Source: Acidimicrobiia bacterium
Lineage (GTDB): Bacteria; Actinomycetota; Acidimicrobiia; Acidimicrobiales; Bin134
DNA: 64,000 nucleotides
Assembly (NCBI GenBank): GCA_022825005.1
Contig: JAJDYU010000024.1
Location: 634 to 64,633 of the forward strand
Direction: 5' to 3'
Made by a program: the position numbers and the translations under genes. Below the pieces are notes generated by a model, which saw only the letters and a program-made list of their open reading frames with translations, had not been told where the DNA came from and made no database searches. Shown here piece by piece: positions 1 to 64,000 of the stretch; position 1 is the stretch's first letter, and every line of letters begins with the position of its first letter.

Positions 1-1461
1 CTGTTGGTGCGGCTGCTGGCCGGGCCGAGGGCCGATGTGTTCGGGGTGGGCGACGACGATCAGACCATCTACGGCTACTCCGGTGCCTCCCCGGAATGGC
101 TCATCAACTACCACAAGCATTTCCCCGGTGCCGAGCGTCACGAGTTGCACGTCAACTACCGCTGTCCCCCCGAGGTGGTGGACGCGGCCTCCAACCTCTT
201 GTCCCACAACCGCCGCCGCATAGACAAACAGATCACCGCCGTGCCGGGTCGGACTCGACGAGACGAAGGCGATTCCGGTTCGGGCATCACCGTCGAGACG
301 GCAGCAGACGGGGCACCGGTGCTGAGCCGACGGGTTGAATCACTGCTCGACAACGGCGCCCGTCCTCAGGATGTGGCCGTGCTGACCAGGGTGAACAGCA
401 CGCTGCTGGTTCCCCAGGTCGTTTTGGGCGACATGGGGGTGCCGTCCAATCAGCCGGTGGGCCGCCTGTTCTTGGAGCGCACCGGGGTGGCCGCCGCGCT
501 GGCCTGGCTCGACATCGCCACCGCTCCCGAGCGCGACCTTCCGGCCCGGGCGCTTTCGGACGCAGCCCGCCGTCCGCCCCGGGGCATCTCCCCCCGAGTC
601 ATCGAGTGGATTTCCGAGCAGCAGAGCACCTCGCAGATCAAGGCCCTGGCCGGCCGCATCAAGGACGAGCGGTCGTCCAAGAAGGTGGGCGAGTTCGCCG
701 ACGACGTCGAGATGCTGCGGTCAAGATTCAAAAAGGCAGGCGGAGAAGTCACCACCCGATCCCTGTTGGAGACAGTGCGAGACGAGATGGGTCTGGGCGG
801 CAGCTTGGACACCCGGTTGGACGCATCCCGCCGCTCCGTCGACCGGTCGGCTCACGGCGACGATCTGCGGGCACTGATCTCGGTGGCCCACCTGCATCCC
901 GACCCGACCGACTTTCGGAGATGGCTGTTCGACCGGCTCTCCGAGGGGTTTGAGGGGGAGGGCAGCGGACGCGGTGTCCACTTGGCCACCGTCCACCGGG
1001 TGAAGGGCCAGGAATGGCCCCATGTGATCGTCTACGAGGCATCCAAAGGTTTGATGCCCCACCGCTTGGCCGGCGACCTCGAAGAGGAGCGACGGGTGTT
1101 CCACGTGGCCATCACCCGGTGCTCGCAGTCGGTGACCCTCATCTGCGGCAACCCACCCACCGACTTCCAAGCCGAGCTCACCTCTCGGTATCAACCTCCT
1201 CTTGAACCCGATCCGGAATCCGAACCCGAACCGGTGGACGGGGCCGCCTTTGAAGCGCTGAAGGCCTGGCGGCTGGAGCGCAGCAGGGCCGACAACGTGC
1301 CTGCCTACGTGGTCTTCAGCAACGCCACCCTCGTCGAGCTGGCCACCCATCGCCCCACCACCGATGCGGGACTGCGGGCCATTAGCGGCATCGGCCCCGC
1401 CAAGCTGGCCGCCTACGGCGAGGCGGTCAAGGAAGTCCTAGGCCGATTCGCTACGCCTTGA
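1..1461 (+). CDS. ATP-dependent DNA helicase, UvrD/PcrA family with C-terminal HRDC domain (UvrD2-like); 5' partial
   Basis: SF1 motifs VGDDDQTIY, NYRC, TVHRVKGQEW, EERRVFHVAITR; HRDC motif LKAWRLERSRADNVPAYVVFSNATL. Confidence 0.92.
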   Translation: MLVRLLAGPRADVFGVGDDDQTIYGYSGASPEWLINYHKHFPGAERHELHVNYRCPPEVVDAASNLLSHNRRRIDKQITAVPGRTRRDEGDSGSGITVETAADGAPVLSRRVESLLDNGARPQDVAVLTRVNSTLLVPQVVLGDMGVPSNQPVGRLFLERTGVAAALAWLDIATAPERDLPARALSDAARRPPRGISPRVIEWISEQQSTSQIKALAGRIKDERSSKKVGEFADDVEMLRSRFKKAGGEVTTRSLLETVRDEMGLGGSLDTRLDASRRSVDRSAHGDDLRALISVAHLHPDPTDFRRWLFDRLSEGFEGEGSGRGVHLATVHRVKGQEWPHVIVYEASKGLMPHRLAGDLEEERRVFHVAITRCSQSVTLICGNPPTDFQAELTSRYQPPLEPDPESEPEPVDGAAFEALKAWRLERSRADNVPAYVVFSNATLVELATHRPTTDAGLRAISGIGPAKLAAYGEAVKEVLGRFATP

Positions 1462-3304
1462 CGGACAGCGCTTCGCGGGCGGAGGCGGCGATGCCGGCGG
1501 GGTCGAGGCCGCAGTCGGCGAGGATCTGGTCGGGTACACCCTGGGGGATGTACTCGTTGGGCACGCCCAGAATCCGGATCGCGGGAACGGGGCCTTCACG
1601 GCCCGAGTGGGCCAAATGGTGGGCGATGGAGCTGCCCGCGCCGCCCTCTCGCCAGCCGTCCTCCATGGTCACCACCGCGCTGTGGCGGGCCGCGTCGGCC
1701 AGCATGTCCTCGTCGAGGGGCTTCACACAGCGGACGTCCCACACGGTGGTCGACACGCCGTCAGCCTCCAACAGCTCGGCGGCTTCTTGGGCTGCGGCCA
1801 GCATCTTGCCCACCGCCAGCAGGCAGACGTCGGAGCCCTCTTTCACCTTGCGGCCTTTGAGGCCGTGACCCACCTCGTCTTCGGGGACCGAAGGTGCGGC
1901 AGTCTTGGACCACCGCATAGCCACCGGACCGGTGGTTATCTCCAGGGCATCGTGCAGCATCTGCTGGATCTCTTGATATGACGACGGCGCCAGCACGGTC
2001 ATGCCGGGAATCTTGGTGAGCAGCACCATGTCGAGCACGCCGTGGTGCGACGGACCGTCGTCGCCGGTGATGCCCGCTCGGTCGAGGCAGAACACCACTG
2101 GCTGGCCGTGCAACCCCACATCGAGGTTCACCTGGTCGATGGCCCGGGTCAAGAAAGTGGAGTAGATGGCCACCACCGGGCGGAGTCCCCCCATGGCCAT
2201 ACCGGCCGCTGCGGTCACCGCGTGCTGCTCGGCGATACCGACGTCGAAGCACCGCTCGGGGAACCGCTCGGCGAACGGCAGCAGCCCGGTGGAGTCGGGC
2301 ATGGCCGCAGTGATGGCCACCATTTCAGGCCGGGCCTCGGCCTCTTTGATCATCGCCTCGGTGAACGCCTCGGTGTAGCTGCCCGGCTTGGCCATCGACA
2401 TGTCGTGCATGTTCTTGACCGGGTCGTTCTCGGCCGGCGCATATCCCCGGCCCTTCTGGGTGAGCACATGCACCAGGCAGGGGCCCCCCAGGTGGGACAC
2501 CCGGCTGAACACCCGCTCCAGCTTGCCCAGGTCGTGGCCGTCGAACGGGCCGAAATAGTTGATGCCCAGCTCATCGAAGAAAGTGCGGGGCTCCACCATC
2601 TCGCGTACCGCGGCTTTGGTGGCCCCGAGGGCTCGACCGGCCAGATCGCCCACCCAGGGAATGTCCTTGAGCACTTTGCGGATCTGGTTGTCGGTGCGCA
2701 CATAGCGGGGGTCCATCCGCACCCGCAGAAGGCTTTCCGACAGCCGAGAGATTGTGGGGGCGTAGGAGCGACCGTTGTCGTTGAGCACGATGGTCACGTC
2801 GCAGCCCGAGTGTCCGATGTTGTTGAGGCCCTCGAACGCCACCCCCCCGGTGAGCGAGCCGTCGCCAACCACGGCGATTACCCGGCGCTGTTCGCCGCCG
2901 GCGGACTCCTGCGCGGTGGCCAAGCCATGGGCGTAGCTCAGCACAGTGGAGGCGTGGCTGTTCTCGATCCAGTCGTGGGGGGACTCCTCTCGGCTCGGAT
3001 ATCCCGACAGGCCCCCCGGCTTGCGGAGCGACTTGAACTGGTCGGTGCGCCCAGTGAGCATCTTGTGCACGTAGGCCTGGTGGCCGGTGTCCCACAAGAT
3101 GATGTCGCGGGGAGAGTCGAACACCAGGTGAAGGGCCAGCGTCAGCTCCACCACGCCCAAATTGGATCCCAGGTGGCCTCCATTTGCATTGACCGTCTCG
3201 ACGATGAACTCACGGATCTCTTCGGACAGCTCGGTCAATTCCTCGTCGCCCAAGCGGCGCAGATCGGCTGGGCAGGTGATGTTCTGAAGATGGTTGGTGT
3301 CCAC
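1451..3304 (-). CDS. dxs: 1-deoxy-D-xylulose-5-phosphate synthase
   Basis: GGHLGSNLGVVELT, WDTGHQAYVHK, GDGSLTGG ThDP motif, FDVGIAEQHA, DRAGITGDDGPSHHG. Confidence 0.97.
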   Translation of the reverse strand: MDTNHLQNITCPADLRRLGDEELTELSEEIREFIVETVNANGGHLGSNLGVVELTLALHLVFDSPRDIILWDTGHQAYVHKMLTGRTDQFKSLRKPGGLSGYPSREESPHDWIENSHASTVLSYAHGLATAQESAGGEQRRVIAVVGDGSLTGGVAFEGLNNIGHSGCDVTIVLNDNGRSYAPTISRLSESLLRVRMDPRYVRTDNQIRKVLKDIPWVGDLAGRALGATKAAVREMVEPRTFFDELGINYFGPFDGHDLGKLERVFSRVSHLGGPCLVHVLTQKGRGYAPAENDPVKNMHDMSMAKPGSYTEAFTEAMIKEAEARPEMVAITAAMPDSTGLLPFAERFPERCFDVGIAEQHAVTAAAGMAMGGLRPVVAIYSTFLTRAIDQVNLDVGLHGQPVVFCLDRAGITGDDGPSHHGVLDMVLLTKIPGMTVLAPSSYQEIQQMLHDALEITTGPVAMRWSKTAAPSVPEDEVGHGLKGRKVKEGSDVCLLAVGKMLAAAQEAAELLEADGVSTTVWDVRCVKPLDEDMLADAARHSAVVTMEDGWREGGAGSSIAHHLAHSGREGPVPAIRILGVPNEYIPQGVPDQILADCGLDPAGIAASAREALSVKA

Positions 3305-3333
3305 GTCCCTCCCAATTAGTTGGGATATTCAGG

Positions 3334-4122
3334 TTACTCGCGGTTTCTCCATTTGTGGAAGCCCCTTGCCCCCAGCCAGCCCAGGCCCAGCGCCCCAAGC
3401 CCGCCCACCGCGTCGATCCAGTAGTGGTTGGCTGTGACCACGATGGCGAAAAGGGTCAGCCAGGGGTAGGCGGCGATGGCAATTTTGGCCACCGGGTGGA
3501 CCAAATGCTTGCGCAACGCCAGAAAACACCACATGGCCCAGGCGAAGTGCAGGCTGGGCATGGCGGCGTACTGATTGGAGAGCGTTTCGGCCGCTCCCTC
3601 GGTAAACGACCACAGCCCGCCCAGCTCGTGAACGGTGTCGACATACCCGGTTTCGGGCAGATCGCCGCCATAGCGCCCGCCCACCGACAGCAGGCGAGGA
3701 GGCATCAACGGGAACAGGGCGAACCCCACCAGTGCCGACCCGGTGGTCAACAGGCCGGTGGTGCGCCAGAACGGGTAGTGCCGGGGGAAGCGCCAGTAGA
3801 GCCAGATGAGGGTGAAGGCGGTGACTGCGAAGTGGAATAGCCCGTAGAACAGGTTCCAGAACTGGATGAACGACACCCACCCGATGAACAGGTCTTGGAG
3901 GTCGCGCTCGAAGTACAGCCCGATGCTGCGCTCCCAGTCGATCACCAGCTCGGCATTGGCCTTCGCCTCGCCCGGCTCCACCGCCGCGGACCCGAACTGG
4001 TTCCGCACCCAGGAGTAGATGCCGTAGAACGCCCCGATGACCGCCAGCTCCAGGTACCAGCGGGGCCGGGTGCGGCTCTTGGCTAGAACGCGGGCCCGTT
4101 GCCGGCGGCGTTCAGCGCTCAC
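3334..4122 (-). CDS. PAP2-family membrane protein (inositol-phosphorylceramide synthase/Aur1-like)
   Basis: PLMPPRL, NQYAAMPSLHFAWA, TANHYWIDAVGG motifs; several TM helices. Confidence 0.85.
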   Translation of the reverse strand: MSAERRRQRARVLAKSRTRPRWYLELAVIGAFYGIYSWVRNQFGSAAVEPGEAKANAELVIDWERSIGLYFERDLQDLFIGWVSFIQFWNLFYGLFHFAVTAFTLIWLYWRFPRHYPFWRTTGLLTTGSALVGFALFPLMPPRLLSVGGRYGGDLPETGYVDTVHELGGLWSFTEGAAETLSNQYAAMPSLHFAWAMWCFLALRKHLVHPVAKIAIAAYPWLTLFAIVVTANHYWIDAVGGLGALGLGWLGARGFHKWRNRE

Positions 4123-5107
4123 GGCGGAAGCGCGAGGCCCGTTGCCAGTGGCGGCCGCCGAACACCAGCGCCGGCAACCCCACCAGGCTGCCGGCCACGG
4201 TGAGGAAGTAGAGCAGCAGCCCCATGGCGATGGCCCGCTCGTCGATCACGCCCAAGTCGTGGAGGAACAGCACCAAGGCCCCCTCCCGCAGGCCCAGCCC
4301 TCCCAAGCCGATGGGCAGAACCTGGATGATGAGCACCGCGGGGATGAACGCCATCAGCTCGGTGGGCCCCAGGCCGTTGATCCCCACCACCTTGGCCGCG
4401 CACCCGGCGGCGGCCAGCATTATCGCCTGGTAGGCGAAGGCGGTTATCAGCACCCGGCCGGTGTCGCGGGGCTTGGCCCGAAGCTCGTCGATGCCCATGT
4501 GCAGACCGTTCACGAAGCGGACCCAGCCGTTGCGTCGGCTGACCCAGCGGCCGAACCACTGATTGCCCACCAGCAGCAGGATCAGCCCGAGAGCCAGCAG
4601 GGTGAGGCCGGCGGTGCTGGCCGCCACTCGGGAGGGGGCGCCCAATCCCCGCAGCTCTTCGTCGAGCGCCAAGCCCACCAGCGTGAACACCGGCAGCACG
4701 ATCCAGCCGCTGAGCCGCTCCAACAGCACCGAGGCGAAGCTGTGGGGGCCGTCGCCGGTGTCGTTGGAGAGGCGGGATATCCGCAGCACGTCGCCCCCCA
4801 CCGTGGTGGGCACGAAGTTGGAGATGAACATTCCCGCCATGTAGTGCGAGAACATGCGCCGGGGCTTCACTTGCAGCCCGAGGGCGACGGCCACCTCATA
4901 CCACCGGGCGGTGGCCGCCATGTTGCCGATCACGGTGAGCATGAGCGCGCCGATAAGCCAGAACGGCGTGGCCGAGTTGAAGTCGGGCCACAGTTGTCCG
5001 GCGTCGAACGAGGGCAGCCACCAGATCAACAAGAAGAACAGGGCCACGCTGATGCCCACCCGGAGCACGACGCTGAGCACCCGGCGGGTGGTGTGCTTCT
5101 CAGTCAA
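4112..5107 (-). CDS. Lysylphosphatidylglycerol synthase TM-domain / flippase-like membrane protein
   Basis: NFVPTTVGGDVLR, ERLSG, LPIGLGGLGLREG motifs. Confidence 0.85.
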   Translation of the reverse strand: MTEKHTTRRVLSVVLRVGISVALFFLLIWWLPSFDAGQLWPDFNSATPFWLIGALMLTVIGNMAATARWYEVAVALGLQVKPRRMFSHYMAGMFISNFVPTTVGGDVLRISRLSNDTGDGPHSFASVLLERLSGWIVLPVFTLVGLALDEELRGLGAPSRVAASTAGLTLLALGLILLLVGNQWFGRWVSRRNGWVRFVNGLHMGIDELRAKPRDTGRVLITAFAYQAIMLAAAGCAAKVVGINGLGPTELMAFIPAVLIIQVLPIGLGGLGLREGALVLFLHDLGVIDERAIAMGLLLYFLTVAGSLVGLPALVFGGRHWQRASRFRRER

Positions 5108-5229
5108 GCCCGAGCTCGCAAACGTGTAGGGGTGATCCCGGGCACGCGCCAGCGGTTGAGGCGGCCATCGGGGTCATTCAGACAAGGCTATTGCCCCGCC
5201 GCGCCCCTATGGATATTACGGTGAGGCCA

Positions 5230-6864
5230 ATGTCGGGAAAACAGGTCACCGGTCACGGGGGCGATCAGGTTCTGGCCGCGCTAGCCCCCTTCGGCGTACA
5301 GGAGCTATTCACCTTGTCAGGGGGCCATATCTTCCCGCTGTACGACGCCGCGGTGAAGCAGGGCGACGTGGTGCTCTACGACGTGCGCCACGAGCAGACC
5401 GCGGTGTTCGCGGCCGAGGCGCTGGCCAAGCTGACCCGCCGTCCGGGGGTGGCCGCGGTGACCGCCGGGCCCGGGGTGACCAACTCGGTGAGCGCAGTGA
5501 CCACCGCCTGGCTAAACGGCGCGCCGCTGGTGGTGCTGGGAGGCCGGGCCCCGGAGGCCCGCTGGGGGTCGGGTTCGCTCCAAGAGCTCGACCACGTGCC
5601 CATCATGGCCCCGGTCACCAAGAAGTCGCTCACCGCGGGAGGCGGCGACGATCTGGCCGCGGCCACGTATCGGGCCGTGCAAGCCGCCATGACGCCTCAC
5701 CGAGGCCCGGTTTTCGTGGACTATCCCATGGACGTGATCTTCTCCGAGGGCTCCGGCACCGTGCCCGACGAGCCGATGCCAGTGGGCGAGGCCCCCGACC
5801 CCGAAGGGGTGGCCGCGGTGGCCGACATGGTGGCTGCCGCTCGCTGTCCTGCGGTGCTGGTGGGCACCGACGTTTACTGGGACGGCGCCTGGGACGCGCT
5901 GCGGGCCTGGGTGGAGGCCCAGCGGCTGCCCGCGTTCGCCAACGGCCTGGGCCGGGGATGCCTGCCCGCCGACCACGAGCTGTTCTTCAGCCGCACCCGG
6001 CGCCAGCTGCGCACCGACGCTGATCTGGTGATCGTGGCCGGCACCCCGCTCGACTTTCGGCTCTCGTTCGGCCGGTTCGGCGATGCCCAGGTGGTGCATT
6101 TGACCGACAGCGCGGAGTCGGTGTCGGCCCACGCCCAGCCGGCGGCGACAGTGTCGGGCGATCTGGTCCAGATGCTGGGCGCGCTGGCCGACGGCCCCGC
6201 GCCCGCCCACCCTGCCGAGCGCGACCAGTGGGTGGCCAAGCTGCGCGATGCAGAAAACGCGGCCCGCGCCGACGAGGAGGACCTGCTGGCCACCGCGGCT
6301 GATCCGATCTTGCCCACTCGGGTTTATGGGGAACTGCGCCAGGTTCTGGACCGGGATGCGGTGGTGATCGGAGACGGCGGCGATTTCGTCTCCTACGCCG
6401 GGCGCTTCGTGGACTCCTATCTGCCCGGCCACTGGCTGGATCCCGGTCCCTACGGCTGTCTGGGCACCGGCATGGGCTACGCCATGGCGGCCCGGGTGGC
6501 CCAACCCGACCGCCAAGTCGTGCTGCTGTTGGGCGACGGGGCGGCCGGGTTCTCCCTGATGGACGCCGATTCGCTGGTGCGCCACAACCTGCCGGTGGTC
6601 ATCGTGGTGGGCAACAACGGCTGCTGGGGGTTGGAGAAGCACCCCATGCGCCAGATGTACGGCTACGACGTGGCCGCCGACCTCCAGGAGGGGTGCCGCT
6701 ACGACCAGGTGGTGTCGGCCTTGGGCGGTGCGGGAGAGACGGTGGAGCGCCCCGACGACGTCGCCCCCGCCCTCAAGCGGGCTCTCGACGCCGACGTCCC
6801 CTACGTGGTGAACGTGATCTGCGACCCCGAGCACGCCTACCCCCGCCGCTCCAACCTGGGCTGA
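5230..6864 (+). CDS. ThDP-dependent acetolactate synthase-like enzyme (IlvG / 2-hydroxyacyl-CoA lyase type)
   Basis: FTLSGGHIFPLYD, VRHEQTAVFAAE, GDGAAGFS...GNNGCWG; ATG 5230 chosen as start. Confidence 0.85.
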   Translation: MSGKQVTGHGGDQVLAALAPFGVQELFTLSGGHIFPLYDAAVKQGDVVLYDVRHEQTAVFAAEALAKLTRRPGVAAVTAGPGVTNSVSAVTTAWLNGAPLVVLGGRAPEARWGSGSLQELDHVPIMAPVTKKSLTAGGGDDLAAATYRAVQAAMTPHRGPVFVDYPMDVIFSEGSGTVPDEPMPVGEAPDPEGVAAVADMVAAARCPAVLVGTDVYWDGAWDALRAWVEAQRLPAFANGLGRGCLPADHELFFSRTRRQLRTDADLVIVAGTPLDFRLSFGRFGDAQVVHLTDSAESVSAHAQPAATVSGDLVQMLGALADGPAPAHPAERDQWVAKLRDAENAARADEEDLLATAADPILPTRVYGELRQVLDRDAVVIGDGGDFVSYAGRFVDSYLPGHWLDPGPYGCLGTGMGYAMAARVAQPDRQVVLLLGDGAAGFSLMDADSLVRHNLPVVIVVGNNGCWGLEKHPMRQMYGYDVAADLQEGCRYDQVVSALGGAGETVERPDDVAPALKRALDADVPYVVNVICDPEHAYPRRSNLG

Positions 6865-6966
6865 CGGCCCCTGTTCCCGGTTCACACGGGATGTCGGTAG
6901 GCTACGGCGTCGAGGCAAGGGAGAAGCTGTGATCGACGAGCTGGTGGAGAGACGGGGAGCACAATT

Positions 6967-8358
6967 GTGATCGACGAGTCTGTAGTTTCGGGCACGCTGT
7001 CGGAGGCGCTGAAAACCGGGGGCGAGTTCGCCGAGGTCTTTGTGGAGGACCGGCGCTCTTCGTCGGCGTTGTTGGACGACGGCAAGGTAGAGGAGCTCAC
7101 CTCGGGTCGTACCCGGGGGGCGGGAATCCGCGTCGTGGTGGGGGAGACCACCGGATTCGCCCACACGTCTGATCTGAGCGAGGCCGGTATGGCCAAAGCG
7201 GCTCGGGCCGCGGCGGCGGCCGCACGAGGCGGCGGGGGCGGCCACCAGATCGTGGCGCTCAGCCGGGTGGACGCCCCGGCGCCCAACGAAATCGAGGTGC
7301 TGCCCGAGACCGTGGCCAAAGCCACCAAGGTGGAGCTCTTGGGCCGGGCCGACGAGGCCGCCCGAGCAGCGGGCTCGGCCATCACCCAGGTGTCGGCCCG
7401 CTACGCCGACGGGCGTCGCCGAATCCTGGTGGCCAACAGCGACGGGCTGCTGGCCGGCGACGACCAGGTGCGCACCCGGTTCGCGGTGTCGTGCGTGGCT
7501 ATGGGCGACACCGGCATGCAGACCGGGTTCGAGAGCGTGGGCCGCCCCATCGGATTCGAGCTGTTCGACGAGTACGAGGTGGATGAGCTGGCTCGCACCG
7601 CGGCCAATCGGGCGCTCACCAAGCTGGCCGCCCAGCCGGCGCCCAGCGGCTCGATGCCGGTGGTGATCGGCCCCGGAGGCGGCGGTGTGCTGTTCCACGA
7701 GGCCTGCGGACACGGCCTGGAGGCCGACTTGGTGGCCAAGCAGGCGTCGGTGTTCCGCAACCGGGTAGGCGAGCAGGTGGCCCACCCCGAGGTCACCCTC
7801 ATCGACGACGGGACCATGGCCCGGGAGTGGGGGGCCTACGCCATCGACGACGAGGGCCGGCCCGCCCAGCGCAACGTGCTCATCGAGAACGGCGTGCTCA
7901 CCGACTACATGTGGGATCTGCTCCGGGCCCGCAAGGAGGGCCGGGACAGCTCGGGCAACGGCCGCCGCCAGAGCTACCAGCACCTGCCCATGGTGCGGAT
8001 GACCAACACCTATCTGGCCAACGGAACCGATGATCCCCAAGACATCATCGCCGCCACCGACCGCGGCGTATATGTGGCCCACCTGGGCGGCGGCCAGGTG
8101 AACACCGCCACCGGCGACTTCGTCTTCGGCATGAGCGAGGCCTACCTGATTGAGAACGGCCAAATCGGCCCCCCCATCCGGGAGGGCAATCTCATCGGCA
8201 ACGGCCCCGAGGTTCTGGCCGGCATCGAGGTGCTGGGCAACGACTTCGCCATGGGATCGCCGGGCACCTGCGGCAAAGACGGCCAGGGCGTTCCGGTGGG
8301 CGACGGAACCCCCACCCTTCGGGTGGCGTCGATGACCATCGGCGGAACCGCGGCGTGA
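6967..8358 (+). CDS. tldD: TldD metalloprotease subunit
   Basis: HEACGHGLEAD zinc motif, RMTNTY, CGKDGQ motif. Confidence 0.93.
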   Translation: MIDESVVSGTLSEALKTGGEFAEVFVEDRRSSSALLDDGKVEELTSGRTRGAGIRVVVGETTGFAHTSDLSEAGMAKAARAAAAAARGGGGGHQIVALSRVDAPAPNEIEVLPETVAKATKVELLGRADEAARAAGSAITQVSARYADGRRRILVANSDGLLAGDDQVRTRFAVSCVAMGDTGMQTGFESVGRPIGFELFDEYEVDELARTAANRALTKLAAQPAPSGSMPVVIGPGGGGVLFHEACGHGLEADLVAKQASVFRNRVGEQVAHPEVTLIDDGTMAREWGAYAIDDEGRPAQRNVLIENGVLTDYMWDLLRARKEGRDSSGNGRRQSYQHLPMVRMTNTYLANGTDDPQDIIAATDRGVYVAHLGGGQVNTATGDFVFGMSEAYLIENGQIGPPIREGNLIGNGPEVLAGIEVLGNDFAMGSPGTCGKDGQGVPVGDGTPTLRVASMTIGGTAA

Positions 8359-8397
8359 CCCCCGCCCACCGAGGCCGATCATCTACGAGGTTGTGGC

Positions 8398-9744
8398 GTG
8401 AATCCTGAGGAACTGCTGGAAATCGCCGAGCGCATCGTGGGCTGGGGCCGCGACGGCGAGCAGATCGAGGCGGTGGTCGGCCACAGCCAGGAGACCGAGG
8501 TGCGGGTCTACGAGGGCGAGATCGAGTCGCTGTCGGTGGCCGAGTCGCAAGGGGTGGGCATCCGGGTGATTGCCGACGGCCGCCAGGGATTTGCCCACGC
8601 CGGCACCCTCGATCCCGAGGTTCTGGAAGAGACCCTGGCCGAGGCCCGCGACAACACAGTGTTCGGCTCCCCCGACGAGTTCTTCGGACTGGCCGAGCCC
8701 GACGGGGTGGAGCCCCCGGAACTCGACCTCTACAACGAGGCCCTGCTGGAGTTCGGTACCGAGGCCAAGATCGACATGGCCCTGGAACTGGAGCGGTTGG
8801 TGCAGGCCGGCGATCCCCGCATTGTGGGGGTGGAGTCGGCCGACTACGGCGATGCCCTGAGCGCTGATGCCATTGCCACCACCACCGGAATCCGCAGCAC
8901 GGGCCGGGACACCTCCTGCTACCTCACCGCCTACTCGCTGGCCTCGGAGGGCGACGAGACTCAGACCGGATTCGGCTTCTCGGTGGGCCGAGAGCCCAGC
9001 ACCCTTGATGTGGCCGTCGCGGCGAAAGATGCGGTGGAGCGGGCCACTCGGATGCTGGGCGCCACCCAGCCGTCTTCTGAGAGGGTCACCGTGGTGCTCG
9101 ACCCGTTTGTCACTGCCCAGTTCCTGGGCATCATCGGCAGCACCCTGTCGGGCGAGGCGGTGCTGAAGGGCCGGTCGCTGTTCGCCGACCGCCTGGGCGA
9201 TCAAGTGGCCGCGCCCATCGTCACCCTGGTGGACGATCCCACCAACCCGGAGGCGTTCACCGCCTCCGACGCCGACGGAGAGGGTCTGGCCACCCGGCGC
9301 AACCAGCTGATCGGCGTCGGCCAGCTCGAGCGGTTCTTGCACAACAGCTACACCGGGCGGCGCTCAGGATCGGCCTCCACCGGCTCAGCCGTTCGGGGAT
9401 ACGCCAGCACCCCCGGCGTGGGCTGCCAAGCGCTGTCGCTGGTACCCGGCGACCAGCCGCCCGAAGAGCTCATTGCCGGCATCGACAACGGGGTGCTGGT
9501 GCAGGGCGTGTCGGGCCTGCACTCCGGGGTGAACCCGGTGAGCGGCGACTTCTCCACCGGCGCTGAGGGGCTGCGAATCCGCAACGGCGAGTTGGCCGAG
9601 CCGGTGAGGGAGATCACCATCGCCTCCACCCTCCAGCGGATGCTGCTCGACGTGGCCGCGGTGGGGTCCGACCTCACCTGGCTGCCCATGAGCTCGGCGG
9701 GGGTGTCGCTGGTGGTGGCCGAAGTCACCATGTCCGGTGCCTAA
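8398..9744 (+). CDS. pmbA: PmbA/TldE subunit
   Basis: Follows tldD; GVNPVSGDFSTGAEG motif; lacks HExxxH. Confidence 0.88.
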   Translation: MNPEELLEIAERIVGWGRDGEQIEAVVGHSQETEVRVYEGEIESLSVAESQGVGIRVIADGRQGFAHAGTLDPEVLEETLAEARDNTVFGSPDEFFGLAEPDGVEPPELDLYNEALLEFGTEAKIDMALELERLVQAGDPRIVGVESADYGDALSADAIATTTGIRSTGRDTSCYLTAYSLASEGDETQTGFGFSVGREPSTLDVAVAAKDAVERATRMLGATQPSSERVTVVLDPFVTAQFLGIIGSTLSGEAVLKGRSLFADRLGDQVAAPIVTLVDDPTNPEAFTASDADGEGLATRRNQLIGVGQLERFLHNSYTGRRSGSASTGSAVRGYASTPGVGCQALSLVPGDQPPEELIAGIDNGVLVQGVSGLHSGVNPVSGDFSTGAEGLRIRNGELAEPVREITIASTLQRMLLDVAAVGSDLTWLPMSSAGVSLVVAEVTMSGA

Positions 9745-9768
9745 GGGTTAGCCCCAGGCCACGAGGCC

Positions 9769-10605
9769 ATGTCGGTCCTGCACGCCATTTTGCTGGGCAT
9801 CGCCCAGGGGCTGACCGAGTTCCTGCCGGTGTCGTCCAGCGGACACCTTCAGATCATTCCCTGGCTGGCCGACTGGAGCGATTTCGACGGCCGCGACGAT
9901 CTCAAGAAGGCGTTCGACGTGGCGCTTCACCTGGGCACCCTGGTGGGATTGGTGGCCTGCCTGCGCCGAGAGGTGTGGGCCCTGGTGCGAGACGGGATTT
10001 CCGCGGTGACCCGGCGCCAAACCCTGATTACTGCCGAGGGCCGGCTGGGATGGCTGCTGGTGCTGGCCACCATTCCGGCCGCCGCGGTGGGCGTGGGGCT
10101 GAGATCGGTGATCGACGAGGCCGACGACGAGATCTGGCTCACCGCGGTGATGCTGGCGGTGTTCGGCGTGCTGCTGTGGTGGTCGGACCGGCGCACGGGG
10201 CAGCGAGAAGTCGGTGAGTTCGGTGTGCGCGACGCGCTGGGGCTGGGGCTGGCCCAGGCCTGCTCCCTTCAGCCGGGGGTTTCGCGGTCGGGAGTGATCA
10301 TCACCGCCGGGCGCCTGCTCAGCTTCAATCGCGAGGCCGCCGCCCGCCTGGCCATGCTGATGAGCGTGCCGGTGATCGCCGGTGCCGGCGTGTACCAGTT
10401 CATCGACATCGGCGGATGGGGAGGCATCCCCGCCGATGCCCGAGCCGGGTTCGCGTGGGGCACCGCAGCGTCGGCCGTCACCGGTTTCGCCGCGGTCAAG
10501 GGGCTGTTGGCCCTGGTGCGCACCCGCAGCTTCGGCCCGTTCGTGGTGTACCGGGTTTTGGTGGCCCTGCTGGTGCTCAGCCTCATAGCCGCCTCGGTGC
10601 GCTAG
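9769..10605 (+). CDS. uppP: Undecaprenyl-diphosphate phosphatase
   Basis: QGLTEFLPVSSSGHL and PGVSRSG motifs. Confidence 0.95.
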   Translation: MSVLHAILLGIAQGLTEFLPVSSSGHLQIIPWLADWSDFDGRDDLKKAFDVALHLGTLVGLVACLRREVWALVRDGISAVTRRQTLITAEGRLGWLLVLATIPAAAVGVGLRSVIDEADDEIWLTAVMLAVFGVLLWWSDRRTGQREVGEFGVRDALGLGLAQACSLQPGVSRSGVIITAGRLLSFNREAAARLAMLMSVPVIAGAGVYQFIDIGGWGGIPADARAGFAWGTAASAVTGFAAVKGLLALVRTRSFGPFVVYRVLVALLVLSLIAASVR

Positions 10606-10617
10606 CGGCGGCGCTCC

Positions 10618-11259
10618 TCAACCAGCCTGCACCAGGGCCAGCGTCACCGAGCCCTGGATCACCGCCGAGGCCACCGGGAGCAGTTCTTGGCCGGTAACCG
10701 CGATGGTCACGGCGTGCTCGGCCTTGTCGGTGACCACCGCCGCGGTGGCCACGGTGAGGGTGGCTTGCGACTGGGCCCCGCTGTCATCGGTTATCGGCAG
10801 GGTCACCAGCACGTCCACCCGGTCGCCGGGCACCAGCGGGGGCATGGCGGTGTGGGCGGGAACCGCCACCTCGGTTCGATCCCCGATGGTCAATCCCCCC
10901 AGTCGGGCCGTGGTCACCACATCGCCGATATGGAAGGCAGCCGAGGCCACCTCATCGCCGGTCAGCGCACCCAAGGCGTCGGGAGGCAGCACCAGCGCGG
11001 GATACCGGCGGATCACGGTGTTGGCCCCGTTTAGCGGTTGTCCGGCCTCGATGGGTTCGGTGGCCACTACAACCGGGGTGAGCTCGCCCAAAGACGGCCC
11101 GCCTCCGGCCATGACGGCGATGGCCGCCACCACCAGTCCGGTCACCGCGGCGGCCGCGGCCACCACCAGCCAATAGCTGCGCCGCCCGCCCGGCAGCCGG
11201 GTCAGAAGCGAGCCCCGCCAGGTGAGGGGTTGGTGCACTTTGTCAGCAGATGCGTCCAC
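10618..11259 (-). CDS. SAF-domain / RcpC-CpaB-like membrane-anchored protein
   Basis: N-terminal TM, VVVATEPIEAGQPL, LVPGDRVDVLVT; typical position beside FmdB/MTAP; start uncertain. Confidence 0.75.
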   Translation of the reverse strand: MDASADKVHQPLTWRGSLLTRLPGGRRSYWLVVAAAAAVTGLVVAAIAVMAGGGPSLGELTPVVVATEPIEAGQPLNGANTVIRRYPALVLPPDALGALTGDEVASAAFHIGDVVTTARLGGLTIGDRTEVAVPAHTAMPPLVPGDRVDVLVTLPITDDSGAQSQATLTVATAAVVTDKAEHAVTIAVTGQELLPVASAVIQGSVTLALVQAG

Positions 11260-11429
11260 CGGCGCGCGCCCTTGCCATGCTCGAAGCGGGGGAAGCGCGC
11301 TTCATCCTACAAGGAATCTGGGATGAGGAAAACAGCCGGGCCAGCACTAAACTAAATAACCGCTATTTACATCGTGTTTGTTATGGATCCGACCATCGAC
11401 CATATGGATGTCAATTTGAACGGGCTAGC

Positions 11430-11525
11430 ATGAGCGGCCGCGAGATAGCCAGGTTGCTGATCGGGCCAATCCTCCTCTTTGGAACAGTGGTCGTGGTAGC
11501 GATCATCGCGACCTACTGCGGCTAG
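11430..11525 (+). CDS. Putative 31-aa single-TM small protein
   Basis: MSGREIARLLIGPILLFGTVVVVAIIATYCG downstream of an AT-rich promoter-like stretch. Confidence 0.4.
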   Translation: MSGREIARLLIGPILLFGTVVVVAIIATYCG

Positions 11526-11572
11526 AGCACCGTGTGCGCGTTCGGTGATCTCGTCGGGGCGGTTGGAAAGGG

Positions 11573-12373
11573 TCAGGATGAGGGCAGCGGTGGTTCGATG
11601 CCGTTGGTTCGACTTGAGCAGTCGGGGAGGTTGTGGGCGATGGCCCGAATGGCGCCGAACAAGACGGCCCGCATCCGGTCGAGATTCTGGGCGAAGAAGG
11701 CGAACACCTCGTCCTGGGTGACCGGCTCGAGGTCGGGGTCGTCTTCCAGGCCCACGTCGTAGTCGGTGACCAGGGCGGCGGTGGCGTAGCAGATGCCCAG
11801 CTCGGCGGCGAGGGCGGCCTCGGGGTACTGGGTCATGCCCACCACGTCCCAGCCGTTGTCGCGGAACCAGCGCGACTCGGCCCGAGTGGAGAAGCGGGGG
11901 CCGGAGATCACCGTCATGGTGCCCCCGTCGTGGGCGGTCATCTGTTCGGCTCGGGCGGCACCGAGCAGCGCTTGTCGGAGCTCGTCGCAGTAGGGGTCGG
12001 CCAGCGAGACGTGGTTGGTGACGGTGTCGAAGTAGGTGTCGGCCCGCCCCGACGTGCGGTCGACCAGCTGGTCGCACACCACGATGTGGCCGGGGGCCAG
12101 CTCGGGGCGGAGCGAGCCGCAGGCGCTGGGCCCGAAGATGGCCTTTACCCCGGCTTGGCGCAGGGCCCACAGGTTGGCCCGGTAGTTGACCTTGTGGGCC
12201 GGATAGCGGTGGCCGGGGCCGTGGCGAGCAAGAAACACCACCTCGATGTCGTCCACTGATCCGATGGTGAGCGGCCCCGACGGCGCTCCGAACGCGTCGT
12301 CGCCCGGTACTTCTACGGCGTCATCCAGAAGGGAGTAGAGACCGGAGCCGCCGATGACGCCGATCTCGGGCAT
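11573..12373 (-). CDS. mtnP: S-methyl-5'-thioadenosine phosphorylase
   Basis: IGVIGGSGLY, LARHG, NYRANLWAL, GPRFSTRAES, VTDYD. Confidence 0.93.
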   Translation of the reverse strand: MPEIGVIGGSGLYSLLDDAVEVPGDDAFGAPSGPLTIGSVDDIEVVFLARHGPGHRYPAHKVNYRANLWALRQAGVKAIFGPSACGSLRPELAPGHIVVCDQLVDRTSGRADTYFDTVTNHVSLADPYCDELRQALLGAARAEQMTAHDGGTMTVISGPRFSTRAESRWFRDNGWDVVGMTQYPEAALAAELGICYATAALVTDYDVGLEDDPDLEPVTQDEVFAFFAQNLDRMRAVLFGAIRAIAHNLPDCSSRTNGIEPPLPSS

Positions 12374-12382
12374 GGCAGGCGA

Positions 12383-12766
12383 CTAGTCGTCGGATGAGCT
12401 GGAGGCGGCTTTGGCCGGCTCACGGCCCGACGACTCCGATGAGCTGCTGTCGGACTTGGCCGCGTCGGACTTCGTAGAATCTGATTTTCCTTGGCCGTTG
12501 GAGCTGTCACCGTTGGATGACGAGCCGGCCATGGTGGACGACTTCGCCCCCGAGCGGCTGTCGTTGCGGTAGAAGCCGTCGCCCTTGAAGGTGATGCTGG
12601 GGACGCTGAACACCTTGGACACCTGGCCCTTGCCGGGCTGGGTGCAGGCCGCGGGGCTGGCGATGGAGTCGGCTTGCGGGCAGACGGTGAGGGTGTCCTC
12701 GGAGAACGACTGGATGACCTCGAAGCGGGTGCCGCAGGTTTGGCAGCTGTAGTCGTAGGCGGGCAC
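12383..12766 (-). CDS. FmdB-family zinc-ribbon protein with Ser-rich tail
   Basis: GTG 12766 gives MPAYDYSCQTCG...CP...ITFKGDGFYRNDSR. Confidence 0.9.
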   Translation of the reverse strand: MPAYDYSCQTCGTRFEVIQSFSEDTLTVCPQADSIASPAACTQPGKGQVSKVFSVPSITFKGDGFYRNDSRSGAKSSTMAGSSSNGDSSNGQGKSDSTKSDAAKSDSSSSESSGREPAKAASSSSDD

Positions 12767-12835
12767 GAGGTTTAAGGATAGAGGTGGGATTGGTTTTTTG
12801 GCTATCTGAGGGGTTCTGGTCCGTTTCACTACGAT

Positions 12836-13420
12836 GTGCGGGTGGACTGGGCTTGGTGGCTTGTGCTGGCCGGGTATGCGTGGGGGACGTTTCCGGGCGC
12901 GCTCTTGGTGGGGAGGTATACGGGGCACGATCCTACCCGGGAGGGGTCGAATAATCCGGGGGCCAGCAATGTGTACCGGGTGGCGGGGCGGTGGCCGGCG
13001 GCTTGGGTGCTGCTCAGCGATGTGGGGAAGGGGTTCATTGCTGCTGGGCTGGGCCTGATCTTTGGTGACCAGCTGATAGGGGTGGCGTGTGGGGCGGCGG
13101 CGGTGGTGGGTCACATTGTGCCGCTGGGGCGCTATCGCGAGGGGGGCAAGGGAGTGGCCACGTTTGGGGGGATGCTTCTGGCGCTGACACCGGTGGTGGG
13201 CGTGATCCTCATCGGGGTGTGGGCAGTGGCTCTGGCCGTCACCAAACGGGCTGGGGCGGCTTCGCTGGTGGCGGTAGCGGCAGCGCCCGCCTCGGTGGCC
13301 ATTCAGGGGTGGCCAGCACTGGAGGTGGTGGTGGTTATAGGGGTGGCAGTGGTGGTAATCGCTCGCCATCATGAGAACATTCGCCGCATGTGGCGTAGAC
13401 AAGAACCGGCGCTTTGGTGA
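12836..13420 (+). CDS. plsY: Glycerol-3-phosphate acyltransferase PlsY
   Basis: GSNNPGASNVYR, DVGKG, GHIVP, GGKGVAT, RHHENIRR motifs. Confidence 0.9.
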   Translation: MRVDWAWWLVLAGYAWGTFPGALLVGRYTGHDPTREGSNNPGASNVYRVAGRWPAAWVLLSDVGKGFIAAGLGLIFGDQLIGVACGAAAVVGHIVPLGRYREGGKGVATFGGMLLALTPVVGVILIGVWAVALAVTKRAGAASLVAVAAAPASVAIQGWPALEVVVVIGVAVVVIARHHENIRRMWRRQEPALW

Positions 13421-14625
13421 TGATCCCACTGGCTGAGGCTCAGGAGCGAGTGCTGGCCGGGTGCGAGGTGCTGGACGAGGTCACTGTGGCCGTTGGCGAT
13501 GCTCGGGGCTTGGTGACCACCGAGACCGTGCTGGCCCCCGAACTGGTTCCGCCGTTCGACAACACGGCGATGGACGGCTTTGCGGTGCGGTCGGCTGATG
13601 TAGCCGATGCGCCGGTGACCTTGGGCATTGCGGGAACCATCCCCGCAGGGGTGCCGCCCGATATCACCGTGGGAGCTGGGCAGGCGGCGCGCATCATGAC
13701 CGGCGCGGTAATCCCGCCGGGGGCTGACGCAGTGGTGATGGTGGAGCTCACCGAGACCAGCGCCGACGGCACCGAGGTGACCGTGGCCCAGTCGGTGCCC
13801 GAGGGCAACCACATTCGCCGGGCCGGCGAGGATCTGACGGTGGGCCAGACGGTATTCGGTCCGGGTGAGGTTCTGACCCCCGGGCACCTGGGGGTGCTCA
13901 CCAGCCTGGGCATGTACCAGGTAAGGGTGCGGCCCAAGGCCCGAGTAGGGGTGATGTCCACCGGCGACGAGCTGGTGGAGGGGCCGCAGCCGCTGGAGAA
14001 GGGACAAATCCGCGATTCCAACCGGCACACGCTGCTGGCGCTATTGGCCGAGTCCGGATGCGAGCCGGTGGATTTGGGCAGCCTGGCCGACGACGAGGAT
14101 GAGATTTCCGCCGGCCTTCAGGCGGGGGTGGAAAAGTGCGACGCCCTTTTGACCTCGGGCGGGGTGAGCATGGGCGACTACGACTACGTGAAGAAGGTGC
14201 TCAACGAGATCGGCGACATGTCCTGGATGCAGGTAGCCATCAAGCCGGCAAAGCCCTTGGCCTTCGGTCTGGTTCAGGGCATCCCGGTGTTCGGGCTTCC
14301 CGGCAACCCGGTGTCGTCCATGGTGTCGTTCGAGCTGTTCGCCCGGCCCGGTCTGCGCAAGATGATGGGCCATCCCTCTGGGTCATGGCATCGCCCGCCG
14401 GTCATGGGGCTGGTGGCCGAGCCGTTGCGCCGTCGCTCCGACGGCAAGACCCACTTCGCCCGCGTGCGGGTGGAATATGCCGACGGCCATTACCACGCTC
14501 GCTCAGCCGGCGGCCAGGGTTCGCACCAGCTATCGGCTATGGCCGCGGCCGATGCTCTGGCGGTGGTGCCCGACGGGGAAGGCCTCGATGTCGGCGATCC
14601 GGTGTCCCTGCTGATTCTGCGCTGA
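13414..14625 (+). CDS. moeA: Gephyrin-like molybdopterin molybdotransferase MoeA (Glp)
   Basis: PFDNTAMDGFAV, RIMTGA, STGDEL, SGGVSMGDYD, GLPGNPVSS; start may be 1-2 codons later. Confidence 0.95.
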   Translation: MVMIPLAEAQERVLAGCEVLDEVTVAVGDARGLVTTETVLAPELVPPFDNTAMDGFAVRSADVADAPVTLGIAGTIPAGVPPDITVGAGQAARIMTGAVIPPGADAVVMVELTETSADGTEVTVAQSVPEGNHIRRAGEDLTVGQTVFGPGEVLTPGHLGVLTSLGMYQVRVRPKARVGVMSTGDELVEGPQPLEKGQIRDSNRHTLLALLAESGCEPVDLGSLADDEDEISAGLQAGVEKCDALLTSGGVSMGDYDYVKKVLNEIGDMSWMQVAIKPAKPLAFGLVQGIPVFGLPGNPVSSMVSFELFARPGLRKMMGHPSGSWHRPPVMGLVAEPLRRRSDGKTHFARVRVEYADGHYHARSAGGQGSHQLSAMAAADALAVVPDGEGLDVGDPVSLLILR

Positions 14626-14727
14626 TCGGAGCTTCGTCGGGGAGAGGCGTTTCCGAAGAAGTGCTTGGCCCGAAAGTGTGTTTGGCCCGAAGGTGTGTTT
14701 GGCGGCCTGTTCGGTCAGAATGGGGGA

Positions 14728-15711
14728 GTGAGCGTGCCGCTGATCGATGGATTCGGGAGGGTCCACCGGGATCTCCGCATTTCGGTTACCGACCGGTGCA
14801 ATTTCCGCTGCACGTATTGCATGCCCGCCGACGGGCTCGACTGGCTGCCCCGCGAAGACCTGCTCACCTTCGAGGAGATCGAGCGCATCGCCAGATTGAT
14901 GGTCGACCACTTCGGCATCGACAGCATCCGCCTCACCGGCGGGGAGCCCACCGTGCGGGCCAACTTGCCGGTGCTGGTGGAGAAGCTCGCGGCCCTGGAC
15001 ATCGACCTGGCCCTTACCACCAATGGCGCCACCCTGGGCCTTCTGGCCGACAAGCTGGCCGCGGCCGGACTGCGGCGGATCAACATCTCCCTCGACTCCC
15101 TCCAGCCCCAGCGGTTTGAGGAGCTCACCCGCCGGAACGACTTGGACCGGGTGCTCGACGGAATCTACGCCGCTCTGGCCGCCGGCTTGAACCCGGTGAA
15201 GGTGAATGCGGTGATGATGCGGGGAATCAACGACGACGAGATCACAGACTTCGCCCGCTTCGGCCGGGACAAGGGCGTGGAGGTCAGGTTCATCGAGTTC
15301 ATGCCCCTGGACGCCGACCTCTCGTGGAGCAACGACAAGGTGGTGACCCTCGACGAGATCGTCGCCACAGTGGACGAGGCGTTCCCCCTGGCTCCCGTTG
15401 AGCGGTCCAACTCGCCGGCCGCGGTGTGGCACTACGCCGACGGCAAGGGCTCGTTCGGGGTGATCGCCAGCGTGACCGACGCCTTCTGCGGAAGCTGCGA
15501 TCGGGTGCGCCTCACCGCCGAGGGCATGTTCCGCAACTGCCTGTTCGCCGTGGACGAGCACGACCTTCGAGAGCTGCTGCGCTCGGGGGCCAGCGACGGG
15601 GAGATTGCCGCGGTCATCTCGGGAGTGGTCAAGGACAAGTGGGAAGGCCACGCCATCAACCAGGTGCACTTCATCCGCCCCGGTCGATCGATGTCACAAA
15701 TCGGGGGCTGA
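14728..15711 (+). CDS. moaA: GTP 3',8-cyclase MoaA
   Basis: CNFRCTYC radical-SAM motif, FCGSCDRVR...C, C-terminal MSQIGG; GTG 14728 after GGGGGA. Confidence 0.96.
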   Translation: MSVPLIDGFGRVHRDLRISVTDRCNFRCTYCMPADGLDWLPREDLLTFEEIERIARLMVDHFGIDSIRLTGGEPTVRANLPVLVEKLAALDIDLALTTNGATLGLLADKLAAAGLRRINISLDSLQPQRFEELTRRNDLDRVLDGIYAALAAGLNPVKVNAVMMRGINDDEITDFARFGRDKGVEVRFIEFMPLDADLSWSNDKVVTLDEIVATVDEAFPLAPVERSNSPAAVWHYADGKGSFGVIASVTDAFCGSCDRVRLTAEGMFRNCLFAVDEHDLRELLRSGASDGEIAAVISGVVKDKWEGHAINQVHFIRPGRSMSQIGG

Positions 15712-15712
15712 G

Positions 15713-16216
15713 GTGTCCGACGTCGGATTCACCCACCTTGATCCCCTCGGCCGGGCCCGCATGGTGGATGTAACCCCCAAGGATCCCACGCACCGCCGGG
15801 CCATCGCCCGGGCCAAGGTCTTCATGAACACCGACACCGCTTCGGCCGTGGCCCGGGGCGCCATAGGAAAAGGAGACGTGCTGGCGGTGGCCCGAGTGGC
15901 GGGCATCCAGGCAGCCAAGCGCACGCCCGAGCTCATCCCGCTGTGCCATCCCCTGTTGGTGGGCGCAGTGCTGGTCAACTTCAGGATCGAGGACACCTAC
16001 ATCGAGATCGAGGCCGAGGTGGAAACGGTCGATCGGACCGGGGTGGAGATGGAGGCGCTCACCGCCTGCTCGGTGGCCGCGCTGACCGTCTACGACATGT
16101 GCAAGTCGCGGGACAAAGAGATGGTGATCGGTGAGGTCGCCCTGTGGGAGAAGACGGGTGGGCGCTCCGGTTCCTATCGGCGTTTGGAGGATGCCGACTC
16201 GGTCTACGACGACTGA
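15713..16216 (+). CDS. moaC: Cyclic pyranopterin monophosphate synthase MoaC
   Basis: ARMVDV, KGDVLAVARVAGIQAAKRT, LIPLCHP, TGVEMEALT, YDMCK, EKTGGRSG. Confidence 0.96.
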   Translation: MSDVGFTHLDPLGRARMVDVTPKDPTHRRAIARAKVFMNTDTASAVARGAIGKGDVLAVARVAGIQAAKRTPELIPLCHPLLVGAVLVNFRIEDTYIEIEAEVETVDRTGVEMEALTACSVAALTVYDMCKSRDKEMVIGEVALWEKTGGRSGSYRRLEDADSVYDD

Positions 16217-16423
16217 GCGCCATCCCCCAAATTCCCGTGGTAGACCGGGTGGCGCGGGTGGACTTTCTGTAGTAGAACCGTAACAAGTGTTATCCCCTTG
16301 TAATGTCCGTCGGCGTCTGGCCATCAAGCGTTCAGATAGTGTCCGTTATGACTGGGGGCGCGACCATCCACCAGTGAGCGCACTTTTGCGGCTTACCATT
16401 AAATCTGCAAGGGACCCCCGAGA

Positions 16424-16954
16424 TTGGTGACATCAGTGTTGCTCATGATCTTGGCAGCTGCATGGGCTGCCTTTTTGATTCCGCCTCTGATCCGCCGGGC
16501 GCGCAACGGCCAATTTGGGATCAGGCGGCGCACGCCCCAGATGGGTTTCCGCGCACCGCTTCGCTCTGTGCATCCCCGTCTGGCTGAGCGGGGCGCCATG
16601 GCCGCCGCGCCGGTGGTGGCCCTTCGGCCCAATATCGCCTTGCCGCCTCGGGTGTACGCTAATCAGATGGCTTCGAATTCGAATCGAGGCATCCCCCGGA
16701 CTTCGATCGACGCCCGCCGCCGTCGGCGCCGCATCTTGGTGACGCTCATCGTCGGTGCGCTGGCCTCTTTCGTCTTCGCCGTCTATCTGGGCGGTTTCGC
16801 CTTGGTGGTCCACCTGCTGATCGACGCCCTGCTGCTGGGCTACGCCATGATGTTGGTCCAGCACCAGAGAACCCGCGAGGATCGACTCAATCCTGTCGGC
16901 GTCGACGATTCACAGCCCCGCTCCTGGGATGTGGCCTCCGGCGGCCAGCGCTGA
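16424..16954 (+). CDS. Three-TM membrane protein, candidate GlpR/SepX-type divisome protein
   Basis: N-terminal TM with AAWAAFLIP, basic disordered linker, RRRRRR then a TM hairpin; lies between moe/moa genes and tRNA-Ala. Confidence 0.6.
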   Translation: MVTSVLLMILAAAWAAFLIPPLIRRARNGQFGIRRRTPQMGFRAPLRSVHPRLAERGAMAAAPVVALRPNIALPPRVYANQMASNSNRGIPRTSIDARRRRRRILVTLIVGALASFVFAVYLGGFALVVHLLIDALLLGYAMMLVQHQRTREDRLNPVGVDDSQPRSWDVASGGQR

Positions 16955-17022
16955 TCCTCGACAACTGCTGATTCCGATCGCGGCCCGGGACTCGGTCCCC
17001 ATTAGGCTTGACTGGAAATTTT

Positions 17023-17096
17023 GGGGCTGTAGCTCAGTTGGCTAGAGCGCCTCGTTCGCAACGAGGAGGCCGGCGGTTCGAGTCCGCTCAGCTCCA
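17023..17096 (+). tRNA. tRNA-Ala(CGC)
   Basis: GGGGCTG/CAGCTCC acceptor stem with G3:U70; anticodon arm CCTCG-TTCGCAA-CGAGG; GGTTCGAGTCC T arm; CCA not encoded. Confidence 0.97.
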
Positions 17097-17127
17097 CTCA
17101 ACCCTGCGCTACTAGCGTGATGCGCTG

Positions 17128-18126
17128 ATGACCAGTGACTTTGACATTGCGCTGGAGGGGTTCATTCGGCGGCACCTAGGCGAAGTCGACGGGCTTCGGG
17201 TGGAGGGCGAGGCTCGGGCCACCGGCGGTCAATCACGCGAGAACTGGCCGTTCGATCTGCATTGGCAAGATGGCGGCCAGTCGCACCATCGCCGGTTGTT
17301 TCTTCGACGCGATCCGGTGGGCAGCGTGCTGGAAACTGACCGCAGGGTGGAGTACGAGGTGCTGCGGCGGCTGCACGATCAGCCGGTGCGGGCCCCCGAG
17401 GTGGTGTGGCTGGATGCCGACGGGTCGGAACTGGGCCGCCCCGCCATGGTGATGACCCGCTACGACGGGCTCAACGACCACTTCATCCTGGAAGGCGGCA
17501 TCAGCCAGCTCGACGAGGACACCCGGGTTGGCATCGCTTCGCAGATGGTGGACCTGATGATCGAGATCCATGCCTTGGATTGGCGGGGTGCCGGGCTGAA
17601 CGAGGTGCTGGCCGTGCCGGATGACCCGGCGGAGGCGGCAATCGACGAGTGGGCTGCGGTTGTGCAGCGCCAGTCGCTTGAGCCCCAGCCGGTGCTGGCC
17701 GAAATCGAGCAGTGGCTGCGCCGCAACCGGCCGGAGCCCGGGGAGACCACCGTGGTCCACGGCGACATCAAACCGGGCAATGTGCTGTTCGACGGACACC
17801 GGGTGCAGGTGTTGTTGGACTGGGAGACCGTCCATCTCGGCGATCCGGCCGAAGATGTGGGTTGGGTAACCAACCCGATCCGCCGGCGCGAGCACCAGAT
17901 CCCGGGACGGTGGGAGGTGGACGACTTGGTGTCGGCCTATGAGGCCCGCACCGGACGGGTCGTGGACCGGGCCAGGCTGCGGTTCTGGCAAGTGCTGGCC
18001 AACTACAAGCTGGCGGCCATCACCATGACCGGAGTGCGTAGCTTTTGCGACGGCCGCACCCAGCGGGTGTGGTCGGGCACCGGACTACTGGGCAAGGTTC
18101 TCTTGGCCCAGACCAATGAGGAGTAG
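17128..18126 (+). CDS. APH-family phosphotransferase (ACAD10/LvaA-like kinase)
   Basis: GGQSRE, LRRDP, VHGDIKPGNVLF, LLDWE, GDPAEDVGW. Confidence 0.88.
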   Translation: MTSDFDIALEGFIRRHLGEVDGLRVEGEARATGGQSRENWPFDLHWQDGGQSHHRRLFLRRDPVGSVLETDRRVEYEVLRRLHDQPVRAPEVVWLDADGSELGRPAMVMTRYDGLNDHFILEGGISQLDEDTRVGIASQMVDLMIEIHALDWRGAGLNEVLAVPDDPAEAAIDEWAAVVQRQSLEPQPVLAEIEQWLRRNRPEPGETTVVHGDIKPGNVLFDGHRVQVLLDWETVHLGDPAEDVGWVTNPIRRREHQIPGRWEVDDLVSAYEARTGRVVDRARLRFWQVLANYKLAAITMTGVRSFCDGRTQRVWSGTGLLGKVLLAQTNEE

Positions 18127-18128
18127 CA

Positions 18129-18497
18129 ATGAGACCAACGTTGAGCGAACAGATCGAGGGTGCCCGGGTGGTGTTGGTGGAGTTGGTCGCCCCCGAAGTG
18201 TCCGACCCCTATGCCCAGGAGCAGGTGACCTACGCGGCTGCCGCCCTCGAAAACGCCGCCGCTCGTTGGCCCCACATACTGCCCGACCTGGTGGCCGACA
18301 TCCGGGCGCTGGAAGAGGTCTTGGGCATCGAACCCGCGGCGCTGCACGAAGCCGTTCCCGGCGTTCCCGACCTGGCCGCCGCCGAGGAATACCACCGGGA
18401 TCTCCGGGCCCGGCTGACCGATGAGATCATGGGCGGGTCTGAGTCGTCCCCGGCGGTGCGGGCCTACCTGTCCGACTCCATAGAAAGGCTGAAATAG
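18129..18497 (+). CDS. Small helical hypothetical protein, partner of the upstream phosphotransferase
   Basis: Starts 2 nt after the kinase stop with a GAGGAG RBS; MRPTLSEQIEG N-terminus. Confidence 0.7.
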   Translation: MRPTLSEQIEGARVVLVELVAPEVSDPYAQEQVTYAAAALENAAARWPHILPDLVADIRALEEVLGIEPAALHEAVPGVPDLAAAEEYHRDLRARLTDEIMGGSESSPAVRAYLSDSIERLK

Positions 18498-18499
18498 TC

Positions 18500-19609
18500 A
18501 TGCTCGGACCCCTTGACGACACCCTGTGGCACCAGATTGCCGAGCCGTTCGAACACGTCGGCACGTCTGACCCCCGGTTCTTCGACCGCTACTGGTTCGC
18601 GATCTACGACCCGGCGGGGCAGGCCGCGGTGCAGTTCACCATGGGCTCCTACAACAACATGAACGTGATCGACGGCGGGGTGGTTATGGTGCGGGGCGGT
18701 ACCCAGCACAACCTGCGGGCGTCGCGGGCGCTGCGCCCCCGCTTGGAACCCGAGGTGGGGCCGATGCGGGTGGAGCCCACGGTCCCGCTGGAGGAGCTGC
18801 GGATGATCCTGGCCCCCGGCGACCACTCCATTGCCTGCGATCTGGTGTGGCGGGCCGAGCTGGCCCCCGAGACAGAAAAGCCCCACGTGGAGCGGGAGCG
18901 GGGCCGGGTGACCCAGGACTACCAGCGGTTCAATCAGGTCGGCGTGGTAAACGGCTGGATCACCATCGGCGACGAGGGGCTGGAAGTGAACGGCTGGTGG
19001 GGCGGTCGGGACCACTCTTGGGGAGTGCGGCCGTCGATGGGCATCCCCGAGCCGGTGACCGGCCCGCCCCGACAGCACAGCGAGGCCGGCACGCTGTTCT
19101 ACTTCTTGTTCTTCTCCACCAACCGCCGGGCCGGCCACGTGCAGATCATGGAGCGGGGGTCGGAAAGGGTGTACCTCACCGGGCTCATCCGAGACCGGGA
19201 CGCCCCCGATGTCGACCGCCACGTGACCGAGGCCGATCTGTCGTTGGAGTTCTTCGCCGACACCCGGCGGTTCTCATCGGCCGACATGGCGGTGAGCCTG
19301 GACGACGGGCGATCGCTGCGGCTCGGTTCAGCGCCGCTGGGATCGGCGGTGGACATGGCCGGACTGGGCTACAGCGGCGGGTGGAACGACGAGCTCGGCC
19401 TCGGCGTGTACCGGGGCGAGTCCTATGTCGAGCACGAGATCTGGGACGTGAGCCATCCCGCCGATGTGGTGAGGGCCTCAGGCGAGGTGTTCACGCCCAT
19501 GCACCGCATCGCCCCGGTCACCGTCACCACCGACGATCCCGACGAGACCGGCACCGGCAGCCTCACCATGATCGCCAACGGCCGCCTCCCCCAGTACGGC
19601 CTGGACTGA
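18500..19609 (+). CDS. Conserved hypothetical beta-rich protein (tocopherol cyclase / hydratase-like fold suspected)
   Basis: FFDRYWF and GGRDHSWGVRP motifs; operonic with two upstream genes. Confidence 0.7.
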   Translation: MLGPLDDTLWHQIAEPFEHVGTSDPRFFDRYWFAIYDPAGQAAVQFTMGSYNNMNVIDGGVVMVRGGTQHNLRASRALRPRLEPEVGPMRVEPTVPLEELRMILAPGDHSIACDLVWRAELAPETEKPHVERERGRVTQDYQRFNQVGVVNGWITIGDEGLEVNGWWGGRDHSWGVRPSMGIPEPVTGPPRQHSEAGTLFYFLFFSTNRRAGHVQIMERGSERVYLTGLIRDRDAPDVDRHVTEADLSLEFFADTRRFSSADMAVSLDDGRSLRLGSAPLGSAVDMAGLGYSGGWNDELGLGVYRGESYVEHEIWDVSHPADVVRASGEVFTPMHRIAPVTVTTDDPDETGTGSLTMIANGRLPQYGLD

Positions 19610-19621
19610 GCTGCCCTCAGG

Positions 19622-20452
19622 TCAAGGCGCGTCGGGGAGGTTGGTGAAGCCGCGGCCGCTGGCTCTGCGGTACCAGCCCTGGGCGGTCATGGTGCCGCCG
19701 TCCACCGGGAGGGTCTGGCCGGTCATGAAACGGGACTGATCGGAGGCCAAGAACAGGGCCACCTCGGCGAAGTCGTCGGGGTTGCCGAAACGGCACAGGG
19801 GGATGTTCCGGGACACCTGCTCAAGGGGGCGATCCCGCAGCATCATGTCGAGGGGGGTTTGCAGGGTGACGGCCATGTCCGGGGCGATGCAGTTGACCCG
19901 GATGTTCTGTTCGGCCATCTCCAGGGCGACGGATCGAGTGAAGGCGATGATGGCGGCGTTGGATGCCGAATACACCGCTATTCCGGGCATGGCCCGCATG
20001 GCCTCCACCGTGGATACGTTCACAATGGTGCCCCCGCCCCCTTCCACCATGGTGGGCAGAAAAGCGCGGGTGCAGCGCAGCACATGGCGGAAGGTGATGT
20101 TGATCTGGGCATCCCAGTCGGCTTCTTCAGTTCGGATGAACGTGCCCCGGCCCGGCCGGTAGTCGCCCACGTTGTTGACCAGCACGTCCACTTGACCGTC
20201 GCCAAAGTCCAGGGCGGCCTGGTGGAACTGGGCCACCACATCGGCGTCGGTGATGTCGCCCACCACCGCGATGGCCCGCCCCCCGGCGTCGGTGATGTCG
20301 CCCACCGCGGCGTTGGCCAGGCCGGGATCGATGTCGTTGACCACCACCGCGGCACCGGCCTCGGCGAACAACCGGGAGATTCCTCCCCCGATTCCCCCGC
20401 CCCCACCGGTGACGGCCGCGATCTTGTTGGCTAATGGCGTTGCGCTCGGCAT
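19622..20452 (-). CDS. SDR-family oxidoreductase
   Basis: TGGGGGIG, LVNNVG, TGQTLPVDGG; YSASN in place of YxxxK. Confidence 0.9.
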   Translation of the reverse strand: MPSATPLANKIAAVTGGGGGIGGGISRLFAEAGAAVVVNDIDPGLANAAVGDITDAGGRAIAVVGDITDADVVAQFHQAALDFGDGQVDVLVNNVGDYRPGRGTFIRTEEADWDAQINITFRHVLRCTRAFLPTMVEGGGGTIVNVSTVEAMRAMPGIAVYSASNAAIIAFTRSVALEMAEQNIRVNCIAPDMAVTLQTPLDMMLRDRPLEQVSRNIPLCRFGNPDDFAEVALFLASDQSRFMTGQTLPVDGGTMTAQGWYRRASGRGFTNLPDAP

Positions 20453-20539
20453 GCGGGCTTTCTAGCGCATCCCGTGGTCGGTCTGTGAATTGGTCTGGCC
20501 CGACACGCGTGGCCTTGCCCCTGCGGTTGGCGATGCTCG

Positions 20540-21511
20540 CTACTCGCGTCGGCGGCGGGCGAGGTCTAGGTCTTGGTCGGCCAGTTCATTGGCGAGTTCC
20601 AGGTAGCGCCGCAGCCGACCAGGGTCCACGTTGCTGGCCACCGCGCAGTCAGGCTCTCCCTGGTGCCAGCAGTCATCGGCAAAGCGGCACTCATCGTCTA
20701 GGGCGTCGATCTCGGCGTAGGCCGCAGCCAACCCCTCCCACGCATCCCACGGCCCTACGGCTCGGATGCCGGGCGTGTCCACTATTGCCCCGCCACTAGG
20801 CAGCGCGATGAGCCGTCGGGCGATGGTGGTGTGACGGCCTCGGGCGTCACCAGCCCGTACTTCCTGGGTGGCCTGGACCTCGTCGCCCACCAACGCGTTT
20901 ATGAGCGTGGACTTGCCCACTCCCGATGGCCCCAGCAGCGCCAGAGTCCGTCCCCCTTCCAGCAGGGCGGTCAGGCTATCGAGTCCCTCGCCCCGCAGCG
21001 CAGCGGTGACCACCACCGTCGCCCCCGGCGCAAGAACGGCGGCCTTGGCCGCATCTCTATCGGGATGGCGCCGGAGGTCGGCTTTGGCCAAGATCACCGC
21101 CACCGCCGCGCCCGACTGCCAGCCCACCACGCAGAAGCGCTCTAGTTGGGCCGGATTGATGCGCCGGTCGAGGCCGTGGACCACTCCCACCACATCGGCG
21201 TTGGCCACCAGCGTCTGGGCCCGGGCGTGCTCGGCGGGGTCTCGCCTCACCACCAGCGTGCGCCGCTCCAGCACCTGCTCGACCACGGGGCTGTCGTCGG
21301 GGCCGGGCACGACGGTGATCCAGTCGCCGGTAACCGGGGCCACATCGCCTTGGGCTCGCAGGGAATCAGACGAGACCCGGAAATGGCCCTCGTCGGTCAT
21401 CACCTCGCACTCTCCCCGATCCACCTGCACCACCCGACCCAGCGGTCCCTGGTGGTGCTCGGCCAACTCCCGCCACCGCTGATCGACGCCCAAGGCCTCC
21501 AGCGGCGTCAT
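20540..21511 (-). CDS. rsgA: Ribosome small subunit-dependent GTPase A
   Basis: Circularly permuted GTPase: KADL, GPSGVGKSTLIN, GRHTT, DTPGIR, CRFADDCWHQGEPDCAV. Confidence 0.93.
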   Translation of the reverse strand: MTPLEALGVDQRWRELAEHHQGPLGRVVQVDRGECEVMTDEGHFRVSSDSLRAQGDVAPVTGDWITVVPGPDDSPVVEQVLERRTLVVRRDPAEHARAQTLVANADVVGVVHGLDRRINPAQLERFCVVGWQSGAAVAVILAKADLRRHPDRDAAKAAVLAPGATVVVTAALRGEGLDSLTALLEGGRTLALLGPSGVGKSTLINALVGDEVQATQEVRAGDARGRHTTIARRLIALPSGGAIVDTPGIRAVGPWDAWEGLAAAYAEIDALDDECRFADDCWHQGEPDCAVASNVDPGRLRRYLELANELADQDLDLARRRRE

Positions 21512-21653
21512 GAGACGAAGATCGGCACGATTTCCATAATCTGGCTCCAAGTAGTGGGCCTTTTGTGGCCCACGTGGCGGAAAATCACAATAGCCTTAGT
21601 TCCACACAGCCGGATGATGAACAGCCGGGCCACAAACTGATCGGAAGGCACAA

Positions 21654-23444
21654 ATGAGCGAATCCGAAGCAGCCGCCTCAGCCCCGCGGCCAGCGGCCAT
21701 CTCACCGTTCCAAGCGATCTCCGCTGGCATCGTGGCCGCCGGCGGAGCGTTGGGCTTGAGCGAGATCCTGTCGGGGCTGAGCCGCAAGATTCCGTCGCTG
21801 GTGGTCTCGGTGGCCGAGGAGATCGTGGACATCACCCCCGGCTTCATCGCCCGCTGGTCCATCGACACCCTGGGCAGCGCGCAGAAGCCGGCGCTGGTGT
21901 GGGGCATCGTGATCGTGTCGATTCTGCTGGGTGCGGTGCTGGGTTGGCCTTCTCGCAAGCGCTGGTGGGTGATGCCCGCTGGTCTTGTGGTTTTCGCCAT
22001 TGTCGGCGGGTGGGCCGCGGCCCGCAACCCGCTGTCCAGCGATGGTTTGGGATGGATGTCGGGTCTGCTGTCGGGGGCATTCGGCATCGCGTTGTTCTTG
22101 AGCCTTTATGTGCTGGCGGTGGCAGACGCATCTTCGGACGAAGCCGACCCTGAGGCCGGTGCCGCGGCCGAAGGCCGACGGGTGCCGATGGTCGGCCGGG
22201 GCCGGTTCAACGACCGGCGCCGATTCGTCGGGGCAGTGGGGATCATGGCCGGGGCATCGTTGGCCGGGGGGCTTCTGGGCCGATGGCTGCGGCGGCGCGA
22301 CACCGTAGAGGGGGCCCGGAAGGGAGTGGCCGAAGCTCTCCAGGGCCGCAGCATCGCCACTCCCACCGCTAGGCCCACGCCGAGGGCCACCGAGTCGGCC
22401 TCGGAACCGGATACTTCGGCCGACGGCTCTGCCACGGCGACGCCAGAGGCCGCCGGAGCAGATCCCACCGCGGAGGCGACCCCCGATGCCACCGCTGAGC
22501 CCACTCCCTCGGTCACCGCCGAGCCAGTGCGGGAGCCCAACTTTGACCACATCGCCGGGATCGCTCCGCTCATCACTCCCAACGAGGACTTCTACCTGAT
22601 CGACACCGCCCTCTCGTATCCCCAGGTGGACCCGGCGGACTGGTCGCTGCAGATTCACGGCATGGTGGACCGGGAGGTGGAGATCAGCTTCGACGAACTG
22701 CTCGACCTGGGCCTGGTTCGAGAGCAGGTGACCCTGTCGTGTGTGTCCAACCGCGTGGGCGGACGCCTGGTGGGCAACGCCGAGTGGGTGGGGGTGCCGC
22801 TGGCCACCGTGTTAGACCAGGCAGGGGTGCAGCCGGGGGCCACGCAAATTGTGGGCCGTTCGATTGACCGGTGGACCGCGGGCTTCCCCACCGAGGTGGC
22901 GCTCGACGGTCGAGTGGCCATGGTGGCCGTGCAGATGAACGGCGAGCCGCTACCCATCTCCCACGGCTTCCCCGCCCGGCTGGTGGTGGCTGGGTTGTAC
23001 GGCTACGTGTCGGCCACCAAGTGGCTTTCCGACATCGAGCTCACTACCTGGGAGGCGTTCAACGGCTACTGGATTCCCCGCGGCTGGTCGAAGGAGGGGC
23101 CGATCAAGACCCAGTCCCGCATCGACGTGCCCCGCCGGGACTCCACTATCGACCCCGGTCCCACCGCCATTGCCGGCGTGGCCTGGGCCCCTAGCCGGGC
23201 GATCGAAAAGGTAGAGGTGCAGGTGGACGACGAGGATTGGGTAGAGGCCGAGCTCAGCCGGGAGACCACCATCAACTCATGGCGGCAGTGGATGGTTACC
23301 TGGAACGCCACCCCCGGCGAGCACCAAGTGCGGGTACGGGCCACCGACGGCACCAACACCACCCAAACCTCCGAGATCAGCGACCCCGCCCCCGACGGGG
23401 CTACGGGCTGGCACACCATCCGGGTGAGGGCTGACGAAGCCTGA
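21654..23444 (+). CDS. Membrane-bound sulfite-oxidase-family molybdopterin oxidoreductase
   Basis: TM region, internal DRRRF, Pro/Thr/Ala/Glu linker, TLSCVSN, HGFPARLVVAGLYGYVSATKW. Confidence 0.92.
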   Translation: MSESEAAASAPRPAAISPFQAISAGIVAAGGALGLSEILSGLSRKIPSLVVSVAEEIVDITPGFIARWSIDTLGSAQKPALVWGIVIVSILLGAVLGWPSRKRWWVMPAGLVVFAIVGGWAAARNPLSSDGLGWMSGLLSGAFGIALFLSLYVLAVADASSDEADPEAGAAAEGRRVPMVGRGRFNDRRRFVGAVGIMAGASLAGGLLGRWLRRRDTVEGARKGVAEALQGRSIATPTARPTPRATESASEPDTSADGSATATPEAAGADPTAEATPDATAEPTPSVTAEPVREPNFDHIAGIAPLITPNEDFYLIDTALSYPQVDPADWSLQIHGMVDREVEISFDELLDLGLVREQVTLSCVSNRVGGRLVGNAEWVGVPLATVLDQAGVQPGATQIVGRSIDRWTAGFPTEVALDGRVAMVAVQMNGEPLPISHGFPARLVVAGLYGYVSATKWLSDIELTTWEAFNGYWIPRGWSKEGPIKTQSRIDVPRRDSTIDPGPTAIAGVAWAPSRAIEKVEVQVDDEDWVEAELSRETTINSWRQWMVTWNATPGEHQVRVRATDGTNTTQTSEISDPAPDGATGWHTIRVRADEA

Positions 23445-23517
23445 TTCCCCCCTGTGCCTTGGGGGAGTGAACCCAGCCGCATTCCCCCCTGTGCCTTGGG
23501 GGAGTGAACCCAGCCGC
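23444..23517. repeat. Perfect tandem duplication of a 37-bp hairpin-containing unit
   Basis: ATTCCCCCCTGTGCCTTGGGGGAGTGAACCCAGCCGC at 23444-23480 and 23481-23517. Confidence 0.95.
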
Positions 23518-23534
23518 CAGTAGATTTCTGGCAG

Positions 23535-24725
23535 ATGGACTTTGATCTCACCCCTTCTGAGAGGGACTTCCGCGACGAGGTGCGCACGTGGCTGGAGGAG
23601 CACCTGGTGGGGGACTTCGCCGGCCTGAGGGGCCGGGGCGGCATGGGCCAGGAGGACATTCCCGCCGAACAGCAGATCGCCTGGGAGCGCGAGCTAGCCA
23701 GCGGCGGCTGGCTGGGAATCGATTTTCCGGCTCATTTGGGTGGCCGGGAGTGCAGCTTGTCGGAGCAGGTGCTGTTCCACCAGACATATGTGGAGGCTCG
23801 GGCGCCGGGGCGGCTGCCCAACATGGGGGTCACGCTGTTGGGGCCGACGTTGGTGGCCTACGGCACGCCCGAGCAGCAGGAGCGGTTTGTGCCCCCGATT
23901 TTGTCGGGCGATGAGTTCTGGTGCCAGGGCTATTCCGAACCCAACGCCGGTTCGGATTTGGCCAATGTGGGCACCAAAGCGATGCTCGACGGTGATCGCT
24001 GGGTGGTGAACGGCCAGAAGATCTGGACATCGCTGGCCCAGTATTCCGACTGGTGTTTCGTGGTGTGCCGCACCGACCCCGACTCTGACCGCCACGCCGG
24101 GCTCTCCTACCTGCTGGTACCGATGGACCAGCCGGGGATCGAGATCCGCCCCATCGTCCAGATCACCGGCGGAACCGAGTTCAACGAGGTCTTCTTCGAC
24201 GATGCGGTGACCGACGCCGATCTGGTGGTGGGGGAAGTGGGCCGGGGTTGGGAGGTGGCCATGGGCACGCTGGCCTTCGAGCGGGGGGCGTCCACGCTGG
24301 GCCAGCAGACCTACTTCCGCCAAGAGCTGGACGCCCTGTTGGCCGAAGCTCGGGCCAACGGCACTGCCGGTGATCTCGTGGTCCGCCAGGAGCTGGCCCA
24401 GGCCTACGCCACGCTGGAGATCATGCGCTACAACAACCTGCGGATGCTCACCGTGGTTGACGCGGGCGGGGTGCCGGGGTCGGAGATGTCCATTGGCAAG
24501 CTGTTGTGGTCCAACTGGCACCGCTCGCTGGGCGAGCTGATGGTGGGGGTGCGAGGGGCGGATGCGCTGGCGGTTGCTGTCGACGATGGCGAGGACTACT
24601 CGCTGGACTCCTGGCAGCGCACGTTCCTGTACAGCAGATCCCACACCATATATGCCGGATCGAACGAGATTCAGCGGAACATCATCGGCGAGCGGGTTCT
24701 CGGATTGCCCCGAGAGCCGCGATGA
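23535..24725 (+). CDS. Acyl-CoA dehydrogenase (FadE30/IpdE1-like)
   Basis: WCQGYSEPNAGSDLA, NGQKIWTS, EFNEVFFD, TIYAGSNEIQRNIIGERVLGLPREP. Confidence 0.93.
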   Translation: MDFDLTPSERDFRDEVRTWLEEHLVGDFAGLRGRGGMGQEDIPAEQQIAWERELASGGWLGIDFPAHLGGRECSLSEQVLFHQTYVEARAPGRLPNMGVTLLGPTLVAYGTPEQQERFVPPILSGDEFWCQGYSEPNAGSDLANVGTKAMLDGDRWVVNGQKIWTSLAQYSDWCFVVCRTDPDSDRHAGLSYLLVPMDQPGIEIRPIVQITGGTEFNEVFFDDAVTDADLVVGEVGRGWEVAMGTLAFERGASTLGQQTYFRQELDALLAEARANGTAGDLVVRQELAQAYATLEIMRYNNLRMLTVVDAGGVPGSEMSIGKLLWSNWHRSLGELMVGVRGADALAVAVDDGEDYSLDSWQRTFLYSRSHTIYAGSNEIQRNIIGERVLGLPREPR

Positions 24726-24752
24726 TTTCTACAAGGGAAACAAGGAGCAGCC

Positions 24753-25910
24753 ATGGCTGAGGCATACATCATCGACGCGGTCCGCACTCCGGTGGGACGA
24801 CGGGGCGGCAGCCTCTCGGAGATCCACCCGGCGGATCTGGGCGCCCATCCCATTCTCGGGCTTCTCGATCGCACCGGTGTCGACCCGGCTGCGGTCGACG
24901 ATGTGATGTATGGCTGTGTGGACGCTCTTGGCCCCCAAGCCGGCGACATCGCCCGCACCGCTTGGCTGGCTGCCGGACTGCCCGAGCATGTGCCCGGTAC
25001 CACCATCGACCGCCAGTGCGGATCGGCCCAGCAGGCCGTCCACTTCGCAGCCCAGGCGGTGATGGCCGGCGTTAACGACATGGTGGTGGCCGGCGGGGTG
25101 CAGAACATGAGCATGATCCCCATCGGCGCGGCCATGACCGTTGCCGAGCATGTGGGGGTGACTGATCCCGACCCATTCACCGGCTCCGACGGCTGGGTGG
25201 ACCGCTACGGCACCCAGGAAGTGTCGCAGTTCCGGGGGGCCGAGATGATCGCCGAGCACTGGGACATCAGCCGGGAGCAGATGGAGGAGTTCGCGCTGGC
25301 CAGCCACGAGCGGGCCGCCACCGCCACCGACGAGGGCCGGTTCCAAAACGAGATCCTTCCCCTGGCCGGCTTGGAGTTTGACGAGGGCATTCGCCGGGGG
25401 ACCACGCTGGAGAAGATGGCCGGCTTGTCCACCCTGATCGAGGGCGGGCGGCTGACCGCGGCGGTGTCCAGCCAGATCTCCGACGCGGGCTGCGCCATGT
25501 TGATCTGCGGGGAACAGGCGGTGGCCGATCACGGATTGAAACCCCGGGCCCGTTTCCACCACCTGTCGGTGCGGGGTGCCGACCCCATCTACATGCTCAC
25601 CGGCCCCATCCCGGCCACCGAGTACGCCTTGGCCCGAACCGGCATGACCATCGACGACATCGACCTGTTCGAGTGCAATGAGGCCTTCGCCTCGGTGGTA
25701 CTGGCCTGGATGGGCGAGCACGACGTGCCCCACGAGAAGGTCAACGTAAACGGCGGGGCCATCGCTTTGGGCCATCCGCTGGGAGCTACTGGGGCCCGGC
25801 TCATGACCACCCTGTTGAACGAGCTGGAGCGCACCGGCGGCCGATACGGGCTGCAAACCATGTGCGAGGGCGGCGGCCAAGCCAACGTCACCATCATCGA
25901 GCGTTTGTAG
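24753..25910 (+). CDS. Acetyl-CoA C-acyltransferase (FadA6-like thiolase)
   Basis: DRQCGSAQQA, NEAFA, GGAIALGHPLGATG, MCEGGG. Confidence 0.94.
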   Translation: MAEAYIIDAVRTPVGRRGGSLSEIHPADLGAHPILGLLDRTGVDPAAVDDVMYGCVDALGPQAGDIARTAWLAAGLPEHVPGTTIDRQCGSAQQAVHFAAQAVMAGVNDMVVAGGVQNMSMIPIGAAMTVAEHVGVTDPDPFTGSDGWVDRYGTQEVSQFRGAEMIAEHWDISREQMEEFALASHERAATATDEGRFQNEILPLAGLEFDEGIRRGTTLEKMAGLSTLIEGGRLTAAVSSQISDAGCAMLICGEQAVADHGLKPRARFHHLSVRGADPIYMLTGPIPATEYALARTGMTIDDIDLFECNEAFASVVLAWMGEHDVPHEKVNVNGGAIALGHPLGATGARLMTTLLNELERTGGRYGLQTMCEGGGQANVTIIERL

Positions 25911-25920
25911 CAGCAGCGAC

Positions 25921-26658
25921 ATGACCGAGTTCGCTGACAAGGTGGTGATCGTCACCGGCGCTGCTCGGGGGATCGGCCGGGCCACCGCGGCCCAATTTGC
26001 CAACGCCGGAGCAGTGGTGGTGGGTGCCGATCGCGATGTTGATGCCCTGGAAGCGGCGGAGGGCCTGTCGCTTCGGCTGGGCGGCGACGTGGGCGACACC
26101 CATGAAGCCCATGCGATCATCGACGACACTCTGGATGCGTTCGGCCGACTCGATGTGCTGGTGAACAATGCCGGGGTCTGGGTGCTCAAACCCACCTCCG
26201 AGATCACCCCCGACGAGTGGGACGACCAGCTCTCCACCAACCTGCGCTCGTTCTTCCTGCTGATCCGCCGGGCCTATCCCGCGCTGGCCGAGGCTGGTGG
26301 CAGCGTGGTGAACGTGGCTTCCATCGCCGCCCTGCGGTTCACCACCCCCCATGTGGCTTACGCCTCGGCCAAGGCCGGGGTGATCGCCATGACCAGAGAC
26401 TTGGCCGCCGAATACGCCCCCAACGTGCGAGTCAACGCAGTGGCCCCCGGCCCCATCGACACCATGCACCTCACCGCCTCGATGACTCCCGAGGAAAAGG
26501 ACGACTTCGGCCGCCGCTACCCGCTGGGCCGCATGGGCGAGCCCGAAGACGTGGCCCACGCCATCTTCTTCCTCGCTTCCCCCAAAGCCGCCTACATCAC
26601 CGGCGCCACCCTCCCCGTGACCGGAGGCACCGAACTCGGCATCCCCAGCCTGTTTTAG
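25921..26658 (+). CDS. SDR-family oxidoreductase
   Basis: TGAARGIG, NNAG, YASAK. Confidence 0.93.
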   Translation: MTEFADKVVIVTGAARGIGRATAAQFANAGAVVVGADRDVDALEAAEGLSLRLGGDVGDTHEAHAIIDDTLDAFGRLDVLVNNAGVWVLKPTSEITPDEWDDQLSTNLRSFFLLIRRAYPALAEAGGSVVNVASIAALRFTTPHVAYASAKAGVIAMTRDLAAEYAPNVRVNAVAPGPIDTMHLTASMTPEEKDDFGRRYPLGRMGEPEDVAHAIFFLASPKAAYITGATLPVTGGTELGIPSLF

Positions 26659-26661
26659 CGG

Positions 26662-27717
26662 CTAGCCCTCGATGCGGTCGATGAGGCCCCAGGCCAGGGC
26701 GGTGGCGGTGTCGATCTCGGTGTTGGTGAGGGCGAAGTAGCACAGGCGCTGGCGGCCGATGCGCCGGGCGATGCTCACGGTGCCGCCTGCGCCGGGCACC
26801 AGGCCCATGGCCACCTCGGGCAGGCGAAAGGTGGTGTCGGGGTGGGCACACACGTCGTGGGCGTAGGCGGGCAGTTCCACGCCCGCCCCCACGCAGGTGC
26901 CGTGGACCTTCACCCGGGTCTTGGCCGCCAGCCGGTCGATCCAGAAGGCAGCGCTGCGCACCGAGCGGACCCGATGGGCGGTGCCGGGGTCGGGGGTGGT
27001 GCCGAACTCGGCCAGGTCGCCCCCGGAGCAGAACGTGGGCCCGGCGCCGTCGAGCACGATGCCGTCCAGGCTGGGGTCGGCCCACGCGGCCCGGAGCTGC
27101 TCGACCAGCCCGTCGCGCATCTCGGCGCTGAAGGCGTTGTGGCGCTCGGGCCGGTTCAGGGTGAGCCGCAGGGTGGAATCAGCGCGCTCGGCCCGCACAG
27201 CGGGCTCGGGGTTGTTGGGAACTAGCCGAGCAGGCTGGCTGGCCAGCCACCCCTGGAACTGGGGGCTGGACTGGAGGGTGGAGTAGGCCAGCGACTCAGC
27301 CACCAGCCCATCGGCGGTAGTTCGGCCTTCGCTCAGACGCAGCAGTTGCACCAGAGCCACCGCCGCGGCCGGCGATGCTGTGGCTGCGGCGGCAACCTGC
27401 TCGATTTCGCCGGCGGGCACAGCCACCGGGACAGGGAGGTAGCCGGGGGCCAGCACGATATCGAAGGCGGCGCAGTGCTCGGCCAGCTTGGCAGCGTCGG
27501 CGGAGTCGAGGTCGGTTGGCACGACGGCGGCCATCACTGCCGGGGTGCCCTTGACCAGATCGGCCGTCTCTTCGTCAGGCCATTGGGAGATGTCGGCGGC
27601 GGTGAGCTCAACTAGGACCACCGGGCAGTCAGCCAGACCCAAGTCCTCCCCGGCATAGGGGTGGGACAGGAGCTCGAGGGCCTCAGCCAGGCCCGTGGTC
27701 TGGATTGGCGCAGCCAT
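26662..27717 (-). CDS. Enoyl-CoA hydratase/isomerase family protein with N-terminal extension
   Basis: LNRPERHNAF, FCSGGDL, GAGVE, LPEVAMGLVPGAGG. Confidence 0.88.
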   Translation of the reverse strand: MAAPIQTTGLAEALELLSHPYAGEDLGLADCPVVLVELTAADISQWPDEETADLVKGTPAVMAAVVPTDLDSADAAKLAEHCAAFDIVLAPGYLPVPVAVPAGEIEQVAAAATASPAAAVALVQLLRLSEGRTTADGLVAESLAYSTLQSSPQFQGWLASQPARLVPNNPEPAVRAERADSTLRLTLNRPERHNAFSAEMRDGLVEQLRAAWADPSLDGIVLDGAGPTFCSGGDLAEFGTTPDPGTAHRVRSVRSAAFWIDRLAAKTRVKVHGTCVGAGVELPAYAHDVCAHPDTTFRLPEVAMGLVPGAGGTVSIARRIGRQRLCYFALTNTEIDTATALAWGLIDRIEG

Positions 27718-27750
27718 TACTGAGTGACCGCAGACTAGCGCGGGAGGGAA

Positions 27751-29250
27751 TCAGCGGCTTTCGGCGAGCTCTTCGCGCAGGATCCGGCGCAGGAGCTTGC
27801 CGGTCTCGTTGTAGGGCAGCTCATCACGCACCTCGATGCGATCAGGGGTGCGCGACGACCGCATCTGGGACTTCACGAACTCTTGGAGCTCGGCGATGTC
27901 AACGGATTGACCCTTGGCCGGTACCACAACCGCGGCCACCGCTTCGCCCCACTGCTCGTCGGGCACGCCGACGGCGGCAGCGTCGGCCACCGTCGGGTGG
28001 CTCAACAGCACGTCTTCGATCTCGCCGGGGGAGATGTTCTCGCCGCCCCGCACGATGATGTCGTCGATGCGGCCTTCCACGAACAGATAGCCGTCGGCAT
28101 CGAGCGAGCCTCCGTCGTTGGTGGGGAACCAGCCGTCGGGGGTCACCCGGGAGTTTCGTCCCAGGTACTCGCCCGATACCTGTTCGCCCCGCACCCAGAT
28201 CTCCCCGGAGGTGCCGGTGGCAACCGGGTTGCCCTCCTCGTCGCGGATGTCCACCTCGATGGCGGGCAGCGGCCGTCCTGCCGAGCCGAGCCGGGCCCGC
28301 ACGGCGGGATCGTCGGAGCGATGGGCCTCGCGGTGTTCCTCGGGGCCGAGCACCGCCACGGTGGAGCTGGTCTCGGTCAGGCCGTAGGCGTTCACGAAGT
28401 TAGCCCAGGGCAGCACGTCGAGGGCCCGGGCGATGACCGGAGCGGGCATCTTGCCGCCGCCATAGGAGAGTGCCCGCAGCGAGGGGAGCCCGCCTCCGAT
28501 TTCCTCCATATGGTCCACGATGCGGGCCAGCATGGTGGGCACCACCATGGCGTGGGTGACCCCCTCGTCCCGCACCAGGTTCACCCAGTCGGCGGGGTCG
28601 AAGTTGGGCAGTTGCACGATGCGGCGCCCGGCGTACACCGAGCTCAAGATCGCGGCCATGCCAGCCACGTGGTAGGGCGGCACCGACACCAGGGTGGCCT
28701 CGTCTTCGGCCGCCCCCATAAATTCCACCGAGCCGATGATGTACGACACCAGATGCCGGTGGCGCAGCACCGCGGCCTTGGGGGCCCCCGTGGTGCCGCT
28801 GGTGTAGAGGAGGATGGCGATCTCCTCGGGATCCACGTTCCAATCGCTGTCGGGCGCGGTTCCCTCGGCCCACTGGGCCAAGAAGTCGGGGCGAACAACA
28901 GCTCTCACGCCGTCGAGGTCGCCGATGGCGGCCACCGCGTCGTCGTTGCACACCGTGACCGACGGAGCGACCTCGGCGGCCAAGTGGCGCAGCTCGGGTA
29001 CGGTCAGGCGGTAGTTGAGGGGGACGAACGGCACCCCGGCCCAGGCCGAGCCGAACAGGGCGATAGGCAGGGCCTCGCTGCTGACGTCCACCATGCTGAC
29101 CCGGTCGATCTCCGCCTCCCGGAAGCGCATGGCGGTGGCCCCGGCCCGCTGGAAGAGCTGCTCGTAGGTGAGACCCCGCCCTTGGGATCCAACCGCGGTG
29201 CGGTCGCCGAACCCGCTGGAGGCCATCTCCAGCAGCATCATCAGATTCAT
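27751..29250 (-). CDS. Acyl-CoA synthetase (class I adenylate-forming)
   Basis: YTSGTTGAPK, YGLTE, GRIDDIIVRGGENI, LPYNETGKL. Confidence 0.94.
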   Translation of the reverse strand: MNLMMLLEMASSGFGDRTAVGSQGRGLTYEQLFQRAGATAMRFREAEIDRVSMVDVSSEALPIALFGSAWAGVPFVPLNYRLTVPELRHLAAEVAPSVTVCNDDAVAAIGDLDGVRAVVRPDFLAQWAEGTAPDSDWNVDPEEIAILLYTSGTTGAPKAAVLRHRHLVSYIIGSVEFMGAAEDEATLVSVPPYHVAGMAAILSSVYAGRRIVQLPNFDPADWVNLVRDEGVTHAMVVPTMLARIVDHMEEIGGGLPSLRALSYGGGKMPAPVIARALDVLPWANFVNAYGLTETSSTVAVLGPEEHREAHRSDDPAVRARLGSAGRPLPAIEVDIRDEEGNPVATGTSGEIWVRGEQVSGEYLGRNSRVTPDGWFPTNDGGSLDADGYLFVEGRIDDIIVRGGENISPGEIEDVLLSHPTVADAAAVGVPDEQWGEAVAAVVVPAKGQSVDIAELQEFVKSQMRSSRTPDRIEVRDELPYNETGKLLRRILREELAESR

Positions 29251-29273
29251 GGGGCTATGTCGCTATGGCCTGA

Positions 29274-29579
29274 CTAGTCGGAGGCGGGAAGGGGCTTGGC
29301 CTCTTTCAGGCTGAGGGCGGTGCCTCCCAGCGCCAAAGAGCCGTCTCCCGGTTTGGTGCACAGAACCTCGAGGGACTCGTCTTCGTTCACATAGCGCTTG
29401 CCCAGCGCGGTGCCGTCGCCAGCACCGGCGGCAACCTCGCCATTGCGCTCCGCGTCGGCCGGATCGGCCATCGGCGCGCCGCCACAAGTGATGTCCACGT
29501 CGCCGCTTGGTGCTTTGACCACGATGAGCTCGGTATCGCATACCGAGCTCTTGAGGCGGCTACCCGGTTTCAGGTCCAT
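29274..29579 (-). CDS. Small conserved hypothetical protein with two desulforedoxin-like halves
   Basis: ATG 29579 after a GGAGGT RBS; SVCDTE..TCGGAPM and KRYV..EVLCTKPGDG. Confidence 0.75.
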   Translation of the reverse strand: MDLKPGSRLKSSVCDTELIVVKAPSGDVDITCGGAPMADPADAERNGEVAAGAGDGTALGKRYVNEDESLEVLCTKPGDGSLALGGTALSLKEAKPLPASD

Positions 29580-29644
29580 CCCTACCTCCCGAAAGATGTC
29601 CTCCAATCTTTTCCCGTCAGACTCAACAGGTACAAACTGCGTTA

Positions 29645-30832
29645 GTGATGGAGTCAACCTTGAGCGGCCGCCATCCGGCGTTGGTTTGGGCCGAGTCGGG
29701 CCTGATGGGCCTGAGCGGACCCGAGCACGGGCCTCCGGCGGTGGCCTCGGGGCGCTGGGTGGAGCGGCTCGACGGCGTGGTTAGCGACATTGCGGGGCTG
29801 CGCGGCCAGCCGCTGAGGAGCGACGCCGCAGGTTTCCTAGGAGAGCGGGCGGCACTGGTGGGCCGTGGTCGAAGGGGCTCGGTGTCGGTGGGGGGCGCAT
29901 GCCGCATGGTGGCGGCAGCCGACGGCGTGTTGGCGGTGTCGCTGGCCCGGACCAGTGACACCGAAGCGGTCCCCGCCTGGTTGGAGGTCGATGATCCGGG
30001 TGGGAGCGATGTGTGGGCCGTCGTGGCCACGGAGGTGCGGGACAAGCCGATGGCCGAACTGTTGGAGCGGGCCGAATGGCTGGGCTTGGCGGTGGGAGAG
30101 GCCACCCGACCTTCGCCACCGGCCAAATCCTGTTCGTTCACTGATGTCGGATCGGCGGAATCAGGCTGCAAGAAGGTGCTGGACGTGAGCTCGCTTTGGG
30201 CCGGGCCGCTGTGCGCCTCGCTGCTGGGCGGCTTCGGATTCGAAGTGCTGAAGGTAGAGGCACCAGGCCGACCCGACGGCGCCCGATATGGCTCGCCAGC
30301 GTTCTACGAGCGGTTGAACCAGGGCAAGCAGGAAACGGTCGTCGACCTGGGGTCCGAGGACGGACGCCGCCGGTTCCAGGATCTGTGCCGGGAATCGGCC
30401 GTGGTGGTGGACGGCTTGCGGCCCCGGGTGTGGGCCAACTGGGGTTTCCACCCCCTGGAGGTGGCCGAGAGCGCCGGGCTCGTGTGGGTGTCGATCTCCG
30501 GCCACGGCGACAACCGAGCCGGTTTCGGCGACGACGCCGCGGTGAGCGGGGGCCTTTGGCTACAAGACCCGGCTGGAGGACTGCCCTGGTTCGTCGGCGA
30601 CGCGGCCGCTGACCCAATCGCCGGTTTGGTGGCGTGCCGAGCCGCAGCCGAGGCCCTGGCCGCAGGTCGGGCGGGACTAGTAGAAGTGGCCATGAGCCAA
30701 GCGGCGAGTTGGGTCAGAGCGGGCGACGACCTGAGCGTGGGCAATGCCGAACTGATCCGACAAGGCGACAATTGGGTTGTGCACGCCGACGGCGACGAAC
30801 AGGAAGTACTGGCCCCCCGAGGCGCGGCCTGA
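29645..30832 (+). CDS. CoA-transferase family III (CaiB-like, short form)
   Basis: VLDVSSLWAGPLC, KVEAPGRPDGAR, GFGDDAA, GDAAADP. Confidence 0.85.
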   Translation: MMESTLSGRHPALVWAESGLMGLSGPEHGPPAVASGRWVERLDGVVSDIAGLRGQPLRSDAAGFLGERAALVGRGRRGSVSVGGACRMVAAADGVLAVSLARTSDTEAVPAWLEVDDPGGSDVWAVVATEVRDKPMAELLERAEWLGLAVGEATRPSPPAKSCSFTDVGSAESGCKKVLDVSSLWAGPLCASLLGGFGFEVLKVEAPGRPDGARYGSPAFYERLNQGKQETVVDLGSEDGRRRFQDLCRESAVVVDGLRPRVWANWGFHPLEVAESAGLVWVSISGHGDNRAGFGDDAAVSGGLWLQDPAGGLPWFVGDAAADPIAGLVACRAAAEALAAGRAGLVEVAMSQAASWVRAGDDLSVGNAELIRQGDNWVVHADGDEQEVLAPRGAA

Positions 30833-30851
30833 TCGTGGGTTACCCGCCGGA

Positions 30852-31238
30852 CTACGCAGCCTTGACGTCGGTCAGTGCGAAATCGTTGCCCTTGAACAGA
30901 AGTGGTTCCCGAGTCTCCTTGGCCAGGGCGTAGGAAAAACAGTCGCCGAAGTTCAGGGCCGCGGGGTGGTTGCCCTTCCCGAACAGCCGCCAGGCGCGGC
31001 GAGCGGCTTGGGCATGCTCAGGCGTGACCGCTACGAGCAGTATTGGAACCTCTTCGATGAAGAGGTCGAGTTCATGGCCACCGGCGATACCGGTACGAGC
31101 TTCCAGCACCATGGAGGTCTCAAAGAAATTCGCAACCGACATGAGGCAGCGCTCGGCACCCGCAATCGCTCTCCTATAGTCCTCGGCGTCGGGCTCCTCG
31201 AAGAGGATGGCCAGGAGGGCCGACGTGTCCAGAATCAC
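30852..31238 (-). CDS. vapC: VapC PIN-domain toxin
   Basis: MILDTSALLAIL, FGKGNHPAALNFGDCFSYALAK, LLFKGNDF. Confidence 0.95.
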   Translation of the reverse strand: MILDTSALLAILFEEPDAEDYRRAIAGAERCLMSVANFFETSMVLEARTGIAGGHELDLFIEEVPILLVAVTPEHAQAARRAWRLFGKGNHPAALNFGDCFSYALAKETREPLLFKGNDFALTDVKAA

Positions 31239-31492
31239 TTCGGCAGTCCATGCTCGTCATACAAGAAGCCGCCGTGTTCCACTGCTGATGGTCCCGGACG
31301 AAGAAGCTTGGAACAGCGCTCCGCAATGGCCTCCATCGCTTGCATGCGTTCTTCAACACTGCGGCTGCGCTGTTCGCGTTCGAGGCGTTCTCGCAGGGCC
31401 ACCGTGATGGCGCCGGTCATGGTTTCGCCGGTGAGATTGGCCAACTCGCTGGCCAGTCGGCACGTCTCTTCATTCTTGATATTGAGACTCAT
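31235..31492 (-). CDS. vapB: VapB antitoxin (Rv0623-like)
   Basis: MSLNIKNEETCRLA...LYDEHGLPK; 4-bp overlap with vapC. Confidence 0.93.
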   Translation of the reverse strand: MSLNIKNEETCRLASELANLTGETMTGAITVALRERLEREQRSRSVEERMQAMEAIAERCSKLLRPGPSAVEHGGFLYDEHGLPK

Positions 31493-31504
31493 TGAAATTC
31501 TCTC

Positions 31505-31534
31505 ATGGTAGAACTGAATTTATTTTTCTACCAT
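31505..31534. promoter_or_regulatory. Inverted repeat, probable VapBC autorepression operator
   Basis: ATGGTAGAA-N12-TTCTACCAT just upstream of vapB. Confidence 0.65.
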
Positions 31535-31573
31535 ACACCGCCAATGCGCCCCTCCAAACGGTAGGTTGAGGTT

Positions 31574-32299
31574 GTGTTTGCAAGAAAGCCCAGTGGTTCG
31601 GGGCATTTGGGCGAGGGGCATCACCGCAATGTGACCCGGGGCGGGTATCGGGCGGCGGTGTTTGGGGTGAGCGATGGTCTGGTGTCCAACGTGGCGATCA
31701 TCTTGGGATTTGCCGGGGGCACGTCGGGACAAGGGCTCGTACAGCTGGTCGGGATCGCAGGCCTCATAGGGGGGGCAATTTCGATGGGCGCCGGAGAGTA
31801 CCTGTCCATGCAGGCCCAAAGGGAGCTGTTGGAACGGGAGCTGGATATGGAGCGCCGGGAGCACACCCACAATCCACAGCACGAAGTTGAGGAGCTGGCC
31901 GAAATATACGAATCCCGGGGCGTAGACCCCGATATGGCCCGGGAGATGGCCACCAACATCATGGATGACCCTGAGAAGGCTCTGGAGGTCCACGCCCGAG
32001 AAGAGATGGGTATCGATCCCAACGAGTTGGGCAACCCGCTCTTTGCGGCCATGTCCTCGTTCATATCCTTCGCTCTTGGCGCTCTTCTGCCGCTGTTGCC
32101 TTGGTTCTTCACCGGCGGTAACGGTGCAATCGTGGCATCGGTTATCCTCGGTGCAGTCGGAGCCGTGATGGTGGGCGGTGCACTGGCGCTGGCCACTAGC
32201 CGGTCGATCCTGCGGGGCGCGCTACGCCACCTGCTCTTCGTCGCTGTGGCCGCAGGGGTCACATTTGGAATCGGCTCCGCAGTGGGGGTGGGAGTATGA
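31574..32299 (+). CDS. VIT1/CCC1-family iron/manganese transporter
   Basis: RAAVFGVSDGLVSN, SMGAGEYLS, HAREEMGIDP. Confidence 0.93.
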   Translation: MFARKPSGSGHLGEGHHRNVTRGGYRAAVFGVSDGLVSNVAIILGFAGGTSGQGLVQLVGIAGLIGGAISMGAGEYLSMQAQRELLERELDMERREHTHNPQHEVEELAEIYESRGVDPDMAREMATNIMDDPEKALEVHAREEMGIDPNELGNPLFAAMSSFISFALGALLPLLPWFFTGGNGAIVASVILGAVGAVMVGGALALATSRSILRGALRHLLFVAVAAGVTFGIGSAVGVGV

Positions 32300-33165
32300 C
32301 TGATTGGGAATGGACTTTGGGCGGCCTCGAGAGCGATAAGCCTCCTATTTGGAGCGATGACAACATCCTGGATCCGTCCAGCGTGCTGCTCACAAACAAG
32401 GTAGCCATCGTTACCGGGGGCGCACGGGGCATCGGAGCGGCCACCGCGGTGGCGCTGGCTCGCTTCGGAGCCGATCTGGCCATTTGCGACCGGGAGGCCG
32501 ACGACATGGCCCGCACTGCCGCCGCGGTGGAGGCGCTGGGTCGCCGCTGTGTGACCGGGCTGTTCGACGTGCGCCATCCCGAGCCCCGAGACGCCTGGCT
32601 GGCCGAGGTGGGCGAGGCCTACGGCCGGGTGGACGTGCTGGTGAACAACGCCGGGGGCACGTTCAACTCTCCGTTTGCCGACATCAACCCCAAAGGCGAA
32701 GCCGCGCTCATCGCCGAGAACTTCACCCAGGTCACCGGCTTCATCCGGGGCTGTATTCCGCTGATGAGCGACGGCGGGTCGATCATCAACGTCACCTCCA
32801 TCGAGGCCCATCGGGCCGGTCCCGGCTTCTCCATCTACTCGGCGATGAAGGCGGCCCAGGCCAACCTGACCATGAGCCTGTCGCTGGAGTTGGCGCCGGC
32901 CGGCATCCGGGTCAACTGCATTGCCCCAGATGTGATCCCCACCGAGGGCGAGCGCATGCTCGGCGACGAGAGCACCGACGAGAGATCGCAGTTGGCCCCC
33001 CAGCCGTGGTTGGAGGGCGGCTCGGTTCACGACTGCGCCGCCTCGATCGTGTATCTGGCCGGGGACATGTCCCGATTTGTGACCGGCTCCACCATCCATG
33101 TGGACGGCGGCAACATTGGCGCTGCCGGCTGGAAGCGCCGCACTACTGGCCGCTATTCCACTTAG
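32296..33165 (+). CDS. SDR-family oxidoreductase
   Basis: TGGARGIG, NNAGG, YSAMK. Confidence 0.92.
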   Translation: MTDWEWTLGGLESDKPPIWSDDNILDPSSVLLTNKVAIVTGGARGIGAATAVALARFGADLAICDREADDMARTAAAVEALGRRCVTGLFDVRHPEPRDAWLAEVGEAYGRVDVLVNNAGGTFNSPFADINPKGEAALIAENFTQVTGFIRGCIPLMSDGGSIINVTSIEAHRAGPGFSIYSAMKAAQANLTMSLSLELAPAGIRVNCIAPDVIPTEGERMLGDESTDERSQLAPQPWLEGGSVHDCAASIVYLAGDMSRFVTGSTIHVDGGNIGAAGWKRRTTGRYST

Positions 33166-33213
33166 CCCAACCGCCTAGAGTTCCAGCCGGTACATCACCG
33201 CGAAGGAACTGAC

Positions 33214-34281
33214 ATGGACATCGACATTGAGCGGGTAACCGAGATAGCTGGGGAGGTGGCCACCCACATGGCCGGGGCCACCACCATGGCCATGGTCCAC
33301 ATCGGCGACGAGCTGGGCCTGTATCAGGCCATGGCGGGGGCGGGGCCGATGACCGCGGACGCTCTGGCCGAAGCTACCGGCTGCAATCCCCGCCTGGTCA
33401 CCGAGTGGCTGCGCCAGCAGGCCGCCGTCGAGTTGGTGGAGATCGACGGTCAGGGCGACGATGATGTCACGTTCAAGCTCTCCGATGAGGCCGCCGCGGT
33501 GCTGGCCTGGGAGGTGAGTCCCGCATTCTTGGCCGGGGGCATCGGCATGTTCCGGGCCATGTTCGCCGACATGGACGACATCCTCAACGCCTTCCGGGGC
33601 GACGGCGGTTTGGCCTGGGGCGAGCACCATCCCAGCCTGTTCACCTCCACCGCCCGGTTCTTCCGGCCTCAGTACGAGATGTACCTGGCCAACGAGTGGA
33701 TCCCCGCCGCCGATGGCATCGACGAACTGCTCAAGGCCGGGGCTACCGCCGCCGACGTGGGCTGCGGCTGCGGCGACTCGGTGCAGATCCTGGCCTCGGC
33801 CTACCCCGAGTCGCACTTCACCGGGTTCGACTTCCACGGCCCCTCCATCGACCAGGCCAGAGAACTGGCCGCCAACGCCGGGCTGACCAACGCATCCTTC
33901 GAAGTGGCCGACTCCAAGGGCTACCAGGGCGCCTACGACGTGATCTTCTTCCTCGACTGTCTGCACGACATGGGCGACCCGGTGGGAATCGCCGCCCACG
34001 CCCGCAACCAGCTGGCCGAGGGCGGCTCGGTGCTCATGGTGGAGCCGTTCGCCCTCGACGGCCACGTCCGCAACCTGACCGAGAACCCCATGGCCGCCAC
34101 CTCATATGGGGCGTCGGCCGTGTTTTGAGTCCCGTGTTCTTTGGCCCAGCCGGTCGGTCTGGGAATGGGTGCACAAGCCGGCGAAGCCGCCATGCGAGAG
34201 GTCTTCGCCGCCGCCGGCTACTCCAGCTTCGAGCGAGTCACCGAGTCCAACGCCAACATCATCTACCAAGCCCGCCCGTAG
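33214..34281 (+). CDS. Winged-helix + class I SAM methyltransferase (Rv2258c-like), probable selenoprotein (UGA at codon 305; 355 aa)
   Basis: DVGCGCG, FLDCLHDMGDP; in-frame TGA 34126-34128 followed by 50 codons of family-typical C-terminus ending at TAG 34279-34281. Confidence 0.85.
34145..34163 (+). promoter_or_regulatory. Bacterial SECIS-like hairpin
   Basis: CCCAG-CC-[GGTC]-GG-(T bulge)-CTGGG; loop begins after a 23-nt spacer from the UGA. Confidence 0.7.
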
Positions 34282-34949
34282 TTTTGAAGTGCCACTGCCA
34301 GACCAAGAAATGGCCTCTGAACTCGGAAACGTCTGAGAGTTAGAGTTGCGTTATTACTTTGAGTAACGCTCCAGAACTCGGTGCCCGAGCAGCATCGCCT
34401 GGATGCCGCCCTTGATCTGCCCCAGGAGCAGGGGGTCGTTGAGGCGTGGGTAGTGACGGCAGGGTGCAGGCGCGCGCAGTGCTGCGGGCTATCGCGTCAG
34501 CTGTCGGCCCGAGACGCGATGGGCCGGAGAACGCACCGTAGTCCAGCAGCATCCGGATGTCCTCGGCGTCTATGGCCGCGATGGCCCAGAAAACTCGCGG
34601 AATCGCAGAGCTCGGGACTTCGGCGAAGATCCTCCAGTGGCGATCGGAGGCTTCGTCCTAAATCTCGGTCATTGCCCGTATCCTCTCCGGTCCGCCCTGA
34701 TTCCCACCGTCATCGCACGCATCGTTGATCACGTCGCCAATCTCACGTTGGCGTGAAGCGGGCTGAGCTCGTCGGCGGAGACGTCCGCGCAGCGGAGCGC
34801 AATTCCGCGGTGGTCCCATCATGGGCCGAGCGCGGTGATGGGGGCGAAGCGACTCGAACAGAGCACCGAAGGCCTTGGGGTCCGATAGCAGGCGCTCGTG
34901 GGTGGCTCACATCATGCCGACGGCCAAAGAGGGGTCTACGAAGTGCCGC

Positions 34950-35385
34950 TTGGCCTCCTTCCGAAGAGTTGCCTTCTAACATCTTCTTCAGCGACGCCGC
35001 TCCGTTCGATTCCCCCGTCTCCCACAGCGAGAACGGCCGCAGCAGCACCCGGCCGATGCGGCCGGTACCCGTATGGCGGGTCACGTCGTCTTGTGGGACG
35101 GCCGAGCCGGTGAGGATGAATTGGCCGGGCCCGGGACGGTCATTACACTCCCGGCGCACCCTGCTCCACAGACGCGGAGCGTTCTGCCATTCGTCCAGCA
35201 GCCGAGGAGTGGGGCCCTTCAGCACCTCTGCAGGATCAGACGACGACAGCAGCGCGGCCTCGTCGTCCAGTCGGACCTCGCTGCGGGCAAAATTCCGCGC
35301 CTTCCAGGTCTAGCCGCATCCCCGAACGCCTTCCACAAGCACCGCGCCCCGCCTCCCCAAAGTGTTCTCGACCTCGCGGCCTGCA
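34950..35385 (-). pseudogene. Degraded AAA-family ATPase (AAA_14/DUF4143 type); ends approximate
   Basis: Reads GAVLVEGVRGCG*T (TAG 35310-35312 at the Walker A Lys), then LLDEWQ, QFILTGSA, HTGTGRI; family resemblance lost near 34970. Confidence 0.8.
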
Positions 35386-35395
35386 TTACATCGTC

Positions 35396-36520
35396 TCAAG
35401 CAATCTCGCCGACCGTTATTCGACGAGCCTGGCGCGCGCTGAGTTCGGCCGCGTCGACTACTCGTTGAACCGCCGCACCGGTGTCGAAATCGGGTTCTAC
35501 GCGTCGGCCGTCACGGATGGCGGACACCCAGGCGCGGGCCAGCACATCGGAAGTGCGGAAAACGTCCCGGAACGTCTGGCCCACCGGTGAGCGCGCTGCG
35601 CCGCCCCAGATGTCGGCGGGGATGGGCTGATCCTCGAGTTCGCCACCGTCTCGGGCCGCGAGGACCTGTTGGCGGTCCTTCCAGTCGTTGAGGGCGTGGA
35701 TGGTGCCGTTGCGACCGTGCAGGTCGAACTGGTGGCGCTGTCCGAACTCCGAGTCCTCGTAGCACACGGCCGACACCACGATCACGCCGTGAGCGCCGCT
35801 GCTGAACTCGAGCACGAGGCTGGCACCGTCGTCGCTGGGCTCGTAGTCGATGCGGTCGGGGCGGGGGGCCCTGTCGATTTGACGAGAGGTCACACAGGTG
35901 ACCGCTTCGATCTCCCCGAAGAACCACCGGGCCATGTCGATCCAGTGCGATCCCAGGTCTCCCAGGACTCCCGAAGGACCGGCTAGTTCGGGGTCAAGGC
36001 GCCACAGGTACTCGCCACTGCGGGCGTAGCCGGTCCAGTAGCGCAAGTCGAGCCGGTGAGGGCGCCCGATGAAGTCTTCGTCAAGCAGCCGCTTCACGAA
36101 CCGGGGCACCGGCATGTTGCGGTAGGTGAATGGCACCATGGTTGTCGCGCCGGTCTGCCGGGCCCTGTCGGCCATTTCCTTGGCCTCCGTGTAGGTAGCG
36201 GCTAGCGGCTTCTCGCAAAGCACATGCAGCCCGGCGTCGAGGGCCGCCAGCGTATGGCTGTAGTGAGTGCTGTTGTGAGTGGAGACGATCACCGCGTCTA
36301 CATGGCCGCTGTGGAACATCTCAACAGGGTCGGTGTATTTGTGCTGTATGCCGTGTTTGTCAGCAAAGGCCGCCGTGCGTCGCGTGTCGGAGCCGCAGAT
36401 GGCTACGACAGCCGCGTCGGGCTGGGTTCGTAGGGCCTGCATGTACATCGTATCGGCCCACCACCCGGTCCCGACGATTCCGACTGCAACTGAGGTGCCA
36501 GGTGTGTTCTTGGGGGTCAT
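35396..36520 (-). CDS. Gfo/Idh/MocA-family oxidoreductase
   Basis: GIVGTGWW, HVLCEKPL, GDLGSHWID. Confidence 0.93.
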   Translation of the reverse strand: MTPKNTPGTSVAVGIVGTGWWADTMYMQALRTQPDAAVVAICGSDTRRTAAFADKHGIQHKYTDPVEMFHSGHVDAVIVSTHNSTHYSHTLAALDAGLHVLCEKPLAATYTEAKEMADRARQTGATTMVPFTYRNMPVPRFVKRLLDEDFIGRPHRLDLRYWTGYARSGEYLWRLDPELAGPSGVLGDLGSHWIDMARWFFGEIEAVTCVTSRQIDRAPRPDRIDYEPSDDGASLVLEFSSGAHGVIVVSAVCYEDSEFGQRHQFDLHGRNGTIHALNDWKDRQQVLAARDGGELEDQPIPADIWGGAARSPVGQTFRDVFRTSDVLARAWVSAIRDGRRVEPDFDTGAAVQRVVDAAELSARQARRITVGEIA

Positions 36521-36545
36521 ATCCGCGGTTCGCCGAGTCGTTTTC

Positions 36546-37583
36546 TCAGGCGGCCGGCAGCGGGCGCTGGACATAGTAGGACGGATCCTTCATCTGGCGA
36601 CGCAGCACCGGGATGATCTCGCGTGTGTACACACTGAGAGTGCTGCTGTAGGGCGGGGGGCAGTCGTGCTTGATCTCTTCGTGGAGGTCGCGGAGAGCGT
36701 GGAACGGCACCATCGGATACATGTGGTGTTCAAGGTGGTAGTGCATGTTCCAGTATATGAATCGGAACATCGGGTTCATACGGACGGTGCGCGTATTGAG
36801 TCGGAAGTCGGTCACATCCTCGGCCAGCCCGACGTGCTGCGTCAGGCCCAGATAGAAGATGAACCATGCGCCATACAGCGTCGCGAACGATGTCAGCACC
36901 ACGGGCAGAAGTGTTCCGAGCCAGACCGACAGGGCTATGAGCGCTGCGTGGATAGCCAGAATCTGCCGAGACTGACGGATCATCTCGGGCCACTCAGACT
37001 TGGGGATGAGCAGCTTCTCATCCGCCGCGATGTGTCCGAAGGTGTGGCGCAGCATTCCCCACACCTGGGGAAGGACCATCGGAAGGCCGGTGACGAGGAG
37101 GAACAGATGGGCGAGACGGGGTGGCCGCTCTTCGATGATCTCCCGGTCCCGCCCGACGATGATGGTGTCGGTGTGGTGCCTCGCGTGATCCCAGCGTCGC
37201 ACGACGGGTTCCCGCAATGTCATGAAGCAGCCGATCCAGTAGACGGTCTCGTTCATCCATCGGGTCTTGAATGCCGTACCGTGCCCGGCTTCGTGGCAGC
37301 GTGAGTCGCCGCCCAGAGCCCACAGCATGCCGTAGGGCACCAGGATCACGATCGACCACCAACTCAGCCACGTCAGTATGGCCAGCACCCCCAAACCAGC
37401 GATGAGTACGAGCCAGACGAGCGTGTACACGATGGCCAGTCCGTCCGACCGCCGCATCAGCTCCTTCATCCGTTTCCGGTCGACGGGGCTGCGGTACCAC
37501 TCGGCGTTGGCCAGTCCCGCTTCTGCCGCCAGCCGACCGTCTTCGCCGAGCAGCCCGTAGTCCCGCCTTGCTCGTTTGCCCAT
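36546..37583 (-). CDS. mocD: Membrane di-iron desaturase-family oxygenase, MocD-like (inositol methyl ether demethylase)
   Basis: His boxes HEAGH, HARHH, QH, HLEHH; EWYRSPVDRKRMKELMRRSD; TDTIIVGRDREI. Confidence 0.8.
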   Translation of the reverse strand: MGKRARRDYGLLGEDGRLAAEAGLANAEWYRSPVDRKRMKELMRRSDGLAIVYTLVWLVLIAGLGVLAILTWLSWWSIVILVPYGMLWALGGDSRCHEAGHGTAFKTRWMNETVYWIGCFMTLREPVVRRWDHARHHTDTIIVGRDREIIEERPPRLAHLFLLVTGLPMVLPQVWGMLRHTFGHIAADEKLLIPKSEWPEMIRQSRQILAIHAALIALSVWLGTLLPVVLTSFATLYGAWFIFYLGLTQHVGLAEDVTDFRLNTRTVRMNPMFRFIYWNMHYHLEHHMYPMVPFHALRDLHEEIKHDCPPPYSSTLSVYTREIIPVLRRQMKDPSYYVQRPLPAA

Positions 37584-37594
37584 CTTGCCGTCTT

Positions 37595-38395
37595 TCAGCT
37601 GGCTGAACCTAGGAAGTCGAGGAATCCCGCTAGGACGTCCTCTGACACGCTGACATTGTGCTTCTGCTCGGGGTAGGCACCCGACTCGACATCCGCGATG
37701 AACTCGGCGAACGCCGCGGTCCGCTCGTCCTGCATGCGCTGATATTCGGTTCTGAAATCACGGTACTGCTTCGAGTGCCGGGGAGTCCACCAGTCGGAGT
37801 AACCGAGGATGTCGGTCGAGAATAGGTATTGAGCGTCGCACCCGGCCCCTGCGCCCATTGAGAATAGCAGCAGCGACGTTCGCTTGGAAATCTCGGCGGC
37901 GATCGCTTCGGGCACTACCTCGATCTCGGCGGCGATAGCCCCCGCGTTCTCCAGTTCCTTGACCTGCTGCCAGACCAATCGGGCCGTCTCCAGTGTCTTG
38001 CCTACGGCCTTGAAACCCCCGGTCCAAGTGCGCTTAGACGGGATGAGACCTACATGGCCCACGACGGGAACACCATGATGGGCCAGCTCCTGGATGGTGC
38101 GCGTGCCTGCTGCGCAGTAGCAGCAGTCTCCTCCGATCAGCATCGCACTGTGGGCAGCCCTCAGGTAGTCGTCGGTTGTGGCGTTGAGTCCATAAAGGAG
38201 GCCTACCTGTACGAAGCAGTCGCCCGCGGCCTCCCGCATCTCGGGGTTCCAGATCGGCTCTTCGATCGACAGGAGATCGATTCCAGCTGTGGCGCAGGCT
38301 CGGGCCTCATCAAGGTCCTCGATGTGCACCATGGTCATCTGGCGCACGTGCTTGTTGGCCCTCAGGTCGGCCACGGTCGGGCGGGTTCGGTTCAT
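37595..38395 (-). CDS. Divergent PanB-like ketopantoate hydroxymethyltransferase-family protein
   Basis: VPVVGHVGLIP, EIEVVP, MGAGAGCDAQYL, DILG; lacks the canonical LVGDS segment. Confidence 0.8.
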   Translation of the reverse strand: MNRTRPTVADLRANKHVRQMTMVHIEDLDEARACATAGIDLLSIEEPIWNPEMREAAGDCFVQVGLLYGLNATTDDYLRAAHSAMLIGGDCCYCAAGTRTIQELAHHGVPVVGHVGLIPSKRTWTGGFKAVGKTLETARLVWQQVKELENAGAIAAEIEVVPEAIAAEISKRTSLLLFSMGAGAGCDAQYLFSTDILGYSDWWTPRHSKQYRDFRTEYQRMQDERTAAFAEFIADVESGAYPEQKHNVSVSEDVLAGFLDFLGSAS

Positions 38396-38515
38396 CCGGA
38401 GTCCTTTCCTGGCGGTGGCAGGGTCCGAGGCGACGCCCGCCTCTGTGTCATTCGGCGCGTTTACGCCGACGCAAATTCGCGGGCAGTTTGGTCTATCGGC
38501 CGCGGATTGGCAATT

Positions 38516-38525
38516 TGTATATACA
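38516..38525. promoter_or_regulatory. Palindrome resembling a GntR/HutC-type operator
   Basis: TGTATATACA beside a TTGACA between the divergent panB-like and gntR genes. Confidence 0.55.
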
Positions 38526-38703
38526 TATTGACATCCTACTCTCCTCCAAGTATGTCGTAGGCCGAAGTACGCCAGTCCGTGGGGCTCCCGGAGGGTGGTT
38601 GCCGGGAGTCCCGCGGGTTTGGATGCGGCGCCGAGTAGGCGTTATCTAGCCGAGCGCCCTGACTAAGCCCTTCGCGGAAAACCATGCGGGGTAATATCCC
38701 GGG

Positions 38704-39453
38704 ATGGCTGTGGCTGAGGGCCTCGAAATCCTGGTCGACCGAAACCTACCCGTTCCTCTCTATCACCAACTCGCACGGGAGCTTGAGCGAGCGATTGCCG
38801 ACGGGCGTCTGGTGAGGGGCGCCTTCATCGAGAATGAGATCGCCTTGGCGGAGCGTTGGAACGTCTCGCGCCTGACGCTGCGGCGAGCCATCGGCGAATT
38901 GGTGGAGTCCGGACTGCTGGTTCGCCGCCGAGGAGTAGGGACTCAAGTCGTCAACGACCAGATTCCGCGCCCGCACCGGCTTGGAAGCCACTTCGACGAC
39001 TTGGTGGCTAGGGGCCAGGTGCCAGGCACGACCATCCTGGCTAACGACCGGGTAGTTGCCGACGACTCCGTCGCAGAAGGGCTCGACCTGCCGCCCGGGA
39101 GTCAGGTGGTGTACGTGGAACGTTGCCGTCACGTGGGCGGTCGCCGGTTGGCGATCTTGCGCGACTGGGTCACCGTGTCGGCGTTCGGGAACATCACCAG
39201 CCAGGATCTCATGACTGGAGGCCTCAATCAGCAACTCCGGTTGCGAGGAGTCTGGCCCCATTCGGCGACCCGTCGGGTAACGGCCCAGATCGCGAACCCG
39301 GTCGACGCTTCACTACTTGGACTGGCACCAGGTGCCCCGCTGCTTGCGGTCGAAGCCGTGGTGCAAGACACCTCCGGCACCAGGATCAACGTGTCGCAAC
39401 AGATCTACGACGGCACGGACTACACACTCGAACTCACAGTGGTCGAGGGTTGA
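38704..39453 (+). CDS. GntR/HutC-family regulator with UTRA domain (IolR-like)
   Basis: VPLYHQLA, ENEIALAERWNVSRLTLRRAI, LLVRRRGVGTQV. Confidence 0.9.
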   Translation: MAVAEGLEILVDRNLPVPLYHQLARELERAIADGRLVRGAFIENEIALAERWNVSRLTLRRAIGELVESGLLVRRRGVGTQVVNDQIPRPHRLGSHFDDLVARGQVPGTTILANDRVVADDSVAEGLDLPPGSQVVYVERCRHVGGRRLAILRDWVTVSAFGNITSQDLMTGGLNQQLRLRGVWPHSATRRVTAQIANPVDASLLGLAPGAPLLAVEAVVQDTSGTRINVSQQIYDGTDYTLELTVVEG

Positions 39454-39506
39454 GTATCAGCGCCTCGCCGGCTTGCAAACCGAGAGATGCCTGATCGCCC
39501 GCCCTC

Positions 39507-40739
39507 TCACCGGAGCAACGACCGCAGGTCGGTGTCAGGGTCAGACAGGGCCGGCGCAGGCGGCGTTGCCTGTTGGGCAATTAGCCGATCAGCCAGCAGC
39601 ATCTCGCGGCCAAGCGCATTGCCGGTGGCGACGCAGCTAGCGCACACGACTCTGCCCTGATCGTCAATCCCGAAGTGGACTTCGTTGCCGTCTCGTCGGC
39701 GCCGGGACACCAGCCTTGTGGCAGCGCCATGGAGTCCCTTGACATGCAAGGTGAGGTCGTATTGGTCTGACCAGAACGACGGAACGGCGTCATATCCGGC
39801 TGAACCGTCCAGCAAGTTGATGGCAGCGACCTTTGCCTGGGCGAGCGCGTTGTTCCAGGATTCGAGCCGTATGCGCGAGCCCCCATAGAGGGGATGTGGC
39901 ACCGAGCAGCAATCACCCGCTGCGTAGATCACAGCGTCGGCGGTGCGCAAGTGCTGGTCCACGGCGATCCCGTTCGAGATCGGCAGCCCCGCGGTGGCGG
40001 CCAACTCTGTGTTGGGGATCGCGCCGACTCCGGCTACGACCAGGTCTGCCTCTGCGACCGAACCATCGTCGAGGTATGTCAAGAGTGTGCCGTTCATGCG
40101 TTCCACGCTGACGCAGCTGACGCCCAGCCTCATGTCGACACCCTCCGTCACATGCCGGTCATGCAGCACGCGGGCCACCGGGCTTGGGACGACGCGAGCC
40201 ATGAGCTTGTGCGCGAATTCGACCACTGTCACTTCGCATCCCCGGCCCACCGCGCTAGCGGCCACCTCTAGCCCTATGAATCCTCCTCCCATGACCAAGA
40301 CGCGCGCTCCGGCGACCAGCGAGGAGCGGAGTTGTGCCGCGTCGGCGGCGCTGCGCACCGTGTATACGTCTTGATGTCCGGGCACGGGAAGCTGCCTTGC
40401 CCTCGAGCCTGTGCACAACAGCAGGCGGTCGTAGCGGATCTCTCGGCCTTCTACTAGGGTGGTGGTGCGGAAGTCGGAGTTGATGCGGACTGCCCTGGTT
40501 CCTGAGATCCACTCGATGCCAGCCTCTGCCAACGCTTCGCGAGTGGCAATGCGGCGCAACTCGCCGTCGCTTCCCGCCAGGAGCCCCTTCGAGAGAACAG
40601 GCCGCTCGTACGGCTCCTCGTGCTCCTCGCCGACCAGCACCACTTTGCCGTCGAAACCCAGCTCGCGCAATCCCAACGCGGCGCGCGTGCCGCAGTCCCC
40701 TGAGCCCACGATCACGATCTGGCGCACTTCGGCCGTCAC
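39507..40739 (-). CDS. NAD(P)H:ferredoxin reductase, MocF-like (copy 1)
   Basis: PYERPVLSK, GGGFIGLE, AAGDCC, RLESW, FWSDQYD. Confidence 0.9.
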   Translation of the reverse strand: MTAEVRQIVIVGSGDCGTRAALGLRELGFDGKVVLVGEEHEEPYERPVLSKGLLAGSDGELRRIATREALAEAGIEWISGTRAVRINSDFRTTTLVEGREIRYDRLLLCTGSRARQLPVPGHQDVYTVRSAADAAQLRSSLVAGARVLVMGGGFIGLEVAASAVGRGCEVTVVEFAHKLMARVVPSPVARVLHDRHVTEGVDMRLGVSCVSVERMNGTLLTYLDDGSVAEADLVVAGVGAIPNTELAATAGLPISNGIAVDQHLRTADAVIYAAGDCCSVPHPLYGGSRIRLESWNNALAQAKVAAINLLDGSAGYDAVPSFWSDQYDLTLHVKGLHGAATRLVSRRRRDGNEVHFGIDDQGRVVCASCVATGNALGREMLLADRLIAQQATPPAPALSDPDTDLRSLLR

Positions 40740-40796
40740 AGTGCTAAACCGTAATCGCTGGGTCGCAGGGTGTCGCGCCCCATCAAGTCGCTGGTG

Positions 40797-41480
40797 TCAG
40801 CTGCAGCGCGATGCGTCGACCGCTGGACCGAGTTCACCGGTCGCGAGTTGCGTGTCGATGAGTTCGCGTGCTCGGCTGACGTCGATGGCATACGACCCGT
40901 CGTCGTCGAAGCCACGTGTGCGCGCCCACAGCACACCTATGATCTCGCCGTCGACGTAGACGGCGCCGCCCGAGTCTCCCAGCTCGATGTCAGCCGTGAG
41001 CTCAAAGCCCGGTCTGGTGATGTCACCCTCCACATAGATGTCCTCGGTGTTGATCCGGACTCTCCGCCGGACCTCCACATCGAGTTCGATTGGTGCCCCG
41101 TCTCGAAACACCAGCGCGTGGCCTAACGAGCCCGGCTCGACGTGATCACTTGAGATTGAGGGTTCGATCGCGTCAGCTGCGGCTTCGGCCGGTGTGCGCA
41201 GGTAGGCCAGGTCCATGAACGGGTCGAAACCGACGACGGTCGCGGCTGCCTCGGTGTCGGCATCCATCCGGACCGTGATGGTGTTTGCACCGGCCACCAC
41301 GTGGGCCGATGTCAAGACGACACCGGCCGCGACAACGAGCCCACTTCCCTTCCTGGCTCCCGCCCCACAGCCTTCAGCGCGGATGCCGACCGCTCGCAGT
41401 TCAGCCCCGTGGGTACCGCAGCCCCACAGGAGGAGCGACGCAACGACGGCCAAGGCGGTACCGATGACTTTTGGCGGCAT
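40797..41480 (-). CDS. Trypsin-like serine protease, putative lipoprotein
   Basis: LLLWGC signal, TSAHVV, DLAYL, GDSGG triad motifs; start uncertain. Confidence 0.8.
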   Translation of the reverse strand: MPPKVIGTALAVVASLLLWGCGTHGAELRAVGIRAEGCGAGARKGSGLVVAAGVVLTSAHVVAGANTITVRMDADTEAAATVVGFDPFMDLAYLRTPAEAAADAIEPSISSDHVEPGSLGHALVFRDGAPIELDVEVRRRVRINTEDIYVEGDITRPGFELTADIELGDSGGAVYVDGEIIGVLWARTRGFDDDGSYAIDVSRARELIDTQLATGELGPAVDASRCS

Positions 41481-41498
41481 CGGCCAAGAATGTATAAA

Positions 41499-41508
41499 TG
41501 TCATAACA
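41499..41508. promoter_or_regulatory. IolR-type operator
   Basis: TGTCATAACA fits the C. glutamicum IolR consensus KGWCHTRACA as I recall it; TTGACG at 41515-41520. Confidence 0.65.
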
Positions 41509-41613
41509 AACTTCTTGACGACGCGTACATTTCAGTAGAGACTGTACGACTGTTCGTCAGAACACGCGACCGGCATCCAGAGGGGGGCCGGGCTACCGAA
41601 AGGAAATCCGCAA

Positions 41614-42750
41614 ATGAAATCAATGGTCCCGGTGGAGGGCGGTCGCTTGTTGGCATCTTCCACCTTTCTCAAGCTGTTGGCGATCTTGGCAGCGATTGTG
41701 CTGCTGGCTGGTGCCTGCGGGGATGACAGCTCCTCCGACGGTGGTGTTACGGACGCCGGTGACACTACGGCCGATGGCGCTGCCGCCGACGACGGCGCTG
41801 CCGCTGCCGCCGAAGAGGTCGATGTCACCCAGGGTGGCGAAGCCGGCGGCGCCGGGGAGCGCGAGATCTGCGCTATCGGTGGTGCTGACGCGTTCTTCAG
41901 CGTTGTGAAAAACGGCGCCGACGCCGCCGGTGCAGCCGTCGAGGCTGCTGGCAGCAACTTCACCTGGATCGCGTTGCCGAACTACGACAACATCGGTCCC
42001 GACATGGTCAAGCTGATCGAGCAGGCGGTCGCCCAGAACTGCACGGCGCTCGCGGTACCCGTCTGGGACGGTGCTGCTCAGGCCCCGGCTCTTGCGGCTG
42101 CGATCAACGCCGGTGTCAACGTGTTCATGTACAACTCCGGTCTGCCTCTGCTCGAGGATGGTACAATCGACGCTCTCGGGTACTTCGGCACTGACGAGTA
42201 CAAGGCCGGCCTTGCGGCCGGTCAGGCCCACGCCGACGGCGGTGGCACGAGCCTGCTGTGCGTCAACACCCAGCCCGGCGCGGTGAACTGGCAGCAGCGC
42301 TGCGGCGGTGCCATCGAGGCCGCCAGTGCTGCCGGTCTCGAGACCGAGGAGCTCATCCTGCCGGCCGAGAACTTTGGTGACGCGGCTGCGATCTCCGCCG
42401 CCGTCCAGGCCAAGCTAGCGGAGAACTCGGGCATCGACGCCATCATGACCGGCTCGGCGGCCGACGCCGATGCTGTCGCCGAGGCCCTGTCGTCGATGGG
42501 CGCCGACCACGTCGCGCAAGGCTCGTGGGACGTCTCCGCCAACATCCTCGACCGGATCGCGAGTGGTGAGGCGCTGTTCGCCATCGACCAGCAGGGTTGG
42601 CTCCAGGGCTGGTACGCTGTGTCGCACGCCTGGTACTACGACCAGTACGCCATCCTGCCGGCGACTAACGTCATCCTGACCGGTCCTGCGCTGATCACCG
42701 CCGACAATGTCGCGACGGTCCAGCTGGCCGTGGACTCGGGTCAGCGCTGA
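41614..42750 (+). CDS. Sugar (inositol-type) ABC transporter substrate-binding lipoprotein
   Basis: LAGAC lipobox, DAFFSVVKNGA, FAIDQQGWLQG, ILTGPALIT; start may be later. Confidence 0.92.
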   Translation: MKSMVPVEGGRLLASSTFLKLLAILAAIVLLAGACGDDSSSDGGVTDAGDTTADGAAADDGAAAAAEEVDVTQGGEAGGAGEREICAIGGADAFFSVVKNGADAAGAAVEAAGSNFTWIALPNYDNIGPDMVKLIEQAVAQNCTALAVPVWDGAAQAPALAAAINAGVNVFMYNSGLPLLEDGTIDALGYFGTDEYKAGLAAGQAHADGGGTSLLCVNTQPGAVNWQQRCGGAIEAASAAGLETEELILPAENFGDAAAISAAVQAKLAENSGIDAIMTGSAADADAVAEALSSMGADHVAQGSWDVSANILDRIASGEALFAIDQQGWLQGWYAVSHAWYYDQYAILPATNVILTGPALITADNVATVQLAVDSGQR

Positions 42751-42766
42751 TCTCCGTGCTGTAGGG

Positions 42767-42848
42767 GATGGGCCGAGGTCATGGCCCATCACGCACTATG
42801 AAGATGCCTGTGAGGGGTGGGTCGTGATAGCCATGGCTCACCCCTCAC
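42767..42848 (+). terminator. Two intergenic stem-loops after the binding-protein gene (mRNA stabiliser/attenuator)
   Basis: GATGGGCC/GGCCCATC at 42767-42790; 17-bp stem with G:U pairs at 42810-42848; no U tract. Confidence 0.6.
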
Positions 42849-42898
42849 CGCATCCGTTCAGTGAGGAGATCGACATCCATGGATGAAGGAGATCGATC

Positions 42899-43948
42899 GT
42901 GCTGAACCTGAAGAACCTCGCCCGGCGACCTGAGTTCGCGGCCTTCGTCGGCACGCTGTTCGTATTCGTGTTCTTCGGGTACTTCGGTTGGCCGACTTTC
43001 ACCAGTGCGTTGGTGACCGCCGGCTGGCTCAACGTGGCGGCTGAACTCGGACTAATCGCTCTGCCCGTCGCTCTGGTGATGGTCGCGGGACACCTCGATC
43101 TCTCCGTCGGCTCCATCCTCGCCGCAGGAGCGATGACTTATGCCATCCTCACCGGCCACTACGACCTTCCCGACTACGTCGGTTTGCCCGCCGGCCTGGC
43201 GGTCGGAACATTCTTCGGGTTCCTCAACGGCTTGATCATCACTAAGACCAAGCTGTCGTCGTTCATCGTGACGCTGGCGATGCTGTTCGCCCTCCGGGGC
43301 CTCGTTTTCGGCATCACCAGGCTCACGACCAGCACCGTGCTCGTGCCCGTCGAGGTGGACTCATTCGTGAGGGAGACCTTCGGGTGACGGATCTGGAGGA
43401 CGTACGAGAATGCGATCATCCTCTGGGTGATCATGGCTCTCATCGTGTCGTGGATCCTCTACAAGACGAAGTTCGGGAACTGGGTCTTCGCTATCGGCGG
43501 CGACGAGACCTCGGCGCGGGCCGCAGGTGTCCCGGTCGAGCGGACGACCATCCTTCTCTTCATGGGCTCCGGTTTCGGCGCGTCGCTGCTCGGTGTCACC
43601 CAGGTCGCACTATTCGGGAGTGCTCAGGTGTCGGCCGGGCAGTCCTACGTCTTCTTCTCGATCATTGCGGTAGTCGTCGGCGGAGTATTGCTGACCGGCG
43701 GCTACGGTTCGCCGATAGGTGTGATCTTCGGAACGATGACCTTTGCCATTGTCTCCCAGGGCATCTACTCCACCGGGTGGGATTCCGACTGGTCTTCGCT
43801 GATCCTCGGCGTGCTCCTGCTGATTGCCGTTCTGACCAACAACACCTTCCGCCGACTGGCACTCTCCTCCGGAGACAAGAAGGATGAGTCCTTGAGCACG
43901 GGCAGGCGGACCGATTCGCAGACTTCGACCGAGCCGGCAACCAACTAA
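42899..43948 (+). pseudogene. Sugar ABC permease interrupted by an in-frame TGA (43385-43387)
   Basis: GHLDLSVGS, SSFIVTLA, FGNWVFAIGG, VVVGGVLLTGGYGS all in one frame; ...ETFG*RIWRTY... Confidence 0.8.
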
Positions 43949-43959
43949 GGAGGCGACCG

Positions 43960-44772
43960 TTGTCTGAAGACCGAACGCCCTACATTAGCGTCGAGAACAT
44001 GTCCAAAGTCTTTGGCGGCTACGCCGCCCTCGACGAGGTGTCGCTGGAGGTCCATGAAGGTGAGGTCCTCTGCCTTCTCGGCGACAACGGTGCCGGGAAG
44101 TCCACGCTGATCAAGATCCTCTCCGGCTTTCATCAGCCCAGTTCGGGCACGATGAAGATCCAGGGCGAAGAGCGGGTCTTCAAGAGCCCTCGCGACGCGG
44201 CGGACCTGGGCATCTCCACGGTGCACCAGTTCGGCGGAACCTTCGAGCTCATGAGCCTCGAACGTTCGTTCTTCGTCGGCCTCGAGCCGACCAAGGGCTG
44301 GGGCCCGTTCAAGTGGTTCGACCGCAAGTCGGCGAACGAGATCGTCGTCCGTGAGATGCAGGCGATGGGAATCACCCGCGTCTCCGACGGCAATCGACTC
44401 GTTGGCAGCCTGTCAGGTGGTGAGCGGCAGGTGTCCGCCATCGCCCGGGCGGTCTACTTCGGCGCCAAGGTGCTCATCCTGGACGAGCCGACTGCGGCCC
44501 TGGGTGTCAAGGAGGCGGCCCACGTCCTGCGGATCATCATGGAGGCGAAGCTCAGAGGCCTGGCCGTGGTACTGGTCACCCACAATGTCACCCATGCCAT
44601 GACCGTCGGTGACCATTTCGCCATTCTCATCCACGGCGAGAAGGCCGATGACTTCGCCAAGGGCGACCGGACTCGAGAGGAGATCACCGACTTGATGGCC
44701 GGTGGCGAGGCTATGGGGGAGCTTGAGGCCGAACTCGCCCGTCTCGTTGCTGCCGGCGCCCAATCCACGTAG
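43960..44772 (+). CDS. Sugar ABC transporter ATP-binding protein
   Basis: GDNGAGKST, LSGGERQ, LILDEPT. Confidence 0.95.
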   Translation: MSEDRTPYISVENMSKVFGGYAALDEVSLEVHEGEVLCLLGDNGAGKSTLIKILSGFHQPSSGTMKIQGEERVFKSPRDAADLGISTVHQFGGTFELMSLERSFFVGLEPTKGWGPFKWFDRKSANEIVVREMQAMGITRVSDGNRLVGSLSGGERQVSAIARAVYFGAKVLILDEPTAALGVKEAAHVLRIIMEAKLRGLAVVLVTHNVTHAMTVGDHFAILIHGEKADDFAKGDRTREEITDLMAGGEAMGELEAELARLVAAGAQST

Positions 44773-44872
44773 GGGTCTGCGAGGGATCGGTCTGGTCTGG
44801 ATCAAACCCCCTCCGAGATTGGAGCGCCGGGTCGGCCCGGAGAACGACACATCACTATGAGAACGCATCACC

Positions 44873-45187
44873 ATGAGCAACTGGACTAAAGCCTGCAATG
44901 CCGACGACGTCGACAGCGAGGACGTGATCCCGGTGGCGATCGACGGGCACGACTACGCCGTGTACCGGTCACCCGCTGATGACTACTTCGCTACCGACGG
45001 TCTCTGCACCCACGAGGCGTTCCTCCTCACCGACGGTTTGATTATGGACAACATCATCGAGTGCCCGAAGCACAACGGCCGCTTCGACTACACCACCGGC
45101 GAGGGCCAAGGCGCACCGATCTGCGAGAATCTGAGGACCTATCCCGTCAAGGTTGAGGGCGGTTCGGTGTACATCGACCTTGGTTGA
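44873..45187 (+). CDS. mocE: Rieske 2Fe-2S ferredoxin, MocE-like
   Basis: CTHE...ECPKHNGRFD; HDYAVYRSP. Confidence 0.88.
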   Translation: MSNWTKACNADDVDSEDVIPVAIDGHDYAVYRSPADDYFATDGLCTHEAFLLTDGLIMDNIIECPKHNGRFDYTTGEGQGAPICENLRTYPVKVEGGSVYIDLG

Positions 45188-45188
45188 C

Positions 45189-46433
45189 ATGGCGGCGACC
45201 GACAGCGTCGAGCGAATCGTGCTGGTGGGCGCGGGAGAGTGCGCGGCACGAGTGGCCCGAGTGCTGCGCGAGCAAGGCTTCACCGGCGAGATCGCCATGA
45301 TTGGCGACGAACCGCACGCACCCTACGAGCGTCCGCCGCTTTCGAAGGCGGCTTTGGTCGACGATGAGATCAGTCAAGTGGAAGTGCTGTCCGCGACACG
45401 GCTGGCAGAGCTCGGCGTCGAACTGATCGCGGGAACTGCGGTCGAGTCTTTGGACCGCGACAGAAGGCTTGCCGTCCTATCCGACCGCGAAGAGGTGACG
45501 TACGACCGTCTCCTACTCGCGACCGGAGCGCGTGCACGAACATTGCCGATCGCCGGTGGCGAGTTTGCGCTCACCTTGCGGACGATCGACGACGCGAGGG
45601 CACTCCGCTCCCGGCTTGGTCCCGGACGCTCCGTAGTCGTCATAGGAGCGGGCCTCATCGGGCTGGAGGTCGCCGCCTCGGCGAGTCAGTTGGGATGCGA
45701 TGTCGCCGTGCTGGAGGCCGCGCCGCGAGCGCTCGGCCGCGCCCTTCCAGCCGAGATGGCCGACGTGCTGGTCAAACGCCACGCCGACGAGGGCGTCGAG
45801 GTGCTGTGTGGCGTCGTACCTACCGACATCACCAGACTTGGCGGCAGGTTCGCGGTCGGGGTAGGGGGATTCGACAAGCCAATCACGGCCGACGTGGTCA
45901 TCGCCGGAGTCGGCGCCACACCCAACGTGGAGTTGGCCCAAGCCAGTGGGCTCACGTGCGAGAACGGCATCGCGGTGGACGATCGTCTTCGCACCGACGA
46001 CCCGGTGATCTTCGCGGCCGGAGACTGTTGCTCATTTCCTCATCCGCTGTACGGGGGCCGGAGGATCCGGCTCGAGAGCTGGCGCAACGCTCACGATCAG
46101 GCCGAGGTCGCGGCCGCGAACATGCTCGGCGGCGATGAGCAGCACTCTGCGGTGCCCTGGTTCTGGTCCGATCAGTACGACTTCGGGCTCCAGCATGCGG
46201 GACTCGCCGACGAGGCAGCGTTGTCGGTGGTGCGTGACGGCGGCGATGGCAGCCAGATTCGATTCGCCCTCGCGCCCGACGGCCGGCTCGTTGCCGCCAG
46301 CGGCGTCGGCCCCGGTATCTCCACCGCCAAGGACATCCGCCTTGCAGAGATGCTGATCGCGGCAGGCAGCCGGCCCGATGCTGAAACACTCGCCGACCCA
46401 TCGGTGTCCCTCAAGAGGCTGATCAAGTTGTGA
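45189..46433 (+). CDS. mocF: NAD(P)H:ferredoxin reductase, MocF-like (copy 2)
   Basis: 1 nt after mocE; GAGECAAR, PYERPPLSK, AAGDCCSFPHPLYGG, RLESWRNA, WFWSDQYD. Confidence 0.88.
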   Translation: MAATDSVERIVLVGAGECAARVARVLREQGFTGEIAMIGDEPHAPYERPPLSKAALVDDEISQVEVLSATRLAELGVELIAGTAVESLDRDRRLAVLSDREEVTYDRLLLATGARARTLPIAGGEFALTLRTIDDARALRSRLGPGRSVVVIGAGLIGLEVAASASQLGCDVAVLEAAPRALGRALPAEMADVLVKRHADEGVEVLCGVVPTDITRLGGRFAVGVGGFDKPITADVVIAGVGATPNVELAQASGLTCENGIAVDDRLRTDDPVIFAAGDCCSFPHPLYGGRRIRLESWRNAHDQAEVAAANMLGGDEQHSAVPWFWSDQYDFGLQHAGLADEAALSVVRDGGDGSQIRFALAPDGRLVAASGVGPGISTAKDIRLAEMLIAAGSRPDAETLADPSVSLKRLIKL

Positions 46434-46535
46434 CTCACCCGAACACGAAATGGAGCACCCCATGGGCATCAACGCCACCGAGGACGACCATCTCCGCAAG
46501 GCGCAGTGGGCGATAGCGGAAGAAGTCGATAAGTG

Positions 46536-47567
46536 ATGGCTGAACTCTCCGTCGCCTTGTTCGGGGCCGGGCGGATCGGTACCGTGCACGCCGCGAACAT
46601 CGTCGATCATCCCGACACCAGGCTGCGGTACGTGGTTGACCCCGTCGATTCCGCAGCCCAGGCTCTGGTTGCCCGCACGGGCGCCGAGCACGTCGACGAG
46701 GGGACTGCACTGGGCGATCCCGGCGTCCACGCCATTGTCATATGCTCGAGCACCAACACCCACGCCGAGCTGATCGAGAGTGGCATCGGCGCCGGCAAGG
46801 CCGTGTTTGCCGAGAAGCCGATCGACCTCGACATCAAGCGGGTCCGCTCGGTTCTCGACGCCATCACTGGCTCTGAACTTCCATTGTTCGTCGGGTTCAA
46901 CCGGCGATTCGACCCGGGCGTGGCCGAGGTGCGCCGCCGGGCCGCCACTGGTGAGCTGGGCGACATCGAGTTGGTCACAGTCGTGTCGAAGGATCCCGAC
47001 GGGGGCCTCCCGATCGAGTATCTGAAGGTCTCGGGCGGGATGTTCCGCGATATGACTATCCACGACTTCGACATGGTCAGGTACCTCCTCGGCGAGGAGC
47101 CGATCACCGTCAGCGCAACCGCTGCGACCCTCGTCTCCCAAGACATTGCCGATATCGGAGATGTCGACACCGCGTCGCTCTCGATGCAGACGGCGTCGGG
47201 CAAGATCGCAGTCATCACCAACAGCCGCCGTTGCTGCGCCGGCTACGACCAGCGGGTTGAGGTCCACGGGTCGACCGGGACGGCCCGCACCGACAACATT
47301 CCGAAGTCGATGTTCTCGATCGAGACGGCCGGAGGCAGCGAAAGGGACAATCCGAAGTTCTTCTTCAAAGATCGCTACGCCGAGTCCTACGCCCTCGAAT
47401 GGGGACGCTTTGTGGAGGTGCTGCGGTTCGACGCGCCACCTGAACCCACCGGGGTCGACGGCTACCGGGCGTTGTTGCTCGCCGAGGCTGCCTACCTCTC
47501 CCTGGAGGAGCGCCGCACTGTCACGGTCGAGGAGACCGAGAACCGCGTGCTCGGAGCCGGCTCATGA
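46536..47567 (+). CDS. iolG: Inositol 2-dehydrogenase
   Basis: GAGRIGTVHA, EKPID, GFNRRFDP, SGGMFRDMTIHDFD, GYDQRVEVHG. Confidence 0.9.
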   Translation: MAELSVALFGAGRIGTVHAANIVDHPDTRLRYVVDPVDSAAQALVARTGAEHVDEGTALGDPGVHAIVICSSTNTHAELIESGIGAGKAVFAEKPIDLDIKRVRSVLDAITGSELPLFVGFNRRFDPGVAEVRRRAATGELGDIELVTVVSKDPDGGLPIEYLKVSGGMFRDMTIHDFDMVRYLLGEEPITVSATAATLVSQDIADIGDVDTASLSMQTASGKIAVITNSRRCCAGYDQRVEVHGSTGTARTDNIPKSMFSIETAGGSERDNPKFFFKDRYAESYALEWGRFVEVLRFDAPPEPTGVDGYRALLLAEAAYLSLEERRTVTVEETENRVLGAGS

Positions 47568-48526
47568 GAATCGGCTGCGTCACCGACTCCCTGGCTCACC
47601 TGCCGTTCGACGAACTGCTCGACACACTCTCGCAACTGGATGTGGCCGGCATCGAGCTGAACACCGGCAACTGGTCGTCGGCACCGCACTGCGACTTGAG
47701 CAACCTGCTCGCTGACGAGGCTGCCCGTAAGGATCTGCTACGACGCGTCGACGCCCGCGGCCTGGAGCTGTTCGCGTTGAACGCCAACGGCAACCAACTC
47801 CATCCGACCGGTGGCGAGCGCCAGTCGGCATGCCTGCACGACACCGTGCGCCTCGCCGGTGCGCTTGGTGTCGAGACCGTCGTGTGCATGTCGGGGTTAC
47901 CCGCGGGCGCGCCGGGCGACCTCATGCCGAATTGGGTGGTGTCGTCATGGCCACCCGAGACGCAGACCATCCTGCGATACCAGTGGGAGGAGGTGGCATT
48001 GCCGTACTGGGCCGATCTCGTCGAGCTCGCCAACCGCGAGGGCGTCGAGCGCATCGCCGTCGAACTCCATGGCAACCAGCTCGTCTTCAACGCGCCGACC
48101 CTTTTGCGTCTACGCGATGAGATCGGCCCAACTGTGGGTGCCAATCTCGACCCGAGCCACATGATGTGGATGGGCGGTGATCCTCTCCAGGCGATCGACT
48201 TGCTCGGCGAAGCGACCTACCACGTGCACGCCAAGGACACTTACATCAACCCGGCGAAGGTCGGGACCCGGACGCTCCTCGAGAACGGCTCGCTCGAGGA
48301 TCTGTCGAACCGCTCGTGGTGGTACATCACTCTCGGCTACGGCCACAATGAGCGGTGGTGGCGTGACTTCTGCTACCGATTGCGCATGGCCGGCTACGAC
48401 GGTTGGCTATCGATCGAACACGAGGACATAAATCTCTCCCGATTCGAAGGACTCCGGAAGTCCGTCGACCTGCTTCGCAAGGTCGCCCCCACCGAGGCCC
48501 CCGACTTTGAAGTCCAGGACATCTGA
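47564..48526 (+). CDS. Sugar phosphate isomerase/epimerase TIM barrel (inosose-processing candidate)
   Basis: GNQLHP, AVELHG, NLDPSH, HVHAKD, LSIEHED. Confidence 0.88.
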   Translation: MRIGCVTDSLAHLPFDELLDTLSQLDVAGIELNTGNWSSAPHCDLSNLLADEAARKDLLRRVDARGLELFALNANGNQLHPTGGERQSACLHDTVRLAGALGVETVVCMSGLPAGAPGDLMPNWVVSSWPPETQTILRYQWEEVALPYWADLVELANREGVERIAVELHGNQLVFNAPTLLRLRDEIGPTVGANLDPSHMMWMGGDPLQAIDLLGEATYHVHAKDTYINPAKVGTRTLLENGSLEDLSNRSWWYITLGYGHNERWWRDFCYRLRMAGYDGWLSIEHEDINLSRFEGLRKSVDLLRKVAPTEAPDFEVQDI

Positions 48527-48621
48527 CCAACGAGTGATAGCGAGGGACGCCATGGTCGATGAGACAGCATTCGGGACCCGTGACGCGAAGGGTCACCTCG
48601 TGTCCGATCAGCGGGTGGGGT

Positions 48622-48798
48622 GAGGTTCCCACTGCTGGTCGGGTCATGGATGCGGCGCGCATCAAAGTCGACCATTCAATGGGCTATGCCGATGCGTTCG
48701 CCGATGCCACCGCCGTCAACCACGAAGCAACCCTGTGGACCGGCGACCCTGAACTTCTCTTGTCGGGTGCCAAATGGGCTTGGCGCGATCTCCGCTAG
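48622..48798 (+). pseudogene. C-terminal fragment of a PIN-domain (VapC) toxin
   Basis: AARIKVDHSMGYADAFA...TLWTGDPEL; N-terminal D-containing strand and antitoxin absent. Confidence 0.7.
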
Positions 48799-48863
48799 GG
48801 CCAGGAGTGCTCCCCATTCAGGTCGCCCGATCCCGAGAGAAGCCGGTACACTGCAGCGTTCCT

Positions 48864-48939
48864 GCCCCGTTCGTCTAGAGGCCTAGGACGCCAGATTCTC
48901 AATCTGGTAACACGGGTTCGAATCCCGTACGGGGTGCCA
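48864..48939 (+). tRNA. tRNA-Glu(CTC)
   Basis: GCCCCGT/ACGGGGT acceptor stem, CCAGA-TTCTCAA-TCTGG anticodon arm, GGTTCGAATCC, encoded CCA; 76 nt. Confidence 0.97.
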
Positions 48940-49028
48940 TTGCTTTTCTCTGCTGCCGGACCCTCCAGCGGCGTCTCGCGGGCACGTCGTTAGTCAACTT
49001 CCATTGAACGGGATATAGTTTCTAATTT

Positions 49029-49649
49029 ATGGAAACTAGGTCGGCTCCGAGCCTGCTTCCCATCCTGCGATCGCGCCAGCAAGGTGAAGTGCTGGCGTTT
49101 CTGTTGTGCGACCCAGAGCGGGAAACCAGCATGAGTGAGCTGGCCCACCGTGTCGGGGTACCGCTCAGCTCGGTGCATCGCGAAGTCGAGCGTGCGGAGG
49201 CGGCTGGCATCATCACCAGCCGCCGATTGGGCAACACAAGGTTCGTGCGGGCAGACACCGACAGCCCCTACTACGACAGCCTGTCTGACCTGTTGGTCAA
49301 AGCGTTCGGGCCACCGCATGTGCTCGCCGAGACGCTGGAAGGCGTCGACGGGATCGACGCTGCGTATGTGTTCGGCTCGTGGGCCGCTCGCTTACACGGT
49401 GTCGCGGGCAAGCGGCCTGTCCATGACATTGACGTGCTGGTGCTGGGCGAACCCGACCGGGCAGAACTCTACGAAGCGCTCAGTGGCGTCGAGGGGCGTC
49501 TGGGGCGTCCAGTCAACGTCGTCATCCGAGACGCTGGGTGGCTGCAAGACGGGTCAGGCGGCTTCCACGCGACCGTCACCGACCGCCCAGTGGTTGCTAT
49601 TGAGATCAAGAAGCCGCGTGGTAAGGACCCAGTCCCACAGAGCTCATGA
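49029..49649 (+). CDS. Winged-HTH + minimal nucleotidyltransferase (MntA-like antitoxin)
   Basis: SELAHRVGVPLSSVHREV HTH; AYVFGSWA...DIDVLVLG; inverted repeat TAGTTTC/GAAACTA (49016-49038) overlaps the start. Confidence 0.85.
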   Translation: METRSAPSLLPILRSRQQGEVLAFLLCDPERETSMSELAHRVGVPLSSVHREVERAEAAGIITSRRLGNTRFVRADTDSPYYDSLSDLLVKAFGPPHVLAETLEGVDGIDAAYVFGSWAARLHGVAGKRPVHDIDVLVLGEPDRAELYEALSGVEGRLGRPVNVVIRDAGWLQDGSGGFHATVTDRPVVAIEIKKPRGKDPVPQSS

Positions 49650-50121
49650 GACCCTTTGCCCCTGACACAGCATCATCCGCAAGGCCGACCGCCCACTGAG
49701 CATCACTGTCTGTCACCTCGGGCGATTCGAAATCCGGGTATTGCGTGGCGTTTCGCATCTGGCGGAACTGCTCGAAGTTCGGCTTTGAGAACGCTGGTAT
49801 CTCATCGCCGAATTGGCTCGAGACCGCTTCCTCGACGGTCCTATGCGAGCCATCGCCACCTGTGGCCCGAAGACATTGCCGAGCCAAGAGTGAGTCCGCT
49901 GCCATTCGATACGCGTCGTACGCCAGCGCGAATGCCGACCCGCTGTCCGAATCGAGAAGGCTACGCGCCGAACGAAGCCGCTTCGACGCGTCGTGAATCA
50001 TCCGATCAGCGGCCTTGTCTCCCCCTTCCTCAGATACCGATTCCAACCGCCCTTTGCCAATCAGGAAATCGATTGCAGAACTACCCTTCCGCACGTGCTG
50101 CTCGCGGCGACGCTCAGGCAT
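49606..50121 (-). CDS. HEPN-domain protein (putative toxin)
   Basis: AFALAYDAYRMAA, GSHRTV, RQMRNATQY (RNxxxY variant); all-helical pattern. Confidence 0.7.
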   Translation of the reverse strand: MPERRREQHVRKGSSAIDFLIGKGRLESVSEEGGDKAADRMIHDASKRLRSARSLLDSDSGSAFALAYDAYRMAADSLLARQCLRATGGDGSHRTVEEAVSSQFGDEIPAFSKPNFEQFRQMRNATQYPDFESPEVTDSDAQWAVGLADDAVSGAKGLMSSVGLGPYHAAS

Positions 50122-50188
50122 GCTCCAGAGAATGCCAACTGATCGCACACGGTTGCTAGCGATATAACAGAACCAGCCGTGGCCCCAT

Positions 50189-50205
50189 TCCCGTACGGGG
50201 TGCCA
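50189..50205 (+). repeat. att-like copy 1 of the tRNA-Glu 3' end
   Basis: 17/17 identity to 48923-48939. Confidence 0.9.
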
Positions 50206-50297
50206 AATCTGCGGATGAGCTTGCGACCGTATGCAATGCGGTTTTGGCGCGCGAGACTGGCGCCGATTCATAGGCGACACAGGAAACGGAGCAACCG

Positions 50298-51080
50298 ATG
50301 GGCCGGATGGACGGAAGAGTCGCAGTGGTAACTGGGGCTAGCGGGGGTATTGGCATGGCTACGCTGCGCCGGCTGGCCGGGGAGGGCGCTGCGGTGGTGG
50401 GGGTCGATTTGGTGGACGAGGCGGGCGAGAAGCTGGTGGCCGAGTTGACCGAGAGCGGCGCCCGGGCGGTGTACCAGCACTGCGATGTGAGCTCGCTGGA
50501 CGAGGTGACCGCCGCGGTGGAGCGGGCGGTGTCGGAGTTCGGCCGCATCGATGTGCTGTTCAACAACGCCGCAACCAGCACCGGGGGCTACATCCCCGAG
50601 CTCGACCCCGAGGGCTGGGATGCCAGCCTGCGGGTGATGCTCACTGCCGCCATGTACGGAATGAAAGCTGCCATTCCCCACATGGCCGCCCAAGGCGGCG
50701 GCTCCATCATCAGCACTTCGTCGATCTACGGCGTGGTGGCCTCGCCGGGCAACGCCCCCTACTGCACGGCCAAGGCGGGACTCATCAACCTGACCCGCAC
50801 CGCGGCGGTGGAATGGGGGCGCAAGAACATCCGGGTCAACGCCATCTGCCCTGGCGTCGTGGAGACGCCGATGTACGACGCGGTGCTGGGCATCGGCCTC
50901 AAGACCCACGAGGAGATCTCCGACATGCACGCATTGGGCCGGATCATCAAGCCCGAAGAGATCGCCGACTTGGTGCTGTTTCTGGCCTCAGATGAGTCCT
51001 CGGCCATCACCGGCCAGGCCATCGTGATCGACGGCGGCCTGCTGTCCGATTGCAATTTGACCGGAGTTCCTCCGGCCTGA
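50298..51080 (+). CDS. SDR-family oxidoreductase
   Basis: TGASGGIG, FNNAA, YCTAK. Confidence 0.93.
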   Translation: MGRMDGRVAVVTGASGGIGMATLRRLAGEGAAVVGVDLVDEAGEKLVAELTESGARAVYQHCDVSSLDEVTAAVERAVSEFGRIDVLFNNAATSTGGYIPELDPEGWDASLRVMLTAAMYGMKAAIPHMAAQGGGSIISTSSIYGVVASPGNAPYCTAKAGLINLTRTAAVEWGRKNIRVNAICPGVVETPMYDAVLGIGLKTHEEISDMHALGRIIKPEEIADLVLFLASDESSAITGQAIVIDGGLLSDCNLTGVPPA

Positions 51081-51131
51081 CGGGTCACGGGTCTGGCGGG
51101 TCTGCGATCTTGTGATTGAAGTCCTAGCTGA

Positions 51132-52388
51132 TCAACCGGCTTCGATTCCCGTACGGGGGGCCATCGCGTGTTTTCGCTGGTGGTGGACGGCGAAGAGTTG
51201 GCAGGTTAGGGCGGCGGTGCCGTAGGCGAGGTAGCCGACGGCGGCGGGGGTGACCGAGCCGCTGATGGCCTGGTCGATGATGGCAGCGAGGCCGGCGCCG
51301 AGCATGGCCATGGTGAAGCCGAGCACGGCGGCGGCGGTACCGGCCATCTCACCCATAGGCTCGAGCGCCAGGCTCTGGCCCAGGGGGAAGAACGCCACCA
51401 TGCAGGCGTTGGCCAGGCTGAAGATGGTGATCCAAAGAACAAAGTGCGGCCGGCCTCCGGCGGCCAGGGCCAGACCCAGCATGGTTGCCGCGGCACAGAT
51501 CTGTAGACAGCCCGCCCCGAGCGCCACCGAGCGGGCCCGGAATCGGTGCAACGCCCGGTTATTGAGCAGCGTCACCATGCCCATGCCCGCAGCCATGATC
51601 GAGAAGTAAGGGACGAACCAGCGCTCCTGATCGAAGACGTCGTCAAAGATCAGCTCGGAGCTCGCCAAGAACGAGAAAAAGGCGCCGGCGCAGAACATGG
51701 TGGCCAGCGTGTAGCCCAGCGTCACCGGGTGGGTGGTGACCGACCGGAAGCCGGCCATCGTCGAGCGAAAGGTCAGCGGTCGCCGGTGCTCGGGCTTCAG
51801 TGTCTCCTCCAACCGCAGCGACCACGCCACGATCACCACGGCGGTGAACACGCTGAAGGCCATCACATACCGCCACGAGCCCAGCTCCACCAGGCCCTTG
51901 CCCAGCGGCGGCCCGGCCACCGGGGCCCAGAAGAACACCGCCATAACCAGGGTCATCACCCGGGCCATGGCGTCTCCGGAGTAGTAGTCGCGCACGATGG
52001 CCTGGGCGGCGGTGCGGGGGCCGGCCGCCGCGAAACCCCAGATGAAGCGGCTCACATAGAGCATGCCCAGCGACACCGACAGGGTGGCCATGAGCGATGC
52101 CAGGCCGTACAGCACCATGCTGCCGATGAGGATCCTCTTGCGACCGAGAGCGTCGGCCATCGGGCCGTAAACCAGGTTGCCGATACCCGAGCCCACGAAG
52201 AACAGCGTGATGGTGAGCGACAGGCCGGTGGAGTCCTCCGGCAGGTTGAACGCATCCCGCATCTCCGAGAACGCCGGGAGCAGGGTGTCGATGGCCAGTG
52301 CCGACACGGCGCTGATCATGGCGATGAAGAGGATGAACTCCCGTTCGCCCAATTTGCGACCGGTGTAGGTGGATGCGGGCTTGCTCAC
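51132..52388 (-). CDS. Bcr/CflA-family MFS efflux transporter
   Basis: ALAIDTLLPAF, GPMADALGRK, IVRDYYSGDAMARVM, LEETL. Confidence 0.92.
   Translation of the reverse strand: MSKPASTYTGRKLGEREFILFIAMISAVSALAIDTLLPAFSEMRDAFNLPEDSTGLSLTITLFFVGSGIGNLVYGPMADALGRKRILIGSMVLYGLASLMATLSVSLGMLYVSRFIWGFAAAGPRTAAQAIVRDYYSGDAMARVMTLVMAVFFWAPVAGPPLGKGLVELGSWRYVMAFSVFTAVVIVAWSLRLEETLKPEHRRPLTFRSTMAGFRSVTTHPVTLGYTLATMFCAGAFFSFLASSELIFDDVFDQERWFVPYFSIMAAGMGMVTLLNNRALHRFRARSVALGAGCLQICAAATMLGLALAAGGRPHFVLWITIFSLANACMVAFFPLGQSLALEPMGEMAGTAAAVLGFTMAMLGAGLAAIIDQAISGSVTPAAVGYLAYGTAALTCQLFAVHHQRKHAMAPRTGIEAG
51141..51163 (+). repeat. att-like copy 2 of the tRNA-Glu 3' end
   Basis: TTCGATTCCCGTACGGGGGGCCA vs tRNA TTCGAATCCCGTACGGGGTGCCA (21/23). 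Confidence 0.85.
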
Positions 52389-52427
52389 ACCGGCCGACTT
52401 CTCATAACGGCGTAGCCTGTTCCCCCT

Positions 52428-53195
52428 ATGACGGAGATGTCAAAGACGTTAGAGGGCAAGGTGGCGCTGGTCACCGGCGCGGCCCGGGGGCTGGGCGCCG
52501 AGATCGTGCGGCGCATGGTGGCCGCCGGGGCCCGGGTGACGGCGGCGGACAAGCGGGTGGACGACGGGGCCGTGGCTGCTGCTGAGGCCGGGGCAGGCTT
52601 CACAGAGTTGGACGTGACCGATGCCGAGCAATGGGCCGCTGCGGTGGATGCGGCCGCCGCCGATGGCCGCCTGGACATCTTGGTCAACAATGCGGCGATC
52701 ACCCGGGTGGTCCCCATTTTGGACTGCGATCCTGCGGAATTCCGCAAGGTGATCGATACCAACCTGGTGGGCACCTTCTTGGGCATCCGAGCCGCGGCGC
52801 CAATCATGGCGTCGGGCGGGGGAGGGTCGATCGTGAACCTGAGCTCGCCCAGCGCCTTCGAGGGCACGGTGGGGATGCCGGCCTACTCCACCTCCAAGTG
52901 GGGCATTCGGGGGCTCACCCGCACGGCGGCCTTGGAGCTGGCCGACTCCGGCATCCGGGTGAACGCGGTGGTGCCCGGTGCGCTGCGCACCGCTATGACC
53001 CGTCGACCGGGATGGGAAGACGAAGACTACGAGCGCCATTACGGCGCCACCGTGCCGCTGCGGCGCATGGCCGAACTCGGAGAGGTGGCCGACCTGGTGG
53101 TGTGGCTGGCCTCCGACCAGGCCTCTTACTGCACCGGAGGCGACTACGCCGCCGACGGCGGCCTGGGAGCGGGCTCGCCCCCCGAGAGGGGCTAG
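52428..53195 (+). CDS. SDR-family oxidoreductase (hydroxysteroid dehydrogenase-like)
   Basis: TGAARGLG, NNAA, YSTSKWGIRGLT. Confidence 0.92.
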   Translation: MTEMSKTLEGKVALVTGAARGLGAEIVRRMVAAGARVTAADKRVDDGAVAAAEAGAGFTELDVTDAEQWAAAVDAAAADGRLDILVNNAAITRVVPILDCDPAEFRKVIDTNLVGTFLGIRAAAPIMASGGGGSIVNLSSPSAFEGTVGMPAYSTSKWGIRGLTRTAALELADSGIRVNAVVPGALRTAMTRRPGWEDEDYERHYGATVPLRRMAELGEVADLVVWLASDQASYCTGGDYAADGGLGAGSPPERG

Positions 53196-53908
53196 TTCGA
53201 GTAGTCGGGGTTGAACCGGACCTGGCCCTCTACTCGGTGGAGCCAGGGGTAGAGCTCGGTGGGGCGGCGGGCGATGATCGCCAGCTGGTTGGACTGGCGC
53301 TTGAACACGGTGCACAGCGCAGCCAGGGCGGGTTTGGCGAGCATCCCGGCCAGCCGCCGGCGGCGGCCGGTGGCCTCGGCGGTGGGAAGGCGCAGGCCAT
53401 GGCGGAACTCGATCCGGGGCTCGCCGGTGGGGTCGTATGACCGCAGGGTCTTCTCCACTTCAGCCTCGGTCCAGCGATACACGTGGTTGGGCACGCTGGT
53501 GTTGTCCAGTCCGCCGGTGCGGAATCCCTGGTCGGTAACGGCGGCCAGCTCGTAGGCATCCGCCATGCCCACCCGAACCGCCAGCCGCATCAGCGCGCTG
53601 TCGCGGGCTTCAATGGCCACGATCCCCTCCCGGCACACCCGGTACATCTCCCCCAGCGCCCGGTGGGGGGAGCGGCAGTGGTGCAGCCCCTCAGAGACGA
53701 ACACCCAGTCGAACGAGCGATCCTCAAAGGTCAGCGACTGGGCGTCCTGGAACGACCACGCCCCGTCGGGCACCAGCGGGGCGAACGCCTCGTCGAGATT
53801 GGACACCACCACATCGGTGAAACCCAGGGACGACAGCAACTCCCAGTCCTCAATGCCGGCGCACACCGCCAGCAGCCGAGCGTCGGCGTCAAGGCCCAGG
53901 CTGTTCAT
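53192..53908 (-). CDS. Class I SAM-dependent methyltransferase (true start may be CTG 53935)
   Basis: QDAQSLTFEDRSFD, GLHHCRSPHRALGEMYRV. Confidence 0.85.
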   Translation of the reverse strand: MNSLGLDADARLLAVCAGIEDWELLSSLGFTDVVVSNLDEAFAPLVPDGAWSFQDAQSLTFEDRSFDWVFVSEGLHHCRSPHRALGEMYRVCREGIVAIEARDSALMRLAVRVGMADAYELAAVTDQGFRTGGLDNTSVPNHVYRWTEAEVEKTLRSYDPTGEPRIEFRHGLRLPTAEATGRRRRLAGMLAKPALAALCTVFKRQSNQLAIIARRPTELYPWLHRVEGQVRFNPDYSN

Positions 53909-53995
53909 GGTGGCGGCGGCGAATTTGCGGTCCAGGATCCCTCTCCTGTTTCAGGCGTGGTTAGCCATCGTACGGCGACCGCTAGTTTTCTGAGG

Positions 53996-54811
53996 GTGAA
54001 GTTCGGGTTTCCCTTTATCTCGCTGCACCCGGGGGCATGGGTAGAGGTGGCCCAGGCCGCCGACGAGGCCGGGTTCGAGTCGTGCTGGATCGCCGACCAT
54101 CTGGTGTTCCCGGTGGAGATGGAGGGCTCGCTGGGCGACGTCGAACATCCCAACGTGCCGGCCACGGTGCCGGTGTACGACGCCCCGTCCTTTCTCTCTT
54201 ACCTGGCCGGCCAGACCACCCGCATCAACCTGGGCGTGTACGTGTACCTGGCCGGGCTGCGCCACCCCTTCTCCACCGCCCGGGGTTTCGCCACCTTGGA
54301 CCACGTCAGCAACGGGCGGGCGCTGTTCGGCGTGGGAGCGGGATGGCTGCGCAACGAGTGGACCGCCGCGGGGATGGACCCCCGCACCCGGGGCCGCCGC
54401 CTCGACGAGGCGCTCGATGTGTGCGTGCGGCTCTGGACCGAGCCCGAGGTGGAGCACCACGGCGAGTTCTACGACTTCGAGCCGGTGGCGTTCGAGCCCA
54501 AGCCGGTGCAGAAGCCCCATCCCCCGATTCTGGTGGGCGGATTGTCCGACGCCGCCCTGCGCCGGGCCGCCCGCTACCAGGGGTGGATGGGCATGGGCGA
54601 CTCTTTCGAGTCGGTGCGGGCCGCCGCCGATCGGCTGGCCGAACTGGGTGCGCCCGACATAGAGATCACCGCCCAGGGCCGCTGCGAAACGCTCGACGAC
54701 CTGCGCCGTTGGGAGGATGCCGGGGCCCACCGACTGGTGGTCACACCATGGGAGAGCACCAGCAAAGCGGTTGACTCGCTCAGGCAGTTCGCGGAGCGGT
54801 TCATCTCCTGA
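53996..54811 (+). CDS. LLM-class F420-dependent oxidoreductase
   Basis: GFESCWIADHL, ATLDHVSNGR, GVGAGW, PKPVQKPHPPILVGG; GTG 53996. Confidence 0.92.
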   Translation: MKFGFPFISLHPGAWVEVAQAADEAGFESCWIADHLVFPVEMEGSLGDVEHPNVPATVPVYDAPSFLSYLAGQTTRINLGVYVYLAGLRHPFSTARGFATLDHVSNGRALFGVGAGWLRNEWTAAGMDPRTRGRRLDEALDVCVRLWTEPEVEHHGEFYDFEPVAFEPKPVQKPHPPILVGGLSDAALRRAARYQGWMGMGDSFESVRAAADRLAELGAPDIEITAQGRCETLDDLRRWEDAGAHRLVVTPWESTSKAVDSLRQFAERFIS

Positions 54812-54907
54812 GCGGGCGAATTGCAACTGGTTGGAAATGTGCCAAAAAGCCCAGGGGAGGGCGTAGAATGGCATTTCTGCGCAAACAACGTCTGACTAGG
54901 GATTGCC

Positions 54908-55180
54908 ATGGGTCGAGGATCAGAGAGCTTTCAAAAGCGACAGCGGGAAAAGAACAAGCGCGAGAGGGCTGCGGCCAAACAGGCCCGCCGCCACGGCAAG
55001 CTTGAAGTCCCGTTTGACGAGGAGGTTGAGGCGCCCTCTTCAAACGGAAAGTCAGAAGCCGAGCTGTATGAGGACTTCCGCCTGCTGAGCGAGAAGTACC
55101 AGTCCGGGGGAATGGACGAGGAGACCTACGAGCAGCGCCGGGCCGAGATCTTCGAGCAACTCGGCCTCGAGGTCCACTGA
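54908..55180 (+). CDS. Small hypothetical protein: basic N-terminal helix plus SHOCT-like C-terminus
   Basis: SFQKRQREKNKRERAAAKQARR; YQSGGMDEETYEQRRAEI; host-like codon usage. Confidence 0.7.
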   Translation: MGRGSESFQKRQREKNKRERAAAKQARRHGKLEVPFDEEVEAPSSNGKSEAELYEDFRLLSEKYQSGGMDEETYEQRRAEIFEQLGLEVH

Positions 55181-55229
55181 CCCAATTCGGTTACCCCGCC
55201 CAACCGGCGGTAGCTGAAACCGAGGAAGC

Positions 55230-56276
55230 TCAACCAGCGGCGATCAGCCGACTCGTGGGCATGCCCAGCATGCACGACAGCCCCGCCGACTGGAGCCCGC
55301 CCGCACCGCCGGCCACCAGGATCTCGAAGTAGTCGGGAGAGGGCACGATCGGCACCCGGTCGTTCTCAATGGCAACGCCGAGATTCTCCAGCACGTCTCT
55401 GGTGGGCTGGCGCCGATAGGGAGGGTAGAAGTCGAGCGGCACCCGGGCCTCGGCAAACAGATGCTCCCGCAATTCCTGTTTGGTGGGCAGAAGGCTGGCC
55501 ACCATCTCGGCGATGACCGGGCTCATCACCAGCACGGTCGGGAACGGGTTGGGGGCGTCGTGGCCCCCGCACGGCCCGCTGATGGCCAGGCCGTTGGTCA
55601 CGTGGTGCAGCACCTGGTCGGGCTCGTGGTGCATGTCGGTGATGGGCCACATCCCGTTCACCGCCAGCACCGTCACCACATCGTCGTCGGCGTCGAACCC
55701 CATGTCGACGTGGTGGGGCGGCCACGGAGAAGCCTCTTCATTCTCGGCCACGCACAGCGAGGTGGCTTTGCCGGGCCAGCCCAGCGGGGCCTTGTCCACC
55801 TCGCCGGGAATGGCCCCGCCGATGTTCACCAGGGCCAGCCGCAGCGCCCGACCCACCGTTGCGTTGGTGTGAGCCCCCGGCCCGAAGCAACCCGCGCCGA
55901 AGTTGAAGCTCAACCGATGTCGGATCGGGCCGTTCACCACCAGCATCGGGCCCACCGGGTTGGTGGTTGTCTGCACCCCGTGGGCGTTCATCTGCGGGTC
56001 GCAGAAGGCGTCGATAGCGGCGATGAGCACGGGCATCGCGTCGGGGACGCAGCCGGCCATCACCGCGTTGACCGCGATCTTCTCCACCGTGGCCGGCGCG
56101 TTCAGCGGGGGCACGTCGCTCACCACGTGATCGGCCGCCAGCCCGGAAGCGGCCACCGCCGCGGCCACCCGCTCGGGGGTGGGGGGAACCACCGGCAAAC
56201 CGTCGGTCATGCCCCGTTCTCGCAGGTAGGCCTCTACCTCGTCGACTCCGCCGTCGACGTCAACCTGCTGAGTCAT
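55230..56276 (-). CDS. UGSC-associated conserved protein (TDGLPVVPPT family)
   Basis: GMTDGLPVVPPT, ATVEKIAVNAVMAGC, NATVGRALRL, AENEEASPW, VAGGAG. Confidence 0.85.
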   Translation of the reverse strand: MTQQVDVDGGVDEVEAYLRERGMTDGLPVVPPTPERVAAAVAASGLAADHVVSDVPPLNAPATVEKIAVNAVMAGCVPDAMPVLIAAIDAFCDPQMNAHGVQTTTNPVGPMLVVNGPIRHRLSFNFGAGCFGPGAHTNATVGRALRLALVNIGGAIPGEVDKAPLGWPGKATSLCVAENEEASPWPPHHVDMGFDADDDVVTVLAVNGMWPITDMHHEPDQVLHHVTNGLAISGPCGGHDAPNPFPTVLVMSPVIAEMVASLLPTKQELREHLFAEARVPLDFYPPYRRQPTRDVLENLGVAIENDRVPIVPSPDYFEILVAGGAGGLQSAGLSCMLGMPTSRLIAAG

Positions 56277-56316
56277 CTCGCCTTTGTCTGGCTGACTGAC
56301 GTGGCATTCCGCCGGG

Positions 56317-56856
56317 TCATGCCACCAGGGCGTCCACGATGTCGTCGAGACGAGATGCGATGTCGGCCCTGATGTCTTCCTCCGCCCACTCGTCGTAGCC
56401 CGACGGCAACACGATCAGCGGCTGGTTGTCCACCCGCAGGCCCCGGGCAGTGGCCTCGGCCAGGCCCCGGAACTGCTCGGTCACCAGGCCCACCGCCGGA
56501 GTTCCCATGGCTTCCAGCGTGCTGCTGGCGTGGATACACCACGCCGTACACGAGCCTCAATTGCCCAAGCCGCTGATCACCGCGTCGACCTCCTTGTGGA
56601 AGGCCTCCATCTCCTGTTGATACTGCTCGGGATCGGCGCCGTGCATGGGGCCGCTGGCCCGAACCACCACCCCGGCCGCCCCGGCCCGATCTACCAACTG
56701 GCGGGACAGCTCGTCGGCCATGATGGCCATAGACCGCCACATGTCGTTGTCGATGATGCCCACCGTCGCGCCGGCCAGCGAGTCTTTGCGGATGGCCAGC
56801 GGCTGTGCGGGCTCGTTCACCTCGCCGGTGGGCAACAAGATGGTGGTGGTTTCCAT
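56317..56856 (-). CDS. UGSC-family selenoprotein (UGA at codon 100; 179 aa)
   Basis: DAVISGLGN-TGA(56557-56559)-GSCTAWC continues in frame to 56317. Confidence 0.9.
56527..56545 (-). promoter_or_regulatory. Bacterial SECIS-like hairpin
   Basis: GGCGUGG-[UGUAU]-CCACGCC, 7-bp perfect stem after an 11-nt spacer from the UGA. Confidence 0.7.
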
Positions 56857-56946
56857 GAGTTCCTCCCGGTGATCCACCGGCCGACTCGCCGGGCAACCCG
56901 AGCGAGACCTTCCGGTCCACCCTACCCCGTGCCGTATTGTGTCGCG

Positions 56947-57939
56947 ATGCGCACGACGACGCTGCCCCGGCCGCCGGTCATCATGGAACAGTCCCTGGAA
57001 GACCCCGATGTGCTGCTGGGAATCTTGCAGCGGCAGTCGCCCCACCCGCTGACGCTGGCCGGCGCGGAATTCGTCGAGAGCCGGGCTGCGCTGCGGGCCG
57101 GAGCCCGCACCGGCGACGTACCCCCGTTCGTCGATGTAGTTGACGGCGAGCCCCGGGTTCCGCCGGTGTTCCGCACCACTTGGGGCGCCGAACACCAGGC
57201 CGTGGAGGGGGCGGACACCATCGTGAACAACCCCCGGTTCATCGAAGCCGCCCAAGAGCTCTACAGCGCCGAGGTGGTGCGGCCCTATTTCACCTATGTG
57301 AACATCAACGCCCCCAGCGGCCAGTACGCCCGCCACACCGACATTCCCGCCTTTCGGGGGGTGAGCCGAGACGACTACCCCACCTGGCTGCTCAATTGCA
57401 TGATGCACTCGGGGTGCTTCGACCGCTGGCGGGTGCAGATCGCCACCGCGGTGTGCTGGTACTACGAGGGCGTCGGCGGGGAGTTCACCTACTGGCCCGA
57501 AGGATGGGATGGCGACATGGTGACCGTGAAACCGCCCTACAACTACGGGGTGATGGGCGACAACGATTACATGCCCCATCGGGTGGAGTCGATCGGCGCC
57601 GAAGCCGACTACGTGAAGTACGGATTCGACGCCACCATCACGCTCACCCCCGATCGCCAGTGGATCATCGAAGAGCCCGGCCACGAGCCGGTGCACCGTG
57701 ACTTCGACGAGGTGCGGGTGTCGCTGTCTTGGAAGGCCTTTGTGTTCGACGACGCCCACGAGGCCGAGGTGTACGACAAGCACCTGGACGACCTTGACGA
57801 GCCAACCCTTGTAGCGACGATGGCCGAGGACTGCGCCCGGCGGGGCGTAGTAGTGCCCGACGGGCCCGACGCTCTGTCTCAGCCTGAATTCGGAGAGCGG
57901 ATAAGGAACACCTACCTGTCGTCTGAACTACGCTTCTAA
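56947..57939 (+). CDS. Conserved hypothetical protein, possible Fe(II)/2-oxoglutarate oxygenase fold
   Basis: HTD (RHTDIPAFRG), GGEFTYW, distal His (YMPHRVE), RVSLSWK. Confidence 0.65.
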   Translation: MRTTTLPRPPVIMEQSLEDPDVLLGILQRQSPHPLTLAGAEFVESRAALRAGARTGDVPPFVDVVDGEPRVPPVFRTTWGAEHQAVEGADTIVNNPRFIEAAQELYSAEVVRPYFTYVNINAPSGQYARHTDIPAFRGVSRDDYPTWLLNCMMHSGCFDRWRVQIATAVCWYYEGVGGEFTYWPEGWDGDMVTVKPPYNYGVMGDNDYMPHRVESIGAEADYVKYGFDATITLTPDRQWIIEEPGHEPVHRDFDEVRVSLSWKAFVFDDAHEAEVYDKHLDDLDEPTLVATMAEDCARRGVVVPDGPDALSQPEFGERIRNTYLSSELRF

Positions 57940-57984
57940 CCGTTTGTTACGGGAGGTTTCTTGGTGATCGCAAGTTCTCGGGAC

Positions 57985-59760
57985 ATGAGAGGCGCGGCTT
58001 GGCGGTGGCTGGTGGCTCTTTGCGTGCTCGCGCTGTTGGCATCGGCCTGCGGCGGTGATGACGACACCGGCGATGGCGGCTCGCCCCCGGCAACTTCGGC
58101 GCCCTCCCAAGACTCGCAGGACGCCCAAGACCCCCAGCCCAGCGACAGCCAAGACGAACAGCCCGTCGAACAGGAGAGCCGCGACGCCGACGAGGAGTCC
58201 CCCGAGCCCACTGCGGCCCCGACGCTGCCGGACGAAGAGCCGCCCCCGTCTGAGCCCGACGAGATTTACGGCGGCACACTGGTGTTCGCCCTGGAGTCGG
58301 AGACCTCAGGGGGATGGAACCCCATCACCACCTCGGCGGCGACATCGGGACACATCGTGCTGCGCCAGCTCTACGACCCACTTGTCATCGAAGGCGCCGA
58401 TGGGGAGGCGATTCCGTTCTTGTTGGAGAGCTTCTCTTCCAACGACGACTACACCGAGTGGACGTTCACGCTGCGCCAGGGGATCACGTTTCACGATGGC
58501 TCACCGGTGAACTCGGCTGCCCTCGTCCGCCATATGGAGGAACTGAGTAGGGGCACCCTGGCGCGGCTGGCCATTGAAGAGGCCTCAATGCAGAGCTACG
58601 AGGCGGTCGACGACTTGAGCGTGAAGATCACGCTGGGAAGGACATTCGTCGACTTCCCTCTGGGCTTCACCAGCGCGGGTGGCTTTCTGGGGGCGCCGGC
58701 GATGTACGACCTCGGCAACGACAGCCCTCGCAACCCGATCGGCACCGGCCCGTTCATGCTGGAACAGTGGGATGAGCATGAGGTGACGCGGCTGGTGCGC
58801 AACCCGAACTACTGGCGCACCGATGCCGAGGGCCGGCAGCTTCCCTACCTTGACGCCATCGAGTTCCGCCCCATAGAAGACGATGAGGCCCGGTTCAACA
58901 CCCTTCGGGCTGGCGATGTGGATGCCAGCGTCGACAACGGCGGAAGAAGGGTGGAGGAGTACAACGAAGACTTCAAGGCCTATTGGCAGGAAGACAAGTA
59001 CACGGCCACCACTTCGGTGTTGATGAACACCACGAGACCGCCGTTCGACAACGTGGAGATTCGCCGGGCGCTGGCCCAGTGCACCGACCGGCAGACCCTC
59101 AACACCGTTTTGTGGGACGGGCAGCCGCCCGCCACCGGCCCGTTCTCCCCCGGTACCCCCGGCTATCTGGAGGACTCCGGGTTTCCCGACTACGACCCTG
59201 ATGCCGGCCGGGCCGTGTTCGAGCGGTTGGGCGCGCCCAGCTTCGACATCACCACCACAGTCACCACGCTCGACCTTCTGCAAGCCGAGTTGCTCGTCCA
59301 GATGTGGGGCGAGTGCGGCCTGGACGTGGGCATCGACCAAATGCTCCAGACCGAGGCGGTGACCACGGCCGTGTTCGGGAACTTCGCGGTGTTCGTGGCC
59401 GTCAACCACAGCGGGTACAGCCTGGCCATGGAGCGGTTCTGGTGGCACAGCGGCTACAGCCCGCCTCCCCCGGTTCCGGCCATCAACTTCGGGCGAGTCG
59501 CAGACCCCCGGATCGACGCGGCGCTCGACGAGGTCATCACCACCGACGACGAGCAGCGGCAGCGGGAGCTCGCCGAGGAGGTGAATAGGGCGTTTGCCGA
59601 GGGTGTGTACAACATCTGGCTCTACCACTCTCGGTGGCTGATCGCCGCTCAAGACCACGTGAACGGCGTCGACAACCTCACGCTCCCCGAGGGGGAAGAG
59701 CACCCCAAGATCTTCCTCGGCCGGGTGTTCTTGGCCGAGGTTTGGCTGGACGACAGCTAG
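57985..59760 (+). CDS. ABC transporter substrate-binding lipoprotein, family 5 (paralog 1)
   Basis: LASAC lipobox, acidic linker, LRQGITFHDG, PIGTGPF, RNPNYW, LPYLD. Confidence 0.93.
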   Translation: MRGAAWRWLVALCVLALLASACGGDDDTGDGGSPPATSAPSQDSQDAQDPQPSDSQDEQPVEQESRDADEESPEPTAAPTLPDEEPPPSEPDEIYGGTLVFALESETSGGWNPITTSAATSGHIVLRQLYDPLVIEGADGEAIPFLLESFSSNDDYTEWTFTLRQGITFHDGSPVNSAALVRHMEELSRGTLARLAIEEASMQSYEAVDDLSVKITLGRTFVDFPLGFTSAGGFLGAPAMYDLGNDSPRNPIGTGPFMLEQWDEHEVTRLVRNPNYWRTDAEGRQLPYLDAIEFRPIEDDEARFNTLRAGDVDASVDNGGRRVEEYNEDFKAYWQEDKYTATTSVLMNTTRPPFDNVEIRRALAQCTDRQTLNTVLWDGQPPATGPFSPGTPGYLEDSGFPDYDPDAGRAVFERLGAPSFDITTTVTTLDLLQAELLVQMWGECGLDVGIDQMLQTEAVTTAVFGNFAVFVAVNHSGYSLAMERFWWHSGYSPPPPVPAINFGRVADPRIDAALDEVITTDDEQRQRELAEEVNRAFAEGVYNIWLYHSRWLIAAQDHVNGVDNLTLPEGEEHPKIFLGRVFLAEVWLDDS

Positions 59761-59822
59761 AAAGCGCATCCCCGCCTGCTGGGGTAACTTGGTGCCAACT
59801 ATCGACATGGGGGGATCGTGTC

Positions 59823-61637
59823 ATGGCTGGATTCTTGCGGGTTTCGAAGCTAGCGCGGTGGCGCTGGCTTGCTCTGTTCTGCGCGCTGGCCCTAGTGGCC
59901 TCAGCCTGCGGTGGTGGGAACGACGACGATGATGCCGGCGGCGGAGTGGCGGCGGAAGCCACCGCCGCCCCTGAGACGCCCTCAGGGGGAGACGGCGATG
60001 ACGCCCCGGCCCCCAGCGGGGACGGCGACGACGGTGCCGAGCCCAGTGCTGGCGATGACAGCGACCAAGACGCCGCGGCCCCCGAGGACACCTCGGACGC
60101 CACCGAAGCCGAGGCCCCCGAAGCACCCGAGGCTGCACTGGAGCCCCAGTACGGGGGAACCCTGGTGGTGGGATTGGAGGCCGAGACCACCAACGGGCTG
60201 AACCCGGTCAACGCCCAAGCCGCGGTGTCGGGCCACATCCTGTTCCGGGCGCTCTATGACACGTTGACCATTGAAGGCCCCGGCGGCGAGGCCGTGCCCA
60301 ACTTGCTGGAGAGCATCACCTCCAACGACGACTTCAGCGAGTGGACCATGACCCTGCGTCCGGGGATCACCTTCCACGATGGGACACCGGCGGACTCGGC
60401 CGCGCTCAAGCGTCACTTTGACGAGCAGGCCAAGGGCACGCTGACCGGTATTACGGTGAGCGACTGGGAAGTCCAATCCACCGACATCGTGGACGATCTC
60501 ACCATCAAGATGACCTTGGCGAAGCCGTTCGCCCCCCTGCCCAACTTCCTGACCAGCCATCTCGGCTATTTCGGGGCGCCGTCGATGCACGACTTGGGCG
60601 CGGAAGGGGTGGCCCGAAATCCCATCGGCACCGGCCCGTTCATGTTGGAAGAGTGGATTCCCAACGAGGTGACCCGAATGGTGCGCAACCCCGACTACTG
60701 GCGCACCGACGCCGAAGGTCGACAGCTTCCCTATCTGGACGCCGTGGAGTTCCGGCCCATCCCCGACACCGATGGCCGGTTCGCAGCCCTTCGGGCCGGC
60801 GACCTCGATGCCAGCAGCGTGAATACCGGTATCCGAATCGATGAGTACAACGAGGAATTCAAGACGTACTGGCAGCCGGAGGAATATAACGAAACCACCT
60901 ACCTGTTGTTGAACAACTCCAGACCGCCGTATGACAACGCGGAGTTCCGCCGGGCCTTGGCCCAGTGCACCGACCGCCACACGTTCAACACCATCCGCTG
61001 GGACGGACAAGTGCCGGCCACCGGCCCGTTCTCGCCGGGAACTCCCGGCTATTTGGAAGACTCGGGATTCCCGGCCTATGACCCTGGAGCGGGGAGCGCC
61101 ACCATTGCCCGCCTGGGAATAACCAGTGCGCAGATCGGCACTACCAATGACCCGGCCAATCTCCTCAACACCGAGTTGATCGCCTCCATGTGGCGCGATT
61201 GCGGGCTCGGTGTGGACATCACCCAGGTTGACCAGGCCGCATTCATCACCAACGCGGTTATTGGAAACTTCACCGCCTTCTTGTGGCGCCAACACGAGAG
61301 CTTTGACGTGGGCGCCGAGCGGATTTGGTGGCACAGCAAGTTCGGCCAGGCGGCCATCGCGCTGAACTTCGGCCGGATCGACAATCCGACAATCGACGAG
61401 GCGTTGGACGAGGCCCTCACCACCAAGGATCTTGATCGTCGTCGAGAACTCGCCGAACAGATCAACCGGTCATTTGCCGAGCAGGCCCACTACATCTGGT
61501 TCTACCACTCGAACTGGTTGTTCGCGACCCATGACCATGTTCATGGTGTCGACAACCTCACCCTCCCTGATGGGGTGGAGCACCATAGAGTGTTCGGCGG
61601 GAGAGTGTTCTTGACCGAGACCTGGATCGAGCAATAG
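59823..61637 (+). CDS. ABC transporter substrate-binding lipoprotein, family 5 (paralog 2)
   Basis: VASAC lipobox; same motifs as paralog 1; ATG 59823. Confidence 0.93.
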   Translation: MAGFLRVSKLARWRWLALFCALALVASACGGGNDDDDAGGGVAAEATAAPETPSGGDGDDAPAPSGDGDDGAEPSAGDDSDQDAAAPEDTSDATEAEAPEAPEAALEPQYGGTLVVGLEAETTNGLNPVNAQAAVSGHILFRALYDTLTIEGPGGEAVPNLLESITSNDDFSEWTMTLRPGITFHDGTPADSAALKRHFDEQAKGTLTGITVSDWEVQSTDIVDDLTIKMTLAKPFAPLPNFLTSHLGYFGAPSMHDLGAEGVARNPIGTGPFMLEEWIPNEVTRMVRNPDYWRTDAEGRQLPYLDAVEFRPIPDTDGRFAALRAGDLDASSVNTGIRIDEYNEEFKTYWQPEEYNETTYLLLNNSRPPYDNAEFRRALAQCTDRHTFNTIRWDGQVPATGPFSPGTPGYLEDSGFPAYDPGAGSATIARLGITSAQIGTTNDPANLLNTELIASMWRDCGLGVDITQVDQAAFITNAVIGNFTAFLWRQHESFDVGAERIWWHSKFGQAAIALNFGRIDNPTIDEALDEALTTKDLDRRRELAEQINRSFAEQAHYIWFYHSNWLFATHDHVHGVDNLTLPDGVEHHRVFGGRVFLTETWIEQ

Positions 61638-61690
61638 CAGCAGGCCCCGGCTGAGAAGGGCACCGACAGGCCAGGACGCAGGAGAAGCCA

Positions 61691-62635
61691 GTGCTCCGGT
61701 TCATGGGAATGCGTATGGCCCAGCTTGCCGTGGTCGTGCTGGCGGTCACTCTGCTGTTCTACTGGATGCTGAACCTGCTGCCGGGCAATCCGTGTGTGGC
61801 TGCATTCGGCGGTGCGGCCACCCAAGAGCAGATTGCCGAATGCGAGCGGGACCGCAACCTGGGCGATCCAGTGATCGTGCAGTGGGCCAAATGGGGCGGC
61901 GACGTTCTCACCGGCGATTTCGGCAAGTCGTACCTCACCGGGCGCTCCTTTGGCGAGGCCATAAACCACGCACTGCCCCGCACTTTGTTGCTGTTGGCCT
62001 ATTCCCAGATCCTGGCCTTGGGTGCGGCGATTCCGCTCGGCCTGTACACGGGATACAAGCAAAACAGCGTGGGCGACAAGATCACGAGCGGAGGGGCGTT
62101 CGCACTGCTGTCTACCCCGGTGTTCGTGCTCGGACTTGTATTGATCCTGGTGTTCGCGGTGAGACTGGACTGGTTCGACTTGAGTGGCTATCAGCCGATT
62201 TCGGCAGGGTTGGTGGCGCATTTCAAGGTGATGTTCCTTCCCGCGGTGACGCTGGCCGCCGGACTGCTTCCCGTTTATCTGAGGCTGCTGCGCACCGACG
62301 TGATCGGCACCTTGCAAGAGGATTTCGTGGGAACAGCTCGGGCCAAGGGCCTGCCGGTGCGCCATGTGCTCATTCGCCATGTGCTCCGCCCTTCGAGCTT
62401 CACGCTGCTGACCATATTCGGCATCCAGGCCGCGCAGGCGGTAAACGGGGCCATCGTGGTGGAGTTCCTATTCGATCTTGACGGGGTCGGATCGCTGCTG
62501 GTGGCGTGGGTAGCCGCCCGAGAATTCCTGCTGGTCCAGACCCTGGTGGCGTTGATCGCCGCCGTGTTCGTAACCGTGACCACATTCGTTGACCTGCTCT
62601 ACTCCGTGCTCGACCCCCGGATACGGCGAAAATGA
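61691..62635 (+). CDS. Dpp/Opp-type ABC permease (DppB-like)
   Basis: GDFGKSY, DFVGTARAKGL, GAIVVEFLF, DLLYSVLDPRIR. Confidence 0.93.
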   Translation: MLRFMGMRMAQLAVVVLAVTLLFYWMLNLLPGNPCVAAFGGAATQEQIAECERDRNLGDPVIVQWAKWGGDVLTGDFGKSYLTGRSFGEAINHALPRTLLLLAYSQILALGAAIPLGLYTGYKQNSVGDKITSGGAFALLSTPVFVLGLVLILVFAVRLDWFDLSGYQPISAGLVAHFKVMFLPAVTLAAGLLPVYLRLLRTDVIGTLQEDFVGTARAKGLPVRHVLIRHVLRPSSFTLLTIFGIQAAQAVNGAIVVEFLFDLDGVGSLLVAWVAAREFLLVQTLVALIAAVFVTVTTFVDLLYSVLDPRIRRK

Positions 62636-63507
62636 CCGACGTCACCACTACCGCCGTAACGGGTTCCCAGCCCGAAGTCGCCCCACGCAAGCACCGGCAC
62701 AACGTTGCCTTGTGGCTGTCGGTGGGGTGGCTTTTCTTGGTGATCGCCAGTGCGGTGCTCGCTCCCTGGCTGGGATTCCTGGACGACCCCCAGAAGCCTC
62801 TGGCCGGGCAGCCCGAGGAAGGACCGGGGTGGTCGCATTGGTTCGGCACCGACCAGCTAGGCCGGGACATGTTCGCCCGCTCGGTGTGGGGCGGTCGGCT
62901 GTCGCTGTCCATCGCCGGTCCCGCGGTGGGCATCGGCATCGTGGTGGGCGGGGTGCTGGGAGTGGTAGCCGGCTATTTCGGCAGGTGGATCGACCTTGGC
63001 GTAAGCAGCGTGGTCAACGTGGCGCTGGCGCTGCCCGCGCTGGTGTTCGCCCTGTTCATCGTGACCATGCTGGGCCAGAGCTACATAAACGTCACCATTG
63101 CCGTGACCATCTTGACGATCCCGGCCATTGCCCGTATCGCCCGGGCTCAAGCGCTTCGGTTCGCCGCTCGGGAGTTTGTGACCGTAGCCGGCATGATGGG
63201 GGCCCGTTGGCCACGGCTGCTGTTCAGGGAAGTGCTGCCCAACGTAGTGCCGGCGTTGGCTTCTATCGCCTTTTTGGCCATGGGCATTGTGATCATCGCC
63301 GAGGGGAGCCTGTCGTTCATTGGGGTGAGCGTGGGCTCGCCCAGCATCACGTGGGGCAACATCCTGGCCGCGGGGAAGGGAAGGCTGGAGGATGCCCCCC
63401 ATATCGCTCTGATAACCGGCGGGGTGATGTTCGTCACGCTCATGGCGCTGAACTTCGTGGGCGACGAGATGCTCCGGCGCCTGGATGTGCGCGAGGCCCG
63501 GATCTAG
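62632..63507 (+). CDS. Dpp/Opp-type ABC permease (DppC-like)
   Basis: HWFGTDQLGRD, REVLPN, EGSLSFIG, NFVGD. Confidence 0.93.
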   Translation: MTDVTTTAVTGSQPEVAPRKHRHNVALWLSVGWLFLVIASAVLAPWLGFLDDPQKPLAGQPEEGPGWSHWFGTDQLGRDMFARSVWGGRLSLSIAGPAVGIGIVVGGVLGVVAGYFGRWIDLGVSSVVNVALALPALVFALFIVTMLGQSYINVTIAVTILTIPAIARIARAQALRFAAREFVTVAGMMGARWPRLLFREVLPNVVPALASIAFLAMGIVIIAEGSLSFIGVSVGSPSITWGNILAAGKGRLEDAPHIALITGGVMFVTLMALNFVGDEMLRRLDVREARI

Positions 63508-63556
63508 GGCGGCCGCCTCGACGGGCTCGAAGCCCGCAAATGGCGCTGCTAGCCGC

Positions 63557-64000
63557 TCACTGCTGCTGTTGCTGCTGTTGTTGTCGGGTGCGGGGGGCCT
63601 GCACCGTGCGGAGGAGCGAGGGCTGCATCGGCGTGGACAGGGGGCGGGCCGGGTCCGTCCGGCGGATTTCCACTGACGCCTCCACCGTTGGAGTGCCCGG
63701 GCCGGAGTAGACGCCCCTGAGCGGGGGCACATCGTCGTAGTCGCGGCCGTGGCCGATCTTGACGTGCTGGCGGCCCACCGGCAACCCGTTGGTGGGATCG
63801 AGCGGCAGCCAGCCCAGCCCGGGAACGGCCGCCTCGAACCAGGCGTGGGTCTGCACCCTCACCAGATCGCCGTCGATGCTGCCGGTGTGGTCGTCGCTGG
63901 AGAACAGGTAGCCCGAAACATAGCGGGCCGGGATGCCGATGCTCCGGCACAGGGCCACGGCCAAGTGGGCATAATCCTGGCAAACGCCCACCCCCTTGGC
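63557..64000 (-). CDS. Transglutaminase-like family protein with poly-Gln C-terminus; 5' partial
   Basis: GVCQDYAH, ARYVSGY, THAW, LDPTN, GRDYDDVPP. Confidence 0.92.
   Translation of the reverse strand, partial: AKGVGVCQDYAHLAVALCRSIGIPARYVSGYLFSSDDHTGSIDGDLVRVQTHAWFEAAVPGLGWLPLDPTNGLPVGRQHVKIGHGRDYDDVPPLRGVYSGPGTPTVEASVEIRRTDPARPLSTPMQPSLLRTVQAPRTRQQQQQQQQ

What the first reader, a model, noticed from the sequence alone, without database searches (positions are those of the whole stretch)
33214..34281. Candidate new selenoprotein family: wHTH/SAM methyltransferase with a U-x-x-C motif and SECIS
Seen: the ORF track stops at TGA 34126-34128, but the frame runs 50 more codons with normal codon usage: SYGASAVF-U-VPCSLAQPVGLGMGAQAGEAAMREVFAAAGYSSFERV...IYQARP. 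A hairpin CCCAGCC-GGUC-GG(U)CUGGG follows, with a GGUC loop after a 23-nt spacer and a bulged U. Knowledge: these features resemble the E. coli fdhF SECIS. As I recall, Rv2258c-like methyltransferases carry Cys at this position (YxxSxxxC.P.S...GAQAGE). Inference: Sec replaces an active-site Cys to give U-V-P-C, and there is an extra Cys in SAM motif I (GCGCG). This suggests metalloid, thiol or metal methylation by analogy with ArsM, on a different scaffold. I know of no description of this family as a selenoprotein but cannot verify novelty here.
Basis: partly seen in the sequence, partly recalled or inferred. Interest (0 to 1): 0.88.

Follow-up and report, generated by a model that had tools for sequence, protein, structure and literature searches.

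The report
New selenocysteine methyltransferase in sponge symbionts
A methyltransferase gene of a sponge-associated bacterium reads an internal TGA "stop" as selenocysteine at a cysteine that never varies in this large enzyme family, which adds an unlisted selenoprotein family and marks the residue that probably matters most for the enzyme's unknown chemistry.

Summary
The ORF 33214-34128 stops at TGA 34126-34128, and the frame stays open for 50 more codons to TAG 34279-34281. The 355-aa product is an Rv2258c-like winged-helix plus class I SAM methyltransferase.

The TGA column is Cys in all 76 TGA-free homologous loci from many phyla, and in Rv2258c. Within the window's own genus (sponge-associated Acidimicrobiia), 18 of 34 species orthologs carry TGA there and 16 carry TGC/TGT. 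The 50 codons after the TGA are under strong purifying selection (pN/pS 0.066).

The genome has selA, selB, a Sec-type selD and tRNA-Sec(UCA). TGA is its commonest ordinary stop. A hairpin 23-24 nt downstream meets the published bacterial SECIS criteria in all 18 TGA forms. On its own it is weak evidence, because about 16% of random TGAs in this genome pass the same criteria.

I conclude that this is a genuine selenoprotein. It is absent from a 2026 catalogue of 119 prokaryotic selenoprotein families, and public records annotate it as a truncated protein. Sec lies on the helix between beta5 and alphaE. Its chemical role and the substrate remain inferred. The ArsM-like idea is untested, and ArsM membership fails.

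The parts
33214..34281 (+). Complete selenoprotein coding sequence, 355 aa plus TAG stop. It is an Rv2258c-like wHTH plus class I SAM-dependent methyltransferase.
   Evidence: Translation with TGA=U. Pfam HTH_65 38.5 bits and Methyltransf_31 59.9 bits. PDB TnmJ E 6e-42 and Rv2258c E 4.5e-40. AF2 model pLDDT 91.5. Foldseek TM 0.84-0.88 to TnmJ and Rv2258c.
34126..34128 (+). In-frame TGA read as selenocysteine (residue 305).
   Evidence: The column is Cys in 76 of 80 family loci and TGA in 4, all genus-level. TGA in 18 and TGC/TGT in 16 of the 34 genus orthologs. Rv2258c has Cys here.
34145..34163 (+). bSECIS-like hairpin: CCCAGCC / loop GGUC / GG(U)CUGGG. The loop starts 23 nt after the UGA.
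   Evidence: A homologous hairpin is present in 18 of 18 Sec forms at -9.6 to -15.4 kcal/mol. One pair covaries: G-C 9, A-U 6, G-U 2. It meets the four criteria quoted in PMC13188914 section 5.
34129..34278 (+). The 50 codons downstream of the UGA (end of helix 294-310, alphaE, beta6, beta7), which are translated.
   Evidence: pN/pS 0.066 (pS 0.356) among 17 Sec forms, against 0.136 upstream. No stop or frameshift in any of the 17. Secondary structure.
33286..33507 (+). N-terminal winged helix-turn-helix (dimerisation-type) domain, residues 25-98.
   Evidence: Pfam PF21320 HTH_65, residues 25-98.
33733..34077 (+). Class I SAM-binding methyltransferase core, residues 174-288. Motif I is D-V-G-C-G-C-G (181-187) and the post-beta4 loop is F-L-D-C-L-H-D-M-G-D-P (246-256).
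   Evidence: Pfam Methyltransf_31, residues 174-288. Invariant columns. Strands in the model.
34093..34143 (+). Helix 294-310 between beta5 and alphaE. It carries the invariant Y298, S301, U/C305, P307 and S309, and the genus-specific C308.
   Evidence: AF2 secondary structure. Conservation.
32296..33165 (+). Upstream short-chain dehydrogenase/reductase gene, 48 nt before the methyltransferase start. Probable co-transcribed partner.
   Evidence: Pfam adh_short_C2 E 1e-53. Same-strand adjacency with a 42-136 nt gap in 33 of the 34 genus loci examined.

Best explanation
The gene at 33214-34281 encodes a full-length 355-aa selenoprotein. It is an Rv2258c-like winged-helix plus class I SAM-dependent methyltransferase. 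UGA 34126-34128 is decoded as selenocysteine by the genome's own SelA/SelB/SelD/tRNA-Sec system. A small hairpin whose apical loop begins 23 nt downstream acts as the SelB-binding SECIS.

Sec305 replaces a cysteine that is invariant across this large, widespread and functionally uncharacterised methyltransferase family. Within one genus of sponge-associated Acidimicrobiia the position has switched between Cys and Sec several times.

Shown:
- recoding context
- Sec/Cys pairing
- machinery
- translation of the downstream part
- fold

Inferred:
- Residue 305 lies on helix 294-310 in the beta5-alphaE insertion, the element that walls the methyl-acceptor pocket in this fold.
- It acts there as the reactive nucleophile or ligand of the enzyme. 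It either holds or activates the substrate next to the SAM methyl group, or forms a transient covalent or redox intermediate.
- The genus-specific C308 (U-x-x-C) can resolve that intermediate as a selenenylsulfide.
- Sec gives higher nucleophilicity and resistance to irreversible oxidation.

The substrate is unknown. A small molecule is most likely, possibly made by the conserved upstream SDR.
For: - Reading frame and motif.
- Family and fold.
- Cys at the UGA column in 76 of 76 TGA-free family loci from many phyla, and in Rv2258c.
- TGA in 18 and Cys in 16 of 34 genus orthologs.
- pN/pS downstream of the UGA is 0.066 with pS 0.356 (17 Sec forms).
- selA 405 bits, selB 277 bits, selD 351 bits with its own TGA, tRNA-Sec 67.5 bits with anticodon TCA.
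- selA is over its cut-off in 39 of 40 genus genomes.
- TGA ends 368 of 652 long GC3-rich frames, so it is an ordinary stop in this genome.
- The hairpin meets the bSECIS criteria in 18 of 18 Sec forms. Among the Cys forms, only 5 of 16 keep the homologous hairpin at or below -7.5 kcal/mol.
- One covarying pair in the hairpin.
- Two UGSC-family candidates in the same genome have comparable hairpins. A crotonase TGA unique to this genome has none and serves as a negative control.
- DNA contigs of two other runs, and one contig from an RNA library, span the TGA.
- Position of residue 305 in the helix between beta5 and alphaE.
- C186 in 34 of 34 and C308 in 33 of 34 genus orthologs (aligned set).
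Against: - No direct evidence of selenium in the protein.
- The hairpin alone is not statistically exceptional (z +0.46; 16% of random TGAs pass). It is partly dictated by the A-Q-P-V-G-L-G codons, so it also exists in some Cys forms.
- The catalytic role of residue 305 is inferred from invariance and topology only. No coordinates or ligand-bound model were available to measure its distance to SAM.
- TnmJ, the closest solved relative, has Ser at this column and works as a cofactor-less oxygenase (passages of bioRxiv 10.1101/2024.05.03.592356). The Cys is therefore not required for the fold or for all chemistries on it.
- One Sec form (G025) has Ser at +3, so a U305-C308 selenenylsulfide cannot be essential.
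- The genus orthologs are related to one another. The Sec-versus-Cys hairpin comparison (Mann-Whitney p 0.004) overstates independence.
Confidence: 0.87

Rival explanations
1. The protein is a real selenoprotein, but Sec305 is not catalytic. It would be a redox-sensing or regulatory residue, or a structural one (for example reversible oxidation switching the enzyme off), with methyl transfer done by other residues such as H251/D252.
For: The H-D pair in the post-beta4 loop and other polar residues are also invariant. The genus acquired a CxxC/UxxC arrangement typical of redox switches. TnmJ functions with Ser at this column.
Against: The Cys is invariant in 73 of 73 non-genus family loci across many phyla, which is unusual for a purely regulatory residue. 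In most of the family the +3 residue is N or A, so no disulfide partner sits at +3.
Confidence: 0.22
2. The enzyme is an ArsM-like metalloid, chalcogen or thiol methyltransferase. A cluster of soft ligands (C249, U305, plus the genus-specific C186 and C308) would bind As(III), Se, Te or a thiol next to SAM.
For: hhalign matches the SAM core to ArsM with probability 96.4, and C249 falls one residue from the ArsM post-beta4 Cys (S-N-C). ArsM's third Cys (W-x-G-C-x-x-G) also lies between beta5 and alphaE. The genus adds two more Cys. Canonical ArsM (NF008823) was not found at E <= 1e-30 in any of 37 genus genomes searched. Sec-containing ArsM forms exist (PMC13188914 Table 1). S-methyltransferases DtpM and DsyB share the fold.
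Against: No NF008823 hit for the protein. The hhalign alignment stops at residue 275, before residue 305. The N-terminal ArsM cysteines have no counterpart. The wider family has only C249 and C305 as invariant non-motif-I cysteines. No ars genes are adjacent.
Confidence: 0.15
3. The TGA is a true stop. The gene would be a pseudogene, or would encode a 304-aa truncated protein, or the TGA would be an assembly error.
For: Public records annotate the TGA forms as 302-311 aa proteins. The hairpin alone is not significant.
Against: TGA is at the identical column in 18 species genomes. pN/pS is 0.066 over the 50 downstream codons, with no stops or frameshifts. Truncation would remove alphaE, beta6 and beta7 of the Rossmann-like core. 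Contigs from other runs span the TGA. By contrast, a TGA that looks like an error (crotonase, 1 of 29 orthologs, no hairpin) behaves differently.
Confidence: 0.02
4. UGA is read through as another amino acid (Trp, Cys or Gly by near-cognate or reassigned decoding) rather than as Sec.
For: UGA reassignment exists in some Actinomycetota. I saw only the search listing and abstract of PMC13462651.
Against: TGA terminates 368 of 652 long coding frames here. The complete Sec machinery is present. The column is Cys in every homolog, the classic Sec/Cys pair. The SECIS-like hairpin is maintained in all TGA forms.
Confidence: 0.03

Closest known systems
Rv2258c (PDB 5F8C/5F8E/5F8F) and the Pfam HTH_65 'Rv2258c-like winged HTH' methyltransferases
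   Same: Same two-domain architecture and fold (E 4.5e-40; TM 0.85-0.88). Cys at the column that is Sec here.
   Different: Rv2258c uses Cys, not Sec. It has Ala where the family core has C249 (alignment). About 30% identity. Its substrate is also unknown (recalled, not read here).
TnmJ (PDB 8G5S), methyltransferase-fold enzyme of tiancimycin biosynthesis
   Same: Best sequence and fold match (E 5.8e-42; TM 0.84-0.85).
   Different: Ser at the Sec/Cys column. Described as a cofactor-less oxygenase doing deformylation and epoxidation (passages of bioRxiv 10.1101/2024.05.03.592356). Part of a biosynthetic cluster, whereas this gene is not.
Selenoprotein arsenite methyltransferase (ArsM, NF008823, 'UxxG') and its fusion forms NF041536 / NF041537
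   Same: A SAM-dependent class I methyltransferase in which Sec replaces a Cys. ArsM has a Cys just after beta4 and another between beta5 and alphaE. All are listed as selenoproteins in PMC13188914 Table 1.
   Different: A different scaffold: no wHTH domain, and extra N-terminal Cys pairs in ArsM. This protein has no NF008823 hit, and NF041536 scores 14.3 bits against a cut-off of 575. The motif is U-x-x-C rather than U-x-x-G, and the substrate is unknown.
Other methyltransferase-domain selenoproteins: MduS (PF13649, CxxU, 2 Sec) and methyltransferase/UXPK-star (NF047649, 2 Sec)
   Same: Class I methyltransferase domain with Sec (PMC13188914 Table 1).
   Different: Those have two Sec residues and CxxU or UxxG motifs. 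NF047649 scores 19.7 bits against a cut-off of 460 here, and only over the SAM motif.
Family-2 (COMT-like) small-molecule O-, N- and S-methyltransferases (MfnG, MmcR, RedM, ASMT, DnrK, DtpM, DsyB)
   Same: Same overall architecture, an N-terminal helical/wHTH dimerisation domain plus a class I core (TM 0.58-0.73). The post-beta4 L-H-D motif resembles theirs (their motif is recalled).
   Different: PF00891 scores 20.1 bits, below its cut-off of 22.3. None is known as a selenoprotein. Their catalytic His on the post-beta5 helix could not be aligned to residue 305 with these tools.

Membership tests
Bacterial selenoprotein gene (Sec/Cys pair with bSECIS) | In-frame UGA aligned with Cys in homologs | tested here: met
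   76 Cys and 4 TGA in 80 family loci. 16 Cys and 18 TGA in 34 genus orthologs. Cys in Rv2258c.
Bacterial selenoprotein gene (Sec/Cys pair with bSECIS) | UGA-containing orthologs in other organisms, with the downstream frame conserved as protein | tested here: met
   17 other species genomes carry the TGA. pN/pS is 0.066 over codons 306-355.
Bacterial selenoprotein gene (Sec/Cys pair with bSECIS) | Stem-loop meeting the bSECIS model: 3-9 nt loop, 4-16 bp stem, G in the first two loop positions, 16-37 nt spacing, MFE <= -7.5 (criteria from PMC13188914 section 5) | tested here: met
   18 of 18 Sec forms: loop 3-5 nt starting with G, 7-8 bp, spacing 23-24 nt, -9.6 to -15.4 kcal/mol. Specificity is low, since 16% of random TGAs pass.
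Bacterial selenoprotein gene (Sec/Cys pair with bSECIS) | Sec machinery (selA, selB, selD, tRNA-Sec) in the same genome | tested here: met
   All four are over their curated cut-offs. The tRNA-Sec anticodon is TCA.
Bacterial selenoprotein gene (Sec/Cys pair with bSECIS) | Selenium actually incorporated at the UGA | not testable with these tools
   Needs 75Se labelling or mass spectrometry.
Rv2258c-like wHTH / class I SAM methyltransferase | HTH_65 N-terminal domain and a class I methyltransferase domain, both over Pfam cut-offs | tested here: met
   PF21320 scores 38.5 bits (cut-off 24.1). PF13847 scores 59.9 bits (cut-off 27).
Rv2258c-like wHTH / class I SAM methyltransferase | Same fold as the solved members | tested here: met
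   Model pLDDT 91.5. TM 0.84-0.88 to 8G5S and 5F8C/E/F.
Rv2258c-like wHTH / class I SAM methyltransferase | SAM binding and methyl transfer | not testable with these tools
   Motif I D-x-G-C-G-x-G and D206 are conserved. No assay was possible.
Arsenite methyltransferase ArsM (NF008823) | Match to the family model over its cut-off (263 bits) | tested here: not met
   NF008823 is not among the hits at E <= 0.01. hhalign covers only the SAM core, residues 141-275.
Arsenite methyltransferase ArsM (NF008823) | Conserved As(III)-binding cysteines: N-terminal C-C and G-C-G-N-P, post-beta4 S-N-C, and W-x-G-C-x-x-G (seen in the ArsM sequences; their roles are recalled) | tested here: not met
   No N-terminal counterparts. 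C249 is offset by one from the S-N-C Cys. Residue 305 could not be aligned.
Known methyltransferase selenoproteins (NF047649, NF041536) | Match over the curated cut-off | tested here: not met
   19.7 bits against 460, and 14.3 bits against 575.
MduS methyltransferase-domain selenoprotein | Two Sec residues and a CxxU motif (PMC13188914 Table 1) | tested here: not met
   One Sec and a U-x-x-C motif here. No direct sequence comparison was possible.
Family-2 O-methyltransferase (PF00891) | Pfam model over its cut-off | tested here: not met
   20.1 bits against a cut-off of 22.3, and only residues 178-279. The fold is similar (TM 0.58-0.73).

The most novel reading that the evidence does not exclude
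In this sponge-symbiont genus, the ubiquitous but uncharacterised Rv2258c-like methyltransferase has been rebuilt into a selenium-assisted metalloid or chalcogen (As, Se, Te) or thiol methyltransferase. It would be an ArsM analogue on a COMT-like scaffold.

Its pocket would carry a soft-ligand cluster of C186, C249, U305 and C308. The genus lacks canonical ArsM. The repeated Cys/Sec switching among species would track selenium or metalloid availability in different sponge hosts.
Probability: 0.12. Interest if true: 0.8.

Novelty: new member of a known kind. Interest (0 to 1): 0.6.

Why it matters
1. It adds a selenoprotein family that a 2026 catalogue of 119 prokaryotic families does not list. 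Public annotation truncates it at the UGA, including two closed genomes of the genus.

2. Sec almost always marks the chemically decisive residue. It therefore points to Cys305 as the key residue of a very large methyltransferase family with no known substrate. One search scored 7976 proteins at E <= 1e-20. The family is found from Pseudomonas to Acidobacteriota and includes M. tuberculosis Rv2258c.

3. The genus offers a natural experiment. There are 18 Sec and 16 Cys orthologs at 82-97% identity, at least three Sec clades, and all but one genome keep the Sec machinery. This makes it useful for studying how Cys-to-Sec conversion and SECIS birth happen. Here the amino-acid sequence A-Q-P-V-G-L-G already encoded most of the hairpin.

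Tried and rejected
- **Single-sequence AlphaFold model**. pLDDT was 42, so it was unusable. I replaced it with the alignment-based model.
- **Rfam scan of the window**. Only two tRNAs were found, and no RNA family matched at the hairpin.
- **Conserved gene neighbourhood across the family**. No neighbour is shared across phyla. Recurring neighbours are confined to Pseudomonas (Sir2 downstream; a divergent MbnB/TglH-like DUF692 plus DUF2063; LysR) or to the genus (SDR). This gives no functional lead.
- **ArsM homology**. The profile alignment covers only the SAM core, so membership is rejected. The analogy is kept as a low-probability rival.
- **Equating residue 305 with the catalytic His of COMT-like O-methyltransferases.** The beta5-alphaE insertion differs in length and no tool gives residue-level structural alignment, so this is left open.
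- **Crotonase with an in-frame TGA** (G000:C47). The TGA is present in only 1 of 29 genus orthologs and has no qualifying hairpin. I rejected it as a selenoprotein and used it as a negative control.
- **Read laying**. All four runs are stored as contigs, so depth, transcript ends and absence cannot be read. 126 further differences were not shown, so I cannot exclude that some contigs in X2 or X3 carry the Cys allele. The RNA-library contigs do not prove transcription, because DNA carry-over is possible.
- **Literature searches** for a prior description found none. Supplements are closed, and the Haft & Tolstoy 2025 paper (PMC12013261) is not held. A mention there or in supplementary tables cannot be excluded.
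Full report
**Observation.** On the + strand an ORF starts at ATG 33214 and meets TGA at 34126-34128. The same frame stays open for 50 more codons to TAG 34279-34281. Reading TGA as U gives 355 aa with ...SYGASAVF-U-VPCSLAQPVGLGMGAQAGE.... A hairpin follows: CCCAGCC (34145-34151), loop GGUC (34152-34155), then GG-U-CUGGG (34156-34163). Its loop begins 23 nt after the UGA.

**What the protein is.**
- Pfam finds the Rv2258c-like winged HTH (PF21320, residues 25-98, 38.5 bits) and class I methyltransferase domains (PF13847, residues 174-288, 59.9 bits).
- NCBIfam has no specific model. The selenoprotein methyltransferase models NF047649 and NF041536 score far below their cut-offs.
- The best solved relatives are TnmJ (8G5S, E 5.8e-42) and Rv2258c (5F8C, E 4.5e-40).
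- An AlphaFold model built on a 58-sequence alignment is confident (pLDDT 91.5, pTM 0.86). It superposes on TnmJ and Rv2258c with TM 0.84-0.88, and next on COMT-like small-molecule methyltransferases, including the S-methyltransferases DtpM and DsyB.
- Residue 305 lies in helix 294-310, in the insertion between beta5 (267-278) and alphaE (320-333).

**The Sec/Cys column.**
- In the HMMER alignment Rv2258c has Cys opposite residue 305, and TnmJ has Ser.
- I examined 80 loci from many phyla, found with the protein in one-genome-per-species contigs. They include Pseudomonas, Rhizobium, Acidobacteriota, Planctomycetota and Actinomycetota.
- Of these, 76 have Cys at the column and 4 have TGA. The 4 are the 82-93% identical genus-level loci.
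- Among the 73 non-genus loci, C305 is invariant within the motif C-[TV]-P-x-S-L-S-Q-E-V-G-L-G-L-G-A-Q-A-G-E.
- C184 (motif I) and C249 (post-beta4 loop F-D-C-L-H-D-M-G-D-P) are also invariant.
- The +3 position is N (33), A (30), S, C or T, so U-x-x-C is not a family motif.
- All 34 genus orthologs carry C186, where the family mostly has His. 33 of 34 carry C308.

**Distribution.** Titles of near-identical public records name the organism group as sponge-associated Acidimicrobiia ('Candidatus Poriferisocius', 'marine group Sva0996'). The runs that hold the stretch are mostly sponge metagenomes.
- The genus has 40 species genomes, and 34 hold an ortholog. 18 carry one TGA at this column and 16 carry TGC or TGT.
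- In a class-wide sample of 401 genomes, 135 had a homolog at E <= 1e-40. In the listed rows only the two genus members in the sample (G000, G025) had a TGA; 11 further matches were not listed.
- In a phylum-wide sample of 401 genomes, 53 had a homolog at E <= 1e-50, and only G000 had a TGA. One row had a TAG.
- Sec forms were therefore not found outside the genus in what I searched. Some unpublished genomes are in these samples (see the steps told).
- I built a gene tree of the 34 orthologs plus 4 outgroups. The Sec codon and the next 24 codons were removed, a partial second copy in G009 was dropped, and four more distant outgroups were dropped. The tree places the Sec forms in three clades. 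Fitch parsimony needs 4 changes with a Cys root. Several internal supports are low.

**Is the UGA translated?**
- Among the 17 Sec-form genes of exactly 1065 nt, the 50 codons after the UGA have pS 0.356 and pN 0.023, giving pN/pS 0.066. Upstream the value is 0.136.
- The 13 Cys forms of equal length give 0.122 downstream and 0.131 upstream.
- None of the 17 Sec forms has a stop or frameshift downstream.
- Truncation at residue 304 would delete alphaE, beta6 and beta7 of the core.
- The genome has selA (405 bits), selB (277 bits), selD (351 bits, itself with an in-frame TGA) and tRNA-Sec (67.5 bits, anticodon TCA).
- selA is over its cut-off in 39 of 40 genus genomes. The exception is a 93%-complete Cys-form genome. 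Cys forms are therefore not explained by loss of the machinery.
- TGA ends 368 of 652 long GC3-rich frames, so it is not reassigned genome-wide.

**SECIS.** The 2026 review gives these bSECIS criteria: a 3-9 nt loop, a 4-16 bp stem, G in the first two loop positions, 16-37 nt spacing and MFE <= -7.5 (PMC13188914 section 5).
- All 18 Sec forms meet them at the same place. There are three variants, which follow the three clades:
  - CCCAGCC-GGUC-GG(N)CUGGG
  - CCCAACCC-GUC-GGGUUGGG
  - CCCAGCCC-GUG-GGGCUGGG
- Their energies run from -9.6 to -15.4 kcal/mol.
- One pair changes G-C (9), A-U (6), G-U (2) without ever breaking. 95% of cells pair, against 69% or less when the partner is slid.
- The evidence is modest for three reasons:
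  - The fold is no better than shuffles.
  - 16% of 2995 random TGAs in this genome pass the criteria.
  - The stem is largely imposed by the CCN and GGN codons of Q-P-V-G-L-G. 5 of 16 Cys forms keep the homologous hairpin at or below -7.5, four sit at -7.1, and seven lack it.
- The site thus looks pre-adapted for SECIS birth.
- The 'bulged U' is U, C or absent, so it is not a conserved feature.
- In the same genome, two UGSC-family selenoprotein candidates have hairpins of -12.6 kcal/mol at 18-19 nt. selD has a GGUCA-loop hairpin at 32 nt.
- A crotonase TGA found by my scan has no qualifying hairpin and is unique to this genome (1 of 29 orthologs). A spurious TGA therefore looks different.

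**Reads.** DNA contigs from two other runs, one from another study, cover the TGA. A 170-nt contig from a sponge metatranscriptome library covers 34108-34273. The only kind of change tallied for that run is C>A. All runs are contigs, not raw reads, so this shows presence only.

**Mechanism.**
- Shown: a full-length protein with Sec at an invariant Cys on the beta5-alphaE helix.
- Inferred from invariance, from the general rule that Sec replaces reactive cysteines, and from the topology of this fold: residue 305 lines the methyl-acceptor pocket and is the reactive nucleophile or ligand. The genus-specific C308 may resolve a selenenylsulfide, though one Sec form lacks it.
- The upstream SDR is adjacent on the same strand in 33 of the 34 genus loci examined. 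It may supply or process the substrate.
- The ArsM analogy has some topological support. C249 is one residue from ArsM's post-beta4 Cys. ArsM's third Cys is also between beta5 and alphaE. No canonical ArsM was found in 37 genus genomes. But membership fails and nothing links the gene to arsenic.

**Novelty.** Table 1 of the 2026 review lists 119 families. I read section 7 in three parts.
- Its methyltransferase entries are ArsM, MGMT, MduS, methyltransferase/UXPK-star and two ArsM fusions.
- None is an Rv2258c-like or HTH_65 protein with a single U-x-x-C.
- Public protein collections hold the Sec forms as 302-311 aa proteins, two of them named 'methyltransferase domain-containing protein'.
- Full-text searches found no prior description.
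- Supplements and PMC12013261 could not be read.
- I therefore file it as a new member (a new family) of the known kind 'bacterial selenoprotein with Cys homologs'.

Noticed in passing
window 56320-56856 (-), in-frame TGA at 56557-56559: A 179-aa gene with the motif G-N-U-G-S-C matches NCBIfam NF041046 'UGSC family (seleno)protein' (E 1.2e-23, 83.7 bits, below the cut-off of 125). It has a -12.6 kcal/mol hairpin 18 nt after the TGA. This is probably a second selenoprotein gene in the window.
   Followed up: partly
G000:C89:5905-6453 (-) (locus L144:304-849): A paralogous UGSC-family candidate (A-K-U-G-S-C, E 3e-26) with a hairpin at 19 nt. Together with the Sec-type selD (G000:C53, TGA at 42317), this shows that the genome uses Sec in several proteins.
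   Followed up: partly
G000:C47:21335-22114 (-) (locus L145): A crotonase/enoyl-CoA hydratase (EchA19-like, E 2.8e-69) has an in-frame TGA at residue 120. The TGA is unique to this genome (1 of 29 genus orthologs) and has no bSECIS-like hairpin. It is probably a recent nonsense mutation or an assembly error.
   Followed up: yes
genus genomes G000-G036: Canonical arsenite methyltransferase (NF008823) was not found at E <= 1e-30 in any of the 37 genus genomes searched. 8 of 24 other genomes of the order had a match at that E-value, 4 of them over the family's cut-off.
   Followed up: no
L080-L097 (Pseudomonas homolog loci): In Pseudomonas the Cys-form homolog is followed by a Sir2-family gene. 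A divergent MbnB/TglH/ChrH-like (DUF692) plus DUF2063 pair, and a LysR regulator, lie nearby. This arrangement is confined to Pseudomonas.
   Followed up: partly
G009:C125:5522-6586 and G009:C42:23989-24609: One genus genome (6% contamination) holds two Sec-form copies, 95% and 98% identical to the query. The second is cut by a contig end. This is probably strain heterogeneity in the bin.
   Followed up: no
window 17023-17096 (+) and 48864-48936 (+): Two ordinary tRNA genes, the only Rfam gathering-score matches in the window.
   Followed up: no
window 34126-34131 and orthologs: The residue after the Sec/Cys column tracks the codon. All 16 Cys forms have Thr (TGC/TGT ACC). 17 of 18 Sec forms have Val or Ile (TGA GTN/ATN). 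This may be a context effect on UGA decoding, or a structural adjustment to Sec. It is unexplained.
   Followed up: no
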